DNA from: Candidatus Eiseniibacteriota bacterium
GTDB lineage: Bacteria > Eisenbacteria > RBG-16-71-46 > JABDJR01
NCBI GenBank assembly: GCA_963783375.1
Contig: CAWANH010000028.1
Span: 1,504,001-1,568,000 of the forward strand
DNA length: 64,000 nucleotides
Reading direction: 5' to 3'
Numbering within the stretch: the first letter of the stretch is position 1; each line of letters starts with the position of its first letter. The notes under the pieces are model-generated. The model saw nothing but the letters and a program-made list of their open reading frames with translations. It had not been told where the DNA came from and made no database searches. Position numbers and translations under genes: made by a program. This document shows, in pieces, positions 1 to 64,000 of this stretch.

Positions 1-89
1 TGGACCTGAGCCCGGGGGCGAGCATCGTGCTGGTGCTGTTCGGGGTGTTCCTGGCCTGCCTGCTCCTCTCCGCGCGCCGCGGCCGCTGA
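1..89 (+). CDS. 3' end of a metal ABC transporter permease (ZnuB/MntB-like), partial
   Basis: Frame reads DLSPGASIVLVLFGVFLACLLLSARRGR* (TGA 87-89); resembles the DxxxGxxIV C-terminal helix of ABC-3 permeases. Confidence 0.55.
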   Translation, partial: DLSPGASIVLVLFGVFLACLLLSARRGR

Positions 90-145
90 CCCGAGGCTCC
101 CCCGGAGCGCGTGCCCCTCCCGTTCTGTTCCAGTACACTCCTCTC

Positions 146-1414
146 ATGCCCGCCGGTGAACCCACGCCATTTCCGCAGGACGCCTTCGCCGAAGCCGCCC
201 GGATCTACGCCCGAGGTCACAACCTCGCGGCCCTGGCCGCCCGGTGCGGGACCGGCAAGCCCGGCTTCAGCCTGGGGCGGCTCCCCCTGGACGAGGTCGT
301 CACCCTCTTCGCCGAGCAGGTGTCCAAGGTCCCGGAGGCCCGCCGCCGGGCGCTGAAGGAGCTATCGCGGGGGCTCGGAGGGGACCTCGAGGGGCTGGCG
401 GAGGTCACGCCGGCCGCGCTCCGTCGGAAGATCCGCGCCCTCCCCGACCTCGCCCCCCCGGAGCGGGCGCGCTGGCTGGTGTTGCTCCTGTCCGACCCCC
501 GACCCGAAATCTGGAAGCTCGCCCGCCTGCTCGAACCGAAGTCGCGCGCGGTCGGCAAGGAAACCCCGACCGTGAAGCTTCGCCGCGAACGCGACGAGGC
601 CCGCGCCGCGATCGAATCCGTGGAGCGGGACCGGGAGGCCCTGGCCCGGGAGCGGGACGAGGCCCGGGAGGGACTCGAACGAACCCTGGCCCGGGCGGCG
701 CGCCTGGACGGGGAGGTGACCCGGCTTCGCCGGAAGGTGAGCCGGGAGGTGGAGCTCCGGAAGCTGGCCGAAACACGGGAGGAAGCCGCCGAGGAGACCG
801 CGCGGCTTCGCGCCGAGGACGCCTCGCTCCGGAAGGCGGAGGTGCTGGACCTCCGCCGGCGGCTCCAGGTCCGCGACGCCCCCGGCGCCGCCCGCCAGCG
901 GCGGGATCTCCTGGAGAAGAAGTCGGAACTGGAGGAGAAGTACGAGGCGTTGAGCCGCAACTACTCCGTGCTCAAGGTGGCGCTTCGGGCGCTCAAGACC
1001 CGGATCGGGGATTCGTGGGAGGCGCGGAAGATCCGGGAGAAGGACCTCCGCCCCCGCGACCCCGGCGAGGCGCTCGCGGTCACCGAGCCCGCCGAGAAGG
1101 ATCCCCGCCCGGTGGGGGAGAAGGTCCGCATCCCCGCCGATCCCCACCACTGGCCCGGCGGGCGGGAGCGTTTCGAGCGCTTTCTCGGTCGGCTGGCCCG
1201 CTCCCCCTACGTGACCCGGGTCGTGCCCCAGAGCTTCCAGCACGCCACCCATCACGGGCTGGCCTTCGTCTCCGACGAGGGAGATGTGGTGGCGCGGGTC
1301 TCCGAGGGCGATCACGCCGCCCGCATCCTCATCCTCACCACCGCCGTCCACCGCGGGGAGGGGGAGTTCGTGCGCCGGGCGCTGGAGACGGTGTTCCGGG
1401 AACACGATCTGTAG
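146..1414 (+). CDS. Hypothetical protein with a long central coiled coil
   Basis: 422-aa ORF with GC3-biased codons; E/R/A-rich heptad region in the middle; no family recognised. Confidence 0.75.
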   Translation: MPAGEPTPFPQDAFAEAARIYARGHNLAALAARCGTGKPGFSLGRLPLDEVVTLFAEQVSKVPEARRRALKELSRGLGGDLEGLAEVTPAALRRKIRALPDLAPPERARWLVLLLSDPRPEIWKLARLLEPKSRAVGKETPTVKLRRERDEARAAIESVERDREALARERDEAREGLERTLARAARLDGEVTRLRRKVSREVELRKLAETREEAAEETARLRAEDASLRKAEVLDLRRRLQVRDAPGAARQRRDLLEKKSELEEKYEALSRNYSVLKVALRALKTRIGDSWEARKIREKDLRPRDPGEALAVTEPAEKDPRPVGEKVRIPADPHHWPGGRERFERFLGRLARSPYVTRVVPQSFQHATHHGLAFVSDEGDVVARVSEGDHAARILILTTAVHRGEGEFVRRALETVFREHDL

Positions 1415-1711
1415 ACGGCTATCCCCAATGCACTTAGGGGCTTCACGGCTCCATCCGGCGGGCGGCCGCCCGCCTCCCCCGAGGCCTCGCGATGGGTTTC
1501 CGTCCGGACCGGTCCGGCGCGGCGGTTTTTCTTCTACGCCCGTCGGACTAAGCCCGGCATATCGCCGGTATCTAGCTAATGGATCGTGCGGGAGAGGTCC
1601 CGCACCCCCATCCGGATCGTGATCCGGATCGGCGTTCGGGACCGGGCGGGGAATCAACGCGTGACGACCCGTTCCGCGCGAATCGGTTGTTTTTGTGGAG
1701 GTACGACTTCA

Positions 1712-3193
<1,482 letters not shown>

Positions 3194-3267
3194 TCCCGGG
3201 GAACCGACCGACAGGAACGGACACGCGCGACCGCATCCCCCTCAGGGTTGGCCGAGCGAAAGGAGAA

Positions 3268-3296
3268 CGGGGCTCCCGAAGGGGAGCCCCGGTTTC
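3268..3296 (+). terminator. Putative intrinsic terminator after degP
   Basis: Perfect 10-bp stem CGGGGCTCCC-gaag-GGGAGCCCCG followed by GTTT. Confidence 0.6.
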
Positions 3297-3309
3297 CTAT
3301 ACTCTCCGG

Positions 3310-4496
3310 ATGATCTCCTTCCGACCGGTGTTCGCCCCCCGGGCCGCCGGCTTCGTTCTGGCCCTTCTTGCGGTGGGGTGTGCCGCGGCCCCCGCGGGGG
3401 GCCCCGGGAACGGCGCCCCTCCCTGGCCCTATCCGGGAGTGGCTTTTCCCGACCGCCCCCCCGCCGATCTCCAGGGGCAGGCCCTCTTTCGCGGCGGATG
3501 GATCGCCTCCGATCCCGCGGGCGACGCGGCCTACACCGAAGCCGAGAACCCGCGCTACCTGGTGCGGGTGCCCTTCGGGAACGGCCACCGGCTTTCGTTC
3601 CTGGATCTCGGCGCGGGTGCCCTGGTGGAGAACCTCGCCTTCACCGGAGACGGGGGGAACCTCTTTCTGGTGGCCGCCCTGGGCTCTCCCCATCAGGGTC
3701 GCGCGGTGGTGACCCGGGCGCTCCTCCAGGTGGATCTCAGGAACCGGCTTCTCCTGAACAGCTTTCCTCTCGACCGGGATGCGATCACTCGCGGATTCGC
3801 GATCGATTCCTACACCCAGCGCGGATTCCTGCTCGAGGATTCCGGAGACGGGAGCGGGGTGGTCCGCATCGTGGACCTCTACCAGGGCCGGAGCCTGGGC
3901 CGGGCCGGGGTGGGGGAGATTCCGGCCGCGGTGGATCGGAAGGGGATCTCGGTGGACGAGAACGTCCGGCACGTCTTCGTCCTCACCGGGGGGGAGAGCG
4001 CGCGGGGTGACTTCCAACCCGTGGGGGGGACAGCCTCTCCGAGCCCGCTCTGGTCGTCCTGGACGCGGAGAGCCTCCGGGTTGAGGCCCGGGTCCCCACC
4101 GATCCCCGGTTCGATCTTCGCGCCGTGCACTACGACACCGATCGGGACCGGGTGTACGTGCTCATGTCGAACCGCAAGCAGAGCCGGCTCCTGATCGTGG
4201 ACGGCGCCTACTTCGACATCCGGAACCGGGTGGACCTCCCCGAGACGGTCACCGATCTCGTGGTGAGAGGGGGGTACGCGTTCATGCCCGGAGCCCACGG
4301 CATCTACATCGTGGACCTGGGCGCCGAGACCTGGATAAGCCGCCCCAACCTCTACTTCGAGTTCCCCGGGGAGATGGCGGTCTCCGCCGACCTCTCCACC
4401 GCCCTCGTCCTCTTTCAATCCGCCTCCACCGGGGTCGTCCCCGGGCTGGCCGCGGTCGACCTCCACACCGGAACCCTTCTCGAGGTGCTTCAATGA
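3310..4496 (+). CDS. Secreted/lipoprotein YncE-YVTN-like beta-propeller protein, apparent frameshift at the G7 run 4023-4029
   Basis: Signal peptide with LAVGC; beta-strand repeats (vDl motifs); coding continues in another frame after the G run (GDSLSEPALVVLDAES...VHYDTDRDRVYV) to TGA 4496. Confidence 0.65.
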
Positions 4497-5494
4497 GCGA
4501 ATCGCAGCTGCAGAACCTGAATCAACTCGAGGACGCGTTGGAGCGCGGGGGGATCGACATCGCCCTTCACCGGCCCCTCCTGGAGTCGGTGCGCCGATTC
4601 CTGCGCCGGTACGCGGAGCTCGAGACGCGCCTGCTCGATCACGTGTGGGTCTCGGTGCCCACCCATCTGCTCGACCTCCGTCTCTCCGAGGACCCTGCGG
4701 AAGCCGGCGAGGAACTGGCCCGGCGGGAGCGCGCGCGGCTGGGGCTCGAAGGGCGGGAAACCGGCGACGTGATGGACCTTCTGGATCACGAGGGGCTCAA
4801 GGTCTACCGGCCCGTCTTCCCCGAAGGATCCCCCCTCGAGGGCATCTTTCTCTTCGACCAGGAGGTGGGCCCGGCGTTGGTGGTAAACGGGGGGCTTCCC
4901 CCCCTCGACGTGGACTACGTGCTCGCCCGGCTCTACGCCCACTACCTGGTGGACAACGATCCCTACCGGATCCGGCTCGCGGTTCGCGGGGCGGGGGAAG
5001 CCGCCTCGCCCGAGAACCTGCGGGCCCAGGCCTTCGCCGCCGCCTTCCTGGTGAGTCCGGAGGCCATGGGCACCTACCTGAAGGCGCTGGGCTGGCGTCC
5101 CGGGACGGCCATCGACCGGGAGGCGGCGATGCAGCTCGCGGTCTACTTCGAGGTCGGCTACAGGACACTCATGGCGCGGCTGCTCACGTTGCGCCTCGTC
5201 CAGCCCGCGGAAGTGGCCCCGCTCCTCGAATCCCTGGCGGGGAGCGAGGTGAGCCCGGCCTCCGGGCGCCGGGTCACCGCCACGGGAGAGCGGTACGTGC
5301 GGCTCGCCCTGGAGGCCCACGCCCGGAAGATGATCGACGATAAGACCCTGGCCGAGACCCTGGAGAGCGATGCGGCCTCGGCTCGGGAACTGGCCGCCCG
5401 ATTCGCCCTCGAACCCCCTTTCCCCGAAGACGAGGATGGGGAGCCGGGAGACCGGAAGGGCGCGAAGAGACGTCCGGGCAAACCGGGAAACTGA
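4493..5494 (+). CDS. ImmA/IrrE-like (peptidase M78) domain protein with degenerate zinc motif
   Basis: Family-like context (LLDHEGLKVY, EGIFLFD..GPALVVN, ENLRAQAFAAAFLV, LAVYFEVG), but HExxH reads RLYAH. Confidence 0.7.
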   Translation: MSESQLQNLNQLEDALERGGIDIALHRPLLESVRRFLRRYAELETRLLDHVWVSVPTHLLDLRLSEDPAEAGEELARRERARLGLEGRETGDVMDLLDHEGLKVYRPVFPEGSPLEGIFLFDQEVGPALVVNGGLPPLDVDYVLARLYAHYLVDNDPYRIRLAVRGAGEAASPENLRAQAFAAAFLVSPEAMGTYLKALGWRPGTAIDREAAMQLAVYFEVGYRTLMARLLTLRLVQPAEVAPLLESLAGSEVSPASGRRVTATGERYVRLALEAHARKMIDDKTLAETLESDAASARELAARFALEPPFPEDEDGEPGDRKGAKRRPGKPGN

Positions 5495-5508
5495 GAGGGA
5501 TCGAGGAC

Positions 5509-6159
5509 ATGAAGGAACGACACGATTCCCCGGAGCCGGGGCTTCGCCCCACCGGCAAGATCCTGGCGGTGGGAAGGAACTACGCCGACCACGCCCGGGA
5601 GATGAAGGCGCCGGCCGAGCCGGTGATCTTCATGAAGCCTTCCACCGCCCTCCGCTTCCCCGGGCAGGAGGTGGCGCTTCCCCGGGACCGGGGCTCGATT
5701 CACCACGAGTTGGAGCTGGTGACGCTCCTGGGAAGGGGCGGGACGGGGGTCGATCCGGCCCGGGCCTCGGGCCTGGTTTCGGCGTACGGACTCGGTTTGG
5801 ATCTCACGCTGCGGGACGTCCAGGACCGGGCGAAGGCCCGGGGCGGCCCCTGGACCCTGGCCAAGGGGTTCGACGGCTCGCTTCCCCTGAGTCCCCTGAT
5901 TCCCGTCGACCGGATCGGCGACCCCGCCGCCCTCGCCTTTCATCTGGAGGTGAACGGCGAAGTGCGCCAGCGCGGGAGAGCCGCGGACATGCTGCTTTCG
6001 GTGGGCGAGCTCCTGGCCTACATCTCCGGGTGGATCACCCTCGAACCCGGCGACCTGGTCCTGACCGGCACCCCGGCCGGGGTGGGACCGCTCTCGCCGG
6101 GCGACGAGGCGCGCATGGTGCTCGAAGGCCACATGGAGACCCGCGTACGCTTCGTCTGA
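5509..6159 (+). CDS. Fumarylacetoacetate hydrolase family protein
   Basis: GRNYADH, FMKP, HHELEL, DLTLRDVQ, AKGFD and TLEPGDLVLTGTPAGVG motifs. Confidence 0.95.
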   Translation: MKERHDSPEPGLRPTGKILAVGRNYADHAREMKAPAEPVIFMKPSTALRFPGQEVALPRDRGSIHHELELVTLLGRGGTGVDPARASGLVSAYGLGLDLTLRDVQDRAKARGGPWTLAKGFDGSLPLSPLIPVDRIGDPAALAFHLEVNGEVRQRGRAADMLLSVGELLAYISGWITLEPGDLVLTGTPAGVGPLSPGDEARMVLEGHMETRVRFV

Positions 6160-6386
6160 GCCGGGCCCTCCGGGTGTGCGCCCCGACCGGCGCGACGCCG
6201 TCCGGGCGGCGCGCACTTGATCCGCGATCAGGCGGGCGCTAGACTGCGTCTCGACTCGAAGCGGCTTCCGGCGGCTTCCGCCGCCGGCTCCGCGGGCCTT
6301 CCTCCCCCGGCCCGGTCCGGACGGCGGCCCCGATCCTCTCCCAACATCCTCGTTCACGATGGGCGGGCGATCATGGATGGCAACCC

Positions 6387-7712
6387 GTGAAAATCTGGAA
6401 GATGCTGTTCGGCGGCGGCGGCGCGGAGAAGCTCGAGGACAAGGGGGACGAACTCCGGTTGGACTTCGAGTATCGCGAGGCCGCCTTCAAGTACGGGCAG
6501 GCCATCGACGCCCTGGATGCCGAGGACGTCGAGGCGGGGGAGCGCATCCGGCGGAAACTCCGCGAGGTCCGCCGCCAGGCCTTCGAGCAGCTCCTGGATG
6601 AAGCGGAGGAGCTGGTTCAGAGCGACGCCCTGGATCTGGCCCACGAGAAGCTCGAGATCGCGGCCAACTTCGCCGACGAGGAGTCCGCCCGGGCGGAAGT
6701 GGACCGCCGGCTCGAGGCCCTGGCCGAGCTGGCCCCCCCTCCCGCGATGGCGGTGGAGGAGGACGCGCCGGAATCGGTGACCGGGACCGAAGGGGATCTC
6801 TTCGAGCTGGCCATGGCCGGTTTCGAACCGGCCGAGCGGGAACGGGCCCGGGCCCTGGGCGACCCGTTCCGCGAGGCCTACGAGGCCTGCCAGAGCGAGG
6901 AGTGGGAGAAGGGGCTGGCCCTCTACGAGAAGCTCCTCGAGTCCCACCCCGAGGAATCCCTGGTCCTGGAGCTGGCCGCCCTGGCCGCGGAGAACCTAGA
7001 TCGGGACGAGGCCGCGCTCGATCTCTACGTGCGCTCGCGGAAGGCGGAAGGCATGCGCCCGGCCACGGTGCTGGGGTTGGCCTCGCTCTACCGGAAGCTC
7101 GGTCGGCCGGCCGAGGCCCAGAACGTCCTCTCCGAGGCCGCTGCGTCCCGGGAGGTGGCTTCCGATCTTCCCCCGGCGTGGGTCGACATTCACCAGGAGC
7201 ACGCGCTGGCCTTGAGCGACGGCGGTCATCAGGAGGAGGCCGCCGCGGTACTCCTGAAGCTTCTGGACACCACGAGCGGTGACCGCGCCTCGATCCTGCA
7301 CAACCTGGGTGGAGTGTTCGAAAAGGCGGGCCGGGAACAGGACGCGCGCACCGCGCTCGAGGGGGCGATGGAGGCCTCGCCCCGGCATCCCCTCTATCGC
7401 GAGCGATTTGCGGATTTCCTGACCCGGCGCGGGGAGGAACTCGACCGGGCCATGCGGCTTCTCATCGAGGCCAACTCGATCGAGACCACCGCCGCGGCCG
7501 GCATGCTCGGCGGGGGAGGGGGCAAGGTGACGATGAGTCCCAACCGGCCGCGCTACCTCTACAAGATCGCCCGGATCTATTTCCTGAAGGGCGAGGACCT
7601 CGAAGCGGAAAAGACCATCACCACTGCGCTCCACATCTCCAAGGATCCCGAGGTCACCAAGGCCCTGGAAGACCTCCGCCGCGAACTCAAAGAAGTGCGG
7701 CAGGCGAACTGA
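6387..7712 (+). CDS. Tetratricopeptide repeat protein
   Basis: 441-aa helical ORF with TPR-like segments (LHNLGGVFEKAG, LYKIARIYFLKG). Confidence 0.8.
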   Translation: MKIWKMLFGGGGAEKLEDKGDELRLDFEYREAAFKYGQAIDALDAEDVEAGERIRRKLREVRRQAFEQLLDEAEELVQSDALDLAHEKLEIAANFADEESARAEVDRRLEALAELAPPPAMAVEEDAPESVTGTEGDLFELAMAGFEPAERERARALGDPFREAYEACQSEEWEKGLALYEKLLESHPEESLVLELAALAAENLDRDEAALDLYVRSRKAEGMRPATVLGLASLYRKLGRPAEAQNVLSEAAASREVASDLPPAWVDIHQEHALALSDGGHQEEAAAVLLKLLDTTSGDRASILHNLGGVFEKAGREQDARTALEGAMEASPRHPLYRERFADFLTRRGEELDRAMRLLIEANSIETTAAAGMLGGGGGKVTMSPNRPRYLYKIARIYFLKGEDLEAEKTITTALHISKDPEVTKALEDLRRELKEVRQAN

Positions 7713-8019
7713 GGCCGGAAGGCCTCCGGTTCGCCCGGTCCCCCGCCCCCGGGCGGCCTCGGAGGCCCGGTGCGGCGCGCCCGGCCAAAAGCTCATAACC
7801 TGCTGTATTGTAAAGAATTACGACCATCCTATCCCGAACCCCGCCTTCACCCCGGGGGCCGCGGAACCCGTTTCGAGGGCCCGTATCACCGCGAGGATAA
7901 ATAACCTCGCCGGTCAACCGATGATTAGGGAGGGAACTGGAGGCCCCGGACGTCCGCGTCCCGGGCCGCGGGGAGACTATCCCCTTGAACCGCAACAACT
8001 CATCTTCGTGAGGGGAACC

Positions 8020-9171
8020 GTGAGGCTCTTGCTCCTGGCCGACGTGCACCTGGGGGCCCGACTGCTCGAGTGGGGCGACCATGCGTTGGCCCGCCGGACG
8101 GAGCTCGGACGCACCTGGACCGAGGCCGTCGAGCTGGCCCTCGATTCCTCCCGGAGCATCGACGGGGTGCTGGTGGCCGGCGATCTCTTCGACCGGCCCG
8201 ACCCCGAACGGGAATGGGTGGACCTGGTGGTCGACGGGGTCCTGCGGCTCATCGCCGCGGGCAAGCCCACCGTGCTCCTTCCGGGGGTCTACGACGGGCT
8301 GGCCCATCCGGGCTGCGTCTACCGGAACCTCATCCTGCCCGTGGAGGCGGCGGTCGTGACCTGGACCGACCCGCGCCGGCTGGACATGAAGTTGGGGGGC
8401 GAGTTCCTGCACCTGACCACCTGGGCTGCCGGTCCGGGGGCCGAGCCCGTCGATCCCGCCGTCGCGCTCCGTCGCGGCGACGGCACCGGCTACCACGGAG
8501 CCCTGATTCACGCCGCCCTGGAAGCGTCCGGCGACGTCCCGACGTCGTCGTTCGGCCGGTCCTTTCTCCCGCCCGCCGCGGTGGAGTCCAGCGGGTTGGA
8601 CCTCGTGGTGGCGGGTGGGGATCACGGCTATCGGGAAAAGCTTTTGGGCAGGACGTTGGCCGTGTCCCCCGGGGCCCCGTTGGGCCTTCGTCCCGGCGAT
8701 TGGGGAGATCGCTACTTCGTCATCGCCGATTTCGGGCCCGACGGGGTCCAGCTCGTGCAGGAGGTTCGGGACGTGAGCCCGGTGGTGGAGATCCGCGTGG
8801 ACGTCGCCGCCGCCGGGATCACCGACGCCGCCTCGTTCGCCAGACACCTCACCCGCGCGCTCTCCGGAGCGGCGATGGCCCGGGTGCACCTGACCGGGGC
8901 CAGCGAGTTCCCCCTCGAGGACGAGGACCTGAAGGGCGTCCTGGCCGATCTCCCCGCGGCGATAGACCTCCACAACGAAACCGTGCTCGCACCGGACGGG
9001 GAGTTCCTGGCCCGGGTCCGGGGCGAGAGCACGATCCGCGGACTCTTCGCCCGCCGCCTCGAGGCCATGCGGGCCGAGGCGGGCAGCGATGATGAATGCC
9101 GGGCCCTGGACCGCGCGCTGGTTCTCGGCCTGGCCGAGTTCCGTCGCCTGGAGACCTCGCATGTGGGTTGA
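8020..9171 (+). CDS. SbcD/Mre11 (YhaO)-like metallophosphoesterase, partly degenerate
   Basis: GTG start after AGGGG; ADVHLG and AGDLFD present; GNHD reads GVYD and GHxH reads GGDH; overlaps the following ATPase gene. Confidence 0.8.
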   Translation: MRLLLLADVHLGARLLEWGDHALARRTELGRTWTEAVELALDSSRSIDGVLVAGDLFDRPDPEREWVDLVVDGVLRLIAAGKPTVLLPGVYDGLAHPGCVYRNLILPVEAAVVTWTDPRRLDMKLGGEFLHLTTWAAGPGAEPVDPAVALRRGDGTGYHGALIHAALEASGDVPTSSFGRSFLPPAAVESSGLDLVVAGGDHGYREKLLGRTLAVSPGAPLGLRPGDWGDRYFVIADFGPDGVQLVQEVRDVSPVVEIRVDVAAAGITDAASFARHLTRALSGAAMARVHLTGASEFPLEDEDLKGVLADLPAAIDLHNETVLAPDGEFLARVRGESTIRGLFARRLEAMRAEAGSDDECRALDRALVLGLAEFRRLETSHVG

Positions 9172-11323
9172 GAGCGTCCGGGTGCGCGGGATCGGCGGCT
9201 TCGCCGACGAGCAGACCATCACCTTCGGGCCGGGGCTGACCGTGGTGGCGGGGGAGAACGAGTCGGGGAAGACCACCGTCGCTGCGGTGATCATCGGCGC
9301 CCTGTTCGGCCGCGCCGAGGCCTCGGTGCCGGCGGCCCCCGAAGGGGACGCCCACGCCGAGCTGATCCTTCACGTGGGGCGCAGTCGATACGGGGTGACC
9401 CGTGACTTCCGCACCGACCACGTGCGCCTGGTCCAGCTGGAGGGACCGGGACGCGAGACCCTTCTCTTCGAGGGCGATCCCGCCGACCCCCAGTGGGACC
9501 TTGCCTACCGCACGCGCCTGGAAGCGCTGTTCGGGCTCGGCGACGCAACCGCGTGGCGCCGGGGCGGCCTGGTGGTGGACGGCCGCGTCGACACCGCGCT
9601 CGACGGGGGGGTTCGGGCCTGGATGAGCGGGAGCCCGCGCGGCGAGTACGAGACCGTGCTGGGCCGGCTGGACGAACAGGTTGTTCGCCTCTGCGCGGGC
9701 GACCGCGAGGGCCAGCCCGGAGAGCTGGACGAGGTGCGGGAGGAGATCGAGCAGTGCCGGGCCGAGGCGGAGTCCTGGGAGGAGCGTTCCCTCGCCCTCA
9801 TCCAGGTGACCTCGGAGCTGGCCGCCCGCAGCCGGGAGCGGGATGCCGCCGAGGACGAGGCGCGCCGGCAGGAAGAGGTCCTGGTCAACATCACCCGCTT
9901 CGACGAGCTGACCCGGGATCGGGCCCGGCTCGAGGAGAGCCTGCTGGCGCTCCGCCACGAGCAGGACCGGATCCGGAAGCAGGTGGAGGCGGTGGAGGTC
10001 AACCAGGTTCGCCTGGAAAAGGAATTCAAGGATTTCCTGGACGCTCCCGGCGACGTCGATGAATGCCTTCAGATCTGGACGGAGACCGTGGCCCGGCGGG
10101 GCGATCTCACCCGTGACCTGGAGCGGGCGGAGGAGACCATGGTCCGGCTTCCCGCCACCCGCACCCGGCGGAACGGCGGCCTGGCCGCCGCGGTGGTTTC
10201 GATCCTGGGCTGGCTGGCCTGCGCCGGAGCCGGGGCGATGGGAGTCGGCTTCTTCCTCATCCCGTTCTTCGCGGCGGCCGGCTACGCCGCGGTCTGGTAT
10301 CTCGACCGGAATGCCGATCGCATCCGGATGAACGGGCAGGCGGATCAGGTCCGGCTGGCCGCCGAGCTGGAGGAGCTGGACCGGAGGGAGCACGAGGCTC
10401 GGGCCGGGCTGGGACGGTTGGCCGCCTTCGGCGAACCCGCCACCCTCCGAATCGAGTTCAAGCGCTACCTGGAATCCCAGGCCGCCCTGGACCGGGCGCA
10501 GAGCGCCCGCGACAGCCACCGCCCCTTCAGCGAGGTGGTGGACGCCTACGAGGGGGTCTTTCGCGAGCTCCAGATCCTCGATACCCAGACCCGCGACCTG
10601 GTGGCCCGTGCCCGCTACCTCTCCGGTCTCGACGCCGACCTCCAGACCATGGCCGTCGAGATGGAGAAGGCGCGGACGGGCGGAGCGGAGGCGCGGGGGC
10701 ATGCGGAGTTCCTGGCCGGGGACGTGGAGCGTTTGAGCGCCGAGGCCGCGCGGGCCGAGGCGGAAGCGGTCCTCCCCGGGCGGGCCTGGGACGACCTCTC
10801 CCGTCTGGAGGAGCGCGAACGGATTCTGGGCGCGCGCCACCGCGCCCTCACCACCGCGATCGCCGCCCTGACCGACGCGGTGCGCACCTACCACGACGGC
10901 CACCTCGACCGGGTGACCCAGCGCGCCAGCGGGTACTTCGCCCGGTTCTCCCACGAGCGCTACCAGGGAGTGCGGTTCGACGACCGGATGCGGATCGAGG
11001 TGCGGGACGGCCGTCCGGCCTGGACCGGCGAGAGCGACCTGAGCGCGAGCACCCGCGACCAGCTTCACCTGGCCGTGCGCATCGCGGTCAACGAGGAGAT
11101 CCAGGGGGACCGCGGGCTTCCCCTGGTTCTCGACGGGGCGTTCACGGCCTGGGACGAGACCCGGCTCGATGGAGCCCGGCAGGTCCTCGCCGGTCTGGTT
11201 CACGAGGGACGCCAGGTGATCGTCCTGAGCGCCGATCCGCGCCTCAACGCGTGGGCGGACGACGTCCTTGCCCTCCCCGCGCCGTCCGAGGCCCCGTCGC
11301 GGGCGACCCGCCGCGCGGCCTGA
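9161..11323 (+). CDS. YhaN/SbcC-like SMC-family ATPase with coiled coils and a central hydrophobic hairpin
   Basis: Walker A GENESGKTT; LSASTRDQLHLAVR signature; LPLVLDG Walker B region; two hydrophobic segments mid-protein. Confidence 0.85.
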   Translation: MWVESVRVRGIGGFADEQTITFGPGLTVVAGENESGKTTVAAVIIGALFGRAEASVPAAPEGDAHAELILHVGRSRYGVTRDFRTDHVRLVQLEGPGRETLLFEGDPADPQWDLAYRTRLEALFGLGDATAWRRGGLVVDGRVDTALDGGVRAWMSGSPRGEYETVLGRLDEQVVRLCAGDREGQPGELDEVREEIEQCRAEAESWEERSLALIQVTSELAARSRERDAAEDEARRQEEVLVNITRFDELTRDRARLEESLLALRHEQDRIRKQVEAVEVNQVRLEKEFKDFLDAPGDVDECLQIWTETVARRGDLTRDLERAEETMVRLPATRTRRNGGLAAAVVSILGWLACAGAGAMGVGFFLIPFFAAAGYAAVWYLDRNADRIRMNGQADQVRLAAELEELDRREHEARAGLGRLAAFGEPATLRIEFKRYLESQAALDRAQSARDSHRPFSEVVDAYEGVFRELQILDTQTRDLVARARYLSGLDADLQTMAVEMEKARTGGAEARGHAEFLAGDVERLSAEAARAEAEAVLPGRAWDDLSRLEERERILGARHRALTTAIAALTDAVRTYHDGHLDRVTQRASGYFARFSHERYQGVRFDDRMRIEVRDGRPAWTGESDLSASTRDQLHLAVRIAVNEEIQGDRGLPLVLDGAFTAWDETRLDGARQVLAGLVHEGRQVIVLSADPRLNAWADDVLALPAPSEAPSRATRRAA

Positions 11324-11390
11324 AACCGCCGGCGACCCGCCGGGCGTCGAGACTGGCCCCCCGGATCGCGCCAAGCTACAATCCGTGACT

Positions 11391-12239
11391 ATGCAATTCC
11401 CCCGGATTCTCACCTCACTGTTCGTTCTCGCTCTGCTGACGCCCCCCGGTGCCCTGGCCGCCTCGGAATTCGAGGTTCCGGTGAACCTCGCCCCCGGACC
11501 CGTCCGCCTGGCCCTTCCCTCTCCCGACGGCACCCGCCTGGTGGTGGCGGGAGGCCCGGGGGTCGCGGGGAAGGAGCACACGGTCATGGTGGTGGACCTG
11601 GCCTGCGGCCGGGACTCGGCCCGGGTCGTGACCCTTTCCCGGAGCGCGCCCTACGACCCGGTTCCGGCGGGAGTGCCCGAGGATTTTCTGAGGCTTCAGT
11701 GGAGCCCGGACGGCCGGCGCGTCTACGCCCTGGGCGGGGTCTATGAGATTTCCGAGAAGGAGGGCGCCCTGACCGGCAAGCTCCTCCGCCGGACGCCGAA
11801 GCCCCTGTTCGATTTTCGTTTCGGTCCCGGGGACGACGCGGCAGGAGTGGCCATGCGCTACGCCGAGGAGCGCCAGATCACCCGGAGCCGCAAGGGGTTC
11901 GTGGTCGGGATCGAGTACGCCATGTATCCCCTGGATCGGGAGCTGGTGATCCCCATTCCGCCCCGGGAGAAGTACGGGGTGGCCTGGATCACCGAGGAGT
12001 GGCCCGAGCCCCCGATCCTGGACTACGACGCCGACGGCCGGCTCCTCATCTTCTACCCGTACCACAGGATCACCGAACTCTACGCCCCGGGAGGCGTCCG
12101 CGACGAGGTGAAGGACCGCAGACCCGCCCCCCGGCCCGAGCCGGGCCTGGGCCCCTTCAGGTTCAAGAAGCCGTGCTCCCGGGAATGGACCCTGATCGCC
12201 GACGGCAAGTCGGACCGGGTGCGGGTGAGGTTCGAGTAG
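11391..12239 (+). CDS. Secreted hypothetical protein (WD40/TolB-like fragments)
   Basis: Signal peptide MQFPRILTSLFVLALL...ALA; SPDG motif twice; ends 2 nt before the ABC gene. Confidence 0.65.
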   Translation: MQFPRILTSLFVLALLTPPGALAASEFEVPVNLAPGPVRLALPSPDGTRLVVAGGPGVAGKEHTVMVVDLACGRDSARVVTLSRSAPYDPVPAGVPEDFLRLQWSPDGRRVYALGGVYEISEKEGALTGKLLRRTPKPLFDFRFGPGDDAAGVAMRYAEERQITRSRKGFVVGIEYAMYPLDRELVIPIPPREKYGVAWITEEWPEPPILDYDADGRLLIFYPYHRITELYAPGGVRDEVKDRRPAPRPEPGLGPFRFKKPCSREWTLIADGKSDRVRVRFE

Positions 12240-12241
12240 CG

Positions 12242-13012
12242 ATGCTCGAGGCCCGCGGTCTCACCCGGGATTACGGCACCTTCCGGGCGGTGGACCACCT
12301 CGACCTCGCCGTGGACCGCGGGGAACTCTTCGGATTCCTGGGAACGAACGGGGCGGGAAAGACCACCACGGTCAAGATGATGGTGGGGCTGTTGCGCCCG
12401 ACCGAAGGCACCGTCCGGGTGGACGGGGTGGACGTGGCCCAGAACCCAGCCCAGGTGAAACGCATGGTGGGCTACGTGGCCGAGGAGCCCCAGCTATACG
12501 ACAAGCTCACCGTCCGGGAGTTCCTCTGTTTCTGCGGCGAACTGTACGGGCTGGGGGCGGGGGAATCCCGCCGGCGCGCCGAGGAGTGGATGGAGTTCAT
12601 CCAGCTCCGGGGCCGGGCCGGGCAGCTTCTGGAGGGGCTCTCCCATGGGACCAAGCAGCGGGTGGCCCTGGGCGCGGCCCTCATCCATCGCCCCCGGGTG
12701 CTGTTCCTGGATGAGCCCACCGTAGGGCTCGATCCCCGGAGCGCTCGCCAGGTGAAGGACCATCTCCGGGCGCTCTGCGAAGGAGGGACCACGGTCTTTC
12801 TCACCACCCACATCCTGGAGATCGCGGAGCGGATCTGCGACCGGGTGGGGATCCTCCATCGGGGGAAGCTCCGGGCCCTGGGGACGTTGGATGCCCTGCG
12901 CGGCCGCTCCCACGACCGGAGCCTCGAGGACATCTTCCTGGAGCTGACCGAGGGGGGCGAGGGCGCGATGCCCCCCGCCGAGGGCGGAGACGGAGGGGAG
13001 CAACCGGCATGA
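12242..13012 (+). CDS. ABC transporter ATP-binding protein (ABC-2 type)
   Basis: GTNGAGKTT, LSHGTKQR, FLDEPTVGLDP and TTH motifs. Confidence 0.95.
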   Translation: MLEARGLTRDYGTFRAVDHLDLAVDRGELFGFLGTNGAGKTTTVKMMVGLLRPTEGTVRVDGVDVAQNPAQVKRMVGYVAEEPQLYDKLTVREFLCFCGELYGLGAGESRRRAEEWMEFIQLRGRAGQLLEGLSHGTKQRVALGAALIHRPRVLFLDEPTVGLDPRSARQVKDHLRALCEGGTTVFLTTHILEIAERICDRVGILHRGKLRALGTLDALRGRSHDRSLEDIFLELTEGGEGAMPPAEGGDGGEQPA

Positions 13013-14589
13013 TCGGCTTCCACCGCCTCCTCGGCTACCGGTTGAAGGCGCTCTGGAACGGCACCCTTTCCGGCCAGGCCCGACACCGCGGCCTGAACTG
13101 GGCCATGATGATCTTCGTGATCCCCCCGTCCCTCCTCTTCTTCTGGGGGGCGGGCGCGGCCATGGGGATCGAGGCCCGGAGCCTGTCCAATGGCCCCGAG
13201 CTCATGAACTGGCTGGTGGTCGGGCTTCTGGCCGCCGAGTTCCTGCTCATGCTGATGGGAGAGGTGGGAGGCTTCGCGAACCTGATCTTCTTCTCCAGCC
13301 GGGGGGAGTGGCTTCGCCGGGCCCCCATCACCGGCCGACGCTACCTCTACTACCAGATCGTGGAAGGGGTGCTGGTGATGGCCGCCGTACCCACCTTCTT
13401 CCTCTTCACCATCTACCTGAGCCTCATCCTGGGATACCACGCCACCCCGGCGGCGCTGGTGGCGGGGGTCGTCTCCTTCGGGCTGGTTCGTCTCATGCCC
13501 CTGGGGCTCTCCCTGGTCATGGTCTGGGCGCTCATTCCCCGCACCAACCGCGAGACCTTCCGCTGGCTGGATGCGGCCTTCGGAATTCTCTTCGGGCTTC
13601 TCATGCTCGGTCTGTGGCGGCTCCACTACCAACCCGACACCTTGCCGCGGCTCATGGAAGGAGCCTACGTGCCGGAGGTTCCCCAGGTCCTGGTGGTGTT
13701 CTTCCCCCCCGCCGCGGCGGGCAGGATCGTGGCGGCGGTGCTCGAAGGCCGAGGCATTCCCCTGGAAACCCTGGCCCTGGTGGTGACCCAGTCCGCGCTT
13801 CTCATCGGGCTCCCCCTGGCCCTGGCCGGACGCATGATCGACGAAGGGCGATTCCCCGAGCCGGCTCCCACCACCAGCCAGCAGGTGCGGAGCTGGTTGC
13901 TGCGCGGTCCCTCGGGTCCCCTGGCCGCCATGGTTCGCAAGGACCTCCTGGTGTTCATCCGGGAGGGGAGATTGGGACTCAGGCTCCTCTCCTCGGGGGT
14001 GGTCACGTTCATCTTCCTCTGGTTCCTGGCCGGCGCGGCTCCCATGGGTCCGGCCGCCCCCGCCCTGCTCCTGGTGTTCATCCTGAGTTCCGAAGCCGGG
14101 ACCCTGGTCGTTCCCTCCGAGGGGAGGGCGGTGGTGTGGCCCGCGGTGGCCCCGCTCTCCCCGTTCCGCTTCATCCTGGGGAAACTGATCGCCGCGCTCC
14201 TCCTCTGCGGCTTTCTCTCGGCCGGCTTCTTCGCTTTCCTCGCCGCGGTCCAGCACTGGTCCCCCCGGGCACTGGGCGAGCTGATCCTGCTTTCCCCGCC
14301 GGTCGCGCTCTTCGGGGCCTCGATGGGGGTGTTCCTGGCTGCCCGATGGGGGCGCTTCGACTGGGACGATCCCCGCCGCATGCTTCATCCCGCCGCCCAG
14401 ATCTTTCACGCCCTGATCATGGCCCTGGGCTTCGTGGTCACGGTGGCGCTCACCGGGCTCGATGCGGAGCTGGGCACGTATCTCCATAGGACGGTGACCG
14501 TGGTGGCGCTCGCGTTGTGCCTGGGATTCATGGCCGTCGCCTTCGCCGACGCGGTGCGGACGGCGCGCCGCCGGGAGTGGACCCTGTGA
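13009..14589 (+). CDS. ABC exporter permease (two-module membrane protein)
   Basis: Many hydrophobic helices; 'KDLLVFIRE' and 'ILGKL' motifs; ATGA overlap with the ATPase. Confidence 0.8.
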   Translation: MIGFHRLLGYRLKALWNGTLSGQARHRGLNWAMMIFVIPPSLLFFWGAGAAMGIEARSLSNGPELMNWLVVGLLAAEFLLMLMGEVGGFANLIFFSSRGEWLRRAPITGRRYLYYQIVEGVLVMAAVPTFFLFTIYLSLILGYHATPAALVAGVVSFGLVRLMPLGLSLVMVWALIPRTNRETFRWLDAAFGILFGLLMLGLWRLHYQPDTLPRLMEGAYVPEVPQVLVVFFPPAAAGRIVAAVLEGRGIPLETLALVVTQSALLIGLPLALAGRMIDEGRFPEPAPTTSQQVRSWLLRGPSGPLAAMVRKDLLVFIREGRLGLRLLSSGVVTFIFLWFLAGAAPMGPAAPALLLVFILSSEAGTLVVPSEGRAVVWPAVAPLSPFRFILGKLIAALLLCGFLSAGFFAFLAAVQHWSPRALGELILLSPPVALFGASMGVFLAARWGRFDWDDPRRMLHPAAQIFHALIMALGFVVTVALTGLDAELGTYLHRTVTVVALALCLGFMAVAFADAVRTARRREWTL

Positions 14590-15953
14590 CCGCCCCCCCC
14601 CGTCCCCGCGGCGTGGTGGTGGACAAGGACGAGGCCCGTGGACGGGAGCTGACCGCGTTCCTGGACGAGCAGGTGGGGATCGACGCCACCCTGGTCCGGG
14701 ACGGGGAGGCGGCCTACAACGTTCTCGACGGCGAAACCGTTCACGTGCTGGTCACCGATCTCAAGTCCCAGCGGATCGACGGGATGCGCCTGTTGGAGAT
14801 CGCCCGGGCCAGGAACTCCGAGGTGGCGGTGGTCATCATCGCCTCCGAGGTCGAGCTCTCCACCGCCACCGAGGCCATGCGGCGCGGGGCCTACGACGTT
14901 CAGACCCGCCCCATCAACTTCGAACGCTTGAAGGCGGTCCTGGAACGGGCCATCTCCCACCAGCGGCTGGTGGTGGAGGTCACCGATCTCCAGGCCCGGC
15001 TCGATCATCGATACGGGGTCGATTTCCTGACCGGGAAGTCCCCGCAGATGATCTCGGTCTACGACCGCATCCGCCAGCTGGCCAACGCCCGCACCACCAT
15101 CCTGGTTTCGGGGGAGACCGGCACCGGGAAGGAGCTGGTGGCCAAGTCCATCCATCACCTGAGCCCCCGCCGGAACGAGCCCTTCGTGGGCCTCAATTGC
15201 AGCGCCCTGGCCGAAGGGGTGGTGGAGAGCGAGCTGTTCGGTCACGAGCGGGGGGCGTTCACCGGAGCGGTGGCCGAGCGGAAGGGGCGGTTCGAGATCG
15301 CCGACGGCGGCACCCTGTTCCTGGACGAGATCTCGGAGGTGAGTCCGGCCATTCAGGTGAAACTGCTCCGGGTGATCCAGGAACGGGAGCTGGAGCGGGT
15401 GGGGGGAACCCGCACCGTCCAGGTGGACGTGCGGCTCATCTGCGCGACCAACCGGGACCTCGGCGCGCTGGTCCGCGAAGGACGGTTCCGTGAGGATCTC
15501 TACTACCGCCTCAACGTGGCCTCGATCCATCTTCCCCCCCTCCGCGAACGAAGATCCGACATCCCGCTCCTGGTCGACGAGTTCATCGGTCAGTTCGCCG
15601 AAGAGAATCGAAAGCGCATCAAGGGGGTGACGCGGGGGGCGATGGAGCTGCTCATGCAGTACGACTGGCCGGGAAACGTGCGCGAACTCCGGAACCTCAT
15701 CGAGGGCATGGTGGTGTTCGGCCACGACGGGGAACCTCTGGATGTCGGGGATCTCCCCAATCACCTGCGGGTCCAGCCTTCCGAGTCACGGGACCTGGGC
15801 CTCCGGGTGGGAATGACCATGGAGGAGATCGAGAAGCGGGCCATCGAGGAGACCCTGAAAGCCACGGGCTACGACAAGCAGCGCACCGCTCAGATCCTGG
15901 GAATCGGACTCCGGACCCTGTACCGTAAGATGAAGCAGTACCAGGGAAACTGA
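14586..15953 (+). CDS. Sigma-54-dependent response regulator (NtrC/AtoC family)
   Basis: Receiver domain (VLVTDL); GETGTGKE, ESELFGHE, GAFTGA, FREDLYYRL, WPGNVREL; Fis-type HTH. Confidence 0.95.
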   Translation: MTAPPRPRGVVVDKDEARGRELTAFLDEQVGIDATLVRDGEAAYNVLDGETVHVLVTDLKSQRIDGMRLLEIARARNSEVAVVIIASEVELSTATEAMRRGAYDVQTRPINFERLKAVLERAISHQRLVVEVTDLQARLDHRYGVDFLTGKSPQMISVYDRIRQLANARTTILVSGETGTGKELVAKSIHHLSPRRNEPFVGLNCSALAEGVVESELFGHERGAFTGAVAERKGRFEIADGGTLFLDEISEVSPAIQVKLLRVIQERELERVGGTRTVQVDVRLICATNRDLGALVREGRFREDLYYRLNVASIHLPPLRERRSDIPLLVDEFIGQFAEENRKRIKGVTRGAMELLMQYDWPGNVRELRNLIEGMVVFGHDGEPLDVGDLPNHLRVQPSESRDLGLRVGMTMEEIEKRAIEETLKATGYDKQRTAQILGIGLRTLYRKMKQYQGN

Positions 15954-16044
15954 TCCTTCCGCAAGAATCCGATAAACATTAGCCGCTGTGTCGTTGATCC
16001 TTCCGGGAGGCCGGGGCATCGCCCGGCGGTGTCCGTTTCCTGGA

Positions 16045-16063
16045 TAATATGATTATCATTGTT
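16045..16063. promoter_or_regulatory. AT-rich Fur-box-like site upstream of the cyclic-nucleotide cassette
   Basis: Reverse complement AACAATGATAATCATATTA matches 14/19 of GATAATGATAATCATTATC. Confidence 0.35.
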
Positions 16064-16211
16064 TGAAATTGGCCTGCAATTGCTAGTCTGGCCTCCATCG
16101 ACGGGTCTCCCGCCGATCCACGGTCCTTTCGGGGGGAGGGGCTGCCGGCAGGACGGCGATCGCCCATCGCTCCCCGGACGACGCGATCCCTTTCGTGGAG
16201 GAGGTGTGGTG

Positions 16212-17585
16212 ATGCCGCTCTCGAACATGGAAACCCCCGCATCCGCGCGTCTCGTCGACGGCTCCCGGGTGGGCGTGGTGGGAGGTGGTCCCGCCGGCTC
16301 TTTCTTCGCGTATTTCCTGCTCACCACCGCCGAGCGACTCGGCATGAGCCTCGACGTCGACCTCTACGAGTACCGGGACTTCGGGAACCTGGCCCCCCTG
16401 GGATGCAACATGTGCGGGGGCATCGTTTCCGAGTCGCTGGTGCAGATGCTGGCCGCCGAGGGCATCGAGCTGCCGCCCTCGGTCATCCAGCGGGGGATCG
16501 ATTCCTACGTGCTCCACATGGACGTGGGAAGCGTACGGATCGACACTCCGATACACGAGATGCGGATCGGGGCGGTGCACCGCGGGGCCGGCCCGAGGGA
16601 CGTCAAGACGCCCCGGTGGGGAAGCTTCGACGGTCATCTCCTCGGTCTGGCGGTGGAGAAGGGGGTGAAGGTCCGGCGCGAGCGCGTGGAGCGGATCACC
16701 GGAGACGGGGACCGGCCGGCGATCGTGAGCCGGGGCGGCGGGTCCCAGACCTACGATCTCGTGGTGGCCGCCGCCGGCGTCAACTCCTCGGTCCAGAAGC
16801 TTCTGGCCGGGACGGACCTCGACTACCAGGCGCCGCGCACCACCAAGACCTTCATCCGCGAGTACTTCCTGGGGGAGGAGGCGATCAACCGCCTCCTGGG
16901 GAGTTCCATGCACGTCTTCCTCCTCAACATTCCCCGGCTCGAGTTCGCCGCGGTCATTCCCAAGGGGGACTACGCCACCGTCTGCCTGTTGGGAGAGGAC
17001 ATCGATACGGAACTCGTGGAGGCCTTCATGCACGCTCCCGAGGTGAGGTCGTGCCTTCCCGCGGATTTCCCGATCGAGGAGCGCTCCTGCCAGTGTTCGC
17101 CCCGGATCAACGTGGCGGGAGCGATCCGCCCCTTCGCGGACCGGATCCTGGTCATCGGCGACGCCGGGGTGACCCGCCTCTACAAGGACGGGATCGGCGC
17201 GGCCTACCGGACGGCCAAGGCCGCGGCCACCACCGCGGTCCTACACGGCGTGTCCGCCGCCGCCTTCGACCGCCACTACTGGCCCACCTGCCGGGCCATC
17301 CTGGACGACAACCGAATCGGGAAGCTCACCTTCGCGGTGACCCGGCAGATCCAGCGCCGCCGTGTGGCCCGGCGGGCCGTCCTTCGGATGACCGTGGACG
17401 AGCAGGGCCGGAAGGGCTCCCGGCGCCGCATGAGCCGGGTGCTCTGGGATGTGTTCACGGGAAGCGCTCCCTACCGGGACATCTTCCTGCGGAGCCTCCA
17501 CCCGTCCTTCCTCGGCCGCTTTGCCTGGGACCTGTGCGCTTCGGTCGTTCCGCTGCGAACGGCCGGTGAGGAGGTGGATCGATGA
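16212..17585 (+). CDS. FAD-dependent oxidoreductase (geranylgeranyl reductase-like fold)
   Basis: VGVVGGGPAG Rossmann motif; GCNMCGG; IGDAG....YKDGIG second FAD motif. Confidence 0.85.
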   Translation: MPLSNMETPASARLVDGSRVGVVGGGPAGSFFAYFLLTTAERLGMSLDVDLYEYRDFGNLAPLGCNMCGGIVSESLVQMLAAEGIELPPSVIQRGIDSYVLHMDVGSVRIDTPIHEMRIGAVHRGAGPRDVKTPRWGSFDGHLLGLAVEKGVKVRRERVERITGDGDRPAIVSRGGGSQTYDLVVAAAGVNSSVQKLLAGTDLDYQAPRTTKTFIREYFLGEEAINRLLGSSMHVFLLNIPRLEFAAVIPKGDYATVCLLGEDIDTELVEAFMHAPEVRSCLPADFPIEERSCQCSPRINVAGAIRPFADRILVIGDAGVTRLYKDGIGAAYRTAKAAATTAVLHGVSAAAFDRHYWPTCRAILDDNRIGKLTFAVTRQIQRRRVARRAVLRMTVDEQGRKGSRRRMSRVLWDVFTGSAPYRDIFLRSLHPSFLGRFAWDLCASVVPLRTAGEEVDR

Positions 17586-17953
17586 GCGGGGATGGTTTGG
17601 GCCGCACCTTCGAGAACGGTGAGGTTATCGTGCGTCAGGGGGAGGAGGGGGACTGCATGTACGTGGTCCAGGAGGGCCAGGTCGAGGTGTACCTGGAGAA
17701 GGAAGGCCGGGAGCTTCCGCTCCGCGTTCTGGGCAAGGGGGAGTTCATCGGGGAGATGAGCATCTTCGAGCGGGAGGTCCGCTCGGCCTCGGTGCGCGCG
17801 GTGGGCAGCGCCCGCCTCCTCACCGTGGATCGGGTGGGGTTTCTCCGCCGCATCCACGAGGATCCCTCCCTGGCCTTCCGCGTCGTGCAGACCCTTTCCC
17901 GGCGGGTCCGCGACCTGAGCGACGAGGTAGCGCGACTTCGGACCGACGGCTGA
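17582..17953 (+). CDS. Stand-alone cyclic nucleotide-binding domain protein
   Basis: QGEEGDCMYVV.EG.V, FIGEMS and RSASVRA phosphate-binding cassette; no HTH. Confidence 0.92.
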   Translation: MSGDGLGRTFENGEVIVRQGEEGDCMYVVQEGQVEVYLEKEGRELPLRVLGKGEFIGEMSIFEREVRSASVRAVGSARLLTVDRVGFLRRIHEDPSLAFRVVQTLSRRVRDLSDEVARLRTDG

Positions 17954-17961
17954 GCGGGGAC

Positions 17962-19005
17962 ATGCCCGAGGCGATCCGCTACGCACCGCTCCCCCCGTCG
18001 GGATCCGGGACCATGGAGCTGGTTCTGGGCGAGGGAACTCCGGAGGAGCGGCGATTTCCCTTCGATGCTCGTCTCCAGATCGGTCGGGGCGTCGGAGGCG
18101 GAACGCCGCTGCCCGGGGTGCTGGCCATCGACGACCCCACGGTTTCCTCCCGCCACTGCGTCCTCAACCGGACTCCCGACGGCCGTTGTTTCGTGCGGGA
18201 CCTGAGCCGGAACGGAACCAAGGTGGACGGCCGGCGCCTGGTCCCGAACGTCGAGGTGGAGCTTCGGGTGGGAGACGTGCTGACGGTGGGGGAGGGGCAC
18301 GCGTTCCGTCTCCGGGGGGACCCGGCGGGAGCCGCCGCGGCCGGCGCCGCGGAATTGCCGGGAACGCTCCTCGCCTCCGGCATCACCGAGGCCACGGTGC
18401 TGGTGGGGGACATACGGGACTACACCCGCCTCATGCGAACGGCCTCCTCCTCGAGTACGCAGCAATCGGTGGTCCGGGTGTTCGCGGAGCTGGAAAAGAA
18501 GGTGGTTGAGTACGGGGGCACGGTCAAGGAGTATCAGGGGGATGCGGTGTTCGCGTTCTGGGAGGAGGGTCCCGCGGCTCCCTCGGCGGCGGCGGCCTGC
18601 CGGGCCGCCCTCGCCCTCGAGGAGGAGGGCCGCCGGTTGGCCGCGAACCGCTCGGTCTGGGACGTGGAGGGATTTCCCCTGGGTCTCGACTGGGCCCTGG
18701 CCACCGGATCGGTGATCATCGCCAGCATGGGAGGCGAGCGGCCGATCGGTCTCTCCATGGTCGGAGAGCCGGTGGTGCGCGCCTTCCGTCTGGAGAAGTT
18801 CGCCGACCGGGAGACCGGGCCGATCCTGGTGTGTCGCACCACCCGGGAGCGGGCGGGGAAGGAGTTCCGGTTCCGCGATCTGGGGGAACGACTGGCCGCC
18901 GGATTCGATGCTCCGGAGCCGATCTACGCCCTCCTGGGTCCGGCCGGGGAGCCGGAACCCGGCAACGACCCGCGTGAGGATACCCTCGGGAGACAAGAAC
19001 CGTGA
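17962..19005 (+). CDS. FHA domain plus class III nucleotidyl cyclase
   Basis: FHA motifs IGR, VSSRH, DLSRNGT; cyclase motifs GDIRDYT, EYQGDAV, VGEPVVRAFRLE. Confidence 0.9.
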   Translation: MPEAIRYAPLPPSGSGTMELVLGEGTPEERRFPFDARLQIGRGVGGGTPLPGVLAIDDPTVSSRHCVLNRTPDGRCFVRDLSRNGTKVDGRRLVPNVEVELRVGDVLTVGEGHAFRLRGDPAGAAAAGAAELPGTLLASGITEATVLVGDIRDYTRLMRTASSSSTQQSVVRVFAELEKKVVEYGGTVKEYQGDAVFAFWEEGPAAPSAAAACRAALALEEEGRRLAANRSVWDVEGFPLGLDWALATGSVIIASMGGERPIGLSMVGEPVVRAFRLEKFADRETGPILVCRTTRERAGKEFRFRDLGERLAAGFDAPEPIYALLGPAGEPEPGNDPREDTLGRQEP

Positions 19006-19787
19006 GGATCCGGATCCTTCCCTCCGCGTCCGAGAGCGCGGCCCAGAACCACTATCTCACCTCGTTCCTGGTGAACGACGAGCTGGCGGTGGACGCCGGC
19101 TCGTTGGGGATCTATCGGGAGCCCCGGGATCAGGCGCGGGTGGATCACGTCTTCCTCACCCATACCCATGCCGATCACATCGGAACCCTCCCGGTGTTCG
19201 TGGGGAACCGTCACGGGTATCCGGTCGACGAGGGAGGGGAAAGCGCGCCGCCGGTGGTGATCCACGGCTCATCCGAAGTGTTGCGCTCGCTCAAGTCCGA
19301 CGTGTTCAACGACCGGGTATGGCCCGACCCCGAGCGGATTTCGGAGCCGGGGCGGCCGATCCTGGTGTTTTCCCCCCTGCACCCCGAGACCCCGGTGGAA
19401 GCGGGGGGGCTTCGGGTCACCCCGGTCCCGGTGGACCACGTGGTGCCGACGATGGGGCTCATCGTGGACGACGGCGTCTCGGCGGTGGTATTCGGCGGGG
19501 ATTCCGGTCCCACCGATCGCATCTGGGAGCTGGCCCGCGGCCTCCCTCATCTCCGCGCGATCTTCCTCGAAGCGACCTTTCCCGACGCGTTGGTCGATCT
19601 GGCCGGCATCACCGGGCACCTGACGCCCCGCCTCTTCCGGGAGGAGGTGTCCAAGTGTCCCGGCCAGGTGGCGGTGGTGGCGGTCCACATCCGACCCCGC
19701 TATCGTCGCGACGTCGAACAGGAGCTTCTGGAACTCGGGATTTCCCGGCTGATCCTGGGCGAGCCCGGCCGGGAGTACCGCTTCTGA
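19002..19787 (+). CDS. 3',5'-cyclic-nucleotide phosphodiesterase (class II, MBL fold)
   Basis: DAGS, THTHADH, FNDRVWPD, VDHVVPT, GDSGPT, EATFP and GHLTP motifs. Confidence 0.9.
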   Translation: MRIRILPSASESAAQNHYLTSFLVNDELAVDAGSLGIYREPRDQARVDHVFLTHTHADHIGTLPVFVGNRHGYPVDEGGESAPPVVIHGSSEVLRSLKSDVFNDRVWPDPERISEPGRPILVFSPLHPETPVEAGGLRVTPVPVDHVVPTMGLIVDDGVSAVVFGGDSGPTDRIWELARGLPHLRAIFLEATFPDALVDLAGITGHLTPRLFREEVSKCPGQVAVVAVHIRPRYRRDVEQELLELGISRLILGEPGREYRF

Positions 19788-19960
19788 GCCGAGCTTCCCG
19801 GCCCGTCGAGGGGCCGGAACCCCTCCCGGTGTCCCTTCCCGTTCGGACCCTCCCCCCCGGATGTCCCCAACGGTACGCCGCTCGAACCGGGCCGAGCCGT
19901 CCGGTTTTCCAACTACTTGTCGTTCAATCAATTAAGGCCGCACCGGGCGGGTGGTCGGAT

Positions 19961-19976
19961 TGGCACCGGGGTTGCA
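19961..19976 (+). promoter_or_regulatory. Sigma-54 (-24/-12) promoter
   Basis: TGGCAC-CGGGG-TTGCA, exact consensus spacing; IHF-like TCAA-N4-TTA at 19924-19934; about 90 nt before ATG 20064. Confidence 0.8.
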
Positions 19977-20063
19977 ATCCAATCGGACATCCAGGGGTGG
20001 AACGAACCCGGGCCTTCCGAGCGGAGGCCGGTCAAGACGACACACGTGACGGAGGACCCAACC

Positions 20064-21233
20064 ATGAAATGGACCACGAGGCGGCTTTGGGCCGTTGGAT
20101 TCTGGAGCGCGGCGGCGACGGCTTTGGTGATCGCGGGGTGCGGGCAGGAAGCCGCCGCGCCGGCCGCCTGGACCGGCTACAACGAGCCGGCGACCGAGAT
20201 GTCGATCGATCTGGCCCGGGTGGACGGGGGGATGAGCGTTGCGGACGAGAGTCCCGGATTCGGGGACGGTTACTTCCGGTCGTTCCTGGGGGACGATCAA
20301 CCGCTTTCGTTTTCGGATCCCTTGGAGCGGGACCCGCGGATGACCGGTCTCGAGAACCGAAACGGAGCCTCCGTTCAATACCTGCGCGTCATCTGGGGAG
20401 ATCTCGAGCGCGGGCCGGAAGCGGCTTCGGGAGACACTTCCGCGGGTTCCGTTCTGGACTGGACCGGCGGGGCCTCGGTGTCCGACGGGCTCCTCCTGCC
20501 GATGGGCACCCTGGGCTTCGAGCGCGCCGACCGGCTCGTCCGGCCCCGAACCGACCGGCAGGTCGTGGAATGGGTCTCCCATACCGGGCCCTGCTGGGAC
20601 GGGGTCATTCTCAAGATCCTGGTGCCCCCGGCACATGACACCACCTTCGCCGCCAATCGCAAGAGCGCCAAGGGAGACGGGTTGACCGCGGACGATCTCT
20701 TCACCTTCACCACCGGACCGCTTACCGTGTCTTTCCCCATCGACGGGATCTCGGATCTCGATTCAACGGTGTGGATCGACGACACCCACGGGGTGAGCTT
20801 CAGTGGATTCGAGCGCGGAGACGTGGATCTCTGCCCCCGGGGCGGGATGCTGGGAGCGTGGGTCGAGGTGGCGGACGATTCCCTTCAGGGCGGGTTCTTC
20901 CGGGCCAAATGGGTCAATCCCCTCGGCCGCCTGCAGGGACAGGTCCGAGGCCGCTGGGGCGTGCTCCCCGACAGCGGGCAGGTCTTCGTGGGCAAGATCA
21001 TCGGCCCCCAGGGGCGCTATCTCGGACACGTCCGGGGCCGGTGGGAAGAGAGTCCCGACCATCCCGGCCACGGCCTCTTCCGCGGAGTCTGGTTCACGGT
21101 CAATCGCGACAGCAGCCGCACCGCGGTGGGGCAGGTGCGCGGGGTCTGGGGGGTGAGCGACCGGGTCGACGACGGAGGATTCCTCCGCGGGTTGTGGATG
21201 AAGGATTGCGCGCGCGACGCGGGCGGCGCCTGA
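20064..21233 (+). CDS. Lipoprotein of unknown function with Gly/Trp beta-repeats
   Basis: GGAGG RBS; lipobox IAGC; repeated GxxxGxW motifs in the C-terminal third. Confidence 0.8.
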   Translation: MKWTTRRLWAVGFWSAAATALVIAGCGQEAAAPAAWTGYNEPATEMSIDLARVDGGMSVADESPGFGDGYFRSFLGDDQPLSFSDPLERDPRMTGLENRNGASVQYLRVIWGDLERGPEAASGDTSAGSVLDWTGGASVSDGLLLPMGTLGFERADRLVRPRTDRQVVEWVSHTGPCWDGVILKILVPPAHDTTFAANRKSAKGDGLTADDLFTFTTGPLTVSFPIDGISDLDSTVWIDDTHGVSFSGFERGDVDLCPRGGMLGAWVEVADDSLQGGFFRAKWVNPLGRLQGQVRGRWGVLPDSGQVFVGKIIGPQGRYLGHVRGRWEESPDHPGHGLFRGVWFTVNRDSSRTAVGQVRGVWGVSDRVDDGGFLRGLWMKDCARDAGGA

Positions 21234-21295
21234 GAGAGAAGCGCCGGGGCGTCGTTCGCCCGGGCGAGAGCATCGGGAACCTGCCGATGAGGCGG

Positions 21296-21325
21296 GAGGG
21301 CGGCCCCCATTGGGCCGCCCTCTTT
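21296..21325 (+). terminator. Putative intrinsic terminator
   Basis: 11-bp stem GAGGGCGGCCC-ccatt-GGGCCGCCCTC followed by TTT. Confidence 0.6.
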
Positions 21326-21487
21326 CCTTGCCGGGACACGAATGCAGACTCGATCCGACGCGCGCCGCGGTCGGAGTGAACCGGGCGCGGTCGGGTTCCC
21401 TGCGTGCTATCCTCACCCCTCGACCGGAGCATCGACGAAAGCAGTGATTCACGCGCGATCCGGACCGATTCCCCGCGAGGAGACACC

Positions 21488-21967
21488 GTGGAATCCAAAG
21501 CGCCGCGTCTCGGCTGGGACCAGTACTTCATGCAGATTTGCCGGGTGGTGGCCAGCCGATCCACCTGCAATCGGGCCGCGGTGGGAGCGGTCATCGTGCG
21601 TGAGCGCACCATTCTGGCCACCGGCTACAACGGCTCGCCCGCCGGACTCCCCCATTGCACCGAGGTGGGCTGCCTCATCTATACCTCCGAAACGCCCGGC
21701 GGCGGGACCGAGGAGAACTGTTTCCGGACCATCCACGCCGAGATCAACGCCATCGCCCAGGCGGCGCGGAACGGGGTGTCCATCGCCGGGAGCCACGTCT
21801 ACATCACGCACAGTCCGTGCATCCATTGCCTGAAGACCCTGATCAATACCGGCATCCGGCGGGTGTGCTACGAAAAGCCCTACAAGCTGGAGCGGGTCGA
21901 GGAGATGGTTGGCCAGTCCGGCGTCGTCCTCGAACAGGTGCCGATGGAGGGGGTTTCGGGCTTCTAG
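21488..21967 (+). CDS. dCMP deaminase (ComEB family)
   Basis: WDQYFM, RSTC, TGYNG, HAEINAI and SPCIHC zinc motifs. Confidence 0.93.
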   Translation: MESKAPRLGWDQYFMQICRVVASRSTCNRAAVGAVIVRERTILATGYNGSPAGLPHCTEVGCLIYTSETPGGGTEENCFRTIHAEINAIAQAARNGVSIAGSHVYITHSPCIHCLKTLINTGIRRVCYEKPYKLERVEEMVGQSGVVLEQVPMEGVSGF

Positions 21968-21993
21968 CCCGGCGTCCCCGCTTCAGCCGACGC

Positions 21994-23286
21994 TCAGTCC
22001 CCGACCCGCGGCGCCTCGTAGGTCGCGTCGCACTTCAGGTCGTAGGCGTAGGGGCTCGTCCAGAGATCGTTGAAGTCGCGATCCAGCTCCGCGGGAAGCT
22101 CCCGTCCGTGGACGATCACCCCCACGTTCCGGGTGGCGTAGAAGTAGGTCTTTTCCCAATTCGAGGTGCCCAGCCAGCAGACGTCGCCGTCCACCGTGAG
22201 GTACTTGGCGTGGGTGACGCGGGCATAGGGAATGAAGCCCGATGCGGCCTGCGGGATGGTCACCAACCGCACCGAGAGACCTGGGATCACCACCAGGCTC
22301 TTCAGGTGGTCGATGACCGGCTTCCGCTTGGACCAGTCGGCGACCATCAGCTCCACCTTCACCCCGCGCACCGCGGCCCGGCGGAGGGCGTCGTCAAGCT
22401 CCGGCCAGTACACGTCGTTCCGGGCCACCGGGCTGTAGGTGAGGACGGTCACGTGGATGGAGTCTTGCGCTGCGTCCAGGGCGTCGATGATCCGGGGGAG
22501 GTCCCAGGTGGTGCTGTCGGGGAGGAAGCCGGTGGGGCTCATGGCCGGCCAGAGCCGCGCCGTATCTCCCGAGGCCTCGACGTAGGGATAGGGTGGCGAA
22601 GCGGCGGTGGGCGGCCCCGGGGACGCCGTCCCCGCGGCGGGCTCGCCCGAACCCAACCTCTCGGCCACGCTCCAATCCATCTCGAACACCCGATCCAGCA
22701 CCCGGGCGTAGTCCGGAATCCGGATCCTGAGGCCGATCTCGTGGATGTGCTCCAGGGAGCGCCAGTCCATGTTCTGGCTCCCGATATAGGCCTCGGCGCC
22801 GTCGACCACGAAGTACTTGGCGTGCATGACCCCGCCGGTCAGGTTCCGGTAGTCGATCAGCCGCACTTCGACTCCCGGGGCCTTGGACAACCGGTCGAGG
22901 GTGTGGGGGTAGGTCTTGTAGAACCCCGCGTCGGCCAGGACCCGGACCGCCACCCCGCGGGCCCCCGCCTCCTCCATGGCCCGGATCACCGGCTCCAGCC
23001 GGCTCCCGGGCTCGTTGGAGTAGTAGAAGCTGGCCACGTCGAGCCGCTCCCCGGCCCCGGCGAACATCTCCGGCCAGAGTTGCCAGGCATCGGGGACGTC
23101 GGGGTGGTTCAGGCTCGTCCCGGTCGGCGCGGTCTCGACCAGGGTCACCGCCGGGGGGACTGCGGCGGCCGCGCCCCCGGCCGAGAGCGCAAGGAACGCG
23201 GGGCCGGCGGAAAGAATCGCGACAAGGCCGGCCAAGGCGGCCGGAAGCCGTCGACGAAGGACCGGGGCCGGGCTGGTGTTCACCAC
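21994..23286 (-). CDS. Secreted phospholipase D family protein (PLD3/K4-like)
   Basis: Two HKD motifs (HAKYFVVD..GSQNMDWRS; HAKYLTVD..GTSNW); signal peptide. Confidence 0.92.
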   Translation of the reverse strand: MVNTSPAPVLRRRLPAALAGLVAILSAGPAFLALSAGGAAAAVPPAVTLVETAPTGTSLNHPDVPDAWQLWPEMFAGAGERLDVASFYYSNEPGSRLEPVIRAMEEAGARGVAVRVLADAGFYKTYPHTLDRLSKAPGVEVRLIDYRNLTGGVMHAKYFVVDGAEAYIGSQNMDWRSLEHIHEIGLRIRIPDYARVLDRVFEMDWSVAERLGSGEPAAGTASPGPPTAASPPYPYVEASGDTARLWPAMSPTGFLPDSTTWDLPRIIDALDAAQDSIHVTVLTYSPVARNDVYWPELDDALRRAAVRGVKVELMVADWSKRKPVIDHLKSLVVIPGLSVRLVTIPQAASGFIPYARVTHAKYLTVDGDVCWLGTSNWEKTYFYATRNVGVIVHGRELPAELDRDFNDLWTSPYAYDLKCDATYEAPRVGD

Positions 23287-23359
23287 AAACCTCCGTTAGA
23301 TTGAAACCGTCGCTCGAACGAGGGTTCGATGATACGCGCTTCCATTCCCGGAGGGGAAC

Positions 23360-24652
23360 ATGGCGAAACACGGCGGAAGTTTCGCTCCGGCAACGTTCCG
23401 GATCCTGGCCGGCCTCCTCGCGATCCTGTCGCTCCTGGTCCCTCTCGCACCGGGGGCCCAGACCCGGACGGTCTGGGACAAGTTCCGCCGTGGGCCGACC
23501 GGCCCCATCGTCTACCCGGAGATCCAGGTCGAGGCGGCGTGGTTGCGGGAGCATCTCGACCGGGTGCGGGTCGTGGACGCGCGGGAGGGCGGCCGGTTCG
23601 CCCGGGGGCATGTCCCCGGCGCGGCGTCCTTTCCGTCCGCATCCTTCGACGGCGATCCGTGGCGCCTGGCCGACCTCCTGGCTCACGCGGGCGTTCCCTC
23701 CGAGGGAACCGTGGTGTGCGTATCCGACCGTGAGGATCCCGCCGCCGCGGGTCGTCTCTTCTGGATCCTGGAACTGGCGGGCCAGGGCGACCCCCGGGTT
23801 CTGGACGGCGGGCTCGAAGCCTGGATCGCCGCCGCCGGGGACCTCGAGCGCGGGGCGAAGGCGCCTCCCTCCGCCGCCTTCCGCGCCGCTCCCGACACCT
23901 CCCGGATCGCCGACTATGCGTACGTGAAGGCGTGTTTCGGAACTCCGAGGGCCAACGTGCTCGATTGGCGGGCGGCTCAGGTCTGGGCCGACGGCCACAT
24001 CCCGCACAGCCTGCCCTTTCCACTCGGTGAGCTGGTCACCGGTGAAGGGCGGATCCTCTCCGGGAAGGCCATGCGACCGCTCTTCGAGCAATGGGGCCCG
24101 AGGCCTCGGGAGACCGTCGACCTCTCCGCGGAGCTGATCGTGTGCGGGGACGCGCCCCCGGGAGCGGTGCCGGTGGATCCCTACTTCGCCGCCCGGCTGG
24201 CGGGTATCGAGCACGTCCGGGTCTATCCGGAAGGGTTCGCGGGCTGGCGCGCCCACGGCGACGCCCCCGTGGTCCGGCTCGTCAACGCGGAGGAGGTGAG
24301 GCGCGACCTGCATCGCGAGTGGAAGGGGACGCTGCGTGATCTCCCTCCTCCCGACCTCATCCTCTTCGACGTTCGGGGGGAGCGGGACTATCTCTCCGGC
24401 CATCTTCCCGGGGCGGTTAACCTCGCCCCCCACCTCTTCGAGGCGCAGCTCGAGGGCACGGTGGCCGCCTTCTGGCCCGGTGCGGACCGGTCCACCATCC
24501 CGGTGGTGTTCTATTGCTACGGCCCCGGCTGCACCCGGAGCCGGAACTGCTCCACCATGGCCGCCCGGCACGGGTTCCAGAATCTCCTCTGGTTCAAGGA
24601 CGGGACCGCGGGGTGGAGAAGCGCGGGCGAAGAGCTGGTGCGGGGGCGTTGA
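23360..24652 (+). CDS. Exported multi-domain rhodanese/sulfurtransferase
   Basis: Three rhodanese repeats (GHVPGA, GHIPHS, GHLPGA); YCYGPGC loop in the last domain; N-terminal signal. Confidence 0.88.
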   Translation: MAKHGGSFAPATFRILAGLLAILSLLVPLAPGAQTRTVWDKFRRGPTGPIVYPEIQVEAAWLREHLDRVRVVDAREGGRFARGHVPGAASFPSASFDGDPWRLADLLAHAGVPSEGTVVCVSDREDPAAAGRLFWILELAGQGDPRVLDGGLEAWIAAAGDLERGAKAPPSAAFRAAPDTSRIADYAYVKACFGTPRANVLDWRAAQVWADGHIPHSLPFPLGELVTGEGRILSGKAMRPLFEQWGPRPRETVDLSAELIVCGDAPPGAVPVDPYFAARLAGIEHVRVYPEGFAGWRAHGDAPVVRLVNAEEVRRDLHREWKGTLRDLPPPDLILFDVRGERDYLSGHLPGAVNLAPHLFEAQLEGTVAAFWPGADRSTIPVVFYCYGPGCTRSRNCSTMAARHGFQNLLWFKDGTAGWRSAGEELVRGR

Positions 24653-24733
24653 AGGGTGGAAACCAGGGCCCACCCGGTCTCCCGGGCGGGCCCTCGTTGG
24701 TCGATGCGATCGCTCGGACTCCGCAGAAGGGGT

Positions 24734-25387
24734 TCAGCTCTTGAAGAGGTTCTTCAGGAGCCCCCAGGTGGTCTGCCGGTTCGGCACGCTGCTTCCCGGC
24801 TCGATGATGATATTGCAGCCGATCCGGTCGATGTGGTACTCGCGTACGATCCCATCCGTGCCCCCGGAGTAGACCAGGTCGCACGGGCTCAGGACGCCGT
24901 CCCCGTTGTCCTGGAAATCGTCCACGTGGGTCTCGGCGCAGAAGTTCGGATAGACCTCGTGCCAGGTCTCGCAGACCGGACTCTGGGGGTTGGGATCGGC
25001 GGTGGGTTCGTAGATCACCTCCTGGGTCTGCCCGGTGGGATCGGTGCACGTCGTGAAATAGGTCGGCCCGGCCCAGGTGATGTGGTATTCCATGCCGTTC
25101 AGGACGATGATGTCGCAGGCGGAGATCACCCCGTCGCCGTTGTCCCGGTAGTCATCCTGGCTCCAGTCCCCGCAGTAGTTGGGCCAGAGCTCGTGCCAGC
25201 GGGAACCGGGAGGCGGCACGTCTCCGATGGCCAGGCCGGTCACGCCGGGGGTTGGCGCCGGAGTCTGGAGATCGAGGTAGATATCCTGGGCCACCGCCTG
25301 GGTTTCGGAGTGGACCGGGATGAGGAAGAAGGAGAGCACGATCGCGGTGGCCAAGACCGCCGCTAGGGGTAGCCGTCTGGTCCTCAT
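24734..25387 (-). CDS. Secreted Cys/Asp-rich two-repeat protein with C-terminal TWGxxKxxF motif
   Basis: AGGAG RBS; signal peptide; duplicated WHExxPNxC...DNGDGVxSxCD unit; ends TTWGLLKNLFKS. Confidence 0.85.
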   Translation of the reverse strand: MRTRRLPLAAVLATAIVLSFFLIPVHSETQAVAQDIYLDLQTPAPTPGVTGLAIGDVPPPGSRWHELWPNYCGDWSQDDYRDNGDGVISACDIIVLNGMEYHITWAGPTYFTTCTDPTGQTQEVIYEPTADPNPQSPVCETWHEVYPNFCAETHVDDFQDNGDGVLSPCDLVYSGGTDGIVREYHIDRIGCNIIIEPGSSVPNRQTTWGLLKNLFKS

Positions 25388-25691
25388 GGGGCAGCTCCTT
25401 TCTCGAAATCGGAGAATTTCACCGAAGCCTGAAACGGCCATAATGATAATTAATTCGTGTGTGTAATTCAATACCGATTTGGTCGGCCGCTCCGCGCCGT
25501 CGCGATGGGCGGCGAGTCCGGGCCCGGTCGATCGGTCCCACCCGGGGCCGGTCCGCGTATGACATCCAGTTGGAGAGCCGGTTTCCGGATCGGAGGACCG
25601 GCCCGGAGCGGGGAAGGGTGGGGGAAATGACCCGGCCTCGGGACGGCCGCATCCGCGCCGACCGTCCCGGAACCGGCCCGAGGAGGAACGC

Positions 25692-28019
25692 TTGGCGAAT
25701 CTCGTAAGCCGCTACGCCCACTGGCTCCACACCCGCTGGCCGGCGGGGACGGTGGAGAAGCTCCCCGAAGTCGCCGGGGACGGCCGGACCGCGGTGCCCG
25801 GTCTCTACGTGACCGGCGACCTCACCGGAATCCCCCTCCTCAAGTTCTCCCTGGACAGCGGGGCCCGGGCGGCCCGGCGGATCGCCGAGGAGCTCGGCTC
25901 CTCGCCCCGGCAAGGCGACCTCCTCGACGTGGCGATCGTGGGGGCGGGGGTCTCGGGCATGGCCGCGGCCATGGAGTGCCGCCGGAGGGGCCTCGGGTTC
26001 CGGGTGCTGGAGTCCGCCGAGACCTTCTTCACGATCGTGAACTTTCCCCGCCGCAAACCCATCTACACCTACCCCCGGGCGATGGAGCCGGCCGGGGACC
26101 TCCAGGTCCGGGCCGAGGTGAAGGAGGATCTCCTGGAGGAGCTTCGGGCCCAGGTGCGCGACGCAGGGATCGAGGTCGAGCCCGCCCGCGCCCTCTCGGT
26201 CCGCCGCGCCGCCGGGGCGCTGGAGGTGATGCTGGCCGAGGGCGAGCCGGTCCGGGCCCGCAGGGTCATCGTGGCCATCGGCCGGAACGGGGAGTTCCGC
26301 CGGCTCGGGGTACCCGGAGAGGATCTCGACACGGTCTCCAACCGCCTTCACGATCCCGCCGATTTCGCCGGGAAGCGGACGCTGGTGGTGGGAGGGGGAG
26401 ACAGCGCGCTCGAGGCCGTCGTCGCCCTGGCCCGGGCGGGGGCGCGGGTGGCCTTGAGTTACCGGGGGAACGAGCTCTCCCGGCCCAAGCCGGTGAACGT
26501 GGAGATGGTCCAGGCCCTGGCTGCGGGGAAGAGCGTGGGGGAGGCCCGCGCGCGGGTCGAACGCCCCAGCTCGGAGCGGGTCGCCGCCGCCGCGGACGAC
26601 TTCGCGGGAGCGGCGCCCTTCGCCGGGACCGTGGAGCTCCTGCTCGGGAGCCGGGTGAAGGAGATCCGGCCGGGGGAGGCGGTCATCGAGGCCTCGGAGG
26701 GCGAGCGCCGGATCGAAAACGATGCGGTATTCGTCATGATCGGCCGGGAAGCCCCCCTCGACTTCTTCCGCCGAAGCGGGATCCCGGTGGCGGGAGAGAT
26801 GCGGGCCCGGAACTGGGCCGCGCTCTCGGCCTTCGTGCTCTTCTGCGTCTGGCTCTACAACTGGAAGTCGGGCGGGTTCCTGGCCCGGCTCTGGGAGGGG
26901 CACGGCTGGTTCCCCTACGGCCTGGCCGGGGCGGCGGAACGTTGGGTCGCCGATCCCCATTCCCTGGCCGGGGTGACGGTCCACTCCGCGCTCGGGCATC
27001 CGTCCTTCTGGTACACCCTGGCCTACTCCACGGTGGTGGTGCTCTTCGGCATCCGGCGGATCCGGCGCCGCCGGACCCCCTACGTCACCGTCCAGACCGT
27101 GACCCTGGCGGTCATCCAGGTGGTGCCGCTGTTCCTCCTACCCGAGATCATTCTCCCGTGGCTGAACTACCACGGCTGGCTTCCCCAGGGGCTGGCCGAC
27201 GCGCTCTTCCCCCAGGTGAGCTACGGTCACGGACGGGAGTTCTGGCGGGCCTACGGACTGGTTCTGGCCTGGCCGCTCAACGTCTACAACGTGTTCACCC
27301 CCCACCCGCTCCCGGCGTGGTTGGTCATCTGCGGGGTCCAGACCCTGGTGCTCATCCCGGCCGCGATCTTCTTCTTCGGAAAGGGGGCCTACTGCGGGTG
27401 GATCTGCTCCTGCGGGGCCCTGGCTGAGACCCTGGGAGACGGCTTCCGCCACAAGATGCCCCACGGACCGCGGTGGAATCGCCTGAACATGCTGGGGCAG
27501 GGGGTGCTCCTGGTCGCGGTGCTCCTGTTGCTGCTCCGCATCGCGGGTTGGATCTTCCCCGGCGTGGGTTGGCTGCAGGCGGTGTTCAACGTGGCCCTGG
27601 ACGGCGGCGGAACCCATTGGCCGAGCTACAAGTGGACGGTGGACGTGTTCCTGGCCGGGGTCCTGGGCTACGGGCTCTATTTCTGGTTCTCGGGCCGCAT
27701 GTGGTGCCGCTTCGCCTGCCCCCTGGCCGCGCTCATGCACATCTACGCCCGGTTCAGCCGCTTCCGGATCTTCGCCGAGAAGAAGAAGTGCATCTCCTGC
27801 AACGTCTGCACCTCGGTCTGCCACCAGGGGATCGACGTCATGAGCTTCGCCAACAAGGGGCTTCCCATGCAGGATCCCGAATGCGTGCGCTGTTCCGCCT
27901 GCGTCCAGAGCTGCCCCACCGGGGTGCTCTATTTCGGGCGGGTGGACGCCGCGGGACGGCCGGCCGCGGTGGACCGGCTCGCCGCCTCGCCGGTGCGGAT
28001 GCGCGAGGGGGACGGCTGA
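25692..28019 (+). CDS. FAD/NAD(P)-binding oxidoreductase fused to a membrane 4Fe-4S polyferredoxin
   Basis: GAGVSG and GGGDSA dinucleotide motifs; multiple TM helices; CGWICSCG, CRFACP, CISCNVCTSVC, CVRCSACVQSCP. Confidence 0.88.
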   Translation: MANLVSRYAHWLHTRWPAGTVEKLPEVAGDGRTAVPGLYVTGDLTGIPLLKFSLDSGARAARRIAEELGSSPRQGDLLDVAIVGAGVSGMAAAMECRRRGLGFRVLESAETFFTIVNFPRRKPIYTYPRAMEPAGDLQVRAEVKEDLLEELRAQVRDAGIEVEPARALSVRRAAGALEVMLAEGEPVRARRVIVAIGRNGEFRRLGVPGEDLDTVSNRLHDPADFAGKRTLVVGGGDSALEAVVALARAGARVALSYRGNELSRPKPVNVEMVQALAAGKSVGEARARVERPSSERVAAAADDFAGAAPFAGTVELLLGSRVKEIRPGEAVIEASEGERRIENDAVFVMIGREAPLDFFRRSGIPVAGEMRARNWAALSAFVLFCVWLYNWKSGGFLARLWEGHGWFPYGLAGAAERWVADPHSLAGVTVHSALGHPSFWYTLAYSTVVVLFGIRRIRRRRTPYVTVQTVTLAVIQVVPLFLLPEIILPWLNYHGWLPQGLADALFPQVSYGHGREFWRAYGLVLAWPLNVYNVFTPHPLPAWLVICGVQTLVLIPAAIFFFGKGAYCGWICSCGALAETLGDGFRHKMPHGPRWNRLNMLGQGVLLVAVLLLLLRIAGWIFPGVGWLQAVFNVALDGGGTHWPSYKWTVDVFLAGVLGYGLYFWFSGRMWCRFACPLAALMHIYARFSRFRIFAEKKKCISCNVCTSVCHQGIDVMSFANKGLPMQDPECVRCSACVQSCPTGVLYFGRVDAAGRPAAVDRLAASPVRMREGDG

Positions 28020-28032
28020 GCCGGCGACTTGC

Positions 28033-28566
28033 TCAGTGTCCTCCCGTCATCCAGGCGCCCGCCCCGAACACCAGCCCCACCAGCAGGGTGATCACGATCA
28101 GGGCGATCCAGCCCAGGATCACGGTGGCCACCGCGCGCCCGGTGGTGAAGTCCAGGGCCTGGCGGATGGCCACCACTCCGGCGATCAGTTGCCAGACGAG
28201 GGCCACGACGGCGAGGAACGAACCCAGGACGGGAACGAACACGAAGAAGGCCAGGATCCTCGGCGTGTAGGAATAGCCGAGGACCCGGAGCATCTCCCCC
28301 ATGTCCGAGCGGGTCTCCGGTCCCCGGGTGACGGTGGTGCCGATCCACAGGGTGATTCCGGCCCACACCACCCACCCGATCAGACCCGAGATGATCTCAC
28401 GGATGAACGGGGAGAACCCCCCGTAGAGGATCGTGGAACCCAGACCGGACACCGCCGAGACCAGGATCACCACCCACAGGGCCTCGATGGTGTACTTCGG
28501 GTCGGCTTCCACCATCTCGTAGAATGCGGCGTCGAGCCGGGCGGCCCGGAGCATTCGCTGGAGCAT
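28033..28566 (-). CDS. YIP1-like membrane protein
   Basis: About five TM helices; 'RVLGYSYTP' and 'AIRQALDF..GRAV' pattern. Confidence 0.7.
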   Translation of the reverse strand: MLQRMLRAARLDAAFYEMVEADPKYTIEALWVVILVSAVSGLGSTILYGGFSPFIREIISGLIGWVVWAGITLWIGTTVTRGPETRSDMGEMLRVLGYSYTPRILAFFVFVPVLGSFLAVVALVWQLIAGVVAIRQALDFTTGRAVATVILGWIALIVITLLVGLVFGAGAWMTGGH

Positions 28567-28611
28567 GATTCCCCCCTTCGCCGTTCGAATCCATGGCCCG
28601 CCGCGGGACGC

Positions 28612-31449
28612 CTACTTGGCGGTCCCGTTTCCCGAGGGTTCCTCGCTTTCCGGAAGCAGGGTCACCACGGTGTGGTTGTCCAGCGGGTAGTAGCGCGACA
28701 TGACGTCCTTCAAGGACGCGGCGGTGATCTTGTCGATCCGCTCCCGGCGGTGGAGGATCACCGAGGGGTCCCAACCCAGGACATCCACGGTGAGGAAACT
28801 CCCCAGCCAGTAGCCGTTCTGCTCCAACCCCTTCTCCAGGGACCGGGTTTCCAGCTCCTTGACCTTCGCCACCTCCTCCGGGGTCGGGCCCTCCGCCTTG
28901 AACCGGGCCACCTCGTCGAACACCACCTGCTTCATCCTGTCCGCGTTCTCGGGGGAGGAGCCGAAGCTCACGCTGGTGGTCCCGTAGTGCGTGTAGGGGA
29001 GAAGATGGGTTCCGGACACGTTCACCGAATAGGTCGCGCCCAATTCCTCGCGGAGCTTGTCGCGGAGCCGGATTTCCAGGACGTCTCCGGCGATCCGGAG
29101 CAGGTACATCTCCAGCTCGTTGTTCCCGGTCAGGGCGGGCCAGGTGATCGCGGTTGAGCTCTTGGGGTCGGCGCCGGCGTAGACCTTCCTGTCGATGATC
29201 CCCGGCGGGAAGCGGAGGTTCCGCCCCTCGAGGTGGGGGGTGTCGGGTGAGGGCGGAAGCGAACCCAGGTAGCGGGCGGCCAGGGTTTCCACCCGGGCCG
29301 GGTCGAAGGCCCCCACGAAGTAGTAGCGGAAGCTCGATGCTTCGGCCGCCCGCGCCTTGTAGAAGGCCAGGGCCTTCTCCCGGTCCACCCGCTCAAGGTA
29401 TTCGGGGGTGGTGGGCTGGAACATGTAGTTGTCCGAGTAGTTCACCCGCATGAGCTCGTCGGAGAATCGGGCCCGGGGATCGGCCAGCCGGTTCTGCACC
29501 AGCTCCCGGTACTTGGCGATCAGGACCCCGTAGGCCTCGGGGCGGTCGTTGGGGGCGGTGAGGTCGAGATAGACGAGCTGAAGCGCGGTTTCCAGGTCGG
29601 CCGGGGTGGCGTTGCCGCGCAGGCCCTCCACGTAGGTCTGGAGGAACGGGGACTCCGAGGCGATCTTTCCCGACAGCAGCTTCTGGTAATCGGTGGGGGT
29701 GAATCCCCCCGACCCCGCCTCGTTCAGGTAGGCGGTGGCCAGCTCCGCCGAAGGAAAGTCGGCGCTGTCGGCCAGGCAGGTCCCGCCGGGGGACTGGGCC
29801 CCGAACAGCACCTCGTCGTTCTTGAAGTCGGTGGGCTTCATCCAGACTTCGACCCCGTTGGCGAAGGTGAGGGCGGTCACCCCCAGGTCCGGGTGCTCCT
29901 CGCGCTTGACCACCCGGCCGGGGGTGGGGAGGTCGGGGATGAGGGCCTGGGAGACCAGGCTGTCCATGTAGGCGGGCGGGGACGAGGCCTCGGCGTCCCG
30001 GGCCGCCGCCAGAAGGGAATCCGGGGTGGGCATGCTCACCGCTTCCTTGTCCGGCCCCGAGACCAGGATGACCGTGTTGCCTTCGTGCACCAGGCGGCCG
30101 ATCGATCCCTGGACCTCGTCGAGGGTGATCTCGCCGGTGAGGGCCTTGGCGAGGCCGAACTCGTAGTCGATCCCGGGGATCGGCTCCTCCTCTAGGTAGT
30201 TGTTGATGTATTCACCGACGTAGGAATTGCTCTCGGTCTTGTCGCGCTCGTTGTAGGCGCTCTCCATCCCGGCCAGGAACCGGGCCTTGGCGCGGTCCAG
30301 CTCCCCGGCGGTGAAGCCGTGGGCCCGGACGCGGGCAATCTCGGTCATGAGCGAGCTCAAGGCCCGGGTCGCTCCGCCCTCGGGAGCCACCGCGAAGGCC
30401 TGGTACATGTCCAGGGTGCGGACGAAGGATCCCGATCCGGTCCCCGCGAAGAGGAAGGGGGCGTCGGGCTTCTTGGTGATCTCGGCCAGTCGGGCGTTCA
30501 GCATGCTCGAGAAGAAATTGGTGACCAGCTGGCGGCGGTAGTCCCGCACCTTCCCCTGTTCCTCCACCGGACGCTTGAACACGATCGAGACCTGGGTGTA
30601 GGGCATCTCCTTGTCGGTGGCCACCGTGGCCAGCATGTCCGGGTTCGGAGGGACCGGGTAGTAGGGGCGCTGGATCGTGGTCGCGGGAGCGGGGAGGGGT
30701 TCGAAGTGGGTGCGGATCAGGGTCTCCATGGAGTCCGGGTCGAAGGCGCCCACCGCCACCACCGCCATGAGCGGGGGCCGGTACCACGAATCGTAGAAGC
30801 TCCTGACCGTGTCCACCGGGGCGTTCTCGATCACCTCGGGGAGGCCGATGGGGAGCCGCACGGCGTAGCGGGAGCCCTCGAGCAGCACCGGCCACTGCAC
30901 CTTGCGAATCCGCTCCTGGGCGCCCCGGCCGAGCCGCCACTCCTCCATCACCACCCCGCGCTCCTTCTGCACCTCCTCGGGGGCGAAGGTGATGCGGTGG
31001 GCCCAATCGCTCAACACCAGCACGCCGTCGTCCAGGAGCCCGGGCTTGTCGGTGGGGATCTCCAGCATGTAAACGGTCTGATCGAAGCCGGTGTAGGCGT
31101 TCAGATCGGCTCCGAACTTGGTGCCGATCGATTCCAGGAAGTCGATCAGATCGTTGTGGGCGAAGTGCTCGGTCCCGTTGAAGGCCATGTGCTCCACGAA
31201 GTGGGCGAGGCCGCGCTGGCCCTCGGTCTCGAGGATCGAGCCCGCGTTCACCACCAGCCGCAGTTCGGCCCGATTCTCCGGCTTGTGGTTGGCCCGGATG
31301 TAGTAGGTCAGGCCGTTGTCCAGGTGCCCGATCCGGACCGCGCCGTCGACGGGGAGGGCCTGGTCGGGGGCCGGGGCCGGGGCGGCGGAACCCCGCACGG
31401 GGGTGAGGAGGACGGCCAGGAGAGCGGAGACGATCAGCCGGAGTTTCAT
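28612..31449 (-). CDS. M16 family zinc protease (PqqL-like)
   Basis: LDNGLTYYI, GLAHFVEHMAFNG (HxxEH), NAYT, ERGVVMEE; signal peptide. Confidence 0.95.
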   Translation of the reverse strand: MKLRLIVSALLAVLLTPVRGSAAPAPAPDQALPVDGAVRIGHLDNGLTYYIRANHKPENRAELRLVVNAGSILETEGQRGLAHFVEHMAFNGTEHFAHNDLIDFLESIGTKFGADLNAYTGFDQTVYMLEIPTDKPGLLDDGVLVLSDWAHRITFAPEEVQKERGVVMEEWRLGRGAQERIRKVQWPVLLEGSRYAVRLPIGLPEVIENAPVDTVRSFYDSWYRPPLMAVVAVGAFDPDSMETLIRTHFEPLPAPATTIQRPYYPVPPNPDMLATVATDKEMPYTQVSIVFKRPVEEQGKVRDYRRQLVTNFFSSMLNARLAEITKKPDAPFLFAGTGSGSFVRTLDMYQAFAVAPEGGATRALSSLMTEIARVRAHGFTAGELDRAKARFLAGMESAYNERDKTESNSYVGEYINNYLEEEPIPGIDYEFGLAKALTGEITLDEVQGSIGRLVHEGNTVILVSGPDKEAVSMPTPDSLLAAARDAEASSPPAYMDSLVSQALIPDLPTPGRVVKREEHPDLGVTALTFANGVEVWMKPTDFKNDEVLFGAQSPGGTCLADSADFPSAELATAYLNEAGSGGFTPTDYQKLLSGKIASESPFLQTYVEGLRGNATPADLETALQLVYLDLTAPNDRPEAYGVLIAKYRELVQNRLADPRARFSDELMRVNYSDNYMFQPTTPEYLERVDREKALAFYKARAAEASSFRYYFVGAFDPARVETLAARYLGSLPPSPDTPHLEGRNLRFPPGIIDRKVYAGADPKSSTAITWPALTGNNELEMYLLRIAGDVLEIRLRDKLREELGATYSVNVSGTHLLPYTHYGTTSVSFGSSPENADRMKQVVFDEVARFKAEGPTPEEVAKVKELETRSLEKGLEQNGYWLGSFLTVDVLGWDPSVILHRRERIDKITAASLKDVMSRYYPLDNHTVVTLLPESEEPSGNGTAK

Positions 31450-31599
31450 ACCGGGCTCCTTGTCGAGGGGACGGAAAGTCGATATTCGAGGGCGGTTCGC
31501 CGGGTCGGTTTCCCCGAAGCGGCGACCGCCGGCCCCATTGTGTACCATTCGGGCCTGCTTGCCCATGCCGGGGGATGGGGATTCGGCGCCGAATACAGG

Positions 31600-31623
31600 G
31601 AGGCCCCCCGGTGGGGGGGCCTC
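31600..31623. terminator. Hairpin downstream of the GAF protein gene
   Basis: GAGGCCCCCC-ggtg-GGGGGGCCTC 10-bp stem; no strong U tract. Confidence 0.4.
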
Positions 31624-31650
31624 GTCGCTCAGCGCCGGGGATGGGCCCGA

Positions 31651-32562
31651 TCAGGCCGCGTTTTCGGCGTCCCGTTCGGCCAGGGCGGCGTCCAGTCGCT
31701 GGATCGTCTGGCGCATCCAGTCGGCCTGCTCGGCGTGTCGTACGGCGATGCCCGCGTTCTCCGCAAAGACCTGCAGGGCCTGGAGGTCGTCCTCGCCGTA
31801 GTCCCGATCCCCGGACCGGCTGCTCACGTTGAGCACCCCCACCAATTCCCCGCGGACCTCGATCGGCACCACCATGGCCGCGCTGATGGCCTCGCTCTTG
31901 GGCTTGAATCCCGGGTACTTGGCCGCATCCACGGTCTTGCCCAGAAGAAGGGGTTTGCGATTCTCGCCCACCCAACCGGCGATTCCCTCGCCCATCTGGA
32001 TGCGCGCCCCGAGAACCTTTTTGGGGTCCCGATGGCCGGTGGCCGCCCGCACCTCGAGGGCCCCGGAGGCGCGATCGACGAGCATGAGGGAGACCTGCTC
32101 CCCGTCGAAGGTGTCGAGACAACTCCGGGTGATGACGTCGAAGATCGCCTCGGGATCGGTCTCGGTCCCCACCGCGCGGCTCACGGTGAGAAGCGAGAAG
32201 AGTCGATCGCAGTGCCGGCGGACCCGCTCGTTGGCCGCCTCGCGTTCCCGCCGCAGATGGCGGCGGAGGGCGCCGAGGTGGCGCTGCTGGATGGTGAGGT
32301 AGAGGGTGAAGAGGACCATGACCACCGAGAGGCTGACCATGAGCGCCACGTCGGTATTGGCCCAGGGCCAGATCTGGGCCACCCGTTCGCGCATGACGGT
32401 CAGAGCGCCGGTGGCGAGACCGAGCGTGGTGAGGACCGAGACGCCGGCGATCATGATCCAGTTCCGCCACGAGAGGCGGTCCAGCTTTCGATCGGCATCC
32501 AGGGTCGGGATCGAGATGCGGCAGCTCCCGATTGGCTTCTCCTCCAGGCCGGAACGGGCCAT
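31651..32562 (-). CDS. Membrane protein with a C-terminal GAF domain
   Basis: Two TM helices, coiled coil, then GAF motifs GEGIAGWV, VVPI..RGELVGVLNV, DLQALQVFA. Confidence 0.85.
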   Translation of the reverse strand: MARSGLEEKPIGSCRISIPTLDADRKLDRLSWRNWIMIAGVSVLTTLGLATGALTVMRERVAQIWPWANTDVALMVSLSVVMVLFTLYLTIQQRHLGALRRHLRREREAANERVRRHCDRLFSLLTVSRAVGTETDPEAIFDVITRSCLDTFDGEQVSLMLVDRASGALEVRAATGHRDPKKVLGARIQMGEGIAGWVGENRKPLLLGKTVDAAKYPGFKPKSEAISAAMVVPIEVRGELVGVLNVSSRSGDRDYGEDDLQALQVFAENAGIAVRHAEQADWMRQTIQRLDAALAERDAENAA

Positions 32563-32872
32563 TCTACGCTCCTTGGGTTCCCGTATCTGACGAGGGCGCT
32601 CGGCGCCGGAGGCCCGGCGATCGGCGGCCCAGGATCCTGAGTTCCTTCCGTGCGCATGCGTGGAGCGGCTGAGGTGCACGTCCGGGGTGCCGTGGCCCGA
32701 AGGTATGGCCACGTTACCGTCCACGATCACTTATCGGCGGTCCTCGCCCTTTTCCCATGGGGATTCGCCGTTTACCGCGTTCCGGGTCCGAATATGGGGG
32801 GGAAACCCCCGCCGGGCAGGAATTGCGGAAGGGTTCCTTTGGATTGCAGCCAGACCGCAACTCATCCAGCCA

Positions 32873-33595
32873 TCAGGACCAGGACGCCTCCCCCTCCCGG
32901 CGGAGGTAGGCATGGGCCAGGAGTCCGCTGTTCAGGTCCACGAACGCATGGAGGGCCATGGGGAGCCAGAGGCTTCCGCTCAGGACGTAGAGGAGGGCCA
33001 GGCCGAGACCGACCAGACCGGTCTGAAGCACCCCCCGGGTACCCTGGTAGGCGTGGGCCATCCCGAAGAGGAGCGCGGCCACGACCACCGCGACGGGGAA
33101 GGGGACCAGGAGCGCCAGGTACCAGATCAGGAATCCCCGGTAGAGCACTTCCTCGCAGATCCCGGCGGTGAGGGAGACCCCGGCGAAGTGGAGCATCTCC
33201 CGGGAGGAGTGGGGGAGGATCGGGCGCAGGTTGTCCAATTGGCGGAGCACGAGATCGCGCATCTCGTCATCCCGGCGCCGGCCCAGGGAGATCCGCTGCC
33301 AGGTGGCGAAGACCGCGAACCCCACCGCCGCCCCCAGCCCGACCCAGAACCCCCAACCCGAGGGTGCGGAGAATCCGAGCGAGCTCCAGGATCGATCCAC
33401 GCGACTCCAGTAGATCAGGGCCGTCGCGAGCAACACCCACTCCACCCCCATGCTCTCGAAGTAGGCTTCGTGCCGGGCGCGCCCCGCGTTCCCGGCCGCG
33501 GCCCGGACCATGCGCGGATACCAGAAGAGGAGGTCGTGGAGCGGCAGAACCACGGTGATGAGACCGACCAGCACGTGGTCCAGAGGCGTAGGCAT
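32873..33595 (-). CDS. CPBP (CAAX/Abi) intramembrane glutamic protease
   Basis: EEVLYRG, FGMAHAYQG and HAFVD motifs. Confidence 0.93.
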   Translation of the reverse strand: MPTPLDHVLVGLITVVLPLHDLLFWYPRMVRAAAGNAGRARHEAYFESMGVEWVLLATALIYWSRVDRSWSSLGFSAPSGWGFWVGLGAAVGFAVFATWQRISLGRRRDDEMRDLVLRQLDNLRPILPHSSREMLHFAGVSLTAGICEEVLYRGFLIWYLALLVPFPVAVVVAALLFGMAHAYQGTRGVLQTGLVGLGLALLYVLSGSLWLPMALHAFVDLNSGLLAHAYLRREGEASWS

Positions 33596-33635
33596 GGCGC
33601 GAGAATATCAGAGCGGGCGGGGCGCGGGGCCCCGG

Positions 33636-35684
33636 TCAGCGATCCGCGTCCTGTCCCTTTTCGAGCTCGAGGAGCCGTTCGATTTCCGACTGCAGCATAG
33701 GCGTCGGGGGCTTCTGAAGCGCCCGGGTCAGGTACTCCGTGGCCTCCTGGTGGCGGTCCATGAGCCGGTAGAGATAGCCGAGGTGGTAGTAGATCTCCGA
33801 GAGATCGTCCCGCCCCGCGGCGTGGGCGAGCTGGATGGCGCGAAGCAGCGTCTTCTCCGCGTCCTCGTACTTCTTGAGCCGCACCTCGGCCCAGCCCAGG
33901 GTGTCCAGATACCCCGGGTTGTCCGGCGACAGGCGGTTGGCCTTCTCCGCCAGCTCGTAGGCGCGCTCCGGTTTCTCGTCGCTGTCCGCGTAGCTCATGG
34001 CCAGGTTGTTGTTGTAGATCGCGCTCTCGGGATCCTTGCTGAGGAGCATCTCCCCCACGAAGAGCGCGTCGTCGAAGCGGCGCATGCTGGCCAGGAAGTA
34101 GCCGGCCATCTCCAGGAGCTCGCGATCGGTGGCGCGCCCGCTGTCGGCGGGGGCCAGGGCGGTGTCGACTTCGGAGATCCTCCGCAGGGTGTCGAAGGCC
34201 ATCTCGTCCTTCCCCACCCGCAGGTAGGTCACTCCCAACCGGAAGAGCACGCCGGGATCGGGTTCGGCCCGCTGGAGATACCGCTCGAAGTGGACGATCG
34301 CCTCGCCGCGGCGTCCCGCGTCATCGGCCAGGAGCCCCAGGCCGAGCTCCGCCGGGGTGTTGTCCGGGTGCTGGGCGAGACAGCTCTCGTAATCCCGGTG
34401 GGCGTCGTCGGTCCGGCCCAGGCGAAGCTCCATGGGGGCGAGAATGCACGGGAGATCGTCGGTACTTGCCCCGAGCTTCGCCGCCCGTTGGAGGAGTTCG
34501 ATGGCCTGGGACTCGCTTCCCGGCTGCTCGGACAGGGTGAGCCCCAGAAGCCGGAGCGAGCTGGCGTCCTCCCCGTTCTGAGTGAGGGCCTTCCGGAGAA
34601 ACTCCTGCCCATCCCCGACCCGCCCCTGCCGGATCAGGGTCGCGGCCAGGTAGTAGAGGGTCTCCGGGTCCTCGGGATCCTCCTGCTGGGCGCCGGTGAG
34701 GAGAATGGTGGCCTCGGTGTCCTGCTTGCGGAAGAACTGGCAGATGCCCAGCGCCTTCCGGTTCACCAGGATCGGGTCCTCGGCGGTGGCGTCCTCGAGG
34801 TCCTTGAATGCGGCTTCGTAGCTCCCGGCGGCCAGCTCCGCCCGGCCCCGGAGCGCCAGTTCATCGGTGGAGAGGAGCGAGCGCTCGCGGGCGCCGAGGA
34901 TACGGGCGATCCCCTCGTAAGCGGGCCGGTAACGGTTGTTCAGGGTGAACGCGCGCCGGTAGTGGACCAGGGCGGCGGCGGTGTCCCCCTCCGCCTCGAG
35001 CGTCTGCCCGAGGCCGCCGTGGGACGCCGCGTCCTCGGGGGCGATGGCCAGGGCCTTCTCGAAGGCCGATCTCGCCTGGTCGGGCTTCCCCGCCCGCCGG
35101 AGGGCGTCACCCAGGGCGCGCTGCACATCGGGGACCGTAGGCTCGACCTCGGCGGCGGCGCGGAAAGCCTTCGCCGCGGCCTCGAAATCGCCCTTGGCCA
35201 GCGACCGCTGGCCCGCCAGCCAGGACTTCCGCCCGCGGTCGGTGGTGAGCGGGACCTCCATCCCCTGGAAGTAGGACTTGGAGAGGATGGCCATGCCCTC
35301 GTGGGCCTCGCGATTTCCGGGGTCGTGGTTCAGGACCCACCGGTACTGGCGGACCGCTTCCGAGGCCGCGCCCTGGACATCCTGGATCTGGTTGTTCACC
35401 AGGGCGGAGGTGAGCGCCCGTCCGAGGAGGAGGTGGGCGTAGGAGCGGTCGGGGGCGTAGCTCGTGACCTTGGTGAAGATGGCCGCCGCCCGGAGGTAGT
35501 TCCCCTGCTCGAGGTAGATCTCCCCGTCGAAGATCAGGAGATCGATGGCGTCGGAGTCGGGCGCGGCGGGCTCGCCCTCGATCTGGAGGGGAATCGTGGT
35601 CTCCCCCTGGGCCCGCACCGCCGGGGCGTGGACCGTACCGAGAACGAGGAACGCGATGATGAAAGCCAACTGTGAATATCGCAT
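33636..35684 (-). CDS. Secreted tetratricopeptide repeat protein
   Basis: Signal peptide; many TPRs; NNLAMSYAD, YLDTLGW and YYHLG motifs. Confidence 0.88.
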   Translation of the reverse strand: MRYSQLAFIIAFLVLGTVHAPAVRAQGETTIPLQIEGEPAAPDSDAIDLLIFDGEIYLEQGNYLRAAAIFTKVTSYAPDRSYAHLLLGRALTSALVNNQIQDVQGAASEAVRQYRWVLNHDPGNREAHEGMAILSKSYFQGMEVPLTTDRGRKSWLAGQRSLAKGDFEAAAKAFRAAAEVEPTVPDVQRALGDALRRAGKPDQARSAFEKALAIAPEDAASHGGLGQTLEAEGDTAAALVHYRRAFTLNNRYRPAYEGIARILGARERSLLSTDELALRGRAELAAGSYEAAFKDLEDATAEDPILVNRKALGICQFFRKQDTEATILLTGAQQEDPEDPETLYYLAATLIRQGRVGDGQEFLRKALTQNGEDASSLRLLGLTLSEQPGSESQAIELLQRAAKLGASTDDLPCILAPMELRLGRTDDAHRDYESCLAQHPDNTPAELGLGLLADDAGRRGEAIVHFERYLQRAEPDPGVLFRLGVTYLRVGKDEMAFDTLRRISEVDTALAPADSGRATDRELLEMAGYFLASMRRFDDALFVGEMLLSKDPESAIYNNNLAMSYADSDEKPERAYELAEKANRLSPDNPGYLDTLGWAEVRLKKYEDAEKTLLRAIQLAHAAGRDDLSEIYYHLGYLYRLMDRHQEATEYLTRALQKPPTPMLQSEIERLLELEKGQDADR

Positions 35685-35902
35685 GGACATACCATTGTAC
35701 CCTCCCCGCCCCGGCGCCTTCCCCAAAAGCTGGCCGCGGATGGAAAAACCGGGCCGGGCCGCGGCGGGCGGCGGAGGGATCGGCGGCTCCGGGAGCGCCG
35801 GGAGAGCCCCGGGGGGCCGGCCCGGAATGACACCGGCGTGGACGCGGTATCCGGGGTGATATAGTGCCGGGGATGGAACTTACGGCTTACGGAAAGAGGA
35901 AG

Positions 35903-36772
35903 ATGACGCGTTCTTTCGCGTGGATCGGGCTGGCGGGCCTCCTCGTCATCGGCGCGGCCGGCGCCGTCGAGGCCACCGACGGGGTCCCCTCCGGCAATTA
36001 CTATACCCGGCTCCGGGCCAACGACGCGCCCGTCGGCGGCCGGTTCACCGTCTACGGCTACCTGCTCGACTCCCTGGACGCGGCGGTGAAGCTGCCCGGC
36101 CCCGGCCGGATCATGGCGGTGAACTTCCGGGAAGCCAACGGCAGCAACTCCTTCGTGGTATCCGGGGATCTGTCCCTGCTCGGCGCCCGGAACCAGGCCT
36201 GGCAGGAGGGATTCCTCTCCCTGGACGGCCGGCGGCTCTCCGGCTTCATCGGTAAGAACGACTCGCGATGGGCGCTCTGGTGGGTCCCCTGGGGTGGGGA
36301 CAGCCTGAGCTGGAACTCCATGCGCGATCTGCGCCTCGCCTATGGACTCTCCAAGGAAGGCTTCGCGCGCCTGAAGGACGAGGATGCCGCGGCCACCCTG
36401 AACGCCCTTCCCTGGGACTCGATCCGCGGCGCCTCGATCGAGCCCGGCCGGTCGGTCGCCGATCTGTCCTCGTCCATCGATCCCGCCGCCTTCGACCGCC
36501 CCCCCGCCGTCCTCGCCCAGAGCGCTCCGACCTATCCCCGGGCGGCCCGCAAGTGGGACTTCCAGGGGACGGTGAACGTGGTGGCCGAGGTGGACGACGC
36601 CGGCCGGGTGACCGACGCCTTCGTCCTCCAGTCCAACGCCGCCCACGAATTGAACGTGGCCGCGCTGGTGGCGGTGATGAAGTGGACCTTCGCCCCCGGC
36701 ATGAAGGAAGGCCGGCCCGCCTCGGGAGGGGTGGTGGTCCCCATCCGCTTCGATCTGGGTGGGGAGAGGTGA
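35903..36772 (+). CDS. Secreted protein with a C-terminal TonB domain
   Basis: PTYPRAAR..QGTVNV..VD..G.V and WTFAPG motifs; signal peptide. Confidence 0.85.
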   Translation: MTRSFAWIGLAGLLVIGAAGAVEATDGVPSGNYYTRLRANDAPVGGRFTVYGYLLDSLDAAVKLPGPGRIMAVNFREANGSNSFVVSGDLSLLGARNQAWQEGFLSLDGRRLSGFIGKNDSRWALWWVPWGGDSLSWNSMRDLRLAYGLSKEGFARLKDEDAAATLNALPWDSIRGASIEPGRSVADLSSSIDPAAFDRPPAVLAQSAPTYPRAARKWDFQGTVNVVAEVDDAGRVTDAFVLQSNAAHELNVAALVAVMKWTFAPGMKEGRPASGGVVVPIRFDLGGER

Positions 36773-38268
36773 TTCGAGGCCAAGTCGGGGACGCGCGCGG
36801 GAACGCCGCCCGAAGCGCGGTGAGGGCGGGGTGCGCCGAGGCCGGGTGGCCGGGGCGCGCGATCGCGGCGTGGATGGTCCGCGCGGCAATTTCCCTTCTG
36901 GCCGCCATGGGCGCCCTATCGGCCGCGGCTCCGGCATCGGCGAGGGCGGGGACGGCGCCCGCCGCCCCGTCCACGGCAACGGCTTCGGGGGGGAGGCCGC
37001 CGCGAGCCCGGCCCCCGACGCCCCGCCCCCGTCCGAGGCCTGGGTGGCCGATCTCGACGTCGAGGAGCTGGGCTTCGACGGGGCGCTCCGGATCCGGGTC
37101 TTCTACGCGCCGGATTACATCGGCTTTCCCGCCGCGGCCGGACACCTGTTCCTGGTTGCCGCGGACAGCTCCCGCGGCGCGGACGCGTTTTTCATCTCCA
37201 GCGATCTCGCCTTCGAGTTCGGAAGCCGGGGAGTCTACCCGGTCCAGTTCGAGCAGGCCTCGGATCTGTTCGGGCAGGCGCTGGGAGGAAGGCTCCGCCC
37301 CGGCGAGACCCAGCTTGGCTTCGTACTCGTGCCCTCCGAGGCCCCGGTCGGGGACTTCCTCCCCGGAAACCCCGACTCCCTTCGCATCCGCTACGCCAAC
37401 CGCCGCGCGTCCTTCCGGCGGGCCGACCCCGGGGAGATCGCGGCGTGGACGAAGCGGATTCCGCGCCGGGTGCTCGCCATCGGACTCAACTCCTGGTGGG
37501 ACTGGACCCGGAGCATGCAGGAAGCGCCGCCCATGAACGAGGGGGAATCCCGGTTCTTTGCCGAGCGGATGTTCCCCGGCCAGGGGAGGATCCTGGCCAC
37601 AGGAGGGGATGAGCCCCGAGGCGCTCCGGAACGCCATCCTCCGGGTGGGGGAGCGCCGGCTCCTCGAAGGGCCGGCCCGCCAGCGGGTGGGTCCCCGCTA
37701 CCCGACCGCGGTCCGCCAGATGGGGATCGGAGGGCTGGTGGTCGCCCTCTGCTACATCGACGCCAAGGGGGAGGTGGCCGACGCCGTGCTCCTCGCGTCG
37801 AACACCGTGCATCTCCTGAACCTCTCCGCCCTTTCCGCGGCCATGCAGTTCCGCTACCCCGCCGCCGAGGGCGAGGACGGAAAGCCCGCCGACGGATGGC
37901 GGATCCTCCCCTTCCAGTTCCGCCTGGAGAAGCCGCCCGCCGCGGTCGCCGCCGGGAGCGGCGCGGCGGGGGACACCACCGGTCTCGGGGAGTTCCGGCC
38001 CCCGCAGATCGTGAGGGGGGAGGAGCCGGAGTACCCCGAGCGCGCCCGGCAGAAGGGAATCGCGGGGACGGTGGTCTACCGCGCCACCATCTCCCCGGAG
38101 GGGAAGCTGGTGGAGGCCGCCCTGGAGAAGGGGGTCGATCCGCTCCTCGACCAGGCCGCCCTCACCGCGCTGGAGCACACGCTGTTTCTTCCCGCCAGCC
38201 GGGGGGGCGTCTCCGTCGAGGGGGAGATCCTGGTCCCCTACACCTTCGGGAAGCCGCGGAAGCGGTAG
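36769..38268 (+). CDS. Protein with two TonB C-terminal domains, two apparent frameshifts (about 36990 and 37600)
   Basis: Signal-like N-terminus in one frame, globular middle in a second, two YP..A....G.V domains in a third; GTGA overlap with the upstream gene. Confidence 0.65.
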
Positions 38269-38580
38269 CCCGGGTTGTCCGGGAGCGATTTTCCCGGGGC
38301 GCCGGACGGCGGCCCGGCCGGCGTGCCCCGCCGGCGTCCGGCACGTTTGCGGACCGCCGGGGCGCGGTGCCCGCCGCGCCGGGGCCTCGGGGTGGCGAGC
38401 ACGTAATTGGCTGCCGGGCATGGAATTGCGGGGTGGACCCCCACCCCGGCTCCCATCATCTTGACGCCCCGCTCCCGGCGGGGCACCCTCGGCCCGCCCC
38501 TTGCGATCCGGTCCGTTCCCCGCCCAGTGAACGGCCGGGTTAAACCCCACGCCTTCCGCGGGCGTCCTAGAGGCGAGAAC

Positions 38581-39177
38581 GTGAAGAAACCGACGGGTCC
38601 CGATCCCGAGCTCCCGAAGGAGGATGCGGTGGCTTCGACCGCGCCGGTCATCGACGTGGGCGAGCGCCGCCTCATCCGGCGGGCCCGGGAGGGGGATGTC
38701 GGGGCCTTCGAGACCTTGTACCGGGCGCACGTGGGCCGGGTCCACGCGGTCTGCCGCCGGCTGGCGGGGGACCCGACCCGGGCCGAGGAACTCACCCAGG
38801 ACGTGTTCGTCCGGGCCTGGGAGCGGCTCCGGAGCTTCGAGGGACGGAGCGCCTTCGGGTCCTGGCTCTACCGGCTGGCGGTGAACCTGGTGATCGACGC
38901 CAAGCGGTCGGAGATCCGGCGATCCGCCCGGGAGACCGCGGCCGAGGATCCGGCGGCGTGGGGGAACCCGCGGCCGCCGCGGGACCCGGTGGCGGGGTGG
39001 GACCTGGAGCGGGCGATCGCCGCCCTGCCTCCGGGAGCGCGGATGGTGTTCGTGCTCCACGAGGTCGAGGGGTATCGCCACGAGGAAATCGCGGGAATGG
39101 CCGGCCTGGCCGAGGGGACCTGCAAGGCGCAGCTCCACCGGGCCCGGCGGCTCTTGAGGGAGATGCTGGAGCCATGA
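38581..39177 (+). CDS. ECF RNA polymerase sigma factor
   Basis: AEELTQDVFVRAW, FGSWLYRLAVN, LPPGARMVFVLHEVEGY.HEEIA, KAQLHRAR. Confidence 0.95.
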   Translation: MKKPTGPDPELPKEDAVASTAPVIDVGERRLIRRAREGDVGAFETLYRAHVGRVHAVCRRLAGDPTRAEELTQDVFVRAWERLRSFEGRSAFGSWLYRLAVNLVIDAKRSEIRRSARETAAEDPAAWGNPRPPRDPVAGWDLERAIAALPPGARMVFVLHEVEGYRHEEIAGMAGLAEGTCKAQLHRARRLLREMLEP

Positions 39178-39828
39178 ACCACGAGACGGCCCGGACCCGG
39201 CTGGATGCGCTCGTGGACGGGGAACTGACCGCGGGGGAGCGGGCGGAGGTCGATGCGCACCTGGCCGGGTGCCCGGAATGCCGGGATGAGGCGGCGGCGC
39301 TTCGGCGGCTTCGGTCCGGCGCGAGGGCGCTGGTGGATGCGGTGGAGCCGGTGCGGGATCTCTGGCCGGGGATCGCCACCCGGATCGCGGGGGCACCGGT
39401 CGCGGCGCCGCGGCGCCGCTCGTGGTTCGAGGGGTGGACCCAGGGGTTGGCCTGGGCGGCGGTTCTGGCGGTGGCGCTGGTCGGAGCCTACCGGCTTCTT
39501 GCTCCGGTTCCCGAGGCCCCGCCGCGGACCGCGGCGATGCCGGCGGGCCTGATTCCGGCGGTGGGGGCCCTGGAGATGCAAACGGCGGCGGCGGGGAAGG
39601 AGCTCCAGGCGGCCCTGGCGCTCCGCCCGGAGGGGATGGACGCGGCGACCGGAGCCGCTCTGGCCGCGAACCTGGATGTATCTGGAGCGCGCGATCGCCG
39701 AAACCCGGGAGGCCTGGGTGGCCCATCCGGAGGACCCGGCGCTCATCTACGAGCTGACCGATCTCTACCGGCGGAAGCTCGATCTGTTGCACGGGGCGAC
39801 GGATCTCGTGACCCGGAGCTGGACCTGA
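39174..39828 (+). CDS. Zinc-finger (zf-HC2) anti-sigma factor, apparent frameshift at about 39681
   Basis: HLAGCPEC; one TM helix; natural-looking C-terminus LERAIAETREAW..PEDPAL...LYRRKLDLL lies in another frame and ends at TGA 39828. Confidence 0.8.
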
Positions 39829-39853
39829 GTGGGACCCTGGAAGAAGAGGTGAC

Positions 39854-40750
39854 GTGATGCGAAAGACGATGGCCGTGATGATGATGGCGCTCCTGTTGGC
39901 GCTGGTTCCCACGACGCTTCTCGCCGGCCAGCCGATCGACGAGACCCGCGACGCGGCGCCCGACGGCACCGTGGACATCAACAATCTGAACGGCTCGGTC
40001 ACGGTGACCGGTTGGGACAAGAACCAGGTCACGGTGACCGGGAGCCTGGGGGACGGACCGGACCGGCTGGAGGTGACCGGAACCAAGTCGCGCACCGTCA
40101 TCAAGGTGATCTGGCCCCGGGAGACCCGGACCAGCTCGCGGGAATCCACCGAGCTGAACGTGAAGGTCCCCCGGGGGAGCCAGGTGCGGGTGGAGGGGGT
40201 GAACCTCACCATCGACGTCTCCGAGGTGACCGGGGTGGTGGACGCCCAGACCGTGAACGGCGGGATCGACGTGAGCGGAAAGCCGGCCGAGGTGGACGCC
40301 AAGACCGTGAATGGCCGGATCGAGATTCACGCGGAGACCGACAAGATCGAGGCCGAGACGGTGAACGGCGGGGTGAAGGTTACCGGAGGCCGGGGCGAGG
40401 TCTCGGCCCGGAGCGTGAGCGGTGGGGTGGAGGTGAAGGGCGACGCCTTCACCAGCGCGGAGCTATCCACGGTCTCCGGCTCGGTGGACTTCGAGGGGAG
40501 CCTCGAGGGGAAGGGGACCTACGACTTCGAGAGCCACAGCGGCGGGGTCGTGGTGCGCCTACCCGCAAACGTGAACGCGGATTTCGACGTGAACACCTTC
40601 AGCGGGGACATCGTGAACGAGCTGGGACCGCCGGCCCGACGTACCAGCAAGTACGCCCCGGGGAAGAGCGTGGAGTTCACCGTCGGCGACGGCGGGGCCC
40701 AGATCTCTATCAACAGCTTCAGCGGGACGGTGCGGTTGTTGAAGCTGTAG
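39854..40750 (+). CDS. DUF4097 family beta-strand repeat (adhesin-like) protein
   Basis: Signal peptide; repeated TVNG/SVSG/TFSG beta motifs; usual third gene of such ECF operons. Confidence 0.88.
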   Translation: MMRKTMAVMMMALLLALVPTTLLAGQPIDETRDAAPDGTVDINNLNGSVTVTGWDKNQVTVTGSLGDGPDRLEVTGTKSRTVIKVIWPRETRTSSRESTELNVKVPRGSQVRVEGVNLTIDVSEVTGVVDAQTVNGGIDVSGKPAEVDAKTVNGRIEIHAETDKIEAETVNGGVKVTGGRGEVSARSVSGGVEVKGDAFTSAELSTVSGSVDFEGSLEGKGTYDFESHSGGVVVRLPANVNADFDVNTFSGDIVNELGPPARRTSKYAPGKSVEFTVGDGGAQISINSFSGTVRLLKL

Positions 40751-40775
40751 GTCGGGGTGGGGGCGGGCCCCGGAT

Positions 40776-41834
40776 GTTCACCCGGGTGAACCCGAACGTA
40801 CACCGGCGGACATGGTCGTGTGTGTCCCCGGGGAAGCAATGTTCGCGATGAAGGTGTCGCAACTAGATGCCCGCGCGCGTTCAGCCGTCCAGCGCAAGAC
40901 CGGCCCGAGCCGCCCCCGCCCCGGACGCGGACACGAATCCCCCCTGGCATACCTGAGGTTCACCCGGGTGAACTCGTGCTTCCCCGGGGAAGCAATGTTC
41001 GTGTTAATGGCTTTAGTGCGACGTCGCCGGCGAAGCGGCCCATCCCGCGCCCGCGCACCCAGGGTTCACCCGGGTGAACCCGTGCCTCCCCGGGGAAGCA
41101 ATGTTCGCGATAAAGGTGTCGCACCGAGAGGTCCGCGCTCGTTCAGCCGTCGAGCGCGTGACCGGCCCGAGCCGCCCCGGCCCCGGACGCGGACACGAAT
41201 CCCCCCTGGCATACCTGAGGTTCACCCGGGTGAACTCGTGCTTCCCCGGGGAAGCAATGTTCGCGATAAAGGTGCCGCACCGAGAGGCCCGCGCTCGTTC
41301 AGCCGTCGAGCGCGTGACCGGCCCGAGCCGCCCCGGCCCCGGACGCGGACACGAATCCCCCCTGGCATACCTGAGGTTCACCCGGGGGGACCGTTTTGCA
41401 CCCGGGTGCAAAATGTTCGCGATAAAGACTTTAGTGCGACGTCGCCGGCGAAGAGGCCCATCCCGCGGGCGTGCACCCGAAGTTCCCCGGGTGTACTCGA
41501 ATGATCACCGGTGGGCCTGGTCGCGTGCTTCCCCGGGGAAGCAATGTTCGCGATAACGGCTTTAGTGCGACGTCGCCGGCGAAGCGGCCCATCCCGCGCC
41601 CGTGCACCCAGGGTTCACCCGGGTGAACCCGTGCCTCCCCGGGGAAGCAATGTTCGCGATAAAGGTGTCGCACCGAGAGGCCCGCGCGCGTTTAGCCGTC
41701 GAGCGCAAGATCGACCCGGGCCAGCCCTCCCCTCGGACGCGGACACAAAGTCACCCAGGCGTACCCGAAGTTCACCCGGGTGAACTCGTGCTTCCCCGGG
41801 GAAGCAATGTTCGCGATAAAGACTTTAGTGCGAC
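40776..41834. repeat. Mosaic palindromic repeat array (REP/BIME-like), eight cores and two linker types
   Basis: Core GTTCACCCGGGTGAAC-ycg-TGCTTCCCCGGGGAAGCA-ATGTTCGCGATAA; AATGTTCG begins at 40838, 40994, 41100, 41256, 41412, 41543, 41649 and 41806. Confidence 0.92.
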
Positions 41835-41910
41835 TCCACAGACGAACCGGCCCGTCGCCGGCTGCTAGACTCCCGGGGTAGGTCCACGGCACCGAGTCCC
41901 GGGAGATTCC

Positions 41911-42384
41911 ATGAACGCCGCCGGCAACGAATTCGAACACGACGACAGGATCCTTCGCGCCGACCCCGTCTTTCGCATGCGGGCGGTGACGATCCTGGTG
42001 ATCCTGGTCGCCCTGGGGGCCGCCTCCCTCATGGCCACCAGCCGCTACCTGGACGGGCTCCGGGAACTGGCTCAGGCGTCGCCGGAGGATGCGGCGGCCA
42101 GGGCGGCCACGCTCTTCCGGGTGATGATGTCGGCCACCGCGCTCATTCCGCTCCTGGCCGGCGCGTATCTGTCCCGGCTCGCCTGGCGGGGGTGGATCGA
42201 GGGCGTGTTCCCGCCTCCCGGCACCCGGGTGCTCATGGACACCGCGGTGGTCTCCGGCCGGAGCGCCCGGCGCCTATCCGCGCTCACCTTCACCCTCGGG
42301 GTGATCCTGGTGCTCTCGGCGGCGACCCTGGTGATCTTCGGATGGTGGATGGCCGCCACCCTCGCCGCGCCCCACGGAGGCTGA
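41911..42384 (+). CDS. Small membrane protein (about 3 TM), unknown function
   Basis: 157-aa ORF with hydrophobic helices and an FPPPGT motif. Confidence 0.7.
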   Translation: MNAAGNEFEHDDRILRADPVFRMRAVTILVILVALGAASLMATSRYLDGLRELAQASPEDAAARAATLFRVMMSATALIPLLAGAYLSRLAWRGWIEGVFPPPGTRVLMDTAVVSGRSARRLSALTFTLGVILVLSAATLVIFGWWMAATLAAPHGG

Positions 42385-42500
42385 GCGCACCTCGCGGGAA
42401 AACCCCGCGCCCCACGGGGGTTGAGCCCGGGTTCGGCGATGCGCCCCCCCGCGGCACGAACCGCCCCGGGACCGCCCGCCCGGCGACCGGCGGCGCATGG

Positions 42501-42628
42501 AACCCGGCGGCGCTCGTCGGCGCCTCAAACCCGCCGGCGCTCATCGGCGCTTCGAATCCGCCGGCCCTCGGCGGCGCCTCGAACCCGTCGGCGCCCGGCG
42601 CTCGTCGGCGCCTCGAATCCGCCGGCCC
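42501..42628. repeat. 27-nt imperfect tandem repeat, about 4.5 copies
   Basis: AAyCCGssGGCsCTCrnCGGCGCyTCr units at 42501, 42528, 42555, 42582 (with a 7-nt insertion) and 42616 (partial). Confidence 0.8.
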
Positions 42629-42633
42629 CCGAG

Positions 42634-43242
42634 TCACTTCACCGGATGCATCACGTAGCGGATCTGCCAGGCATGAAAGAACCCCGAGAGCCGCCGCTCG
42701 TAGAACTCCTGCGACCCGTAGCTCCGGTTCACCAGGAACGCGAACCACGGGGCGAGTACCTTGTCCAGGAGCCCGTTCCGGTAGAACTCCAGCCGGACCG
42801 ACTCCACCCGGAAGCTCACGTCGGTGTAGAACGCGGGGACCTTCCGCCGCCGCGGCTGGCGCTCGGGGGCGACGAAGTAGAACATGGTGTGGAGGCCGAA
42901 GAAGCGGACGTGGGTGGGATCCGAGTACCCGTAGACGTTCGAGAAGTGGGGGACGGTGATCTCGATGGTCGCGCCGGGGCGAGCCACCCGGTGGATCTCC
43001 CGCATGAGGGGGAGGAACTCCCGCACGTGCTCCAGGGCGTGGCGGCTGTGGATCCGCTCCACGCAGTCGTCGGGGAGAAGCTCGAAGGGCGCGTTCAGGT
43101 CGGCGAGGATGTCCACCCCGGGAAGGGGGAGGTGGTCCACGGCGTAGAGCCCCGGCCGGGGGACGCCCCCCGAGCCGAGATCCAGGCCGATCGCCCGCCC
43201 CGCCGCGAGGTCCGCGGCCACCTTCGGGTTCAGTATCTCCAT
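42634..43242 (-). CDS. Class I SAM-dependent methyltransferase
   Basis: LDLGSG, HALEHV, EIHRVARPG and DPTH motifs. Confidence 0.88.
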   Translation of the reverse strand: MEILNPKVAADLAAGRAIGLDLGSGGVPRPGLYAVDHLPLPGVDILADLNAPFELLPDDCVERIHSRHALEHVREFLPLMREIHRVARPGATIEITVPHFSNVYGYSDPTHVRFFGLHTMFYFVAPERQPRRRKVPAFYTDVSFRVESVRLEFYRNGLLDKVLAPWFAFLVNRSYGSQEFYERRLSGFFHAWQIRYVMHPVK

Positions 43243-43310
43243 GGACTCCGCGCGTCCTCCCCCGGGCCCGGATCGCTCGCAAGCGCCGCCGGAGGCCCTC
43301 GACCCGCCGG

Positions 43311-45262
<1,952 letters not shown>

Positions 45263-45456
45263 GCGAATACGCCAGTCTACCCCCGGCCGGGGAATCGCGC
45301 CAGCGGCGTATGGGGGACGGGCGGACCCGGGGAGAGGGCACGCGTTTCGGCCCTCCCGGGTTGAGCGGCGGGGGAGCAACGCCTACCATGAAAAGAGCGC
45401 CCGGCGGCCGCGACGGCCCCGGTTCGTCCGAACTCATCGAAACTCCCGGAGGCACC

Positions 45457-46317
45457 ATGAAGCTCGGATTCATCGGCACCGGTCTCATGGGGCGCCCCAT
45501 GGCGGGGCGTCTCCTGGACGCGGGCCATCAGCTCACCGTATTCAACCGCACCCGGTCGAAGGCCGCGTCCCTGGCCGAGCGGGGGGCCGCGGTGGCCGTC
45601 GACCCGGCCTCGGTGTTCGCCGTCTCCGAGGCCACCGTGCTCATGCTGACCGGCGGTCCCGCGGTGGCGGCGGTCCTGGGCGGCGACGGCCCGGCCCCCG
45701 ATCTCGCCGGGCGGACGGTGATCCAGATGTCCACCATCGGCCCCGACGAGAGCCTGGCCTTCGAGGAGCGCGTGCGAACCGCGGGGGGCGACTACCTGGA
45801 GGCCCCGGTCCTGGGGAGCACCCCCCAGGCCGAACAGGGGGAACTCCTGATCCTGGCCGCGGGGCCCGAGGCCCGGATCGAGCGCTGGCGCGAGGTGCTG
45901 GCGGTGCTGGGGAAGCCGACCCGCATCGGCGACCTCGGCCAGGGGGCGGCGGTGAAGCTCGCCCTGAACCAGCTCATCGCCTCGCTCAGCGCCGCCTACG
46001 CTTACAGCCTGGGGCTGGCGGAGCGCCGCGGGGTGGCGCCGGAGCGGTTCATGGAGATCCTGCGCGGCACCGTGCTCTACGCCCCCACCATCGACAAGAA
46101 GCTCCCCCGGCTCCTGGAGCGGAACTTCGACGACCCGAACTTCCCGGTCAAGCACCTGCAAAAGGACGTGGACCTGGCGCTGGAGGAGGGGCGGAAGCAG
46201 GGGCTCGGCACCGACGCCCTGGAGGGGGTGCGGCGGATCCTCGAGCGGACGATGGAGGGCGGGCTGGCCGAGGCGGACTACAGCGCGCTCTACGAGACGG
46301 TGAATCCGCGGCGGTGA
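45457..46317 (+). CDS. NAD(P)-dependent beta-hydroxyacid dehydrogenase (3-hydroxyisobutyrate DH family)
   Basis: GFIGTGLMG, FNRT, MSTI, EAPVLGS, KLALN and KDVDLA motifs. Confidence 0.93.
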   Translation: MKLGFIGTGLMGRPMAGRLLDAGHQLTVFNRTRSKAASLAERGAAVAVDPASVFAVSEATVLMLTGGPAVAAVLGGDGPAPDLAGRTVIQMSTIGPDESLAFEERVRTAGGDYLEAPVLGSTPQAEQGELLILAAGPEARIERWREVLAVLGKPTRIGDLGQGAAVKLALNQLIASLSAAYAYSLGLAERRGVAPERFMEILRGTVLYAPTIDKKLPRLLERNFDDPNFPVKHLQKDVDLALEEGRKQGLGTDALEGVRRILERTMEGGLAEADYSALYETVNPRR

Positions 46318-46416
46318 GGGCCGGACGGAACGCTCGCGCCCGCAGGCGAGCCGCGCTACGGCCGGGCGCCGGGTCCGCGAATTCTCCCCGGCCGCCCCGC
46401 GGTTCCGACCGGCCGG

Positions 46417-47112
46417 TCAGCGGGCGAGGAGGCCGTACTTGAGGATCACGAAGACCGCCCGGACCCCGTCCTTCCAGTTGATCTTCTTCCCTTCCTCGTA
46501 GGTGCGTCCGTAGTAGGAGATGCCGACCTCGTAGACCGGGCAGCGGAGCCGGGCGATCTTGGCGGTGAACTCCGGCTCGAACCCGAAGCGATCCTCGGTG
46601 AACCGGACCGACCCCAGGATGCTCCGGCGGAAGACCTTGTACCCGACCTCCATGTCGGTGAGGTTCAGGTTCGTGAACATGTTGGAGAGCCGGGTGAGGA
46701 AACGGTTCCCGGCCGAGTGCCAGTAGTAGAGGACCCGGTGGGACTCGCTGCCGATGAACCTCGAGCCGTAGACCACCTCCGCCTTTCCGTCGACGATCGG
46801 CTGCAAGAGCCGGATATAGTCCTTGGGATCGTACTCGAGGTCGGCGTCCTGGATGATGATGACGTCCCCGCCGGCATGCTCGAACCCGCTTCGGAGGGCG
46901 GCCCCTTTTCCCCGGTTCCTCTCGTGGAGGACGACCCGGCAATCGGGCAGGTCGGACAGATCCCGGAGGACCTCCCGGGTGCCGTCGGTGGAGCAATCGT
47001 CCACGACGATGATCTCCCGTTCGAACGGCAATTCCACCGCGGCCACCGCCTCCAGGATGGGGCGGATGGTGGGGCGCTCGTTGTAGCACGGGATGACGAT
47101 GGACACTTTCAC
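46417..47112 (-). CDS. Glycosyltransferase family 2 (polyprenol-phosphate hexose synthase-like)
   Basis: [29 protein letters not shown] and VYGSRF motifs. Confidence 0.95.
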
Positions 47113-47149
47113 GACGGATCCCTCGTGATGTTGGGCTTCCCGGATCGTC

Positions 47150-48655
47150 CTACCGCGTCAGGAGATCCGCCTCGGCCGAGCGTTCCATGAGCTCGCGCAC
47201 CCCCCGGTGGAGATGCCACGCGCGGAATCCCGATCTCCGCATCAACCCGGCGAGATGGGCGCTCTTGTACCCGATCTCGCAGTAGAGCACGTAGGCCTTC
47301 TCCCGGCCGAAGGCCCGGTAGGCGCGAAGCGCTTCAGTGTACTCCAGGTGGAGGGCCCCGGACGGGTGCCAGGCATCGTAGGCGGGGCGGGAGCGGAGGT
47401 CCAGGAGCACCGCATCCTCGGGAATGCGGTCCGCGTCGAGATCCAGGCCGGTGCCCTCCAGGTTGTCCAGGCTCAGGGCCCGCAGATCGACCTTTCCCCG
47501 CCCGGCCCACGCCGCCTCCAGCACCGCGGGATCGAGCTTGGCCTCTTCGGCTTCCAGGGCGCGGAGCGGCGCGCTGGTGGAGGGGCTCCGCGAGAGGAGA
47601 TCGCAGTACTCGTCCACCTTCGCCGAGGACTCGAAGGTTCCGATCCGGCGGGCCAGCTCGGTGATCTCCTCCTTGTTGTTCCCCACCAGGGGACGGAGGA
47701 TGGGAAGGTGGGTAGCCCGGGAGATGACGGCGAGGTTCTGCAGGGTCTGGGAGGAGACCTGACCTACCGCCTCGCCGGTCACCAGGGCATGGGCCCCGAT
47801 GCGGGCGGCCAGCCGGTCGCCCGCCTGGAGCATCAATCGCTTGAGGATGACCTGCCAGAACCGGGACGAGGTCTTCTCGCGAAGCTCCCGGACCACGGGG
47901 GCGAAGTCCAACTCGTGGAGGATCGGCCGGTCGCCGTAGCTCCAGAGATCGGAGACGATCTTCATCACCCGGAGCACGCCTTCCCGGTGCTCGGACCCCC
48001 CCAGGTTCAGGAAAAGATAGTCGAGGGAGACGCCGCGGCGAAGCATGAGCCACGAAGCCACCGCGGAGTCGAACCCGCCCGAGACCAGGGACAGCGCGCG
48101 TCCCTCCACCCCCAGGGGGAGGCCGCCGTGGGCGGGAACCACCCGGCGGAAGAAGTAGGCGGCCTCGGGCTGGACCTCGAGCCGGGCGGTGAACTCGGGG
48201 CGGCCGAGATCCACCCCGGCCGACCCGGGGAGGAGCGCGGTCCCCAGCGCCCGGTCCACGTCCATGGAGTCGAAGGGGATCCGTTTCACGTCGCCGCCTC
48301 GGCGGGCGCGCACCGCGAACCGTTTGCCGGCCACGTCCTCGCGAAAGATGGATTCGCCCGCCCGCACCACGTCCTGGAGCGTGGTCCACGGGTGTCGCTC
48401 CACCGGCGAGATGGACTGCACCCCGAAGACCCGGGGGACGACGTCCAGGGCGATGGGGCTCTCCGCCTCCAGGTAGAGGCGGTGCCAGTCGCGGCGGATC
48501 CCGCCTCCGATTCCGGCGGCGGCCAGGGCGTCGCGCAGGTTTTCCTCCAGGCGCCGGACGAACCGTTGCTTGGTCTTGGATCCCTTGGTGGAGATGTCCC
48601 CGGAGAACCGGATGAGGATCAGCGGGCCCGTCTCATCGGGGCTCTTCACGGGCAT
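47150..48655 (-). CDS. thiI: tRNA 4-thiouridine synthase (THUMP, PP-loop and rhodanese domains)
   Basis: [27 protein letters not shown]; C-terminal rhodanese with LYCEIG. Confidence 0.93.
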
Positions 48656-48770
48656 GGGCGAACCTCCAGGACGCAATCTGGACCAGGACCGGGCATGGCG
48701 ACGGCACCGTGCAGGGATTCTAGCAGAGGCCGTCGGGTCTCCCGAGACCCCGCGTAGGCCCCGCTCCCCG

Positions 48771-49514
48771 TCAGGCCTCCATGGTCAGACAGAAATGGCT
48801 CTGGAGGAAGTACGCGGCGAGCCGGTTGGCCAAGAGGACCCGTCCGACGTCTCGGAGAGGGTTGAACGAGGTCCAGCGGATGCGGGGGTTCCGGAACCCC
48901 GCCTCGGCCAGGAGCGCGGCCCAGACCTCCGGGGGCTGGTGCTTGTCCCACTCGATGGTCGGCATGATCGGATTCTTGAGGCCGAGCCGGGGGAAGAAGT
49001 TCCGGCTGGAGCAATCGGTGGCCACGAGCTTCGCGCCCGGGGCGCAGAGCTCGTGGAGCTTCCCGAAGAGCTCGATGTACCGCGCTTCGGCCGCCGGATC
49101 CTTGCCGAGATTCAGACACGCTTCCTCGTCAACGTGATTCAGGGAGTTGTTCAGCAGCACCACGTCGAAGCGGATCCCGCCGGGGTCGAAATCCTGGATG
49201 GTGGTTCCCTGGATCCGAACGTCGGTGGACAGCCCGAGGAGCGAGTGCATTCTGTCGAACTTTGCCGTCACCCCCGCGGTCGAGCCCATGGCCTCCGGCT
49301 CCAGGCACCGGGCCTCCGATGCCCCGCGAAGCGCGGCGTAGAATGTATAGACGCCGCTCCCGCCTCCGATATCCAGGAAACGCCTGCCCTCCAGCGGCAC
49401 GCCGTCGAAGATCTGCTTGGTGTAGAAGAGCAGGTTCTCTCCGGAGGAATACATTCCCTCGGTGGAGACCGCCTGGAGAAAGGTCTTCATTTGCCCGGTG
49501 TCAGGAGTGACCAT
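48771..49514 (-). CDS. Class I SAM-dependent methyltransferase
   Basis: FLDIGGGSG, FDVV...SLNHV and PGAKLV motifs. Confidence 0.85.
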   Translation of the reverse strand: MVTPDTGQMKTFLQAVSTEGMYSSGENLLFYTKQIFDGVPLEGRRFLDIGGGSGVYTFYAALRGASEARCLEPEAMGSTAGVTAKFDRMHSLLGLSTDVRIQGTTIQDFDPGGIRFDVVLLNNSLNHVDEEACLNLGKDPAAEARYIELFGKLHELCAPGAKLVATDCSSRNFFPRLGLKNPIMPTIEWDKHQPPEVWAALLAEAGFRNPRIRWTSFNPLRDVGRVLLANRLAAYFLQSHFCLTMEA

Positions 49515-49520
49515 TTGGGT

Positions 49521-51105
49521 TCAGTTCCTTACTGCCTTTCCGGAGGCCGTCGTGCCCCCGGCTTCAAGACGCCAGAAATACACTCCGGGCGGGGTTCCCT
49601 TCCCCTCCCACCGAAAGCGGTTCGTCCCCCTCGGCCACCAGGCGTCCAGGGTCCCGAGGATCCGCCCCCGCACATCGTAAAGCATAAGGTGCGCGGGGGC
49701 ATCGCGGTCCGTGGTGAACTCCACGTTGAAACCCGAGAGGAAGGGATTGGGAAAGCTCCGGACGGTGGTGGAGAGGGTCACGGGGACCCCGAGCGCCGCC
49801 CGGGTCCGGAGGTGGGCGATCACGTTCCGGGTGAGCTGGGCCAGGGGAGGGTTGGTGGCCAGCTCAATTCCGTACCGACGGTAGGACCCGGTGAAGACCG
49901 TGCCCCCCTGGGTGTAGATGGTCATGGCTCCGAAGGTGGTGTCTTGCTGGCTGTAGCGTTGCGCGGGGGCCAGGGCGAGCACTTCGGTGGAGGGGGGAGT
50001 GCCCATCGCGTAGGCCGACGGAGCCGGATACGGGCGGCCGTCGTCCCAGCTCAGCAGCATCCCGTCGATCTCGTCGTTGGCGATCATGGTGAGGCCGAAC
50101 TGGTCGCCGAAGCCGAGGCCGGTGTTCTCGAAGGCCCAGTGCTCGGGACGGTAGACCGTGTAATCGCTTCCCGGGAGCCCGGCGTTGGTCTGCCCGCCAG
50201 TTGACCCCCGTCAGGCTGTTGGCGGGACGATCGGCGGGGGGGGCGTCCCAAAGATACGTGGTCGAATCCAGGCCGGCGTTCTTGTAGCAGATCTCCTGGG
50301 TGCCGTTCCAGCGGATCCGCCACCAGCAGATGTTGCCGGAGAGGAACATGGCGTTGCCCCCGCCGGCGATGAACGCCTCGACCGCGTCGCGCTGGGTGTC
50401 CGACCAGTACTCGTCGTGACCGGTCGAGATGAAGAGATCGTAGTTGTCGAGCAGCGATGGATCGCGGTCGAGATCCTCCGAGTCGCAGTATTCCGTGGCC
50501 ACCCCTTCGTTGTAGAGGTACTTCACGACCCCAATGCCGAAGTTGGCGAAGTCCGACTTCCCGAGGAAGATGTTGCTCGGCCGGTCCAGGGAAACGAAGG
50601 CGCTCGCCACGTGATCAGTGGAAGACGACGTGTACAGGCTCTTCCCCCCCCAGGAATTGTAGGCGTTCCAGGTCGAGCTCGAGGCTTGGACGAGAATCCG
50701 CGAGGTCGAGCCGGGCTGGTCTTCACGGACCACGAACACGCAGTAGCGCCGGTCGGTGAGCGGATGGCCATCGGGCAGAAGTTCCGCGTAGTAGACGCCC
50801 GAGATCCAGCACTGAGGCACCCTTACGCTCAAGGTGACCGGCCAACCCGCACCGTAGGCATACGAACTCTCAGGTACCGCGCACGAGGCGGTCGACACCG
50901 CTGTGTAGGTGGCGATGGCCACGTTGCTCCAGGAAGTCAGGATTCGGATCTGGGACGTCGCGTTGGCCGAGCTCACGTGAAAACGAAGGGTGTCGCCCTG
51001 GGCCACCGAAAGAGGGGTCGCGTAAGCCTCGATCGGTTCCGCGGCCCGTGCGGTTCCGGCAAGGGCCGTGAACAGGAGAAGGAGAGCCGCCACTGAACCA
51101 CGCAT
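49521..51105 (-). CDS. Secreted N,N-dimethylformamidase beta-subunit-like domain protein with FlgD/T9SS-like tail, apparent frameshift at about 50195
   Basis: TWNAYNSWGGKSLY, GHDEYWS, GGNAMFLSGN; continues in another frame (YTVYRPEHWAFENTGL...FPNPF...PPGVYFWRL). Confidence 0.75.
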
Positions 51106-51390
51106 GATCAACCTTTCGTCGGGCGGATAGGCGTCGGTCCGGTGCCGGGTGCACGAGATCTCTGGGTACGGATCACGTCCCGGGTCGACCCGCGTCAGTG
51201 GGCCCTTGGGGAAGATGGGCCGCGGGTCCGCGCTCTTCATGAAGAGTGCGGGCTTGGGAGGGGGGTTCTCCATGTTGTCGGGTCGGGGAAGCAGGATGTC
51301 GCTACTGGTTGATCGGATTCTCCGCCGGTCGTGGTCCGGGTCGGCGCGTCCCGCGGCCGGGGGCGCGTCAAGCCAGAATTCGATCGTCGT

Positions 51391-53034
51391 TCAATCGAAT
51401 ATTATAACACTGAAACTCACATCCGGACCTCGGGGCCCCGGCCCCGAGGTCATTTCCCGACCACGTTCCCCCTCTCCCTTCACGCCCCCCTCCAGCAGGA
51501 GGGACATGGGAAGGCAGGCCAGGAAGAGAAGCGCGATCAGGTAGAACGCGTGGTTGTAGGCCAGGATCGAGGCCTGCCGGGTCACGCTCAGGTCCAGGAG
51601 CCGGAGCGCCCCCAGCCGGGCCGAGGAGGGATCCATGCCGCGGGAGGCCAGGGCGCCGGAGACGGACCGGATCCAGGCCATGGCGGTGTCGTTGTAGGGG
51701 GTCAGGTTCCGGGACAGCACCTGGTGGTAGGCGGTGGTGCGGCCGGTGATCACGGTGGCGGCGAGGGCGATTCCCACGCTCCCGAAGACCTGGCGGACCA
51801 CGTTGTAGAGCCCCGCGGCCTCGGTCATGTTCGGCTTGGCGATGGGGGCGAGCGCGGCGGTGCTCAACGCCACGAAGATGAGCCCGAACCCGACCCCCTG
51901 CCACACCTGGGGCAGGACGAGGCTCCAGGGCGAGGTGGTGGGGGCGAGCATGCCCAGTTGCCAGAAGGACCAGGCGCTCACCACCAGCCCCGATCCCACC
52001 AGGAGGCGCGGCCCCACGCGGTTGTAGAGCCGGCCGGAGATCGGCATCACCACCGCCATGGCCAGGCTCCGCGGCATGAGCGCGAGCCCGGAGTTGTAGG
52101 CGGGATACCCCAGGATCTGTTCGAGGAAGAGGGGGAGGATGAAGAGGCTTCCGTAGAGCCCCATCCCCAGCACCCCGCCGATCGCGGTGGCCGAGGTGAA
52201 GGGGAGGTTCTTGAGCAGCCGGATGTTGACCGCGGGGTTGGAGACCTTGAGTTCCCTCCAGACGAAGAACAGGAGTCCCGCCGCCGCGATCAGGGTGAGG
52301 TAGACGATGGTGGCGGAGGCGAACCAGCTCTTCTCCTGGCCCTTCTCGAGCATGAGCTGAAGCGAGCCCAGGCCCACCATGAGGAGGGAAACTCCGAGGA
52401 CGTCGATGACCCCGTGGCGGCGCGCCATGTAGGGCGGGTCGTGGATGTAGCGGGAGACCAGCATGAGGTTCACCACCCCGATGGGTACGTTCACGTAGAA
52501 CACCCAGGGCCAGGAGTAGGTGTCGGTGAGCCAGCCGCCCAGGGTGGGGCCGAATGCCGGGGCCAGGACCACCCCGAGGCCGTAGAGCCCCATGGCCATC
52601 CCCTGCTCCTCGGCCGGGAAGCTCTCCCGCAGGACGGCCTGGGAGATGGGGATGATCGCCCCGCCCCCCGCGCCCTGGATGATCCGGAAGATCACCATGG
52701 ACGGCAGGTTCCAGGCCATGCCCGCGAGCATGGAGGCGACGGTGAACACCCCCACGCTCATCATGTAGAGCCGCTTCCGTCCGATGCGGAGGGAGAGGAA
52801 CCCGATGAGGGGCATGATCACGACGTTGGCCAGGATGTAGCCGGTGGCCACCCAGGTGATCTGGGAGACGGTGGCCCCGAGGCTCCCCTGCATGTGGGGG
52901 AGCGCCACGTTCACGATGCTCGAGTCCAGGACCGCCATGATCGTCCCGGTGAGCATCGTGCCCGCCACCACCCACTTGTTGACGTCGGGGACGGCGGGCG
53001 AACCGGCCCTCAGAGCGGCGGATTCAGCTCCCAT
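51391..53034 (-). CDS. emrB: DHA2 (EmrB/QacA) MFS efflux permease
   Basis: LDSSIVNVALP, RIIQGAGGG, GPTLGGWL and WPWVFYVNVPIG motifs. Confidence 0.92.
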   Translation of the reverse strand: MGAESAALRAGSPAVPDVNKWVVAGTMLTGTIMAVLDSSIVNVALPHMQGSLGATVSQITWVATGYILANVVIMPLIGFLSLRIGRKRLYMMSVGVFTVASMLAGMAWNLPSMVIFRIIQGAGGGAIIPISQAVLRESFPAEEQGMAMGLYGLGVVLAPAFGPTLGGWLTDTYSWPWVFYVNVPIGVVNLMLVSRYIHDPPYMARRHGVIDVLGVSLLMVGLGSLQLMLEKGQEKSWFASATIVYLTLIAAAGLLFFVWRELKVSNPAVNIRLLKNLPFTSATAIGGVLGMGLYGSLFILPLFLEQILGYPAYNSGLALMPRSLAMAVVMPISGRLYNRVGPRLLVGSGLVVSAWSFWQLGMLAPTTSPWSLVLPQVWQGVGFGLIFVALSTAALAPIAKPNMTEAAGLYNVVRQVFGSVGIALAATVITGRTTAYHQVLSRNLTPYNDTAMAWIRSVSGALASRGMDPSSARLGALRLLDLSVTRQASILAYNHAFYLIALLFLACLPMSLLLEGGVKGEGERGREMTSGPGPRGPDVSFSVIIFD

Positions 53035-54121
53035 GACCGGCGGCCGAGGCCTCGGAAGAGGCGGACACGTCCACGTGGACGGTCACCGAAAGCCCGGGCC
53101 AGAGAGGGTGCGCCGGATCCGCCGATCCGGTGAACGCGATCCGCACCGGCACCCGCTGGGTGGTCTTGATGAAGTTTCCGGTGGCGTTGTCGGGCGGGAG
53201 GAGGCTCAGGACCGCCCCCGTCGCCGGCTCGAAGCTCTCGACCCGCCCCCGGAAGGTGGTTCCGGGGTAGGCGTCCACATCGAGGGTGGCCGGCATTCCC
53301 ACCCGGATCTTCCGGACCTGGGTCTCCTTGAAGTTGGCGGTCACCCAGACGGTGTCGGCATCCACCAGGGCGAGGAGCGGCTGGCCCACGGAGACGTACT
53401 TCCCCGGGTCCACGTTTCGCACCGCCACCGTGCCGGAGAAGGGAGCCTGGACCGTGGTCCGCCCCAGGTTCCGCCGGGCGGTCTCGAGGGCGACCTCGGC
53501 CGAAGTCGCCGCGCTACGCCGGACCTCGAGATCGGCCCGCCGGCTCTCGAGGTCGGCCTCCGCCGCCTCCAGCTCCGCCTGCGCCGCCTCCTCCCGGGCC
53601 TGGTCCAGCTTCCAGGTCGTCTCGGCGTCGTCGTACCGGCTCTGGGACACCGCCCCCCCGGCCAGGAGGTCGGCGTAGCGATCCTTCTCCTTGGCCGCCA
53701 GGGCGGTCTGGGCCCGGGCGGAACGGAGCTGGGCCCGATCGGCGGCGATGGTCTTCCGGCCCTCTTCGATCCGCGCCGAGTCGGCGACCGCCTCCGCCCG
53801 GGCCTCGCTCAGGGCGGCCGCCTTCGCCGCCACCACGCTCCGGTAATCCTCGGGGGCGATCTCGACCAGAGGCTGGCCGCCGACGACGCGCTGGTGGCTC
53901 GACACCAGGACCCGGAGCGCGGTCCCCGAGACCTCGGCGCTCACCGGGACGATCGTTCCCGCGACGTAGGCGTCGTCGGTGGTCTCGTGGGAGAAGCCGA
54001 AGAGGATCCGGGGGAGGAAGCCCGCGGCCAGGGCAACGAGGATCACGCCGCCGATGAGGCCTCGGACGAGCCAGCGATTGGATCTGAGGGCGGCCAGGCG
54101 GCCGGTATCGGTATTCGCCAT
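53024..54121 (-). CDS. emrA: HlyD/EmrA periplasmic adaptor
   Basis: TDDAYV, WVTANFKETQ and PPDNATGNFIK..QRVPVRI motifs. Confidence 0.92.
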   Translation of the reverse strand: MANTDTGRLAALRSNRWLVRGLIGGVILVALAAGFLPRILFGFSHETTDDAYVAGTIVPVSAEVSGTALRVLVSSHQRVVGGQPLVEIAPEDYRSVVAAKAAALSEARAEAVADSARIEEGRKTIAADRAQLRSARAQTALAAKEKDRYADLLAGGAVSQSRYDDAETTWKLDQAREEAAQAELEAAEADLESRRADLEVRRSAATSAEVALETARRNLGRTTVQAPFSGTVAVRNVDPGKYVSVGQPLLALVDADTVWVTANFKETQVRKIRVGMPATLDVDAYPGTTFRGRVESFEPATGAVLSLLPPDNATGNFIKTTQRVPVRIAFTGSADPAHPLWPGLSVTVHVDVSASSEASAAGHGS

Positions 54122-54136
54122 GAAATTCCGCTCCCG

Positions 54137-54622
54137 CTAGGGTTCGGGTCGAACCGGGGCCCCGCGCCCTCCCCGCCAGTCCGCGACCACCGATTCCAGG
54201 CGGTCGATCAGGATGTCGTAGAAGCGCTTCATCTCTTCCAGGCGCTCCCGCGCCGGGGACGGGCCCTCGGGGAGCGCGTCCAGGGCCTCCGTCACCACCT
54301 CGCGCGTCCGTCGCCGCCGGGCCAGGCGCCCGGTCACCAGATGATCGAAGGGATCGGCGGTCAGGCGGTAGCGGGCCTTCCGCTCGCCGGGACGGGTGGT
54401 CCGCTCCAGAACCCCGCGGGACTCCAGGAACCGGGTGTTGGCGCTCACGCCGCCCCGGCTCACGCCGAGGTCGCGGACGATCTCGTCGAAGGTCACCGGC
54501 TCCCCGGCCAGGACGAGGTAGGCCATCAACCGCCCCGCGGTGCGGGGGAGGCCTTCCGCTTCGGTGGTGAGGCCGAGATTTTCGATGAATCGGGACGCGG
54601 CGGGAGCGACTCGGGTCGGCAT
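54137..54622 (-). CDS. GbsR/MarR family transcriptional regulator
   Basis: GLPRTAGRLMAYL, LGVSRGGVS, PGERK winged HTH. Confidence 0.88.
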   Translation of the reverse strand: MPTRVAPAASRFIENLGLTTEAEGLPRTAGRLMAYLVLAGEPVTFDEIVRDLGVSRGGVSANTRFLESRGVLERTTRPGERKARYRLTADPFDHLVTGRLARRRRTREVVTEALDALPEGPSPARERLEEMKRFYDILIDRLESVVADWRGGRGAPVRPEP

Positions 54623-54634
54623 CGGACGGCTCCT

Positions 54635-54667
54635 TTTGTTCAGTCTGTTCAGAACATACTGAACAAA
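54635..54667. promoter_or_regulatory. Probable operator of the GbsR/MarR regulator
   Basis: TTTGTTCAGTCTGTTC-A-GAACATACTGAACAAA, 16-bp arms with one mismatch, abutting the RBS. Confidence 0.75.
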
Positions 54668-54926
54668 TACCGACCGGATTCCAAGTCATTTGATGGTTGG
54701 AAGTTGACCGACCCCCGCCACCGGGAGGGAATGCCGGGCCCCTCGGCCGGGGAGGCCCCCCTCTACATTCCTTGAAGCCCGGCGGGTCCATCCGGTATAC
54801 TTCTTCGGTTTCCCAAGCCCTTGTCTTTCGGGAAGTTGACCGCGGATCCGGTCGTCGATCGAACCCCATAGCCCCCGCCGGGGCCTCGGCGCCCCGAGCC
54901 CGGCGTGCCTCCGGAAAGCACCACCC

Positions 54927-55901
54927 ATGTTTCGAGGACCCCTCTTCATCGTCGGCGCGCCGCGCTCGGGCACCAAGCTGCTGCTCAAGCTGGTGGGCCA
55001 GCACCCCCGGGCCGCGATGCCCGGGGGCGAGACCGAGTTCCTTCCCTACGTGGCCCGGCGGTGGGACCGCTTCGGTGATCTATCCGACCGCGAGACCTTC
55101 CGGGCCTTCGCGAAGTGGATGAGCCGGTTCATCTATTTCAGGGACCGGGCCCGCTGGAAGCGGCCGATGCTCGGCCCCGACGCGTGGCACGAAGCCTGCC
55201 GTGACTACACTCCGGCCGGGGTGTTCGAGGCCCTGGTCCGCCACGACAACGACGTCCCCCTCGAGTCTGATCGCATCTGGGGGGACAAGTCGCCGACCTA
55301 CATGGTCTCCCTGGATCTCCTTCACGAGCTCTTTCCCGAGGGGCGCTTCCTCCACATCATTCGCGATGTTCGCGACGTGGCCCTTTCCGCACGGGAGACG
55401 TGGGGGAAGAACATGCTCAGGACCGCCCAGCGCTGGGTGGACGACGTCGAGCGGTGCCGGGCCCAGGGGCGGGCGCTGGGCGACGCCTATCTGGAGATCC
55501 GGTTCGAGGACCTGATCGCCGACCCCGAGGCGGTGATGCGGCGGGTGTCCGAGTTCATGGAGGTGCCCTTCGACCCGGCCATGACCGCCCCCGCCCGCCC
55601 CACCGAGTTCGTCGGATCGGCCAAGGGACAGGCCCGGATCGTGAAATCGGCGCGGGAGCGCTGGGTCGCCCAGATGCCCGAGAAGACCCGGAGGCGGATC
55701 GAGAGCCTGGCCGGGCCCTTGCTCGAGGATCTCGGCTACCCGCTCCCCGACGGTCGGAGGAACCTGAAGCGCCTCTCCCGCCCTCATCTCCTGGCGCTCC
55801 AGGCCATGGACGGGGCCCACATCTGGGGAAGCCGGCTCCGGTCCTGGGGGGTTCGGGACGTGGTCCGCTACGGCTATCGCACATTCATCGCGCCCCGTTG
55901 A
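54927..55901 (+). CDS. PAPS-dependent sulfotransferase
   Basis: GAPRSGT 5'-PSB loop, WGDKSP, IIRDVRDVALS, RFEDL..DP. Confidence 0.93.
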   Translation: MFRGPLFIVGAPRSGTKLLLKLVGQHPRAAMPGGETEFLPYVARRWDRFGDLSDRETFRAFAKWMSRFIYFRDRARWKRPMLGPDAWHEACRDYTPAGVFEALVRHDNDVPLESDRIWGDKSPTYMVSLDLLHELFPEGRFLHIIRDVRDVALSARETWGKNMLRTAQRWVDDVERCRAQGRALGDAYLEIRFEDLIADPEAVMRRVSEFMEVPFDPAMTAPARPTEFVGSAKGQARIVKSARERWVAQMPEKTRRRIESLAGPLLEDLGYPLPDGRRNLKRLSRPHLLALQAMDGAHIWGSRLRSWGVRDVVRYGYRTFIAPR

Positions 55902-55974
55902 CCCGGGGACACCGCTCACCGCAGCGAACGCCGGAGGCCGCGAGCCCCGGGCGTTCCCAGGAAGGGGAATCAGA

Positions 55975-57723
55975 GTGCCGCATCGACTGATCGAACCGCA
56001 CGGGGGGATCCTCGTCGATCCCATGATCGGCGCCGACCGCGCCGCCGAGCTGAAGGAACAATCCCGGGACTGGCCGAGCTGGGACCTCTCCCCTCGACAG
56101 ATCTGTGACCTCGAGCTCATCCTCTCGGGGGGGTTCTCGCCCCTGGCTGGATTCATGAACCGGGCCGACTACGACGCGGTCTGCGAGGGCATGCGGCTGG
56201 CCGACGGGACGCTCTGGCCGATCCCCATCACCCTCGACGTAACCGAGGAGGCGGCGAAAGGACTGGGGGAGGGCTCGGTTCTGGCGCTTCGCGATCCCGA
56301 GGGGGTCATGCTCGCCGCGCTCCACGTGGACGAGGTGTGGCGGCCCGACCGTGAAGCCGAGGCGAATAAGGTCTACGGCACCGCCGATTCCGCGCACCCG
56401 GCCGTGGCCGATCTCCTCCGTCCCGCACGCCCGGTCTACGTGGGGGGGCGGGTCGAGGGGATCCAGTCGCCGGCCCACTTCGACTTCAGCGACCTCCGCA
56501 TGACCCCCCGCCGGCTCCGCGAGGAGTTCGAGCGGCTGGGCTGGAGGAAGATCGTGGCCTTCCAGACCCGGAATCCCATGCACCGCGCCCACCAGGAGAT
56601 CACCCTGCGGGCGGCCCTGGAGCACCGGGCCAACCTGCTCGTCCATCCGGTGGTGGGGATGACCAAGCCGGGCGACGTGGACCACTACACCCGGGTCCGC
56701 TGCTACCAGGCCATCCTCGACCGGTACCCCCGCGAGACCGCCATGCTCTCGCTCCTTCCCCTGGCCATGCGGATGGCCGGACCCCGGTCGGCGCTCTGGC
56801 ACGCCATCATCCGGAAGAACCACGGCTGCACCCATCTCATCGTGGGCCGCGACCACGCCGGTCCGGGGAACGACTCCACGGGGAAGCCTTTCTACGGCCC
56901 CTACGACGCCCAGGAACTCTTGAGCCGGCACGAGGAGGAGCTGGGGGTGACCATGGTCCCCTTCCGGATGATGGTGTACGTGGAGGATCTCGACGCCTAC
57001 CAGCCCGCGGACCAGGTGGCGGAAGGCTCGCGGGTGCTCAACATCTCGGGCACCGAACTCCGCGACCGGCTGGCCCAGGGGCGGGACATCCCAGAGTGGT
57101 TCAGCTTTCCCGAGGTGGCGCGGGAGCTCCAGCGGAGCCATCCGCCCCGCCATGCCCAGGGATTCACCGTGTTCTTCACCGGGCTTTCGGGGGCGGGAAA
57201 GTCCACCGTGGCCAACGTGCTCATGGTGAAGTTCCTGGAGATGGGGGGCCGACCGGTCACCCTTCTCGACGGGGACATCGTGCGCACGAACCTCTCCTCG
57301 GAGCTCGGTTTCTCCAAGGAGCACCGGGACATCAACATCCGCCGGATCGGCTTCGTGGCCTCGGAGATCACCAAGAACGGTGGGATCGCCATCTGTGCCC
57401 CCATCGCCCCCTACGACGCGGTGCGGAAGGAGGTGCGCGGGACGGTGAGCCCCGGCGGCGGTTTCGTGCTGGTCCACGTGTCCACCTCTCTCGAGGTGTG
57501 CGAGAGCCGCGACCGCAAGGGCCTCTACGCCAAGGCCCGGGCGGGGATCATCAAGGAGTTCACCGGCATCTCCGACCCCTACGAGGCGCCCGACGACGCC
57601 GAGGTGATTCTCGACACCGCCGAGCTCTCCCCCGAGGAGGCCGCCCACGAGGTGCTTCTCCACCTCGAGCGCGAGGGGTACATCGGGGCCGCATCCGGCG
57701 ATCCCGTCCGGGACCCGGCTTGA
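55975..57723 (+). CDS. sat/cysC: Bifunctional sulfate adenylyltransferase / adenylylsulfate kinase
   Basis: GGFSPL, FQTRNPMHRAH, VGRDHAG; GLSGAGKST, LDGD, DRKGLY, FTGISDPYE. Confidence 0.96.
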   Translation: MPHRLIEPHGGILVDPMIGADRAAELKEQSRDWPSWDLSPRQICDLELILSGGFSPLAGFMNRADYDAVCEGMRLADGTLWPIPITLDVTEEAAKGLGEGSVLALRDPEGVMLAALHVDEVWRPDREAEANKVYGTADSAHPAVADLLRPARPVYVGGRVEGIQSPAHFDFSDLRMTPRRLREEFERLGWRKIVAFQTRNPMHRAHQEITLRAALEHRANLLVHPVVGMTKPGDVDHYTRVRCYQAILDRYPRETAMLSLLPLAMRMAGPRSALWHAIIRKNHGCTHLIVGRDHAGPGNDSTGKPFYGPYDAQELLSRHEEELGVTMVPFRMMVYVEDLDAYQPADQVAEGSRVLNISGTELRDRLAQGRDIPEWFSFPEVARELQRSHPPRHAQGFTVFFTGLSGAGKSTVANVLMVKFLEMGGRPVTLLDGDIVRTNLSSELGFSKEHRDINIRRIGFVASEITKNGGIAICAPIAPYDAVRKEVRGTVSPGGGFVLVHVSTSLEVCESRDRKGLYAKARAGIIKEFTGISDPYEAPDDAEVILDTAELSPEEAAHEVLLHLEREGYIGAASGDPVRDPA

Positions 57724-58532
57724 GCGCGAGGGCCCGGCGCGACGATCTCGATCGGATCCGCGACGCTCTCGAGACGGCGCGGCGCGTGCTGGCCGGTCTG
57801 GGGGGGGAAACCGATCCGGTGGCGATGAAGGAGCGGGGCGATCCCCTGACCGCGGCGGACCTGGCGGTGGATGAGGCCCTGAAGGGACTTCTCCCGCGCG
57901 ACGGCGAGGGCTGGCTCTCCGAGGAGACCGCGGACGACCCCGGCCGTCTTCGCGCCCGCCGGGTCTGGGTGGTGGACCCGGTGGACGGGACCCGGGAGTT
58001 CGTCCAGGGAATACCCGAGTGGTGCGTCTCGGTGGGTCTGGTGGAGGACGGGGAAGCGGTGGCCGGGGGGATCCTGAACCCGGTCGCCGATCAGCTCATC
58101 CTGGGGTCGCTGGATACGGGGGTCACGGTGAACGGAGAACCCGCGCCCCGGCGGAACCGTCCCGAGGCCCCGCCACCCACGGTGCTGGCCAGCCGGAGCG
58201 AGGTCCGGCGGGGGGAGTGGGAGCGCTTCGCCGACGCCTGGTTCACGGTGAAGCCGATGGGCTCGGTGGCCTACAAGCTGGGGCTGGTGGCGGCCGGCCT
58301 GGCCGATGCGACCTGGACCCTGGTGCCCAAGCACGAGTGGGACGTCGCGGCGGGGACGGCCCTGGTTCGGGCCGCGGGGGGGGTGGTTCGGGTGCGCGAC
58401 GGCTCGATACCCCGTTTCAACCGGGAGCGCCCGAAGCTCGACGGGCTCATGGCGGTGGGCGACCCGGCCCTCCTGGAGCGGGTGATCCGGATCCTGGACG
58501 GTTTCGGCCGGCCTCCGGACGGTTTAGAGTAG
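57720..58532 (+). CDS. cysQ: 3'(2'),5'-bisphosphate nucleotidase
   Basis: TAAD, SEE, DPVDGTREF, ASRS, GSVAYK, EWDVAAG; follows sat/cysC. Confidence 0.88.
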   Translation: MSARARRDDLDRIRDALETARRVLAGLGGETDPVAMKERGDPLTAADLAVDEALKGLLPRDGEGWLSEETADDPGRLRARRVWVVDPVDGTREFVQGIPEWCVSVGLVEDGEAVAGGILNPVADQLILGSLDTGVTVNGEPAPRRNRPEAPPPTVLASRSEVRRGEWERFADAWFTVKPMGSVAYKLGLVAAGLADATWTLVPKHEWDVAAGTALVRAAGGVVRVRDGSIPRFNRERPKLDGLMAVGDPALLERVIRILDGFGRPPDGLE

Positions 58533-58539
58533 CCCTCCG

Positions 58540-59871
58540 ATGAGCACCAACCCGGCCGGACGTCTCCCCATTCGCACTGCCCTGATCGTGTTTCTCCTCG
58601 CCCTGGTCGTGCGGATCCTGTTCGTCCACTTCGTGTTCAAGAACCAGTTCTACTTCAGCGACGAGCGGAACTACTTCCTCCAGGCGGACGAGGTGGCCGG
58701 GGGCCGGTGGCTGGGCACCAACACCCTCACTCCGCCCGGGCCTCTCTACTTCATTGCGGCGGGACGCGCCCTGGGCCTGGACATCGCCGGCCTTCGGGTC
58801 GTGCAGGCGGTCCTGGGCGCCGCCGCCGCCGGTCTCACCGTCCTCCTGGGGACGGTGCTTTTGGGACCGCTGGTGGGTCTCCTCGCCGGCCTCGGGGTGG
58901 CGATCTATCCGTACCTGGCGTACCTGGCCGGCGTGTTCTACACCCAGAACGTGGTCATCCCCCTCCTGCTCTTCCTGCTCCTGGCGCTCTACCGGCGTCA
59001 GGCCGGCTCCGGTCGCGGCTGGGTGGCCGCCGGCGGGGTGGCCCTGGGCTTGGGGGGCATCTTCATGGTCCCCCTCTTTCTCACCGCGCCGTTCCTGGCG
59101 GTGTGGCACGGGCTCCGGGTCCGCCCCCTCCGCCGGGGGTTCGTGGACGTGGTGGTCCTCACCGCGGTGACCGTGCTCATGCTGGTTCCGGTCACGCTCC
59201 GGAACTACGCGCTGGACCACCGGTTCGTCTTTGTGAGCTCGATGGGGGCGTCCTCGTTCTACGGCTCCAACAACCCCGAGATCGATGCCCGGAGCCGCGA
59301 CGCCGAGCAGTGGATCGAGATCAACAAGGTCGAGGTGAAGGAAGAGCAGAAACGGATGGGATGGTCCGACGCGGAGCTCGACTCCGCGCTGACCGCACGG
59401 GCCTGGTCCTACATCCGCACCCAGCCCGGGCGGGCGCTCCGGATGTATCTCCTCCGGGTGGAGAACATGTGGGCGTTCAAGCCGCACCCCTGGACCTCGA
59501 ACGCGCACACCGGGAGCCGGCAGTTTCTGGTCGCCGCCCTCACCTCGGGTCCGACCATCGTCCTGGCTCTGGTGGGGATGCTGGTCTTCCTCCGCTTCTT
59601 CGGAAGGCTCTTTGCCCTCTACGCGGTGCCGGCGGTGCTCACCCTGGGCTTCTCCCTGTTCAACACCACCGTCCGCTACCGGCTCACCTTCGAGCCGCTG
59701 CTCCTGATCTTCGCCGCGGGGCTGTTGGTGTGGGTGTTCGCGCGGGGGCGCCTCGGCGGCCTCGTGAACCCGGCCCCGGTGCGTGCCCGCGCCGAGGCTC
59801 CGGCCCCCGCCCCCCATCTCCCCCCGCCGCCTCCGCCCTTCCGCCCCCACGAGCGGAAGCCCAAGCGCTGA
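58540..59871 (+). CDS. GT-C fold (ArnT/GT39-like) glycosyltransferase
   Basis: SDE..Y first-loop motif, PPG, multiple TM helices, RNY and RYR motifs. Confidence 0.8.
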   Translation: MSTNPAGRLPIRTALIVFLLALVVRILFVHFVFKNQFYFSDERNYFLQADEVAGGRWLGTNTLTPPGPLYFIAAGRALGLDIAGLRVVQAVLGAAAAGLTVLLGTVLLGPLVGLLAGLGVAIYPYLAYLAGVFYTQNVVIPLLLFLLLALYRRQAGSGRGWVAAGGVALGLGGIFMVPLFLTAPFLAVWHGLRVRPLRRGFVDVVVLTAVTVLMLVPVTLRNYALDHRFVFVSSMGASSFYGSNNPEIDARSRDAEQWIEINKVEVKEEQKRMGWSDAELDSALTARAWSYIRTQPGRALRMYLLRVENMWAFKPHPWTSNAHTGSRQFLVAALTSGPTIVLALVGMLVFLRFFGRLFALYAVPAVLTLGFSLFNTTVRYRLTFEPLLLIFAAGLLVWVFARGRLGGLVNPAPVRARAEAPAPAPHLPPPPPPFRPHERKPKR

Positions 59872-59988
59872 GCCCCGGCGCCGTCCGGCACCGGGGCCCG
59901 CAGGTCTTGCGTCGGTTGCCGGCGGAAGGCCAGGGCCGCCGGCGGGACTCGGCTGAAGGAGGCCGATGCCTCCCCCGGCCGGCCGCGG

Positions 59989-62900
59989 TCAGGGCACCCG
60001 GGTGATCTTGGACGTCCCCGCGTTCTTCCCGTCCACCACGACCCGGGTGAAGAAGATCCCGGCCCCGGCGTCGACCCCGCTCTCCGTCCGCCCGTCCCAG
60101 CGGAGCGCGTGCTCCCCGGCGGGCATGCTGCCCGAGTAGAGCACCCGCACCCGGCGCCCGGAGAGATCGAACACCTCCGCCCGCACGTTGTAGCGATCCT
60201 TCCCGCCCTGAGCCGGGCCGGCCAGGACGAGAGGCACCGCGGTCGGCCCCATGGCCGGGTTGGGGAAGGCCGCGCGCACCCGGATTCCCGACGGACCGGC
60301 GTCCGGCGGCGCGCCGGTGGTGATGTTCTTGGGGTCGGGGAGACCGTTCCCGTCGACGTCCACCGTCACCGCGCAGAAGTTGTCCACCTGGGGGAGCGTC
60401 GCCGAGACGTTGTTGGGGCAGACGTCGCCGCCCAGCTCTCCGTCCGGCTCGGGGTCCCAGCAGACCGAGGCCACCACCGCGATCTTCGCCCCGGCCGGGA
60501 CCGTCCCCGGTCCCAGGCCGTAGATCACGTCCCAGGGAATCGCCAGCTCGCTCCCGCCGTTGTTGCCGTTCAGGTGCTGGGGGTCGAAGGCCATGATGAC
60601 CTGGGAACTCAGATCGGTGCTGGTGGTGGGACCGGTCAGCCGCCAGAAGCTCTGCCCGTCAAAGGAACCCTGGTGCTGGTAGGCCCCCAGCTGGAAGTCG
60701 GGCCGGAAGCCCGGCCCGCTGAAGGACGCCCCGCGCTCCCAGGCGTCGATGGCGGTGAGATCGGTATAGCCGTTCGGGCCGTCGAGGTCGGAGTCCAGGT
60801 AGAGGAGCCAGGAATTCCCCTGCACCCGCCCCAGAACCCCCAGGTAGAGATAGGTGTCGTCCCAGTCCACGTAGAGGGCGTTGATCTCGTTGGTGTCCCC
60901 CGGCGCGCTGCTGTTCCAGGCCGAATCCCAGAAGTCCTCGCACGACCAGCGCGGGGACGACCAGTCGGCTGCGTTGATCAGCCCGTCGATCTGGATCGCG
61001 GTGGGGGGGGTGAAGTTGATGGCCACGTTGTCCAGGTTGGTGATCTGGAGGTTGGGGTTGGAGGACGCGTCCTGGACGCTCCCCGCGGCCAACAGGAGCT
61101 CCAGGCTCGAGGTGTTGAGCGCCTCCAGGGCCGAGGCGGTGCCCGGGGTGAGATCGAAGTCCAGCCGCTTGCTCGAGGTCCCGCCGGTGGTCAGGGTCTC
61201 GGAGCCGGTCAGGGTCACCTCCGCGGTCCCGTCGTCGTTGTCGTCGACGGCGAAACCGGTCTGGACCACCGAGGCGATCTGGACCGCCTCGTCGAAATAC
61301 AGGGTCAGATGATCGGTGCCCGGGTAGTAGACCCCGTAGGTGGGGGAGGGGCCGATGGTGTCGGTCAGCCCGTCCCGCAGGGCCTTCAGCTCGGGGACGT
61401 GGCCGTTCCCGTCCAGCGCGCTCGTGTAGCCCCCGTAGAGGTAAACCTCGAAGGGGCTGTCCCCGTACAGCTCGTCTCCCTCGAGGAGGGTGGCGGAGAA
61501 CTGGAGGTTGTGGTGGGCGCCGGCGCTCCCCACCACGATGGCCGCGGTGGCGTCGGTGTCCGGGTTCTTCTGGCCGAAGTAGCCGCCGCCGTCGGGATCC
61601 CAGACCCGGTCCAGGGTCCCGCTCCAGGTCATGTCCAGGAGATCGGGGCTCATCCCGCTCTTCACGTACACGCGGTTTCCGTCCGCGCGGTAGACCACGT
61701 CCAGGTAGGGATCCCCCAGGGTGAGGGACACGGTCTTCGAGATCCCGTAGGCGGTGAGCTCGGCGCTCACCGTGTTCCCGGCGCCCGAGAGGACCTGGAG
61801 CCCGTAGAGGTCGCCCTCCCGGTCGGTCCCGTTCACGCTCACGTCGGAGAGGGCGGCGACGTGGTTGGTCTCGTTGTAGTCGCCGTCGGTGTCCGCCCAG
61901 TAGGCGTTGTCGTTCGACACCACGCTGTAGTTGTAGTCCACCCCCTTGCAGAACAGCCACTGGAGCTTCCCCCCGATGGTGTCGAACACCGCCATCAGGC
62001 GGTCGTTGTACATCACCAGCTCGTCCACCCCGTCGTCGTCGATGTCGGAGAGGTAGGCCCCGGTGGGGTTGGCGTAAAGGCCGGCGGCCCAGCGGGCGGC
62101 CTCGGCGTGGGGGTTGGCGGAGCGGATGTGGTTCGAGTAGTGGTTCTCCCATCCCGAGATCTCGCCGTTGTCGTGCCAGCCCGTCTCGTGGAGGTTGGTG
62201 ACCAGGATGTACCAGGCCATCTCGGAGAGGTTGTTGACCGGCGCGGCCAGGATGTTGTCGAGGGCGTTGTTCCACTGGGTGCCGTAGTCCAGCTTGGGAA
62301 CGTGGTTGTCCAGGTTCGACGACCCCGTGTAGCCGGCCCAGTCGCCGTACCAGAAGTTGTTCCCCCCGCCGTAGCCATCGAATCCCCCCAGGAGCCCGTA
62401 GGTGCCGCTCTGGAGGGTGATGGACTGGGTGGTGAAGCCGGGATCCTGGAGCACGTCGGTGAGCTTCCAGACCCCGACCACCCCGCTGTTGGCCGAGCAC
62501 TGCTGGAGCACGTGTATGTAGTTGTTCAGGGCGTCGGGGTTCCCGGCTCCCTGGGAGACCTCGGCCGCGATCTCCGCGTCGTTCCCGTAGATGATGATCT
62601 CGTCCGAGGTACCGGCGAGGATGGTGTTCCAGGCCGCGCCCCAGTCGTAGTTCACCTGCCCCACGAAGTCGTTGTCGATGGGGAGCACCTTCAAGCCGTT
62701 GTAGGTGTAGATGTGGTGGTCGTTGAAGGTGTTGTCGTTGTACCCGCAGTGGATGTAGTCGTCGAGGATCACCGCCCAGATGCCGTTGTTGGTGAAGTTG
62801 TCGCCGATGTAGTCGATCACGTTCCCGCTGGCGGTGTGCCCGTTCCCGTCGTTGTCGGGGTTCTCGCACCAGACGCGCTCCGGCACCCAGGCCACCCGGG

Positions 62901-64000
62901 GGGTGAAGCCGTAGCGCTGGACGATCATGCTGTTCTCGACCGCCACCGCCTTCCCGTTCACCTCGTCGCGGAGGAACGGCATCATCTGCTGGCCGTAGGC
63001 GGAGGTGATCATTTCCACCCAGCCCCCGGTGACCCCGGCGGCCAGCCAGTCGTTGAAGCTCTTGTCGTGCCACTGGGCGGCGGAGATCAGGGTGCCGGCC
63101 TGGTGCCAGTTCACGGGGAGGTTGTAGTACTGGTGGGCGGCCAGGAGTTCGTCGGCCCCGTCGTCGGGGTTGTTCGGGTCCCCGTCGTAGGCCGCGTTCT
63201 CCCCCCGCTCGCCCCGGAACACCGTGGTGTAGGTGAGCCCCTGGTTCAGGTGCTGGACGAAGGCCACGTTGTGGGTGCTGGAGGTGGGGGCGTTGGTGGC
63301 GGTGATGGAGTCGAGCACCCGGCTCCCGTCGGTGGTGATGACGTAGAACCGCACCGGGGTGGCGTCGTCGGCGGCCGCCCGCGCGGCCACCGCGTCGTAG
63401 TCCGCGGCCGGCTTTCCCGCCGCCCGCGCCGCGGCCTCGGCGAAGCCCCCGGGGAGCCAAAGGCTCCCCTCCAGCATGTCCCAGCTCTTCGACTCGCGCA
63501 CCGAGCGGAGCCGCTCGGTCTCCCGCGCGTCCCCCCGGTCGTCGAGGATCCTTCCGGTCAGGGTCCCGCCGTTCTCGGTGAGTTCAACCGCCCGGTCCCA
63601 GGCGAAGGGGGCCTCACCGGCGATTCCGTCGGGCAGCGCCTTCGTTCCGCCGGGGGCGTAGTCCATGAGGACGATGGCCCGCACCCCGGGATCGAGAACC
63701 GGCGCGGAGTCCTTCACTCCGGCCTCGCGGAAGAGGTTCACCCGGAAGTTCAATCGATCGATCTCCTGGTCGTAGTAGAACCCCATGAGATCGCCGCGGG
63801 CGGCGCGGCCCTCGGCTCCGTCATAGACCGGGTCGAGCGCCTTGGCCTGGGTCCGGCTCCAGAGGTGGGGATTCCCCTGGATCTCGAGCCCGGGGGCGGC
63901 GACTGCGGGGGCGATCCAATCGTGGGCGTCCACCTCGCCGACGCCGTGGCTCGCCAGGGGAAGAGTGCCCAGAACCAGAAGCAGGGGAAGGAGACGGCGG
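59989..64000 (-). CDS. Large secreted GH57-like glycoside hydrolase with FlgD/T9SS-like tail; start lies beyond the window edge
   Basis: HLNQ, WVPERVW (nucleophile region), YGNDAE (acid/base region); FPNP...DLSGRRVR...WDG tail; frame stays open to 64000 through a signal-like stretch. Confidence 0.8.
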   Translation of the reverse strand, partial: RRLLPLLLVLGTLPLASHGVGEVDAHDWIAPAVAAPGLEIQGNPHLWSRTQAKALDPVYDGAEGRAARGDLMGFYYDQEIDRLNFRVNLFREAGVKDSAPVLDPGVRAIVLMDYAPGGTKALPDGIAGEAPFAWDRAVELTENGGTLTGRILDDRGDARETERLRSVRESKSWDMLEGSLWLPGGFAEAAARAAGKPAADYDAVAARAAADDATPVRFYVITTDGSRVLDSITATNAPTSSTHNVAFVQHLNQGLTYTTVFRGERGENAAYDGDPNNPDDGADELLAAHQYYNLPVNWHQAGTLISAAQWHDKSFNDWLAAGVTGGWVEMITSAYGQQMMPFLRDEVNGKAVAVENSMIVQRYGFTPRVAWVPERVWCENPDNDGNGHTASGNVIDYIGDNFTNNGIWAVILDDYIHCGYNDNTFNDHHIYTYNGLKVLPIDNDFVGQVNYDWGAAWNTILAGTSDEIIIYGNDAEIAAEVSQGAGNPDALNNYIHVLQQCSANSGVVGVWKLTDVLQDPGFTTQSITLQSGTYGLLGGFDGYGGGNNFWYGDWAGYTGSSNLDNHVPKLDYGTQWNNALDNILAAPVNNLSEMAWYILVTNLHETGWHDNGEISGWENHYSNHIRSANPHAEAARWAAGLYANPTGAYLSDIDDDGVDELVMYNDRLMAVFDTIGGKLQWLFCKGVDYNYSVVSNDNAYWADTDGDYNETNHVAALSDVSVNGTDREGDLYGLQVLSGAGNTVSAELTAYGISKTVSLTLGDPYLDVVYRADGNRVYVKSGMSPDLLDMTWSGTLDRVWDPDGGGYFGQKNPDTDATAAIVVGSAGAHHNLQFSATLLEGDELYGDSPFEVYLYGGYTSALDGNGHVPELKALRDGLTDTIGPSPTYGVYYPGTDHLTLYFDEAVQIASVVQTGFAVDDNDDGTAEVTLTGSETLTTGGTSSKRLDFDLTPGTASALEALNTSSLELLLAAGSVQDASSNPNLQITNLDNVAINFTPPTAIQIDGLINAADWSSPRWSCEDFWDSAWNSSAPGDTNEINALYVDWDDTYLYLGVLGRVQGNSWLLYLDSDLDGPNGYTDLTAIDAWERGASFSGPGFRPDFQLGAYQHQGSFDGQSFWRLTGPTTSTDLSSQVIMAFDPQHLNGNNGGSELAIPWDVIYGLGPGTVPAGAKIAVVASVCWDPEPDGELGGDVCPNNVSATLPQVDNFCAVTVDVDGNGLPDPKNITTGAPPDAGPSGIRVRAAFPNPAMGPTAVPLVLAGPAQGGKDRYNVRAEVFDLSGRRVRVLYSGSMPAGEHALRWDGRTESGVDAGAGIFFTRVVVDGKNAGTSKITRVP

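Follow-up and report, generated by a model that had tools for sequence, protein, structure and literature searches.

A conserved receptor and flavoenzyme pair with accessory cyclase and phosphodiesterase genes in an Eisenbacteria genome: a possible cGMP relay

The locus raises the question of whether four adjacent genes in a bacterial genome (Candidatus Eiseniibacteriota; the window is the whole analyzed stretch of 64,000 nucleotides), a set that also stays together in several lineages of uncultured bacteria, form a dedicated signaling circuit and, if so, which nucleotide carries the signal and what it controls. In our judgement there is an even chance that the cassette is a local cGMP relay that switches a flavoenzyme directly through a docked receptor, rather than acting on gene expression. 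In such a relay, the FHA-cyclase C would be under the control of Ser/Thr phosphorylation, possibly at Thr135, a site that the FHA domain of C itself would recognize either in cis or between the two subunits of a cyclase dimer; the product of C, probably cGMP, would be bound by the small receptor B; a B dimer on A would switch the redox activity of A, possibly by allosteric gating; and the phosphodiesterase D would terminate the signal. The features concerned are as follows.

16212-17585, + strand: gene A, 457 aa ORF; FAD-type oxidoreductase with GGR/FixC-like fold (weak domain matches, model), proposed output enzyme
16404-16415, + strand: A Cys65-x-x-Cys68, first conserved cysteine pair, invariant in 80/80
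17088-17096, + strand: A Cys293-x-Cys295, the other cysteine pair, unchanged in 73 sequences that reach down to about 30% identity
17582-17953, + strand: gene B, 123 aa ORF; free-standing cNMP-binding protein whose C-helix resembles that of CRP, predicted to be a regulatory subunit of A (domain, model, fusions)
17720-17725, + strand: B Leu47-Arg48, strand beta5, aligned with PfPKG CNB-D Leu472-Arg473 (guanine contacts)
17750-17788, + strand: B phosphate-binding cassette, Gly57-Glu58-Met59 to Arg67-Ser68-Ala69 (alignment)
17962-19005, + strand: gene C, 347 aa ORF; FHA domain, disordered linker and Glu-type class III nucleotidyl cyclase domain without the canonical Asn (profiles, fold)
18364-18366, + strand: C Thr135, threonine kept in 119/120 aligned homologs within an otherwise hypervariable linker, candidate phosphosite and FHA ligand
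18529-18531, + strand: C Glu190, base-selecting position four residues before Asp194, aligned with the Cya2 Glu
19002-19787, + strand: gene D, 261 aa ORF; candidate MBL-fold class II-type cNMP phosphodiesterase, with HxHxDH (residues 54-59) and the His/Asp ligands that follow it preserved

Layout, setting and conserved core

The original prediction described four co-oriented genes with two overlaps and one short gap, and the ORF coordinates agree: A and B overlap by ATGA (17582-17585), C and D by GTGA (19002-19005), and 8 nt separate B from C (17954-17961). The cassette occupies a variable slot, and because two close relatives have that slot empty and every one of the 10 further A-bearing genomes in the phylum retains the A-B-C order, the arrangement is more than chance. 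GC (0.68-0.70) and GC3 (0.84-0.89) resemble those of the flanks and lend no support to a recent mobile element. A search for a sigma-70-type promoter at the cassette found none, the one terminator-like site lies within gene A (2.2 expected from shuffling), and repeats at the cassette resemble chance matches.

Of the phylum's 206 genomes, 11 carry A, and these are also the ones that carry B; the neighborhood check found all four genes together in a total of six (6/206), from five families. D does not adjoin C in 5 of the 11, four of which belong to family f12 and gave no match to D at E 1e-25, and C is present without A or B in one 99%-complete genome (G039). Of 52 metagenome loci with enough sequence, only 12 have an orthologous FHA-cyclase after A-B, and in 3 of these C is in turn followed by D; the description as a self-contained system is therefore limited to one lineage. 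All C-linked loci fall within one weakly supported clade (SH-aLRT 81). Unrelated cyclases (GAF-, CHASE2- and AAA/TPR-cyclases and another FHA-cyclase) occur in 13 of 80 metagenome loci and at L007, on several branches of the tree, and other MBL hydrolases occur at the A-B loci L019, L068, L077 and L085. The conserved core is A plus B, with C and D accessory, and the originally predicted self-contained four-gene circuit, while it does recur as a foursome, is one lineage of a more modular family in which only A and B are a fixed unit.

The probable nucleotide

Because Glu190 is kept in 120/120 homologs of the cyclase and B carries a PKG-like arginine in strand beta5, the nucleotide of the cassette is probably cGMP. 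According to PMC6005667, Glu-Cys/Ser or Glu-Gly at the base-selecting sites marks guanylyl cyclases, and C has this combination, with Ser265 at the second site in 115 of 120 homologs. The spacing of Glu190 is that of PfPucC Glu118/Asp122, and the Pucsar cyclase, described as having a Glu four residues before the second Asp, makes cGMP (bioRxiv 10.64898/2026.08.12.744502). A point against is that, two residues before the second specificity residue, C has Gly where Cya2 has Lys. In B, Arg48 is found in 29 of 31 C-linked loci compared with 0 of 4 loci with Lys-type cyclases, 1 of 10 with other cyclases and 5 of 35 with no cyclase. The beta5 arginine is weak evidence when taken alone because, of 23 unrelated CNB domains in relatives, 8 have it too when scored by eye (0 of 8 scorable by script), and the match of Glu190 with Arg48 may be a single inherited event since the C-linked loci form one weakly supported clade. 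B resembles the cGMP-selective CNB domains of PKG in its beta5 Leu-Arg and its phosphate-cassette Arg-Ser/Thr (PMC4412288, PMC3765643), but PKG is a eukaryotic kinase whose capping residues are not comparable, B having a CRP-like C-helix; the Arg-Ser is also the motif of CAP and Bd1971.

An alternative explanation could be the same wiring with cAMP, or both purine nucleotides, as the signal, Glu190 and Arg48 being lineage traits without strict selectivity. This we regard as unlikely, if still to be reckoned with: canonical Lys-type adenylyl cyclases lie beside A-B at L077, L085, L096 and L068 with the same phosphate cassette in B, the Lys189 that adjoins Glu190 is equally invariant, and Clr and Bd1971 bind both cAMP and cGMP, but in the ungapped alignment it is Glu190 and not Lys189 that lines up with the Glu of Cya2 and the Lys of CyaB, and Arg48 switches with cyclase type.

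The natural Arg/Ala switch in B, which tracks the type of cyclase, offers a ready test of nucleotide selectivity co-evolving with the cyclase.

The receptor and the flavoenzyme

The sole Pfam match of B is cNMP_binding (86.9 bits, residues 8-92), and the 123-aa protein ends after its C-helix with no HTH or other DNA-binding domain, as the prediction had stated; with the HTH absent and a score of 59 bits to the NCBIfam CRP model (cut-off 266), we rejected a CRP/FNR transcription factor. The phosphate-binding cassette that defines cNMP-binding domains is intact (Gly-Glu...Arg-Ser/Thr-Ala, plus the capping Arg) and nearly invariant over 80 loci. The best full-length single-domain solved match is Bd1971 (89 bits, positions 12-111), for which PMC6717892 names the same cassette residues and describes a CRP-like C-helix dimer that lacks an HTH and controls an enzyme directly; Glu58, Met59, Arg67, Ser68 and Arg108 are common to both. 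In Bd1971 (CNB-EAL), however, the sensor is joined in one protein to its output, a c-di-GMP phosphodiesterase (PMC6717892), whereas the output of the cassette would be a flavoenzyme, with B mostly a separate protein and a cyclase and phosphodiesterase within the operon.

In 75 of 80 metagenome loci A is followed directly by B on the same strand, and in 14 of these the two make up a single ORF; one further locus has B on the opposite strand and four are without B, three of these ending 170 nt or less from a contig end. A-B fusions make up 10 of the best 120 homologs. Contact between receptor and oxidoreductase, as the prediction proposed, was also predicted by modeling of A with two B, FAD and cAMP (the sole nucleotide modeled), which scored 0.84 against 0.00 for the best of three controls; the mark set for such models is attained by 116 of 157 solved pairs and by 2 of 215 mismatched ones, figures that are only approximate for the present case. 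At least 83% of contacts agreed between runs, partner pLDDT was at least 86, and recall of a like complex is unlikely because searches of solved structures by sequence, with A alone or a close alignment, gave nothing at E 0.001. B is thus predicted to be a dimer docked on A, on the helix of residues 74-82, and since this helix directly follows the Cys65-x-x-Cys68 loop, docking may gate the enzyme allosterically. Interface residues of A are conserved mainly among B-linked A proteins: among positions with 90% or higher conservation in B-linked loci, tandem or other fusions have lost 9 of 13 at the interface versus 37 of 135 elsewhere, a comparison that treats positions as independent and pools surface and buried sites.

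Domain matches of A to FAD-oxidoreductases are weak, and its score for the TIGR02032 geranylgeranyl reductase (GGR) subfamily (54.9 bits) is below the cut-off (158.8), though the fold is common to both. The monomer model (pLDDT 85.4) best matches Ta0516 (Z 30.0, rmsd 3.4, 362 aligned), then FixC (Z 28.6, rmsd 3.1, 337 aligned) and Sulfolobus GGR (Z 27.3). With the GGR/FixC/flavin-dependent halogenase superfamily A shares the fold and the GxGxxG and GD flavin motifs, but identity is only 14-20%, and A has four conserved cysteines and a predicted CNB docking surface. FixC of a Fix/EtfABCX system was rejected because fixA, fixB and fixX are absent among the neighbors called or scanned. A flavin-dependent halogenase was rejected as well, since the segment corresponding to the WxWxIP motif for which halogenases are known, present in the aligned PltA and Mpy16 rows, is replaced by FAAxIP in the A family. 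An Atlas query with the A homologue P0013 returned only automatically named FAD-oxidoreductase or hypothetical clusters, among them an 86-member cluster with a cNMP fusion; at 986 clusters (50% identity, E 1e-10) the unannotated family is large, and the cassette opens it to study. All four cysteines are present in 92 of 92 B-linked loci versus 0 of 5 A' paralogs. We infer that A may reduce a small hydrophobic or aromatic molecule, with the help of FAD and perhaps of a metal or dithiol site formed by the four cysteines.

Alternatively, A-B, with its four invariant cysteines, could be a sensor of redox state that tunes nucleotide binding by B, or tunes C, with no small-molecule substrate, or B could be a structural or chaperone-like subunit. 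Flanking genes of cassette loci yielded no conserved substrate-pathway genes, and in some of the B domains that are part of fusions the cassette is degenerate, with Gln or His replacing Arg67. We nevertheless consider these possibilities rather improbable, given the near-invariance of the B cassette across the 80 loci, the repeated recruitment of cyclases and hydrolases, and the B-less relatives of A, in which the same core is joined to NAD(P)H-oxidoreductase domains, a partner that an enzyme in need of electrons would be expected to have.

The cyclase, the phosphodiesterase and known systems

The FHA domain of C (Pfam FHA, 52.8 bits) has an intact phosphothreonine pocket, Arg42, Ser62, His65, Asn84 and Gly85 each being kept in 120/120 homologs; Gly-Arg, Ser-x-x-His and Asn-Gly are the motifs of FHA phosphothreonine readers. 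Thr135 stands exactly 15 residues ahead of the first metal Asp in 118 of 120 homologs, in a linker (123-139) that is unordered in the monomer model. In favor of phospho-control, the source genome has 25 kinase matches, and a kinase or PP2C gene is found in 11 of 22 C-linked loci of at least 7 kb versus 1 of 28 A-B loci without C; this enrichment is weakened because the C-linked loci are one clade, so that it may be a single inherited event, and because kinase-rich genomes confound it.

The cyclase domain of C is not detected by PF00211, but a family profile of 16 sequences matches CyaB (E 7e-24) and Cya2, and the model fold matches CyaB with TM 0.82 by target length. Metal-binding Asp150 and Asp194 are each present in 120/120 homologs and the canonical Arg (Arg276) in 119/120, whereas the canonical Asn site is Val in 114/120, with Asn absent among the five residue types listed, so that C has the class III fold and both metal Asp but lacks the Asn...Arg pair. 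With the canonical Asn missing, a point against the relay, C is an atypical cyclase of putative activity. Of the writer, reader and eraser roles originally assigned, those of reader and eraser are supported by the intact B cassette and the D motif set, while that of writer is qualified. It is possible in principle that C is a degenerate or very weak cyclase serving as a phospho-dependent scaffold or GTP sensor, with A-B reading a nucleotide from elsewhere, and the change of Asn to Val and the PF00211 miss would fit; we think this distinctly unlikely in view of the retained Asp and Arg residues, the absence of any other PF00211 match in the 97%-complete source genome, and XC_0250, reported active with both Asn and Arg replaced (PMC3770947). 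C would also allow a test of whether an Asn-less class III cyclase can be active.

D scores above cut-off for both Lactamase_B_2 and PDEase_II, has the full motif set of class II (MBL-fold) cNMP phosphodiesterases, and finds its best solved match in yeast PDE1 (E 1.7e-12). Apyc1 was rejected (NF041851, 36.6 bits against a cut-off of 400).

Pycsar and Pucsar likewise pair a class III cyclase with a CNB-based effector (PMC9117128; bioRxiv 10.64898/2026.08.12.744502), but the effectors described there are CNB-TIR or 3TM proteins, whereas the cassette has a host-encoded eraser and a conserved redox enzyme. Membership is improbable, as no such effector is in the cassette or was called in homologous loci, B being CNB only. 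The earlier comparison to Pycsar survives only as analogy, and the PADLOC check for a defence system gave only domain-level PycC and PycTIR matches (19-47 bits; PycC against C 19-41 bits, with CyaB and Cya2 the best solved matches). That infection raises cGMP, with A a toxic effector draining NAD(P)H or producing reactive oxygen and D a safety valve, is very doubtful, since patchy presence (11/206 overall; 1/89 and 1/41 in two families), a clean variable slot, those PADLOC matches and the use of cGMP by Pucsar, rarely with oxidative enzymes (bioRxiv 10.64898/2026.08.12.744502), are set against the missing TIR or 3TM effector, PADLOC matches confined to shared CNB and cyclase domains, 25 flanking proteins matching only generic kinase, ATPase, deaminase, amylase and protease domains, slow evolution of A (54-66% identity across phyla), flank-like GC and GC3, and searches for relatives of A that found none in a plasmid collection and 32 pattern matches, none confirmed, in viral contigs.

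The literature search found no paper on the cassette; subscription papers were mostly outside its scope, and the Pucsar supplementary table might list such loci. The main text of the Pucsar preprint has 0 occurrences of "FHA" (bioRxiv 10.64898/2026.08.12.744502). Xanthomonas XC_0250/XC_0249 is similar in that an atypical class III guanylyl cyclase without the canonical Asn adjoins a CNB-controlled enzyme, but XC_0249 is a CNB-GGDEF fusion, and FHA control, a class II PDE and a redox enzyme are unmentioned in the accessible text of PMC3770947. Rhodospirillum centenum gcyB-gcyC-cgrA and Sinorhizobium Clr also co-encode a cyclase and a CRP-like receptor with cGMP as messenger, but those receptors are transcription factors, unlike B with no DNA-binding domain (PMC10187061). 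Known bacterial cGMP receptors, as covered in these sources, are few and mostly transcription factors, c-di-GMP enzymes and defence effectors (PMC10187061, PMC3770947, Pucsar preprint).

Returning to the cGMP relay, the originally proposed circuit holds as to co-occurrence, A-B fusions, the modeled interface, the B cassette, the FHA phosphothreonine pocket and the D motifs, with A plus B as its only fixed unit. We would go further only tentatively, at somewhat less than an even chance, to suggest a new bacterial cGMP pathway with a redox enzyme as end point, running from eukaryote-type Ser/Thr kinases through an FHA-guanylyl cyclase, phosphorylated at its linker Thr, and a separate, PKG-like and guanine-selective CNB dimer, which would regulate in trans a new family of four-cysteine, possibly metal-binding flavoenzymes, with cAMP cyclases serving the A-B pair in other lineages. 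Small, soluble and only four in number, the proteins of the cassette would lend themselves to tests of whether a cyclic nucleotide can control a metabolic redox enzyme directly, whether a CNB subunit can act in trans in bacteria, and whether Ser/Thr kinases can signal to cGMP through FHA.

Composition and distribution of the cassette

The cassette is a real, conserved and modular cyclic-nucleotide circuit whose output is likely an unstudied flavoenzyme, and our literature search found no described system to which it belongs. The original prediction of four open reading frames on a shared strand, with two 4-nt overlaps and an 8-nt gap, was confirmed throughout on the window sequence, and each gene is present in one copy in its own genome.

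A, 16212-17585, + strand: 457-aa FAD-type oxidoreductase; family matches weak in domain profile search
B, 17582-17953, + strand: 123-aa cNMP-binding domain (Pfam), the protein stopping after the C-helix
C, 17962-19005, + strand: FHA domain and class III cyclase domain, the latter grouped with CyaB and Cya2 by family profile and predicted fold
D, 19002-19787, + strand: MBL-fold hydrolase and candidate phosphodiesterase (PDE); yeast PDE1 nearest among solved structures

Profile PF00211 neither detects the cyclase domain of C nor has a match in that genome, where profile searches returned four cNMP_binding and 25 Pkinase matches.

A was detected in 11 of 206 genomes of the phylum, and exactly those 11 also have B; C is at full strength (>200 bits) in 13, orthologs of D exceed 400 bits in six, and the ten other A carriers all show the order A-B-C. 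Co-occurrence of the four genes elsewhere held in part: the complete order was found in six genomes from five families (G000, G037, G061, G097, G175, and G050 split across two contigs), but the fixed unit is A and B only. In G042 an A-B fusion is followed by C and a different MBL hydrolase; G039, a 99% complete genome, and G020, there at a contig edge, have C but neither A nor B, and D-like genes lie at other sites in G039 and G008. The slot of the cassette, flanked by a sigma-54 regulator gene and the gene after it, holds nothing in G049 and G051 and another gene in G048. Its right border (window 20064-21233) encodes a secreted lipoprotein-like protein, found in 5/5 family relatives tested and with no match in Pfam or NCBIfam.

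Fourteen named GTDB loci comprised seven with A-B-C (six labelled Acidobacteriota or Thermoanaerobaculia, one a duplicate of G050), one with A-B and another cyclase, and six with A alone, all Chloroflexota. In metagenomes, among the best 80 of 535 matches, B followed A on the same strand in 75 loci (14 fused), lay on the opposite strand in one, and was missing from four, three of these at contig ends. Within the same best 80, orthologous C followed B in 12 of the 52 loci whose sequence runs 600 nt or more past B, a PDE followed C in 3 of those 12, 13 further loci had unrelated cyclases (four of Lys type, i.e. adenylyl-type with Lys at the base-selecting site), and some had other MBL hydrolases. 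It is these genome and metagenome counts that identify A plus B as the unit. Cyclases were recruited on several branches, but on a tree of 116 rows (quick method, midpoint root) the loci with orthologous C all lie within a single 39-row clade of weak support (SH-aLRT 81). At two loci, A lies in four frameshifted pieces (L015:6001-7320) and a stop interrupts D (L055:5825-6382), reflecting assembly error or decay.

Predicted docking of the receptor on the flavoenzyme

A physical, cNMP-related partnership of A and B is highly probable. Modelling supported the proposed contact: the predicted complex of A, two B, FAD and cAMP scored 0.84 versus 0.00 for the best control. The mark used is attained by 116/157 solved complexes and 2/215 mismatches, frequencies that are only approximate given the alignments and ligands used. 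At least 83% of contacts were common between runs, with partner pLDDT of at least 86. Although A and B occur as a natural fusion, sequence searches of solved structures gave no match for A, which makes recall of a similar complex by the model unlikely.

The modelled interface comprises A 75-95, 114-120 and 333-345 and B 3-8, 28, 30 and 80-100. All 92 B-linked A proteins have Q78, G84, R118 and K336, and the 25 tandem proteins joining A to its paralog A' rarely keep three of these residues (Q78 in 4, R118 in 3, K336 in 2). Nine of 13 conserved interface positions of A were specific to the B-linked group, versus 37 of 135 other conserved positions, although positions are not independent. Six B-less Chloroflexota A proteins, a single clade, carry contact-site changes of the G95E/N and E116G/A type, and no B ortholog was present in either of the two genomes checked among those with A alone; this would be one event and is suggestive only. 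In the model the docking helix of A directly follows the Cys65-x-x-Cys68 loop, which makes it reasonable to propose that docking of B would exert allosteric control over the flavin site. In this the cassette would resemble Bd1971 or XC_0249/XC_0250, where a CNB domain controls an enzyme.

Two tandem CNB domains are fused to A in P0127, P0130, P0234 and L103, P0200 has an A fragment-CNB-GGDEF-like architecture, and some CNBs fused to A have a degenerate phosphate cassette. At L113:6291-7348 (G008, without A), a different stand-alone 126-aa CNB protein adjoins a class II PDE-like gene.

Nature of the flavoenzyme

Structure comparison of the A model gave GGR-like Ta0516, FixC and Sulfolobus GGR as nearest folds, and membership tests placed A in none of GGR, halogenase or FixC. 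Cys65, Cys68, Cys293 and Cys295, possibly a metal or dithiol site, are kept in 92/92 B-linked, 24/25 tandem and 53/61 distant single members, and in 0/5 A' paralogs. Distant members are fused to a cysteine-poor second copy, A', or, among 42 proteins scanned, to an NDH-2-like NAD(P)H oxidoreductase domain (5) or DUF7530 (5); a Fer4_20/Pyr_redox flavoprotein lies near A-B in five loci. We infer that A is a reductase requiring an external electron donor.

A' lies beside A or is joined to it in tandem (25 members of the representative set; L013:4389-5639, L051:841-2091, L044, L027-L029; P0140-P0177), which suggests A/A' heterodimers in B-less lineages; in bacterial family f12 it sits between groEL and an aminotransferase-folB-folK-panBC block. 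A single locus, L026:8419-9795 (G056), has a four-cysteine A relative (36% identity) directly upstream of a haem-biosynthesis block with ccsA-like, siroheme synthase and hemA/C/D-like genes. An NAD(P)-binding DUF2867 gene, a possible functional partner, is near A on either strand in 18/103 loci (L004-L006, L014, L025, L031-L038, L040, L063, L068, L074, L081, L082), and genes for SRPBCC, DUF1990 and photolyase proteins turn up repeatedly at a small number of other loci. The window also encodes a 775-aa protein (25692-28019) in which a pyridine nucleotide-disulphide oxidoreductase domain is fused to membrane segments and 4Fe-4S domains; its gene is near a multi-rhodanese gene (23360-24652) and shows no link to the cassette in relatives examined.

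Proposed signal and control, and the defence alternative

The chances are about even that the full mechanism operates, in which a kinase controls C, C makes cGMP, B binds it and switches A, and D is the eraser. All 120 aligned C sequences share the two metal Asp, Glu190 and Lys189, 115 keep Ser265 and 119 keep Arg276, and the canonical cyclase Asn is replaced (Val in 114). Glu190 aligns with Cya2 Glu and CyaB Lys; guanylyl cyclases are marked by Glu-Cys/Ser and Glu-Gly pairs according to PMC6005667, and a preprint places Glu four residues before the second Asp in cGMP-making PfPucC (bioRxiv 10.64898/2026.08.12.744502). B Leu47-Arg48 aligns with PfPKG Leu472-Arg473, described as guanine-recognising (PMC4412288, PMC3765643). 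Arg48 is found in 29/31 C-linked loci, versus 0/4 Lys-type, 1/10 other-cyclase and 5/35 no-cyclase loci. Weighing against cGMP, the paired signs in C and B may represent a single evolutionary event. Arg at this position also occurs in about 8/23 unrelated CNB domains (read by eye), and several bacterial CNBs bind both nucleotides. By analogy, Asn loss in C need not be fatal to cyclase activity, since a single report (PMC3770947) describes activity of XC_0250 despite replacement of both Asn and Arg.

The pThr-pocket residues of the FHA domain are invariant in the 120 sequences. Thr135 is kept in 119/120 amid freely varying neighbours, exactly 15 residues ahead of Asp150 in 118/120, in a linker unordered in the predicted structure. 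On the model of GarA and OdhI, the FHA domain of C would bind the linker of C itself once phosphorylated, either in cis or between the two chains of a cyclase dimer. Among C-linked loci 7 kb or longer, 11/22 include a kinase or PP2C gene, versus 1/28 A-B loci without C, with relatedness a confound. At L110:7344-9880 (G039), without A or B, a C-type FHA-cyclase lies with GAF-like and peptidase-like genes and a Ser/Thr kinase nearby.

An alternative explanation, that the cassette is an anti-phage system of the Pycsar/Pucsar kind, is kept alive by its patchy distribution and the Pucsar precedent, but is quite improbable given that it lacks a TIR or TM effector, that PADLOC matches to it are only domain-level and those to 25 flanking proteins only generic domains, that searches of viral and plasmid collections gave no relative of A, and that A is well conserved across phyla.
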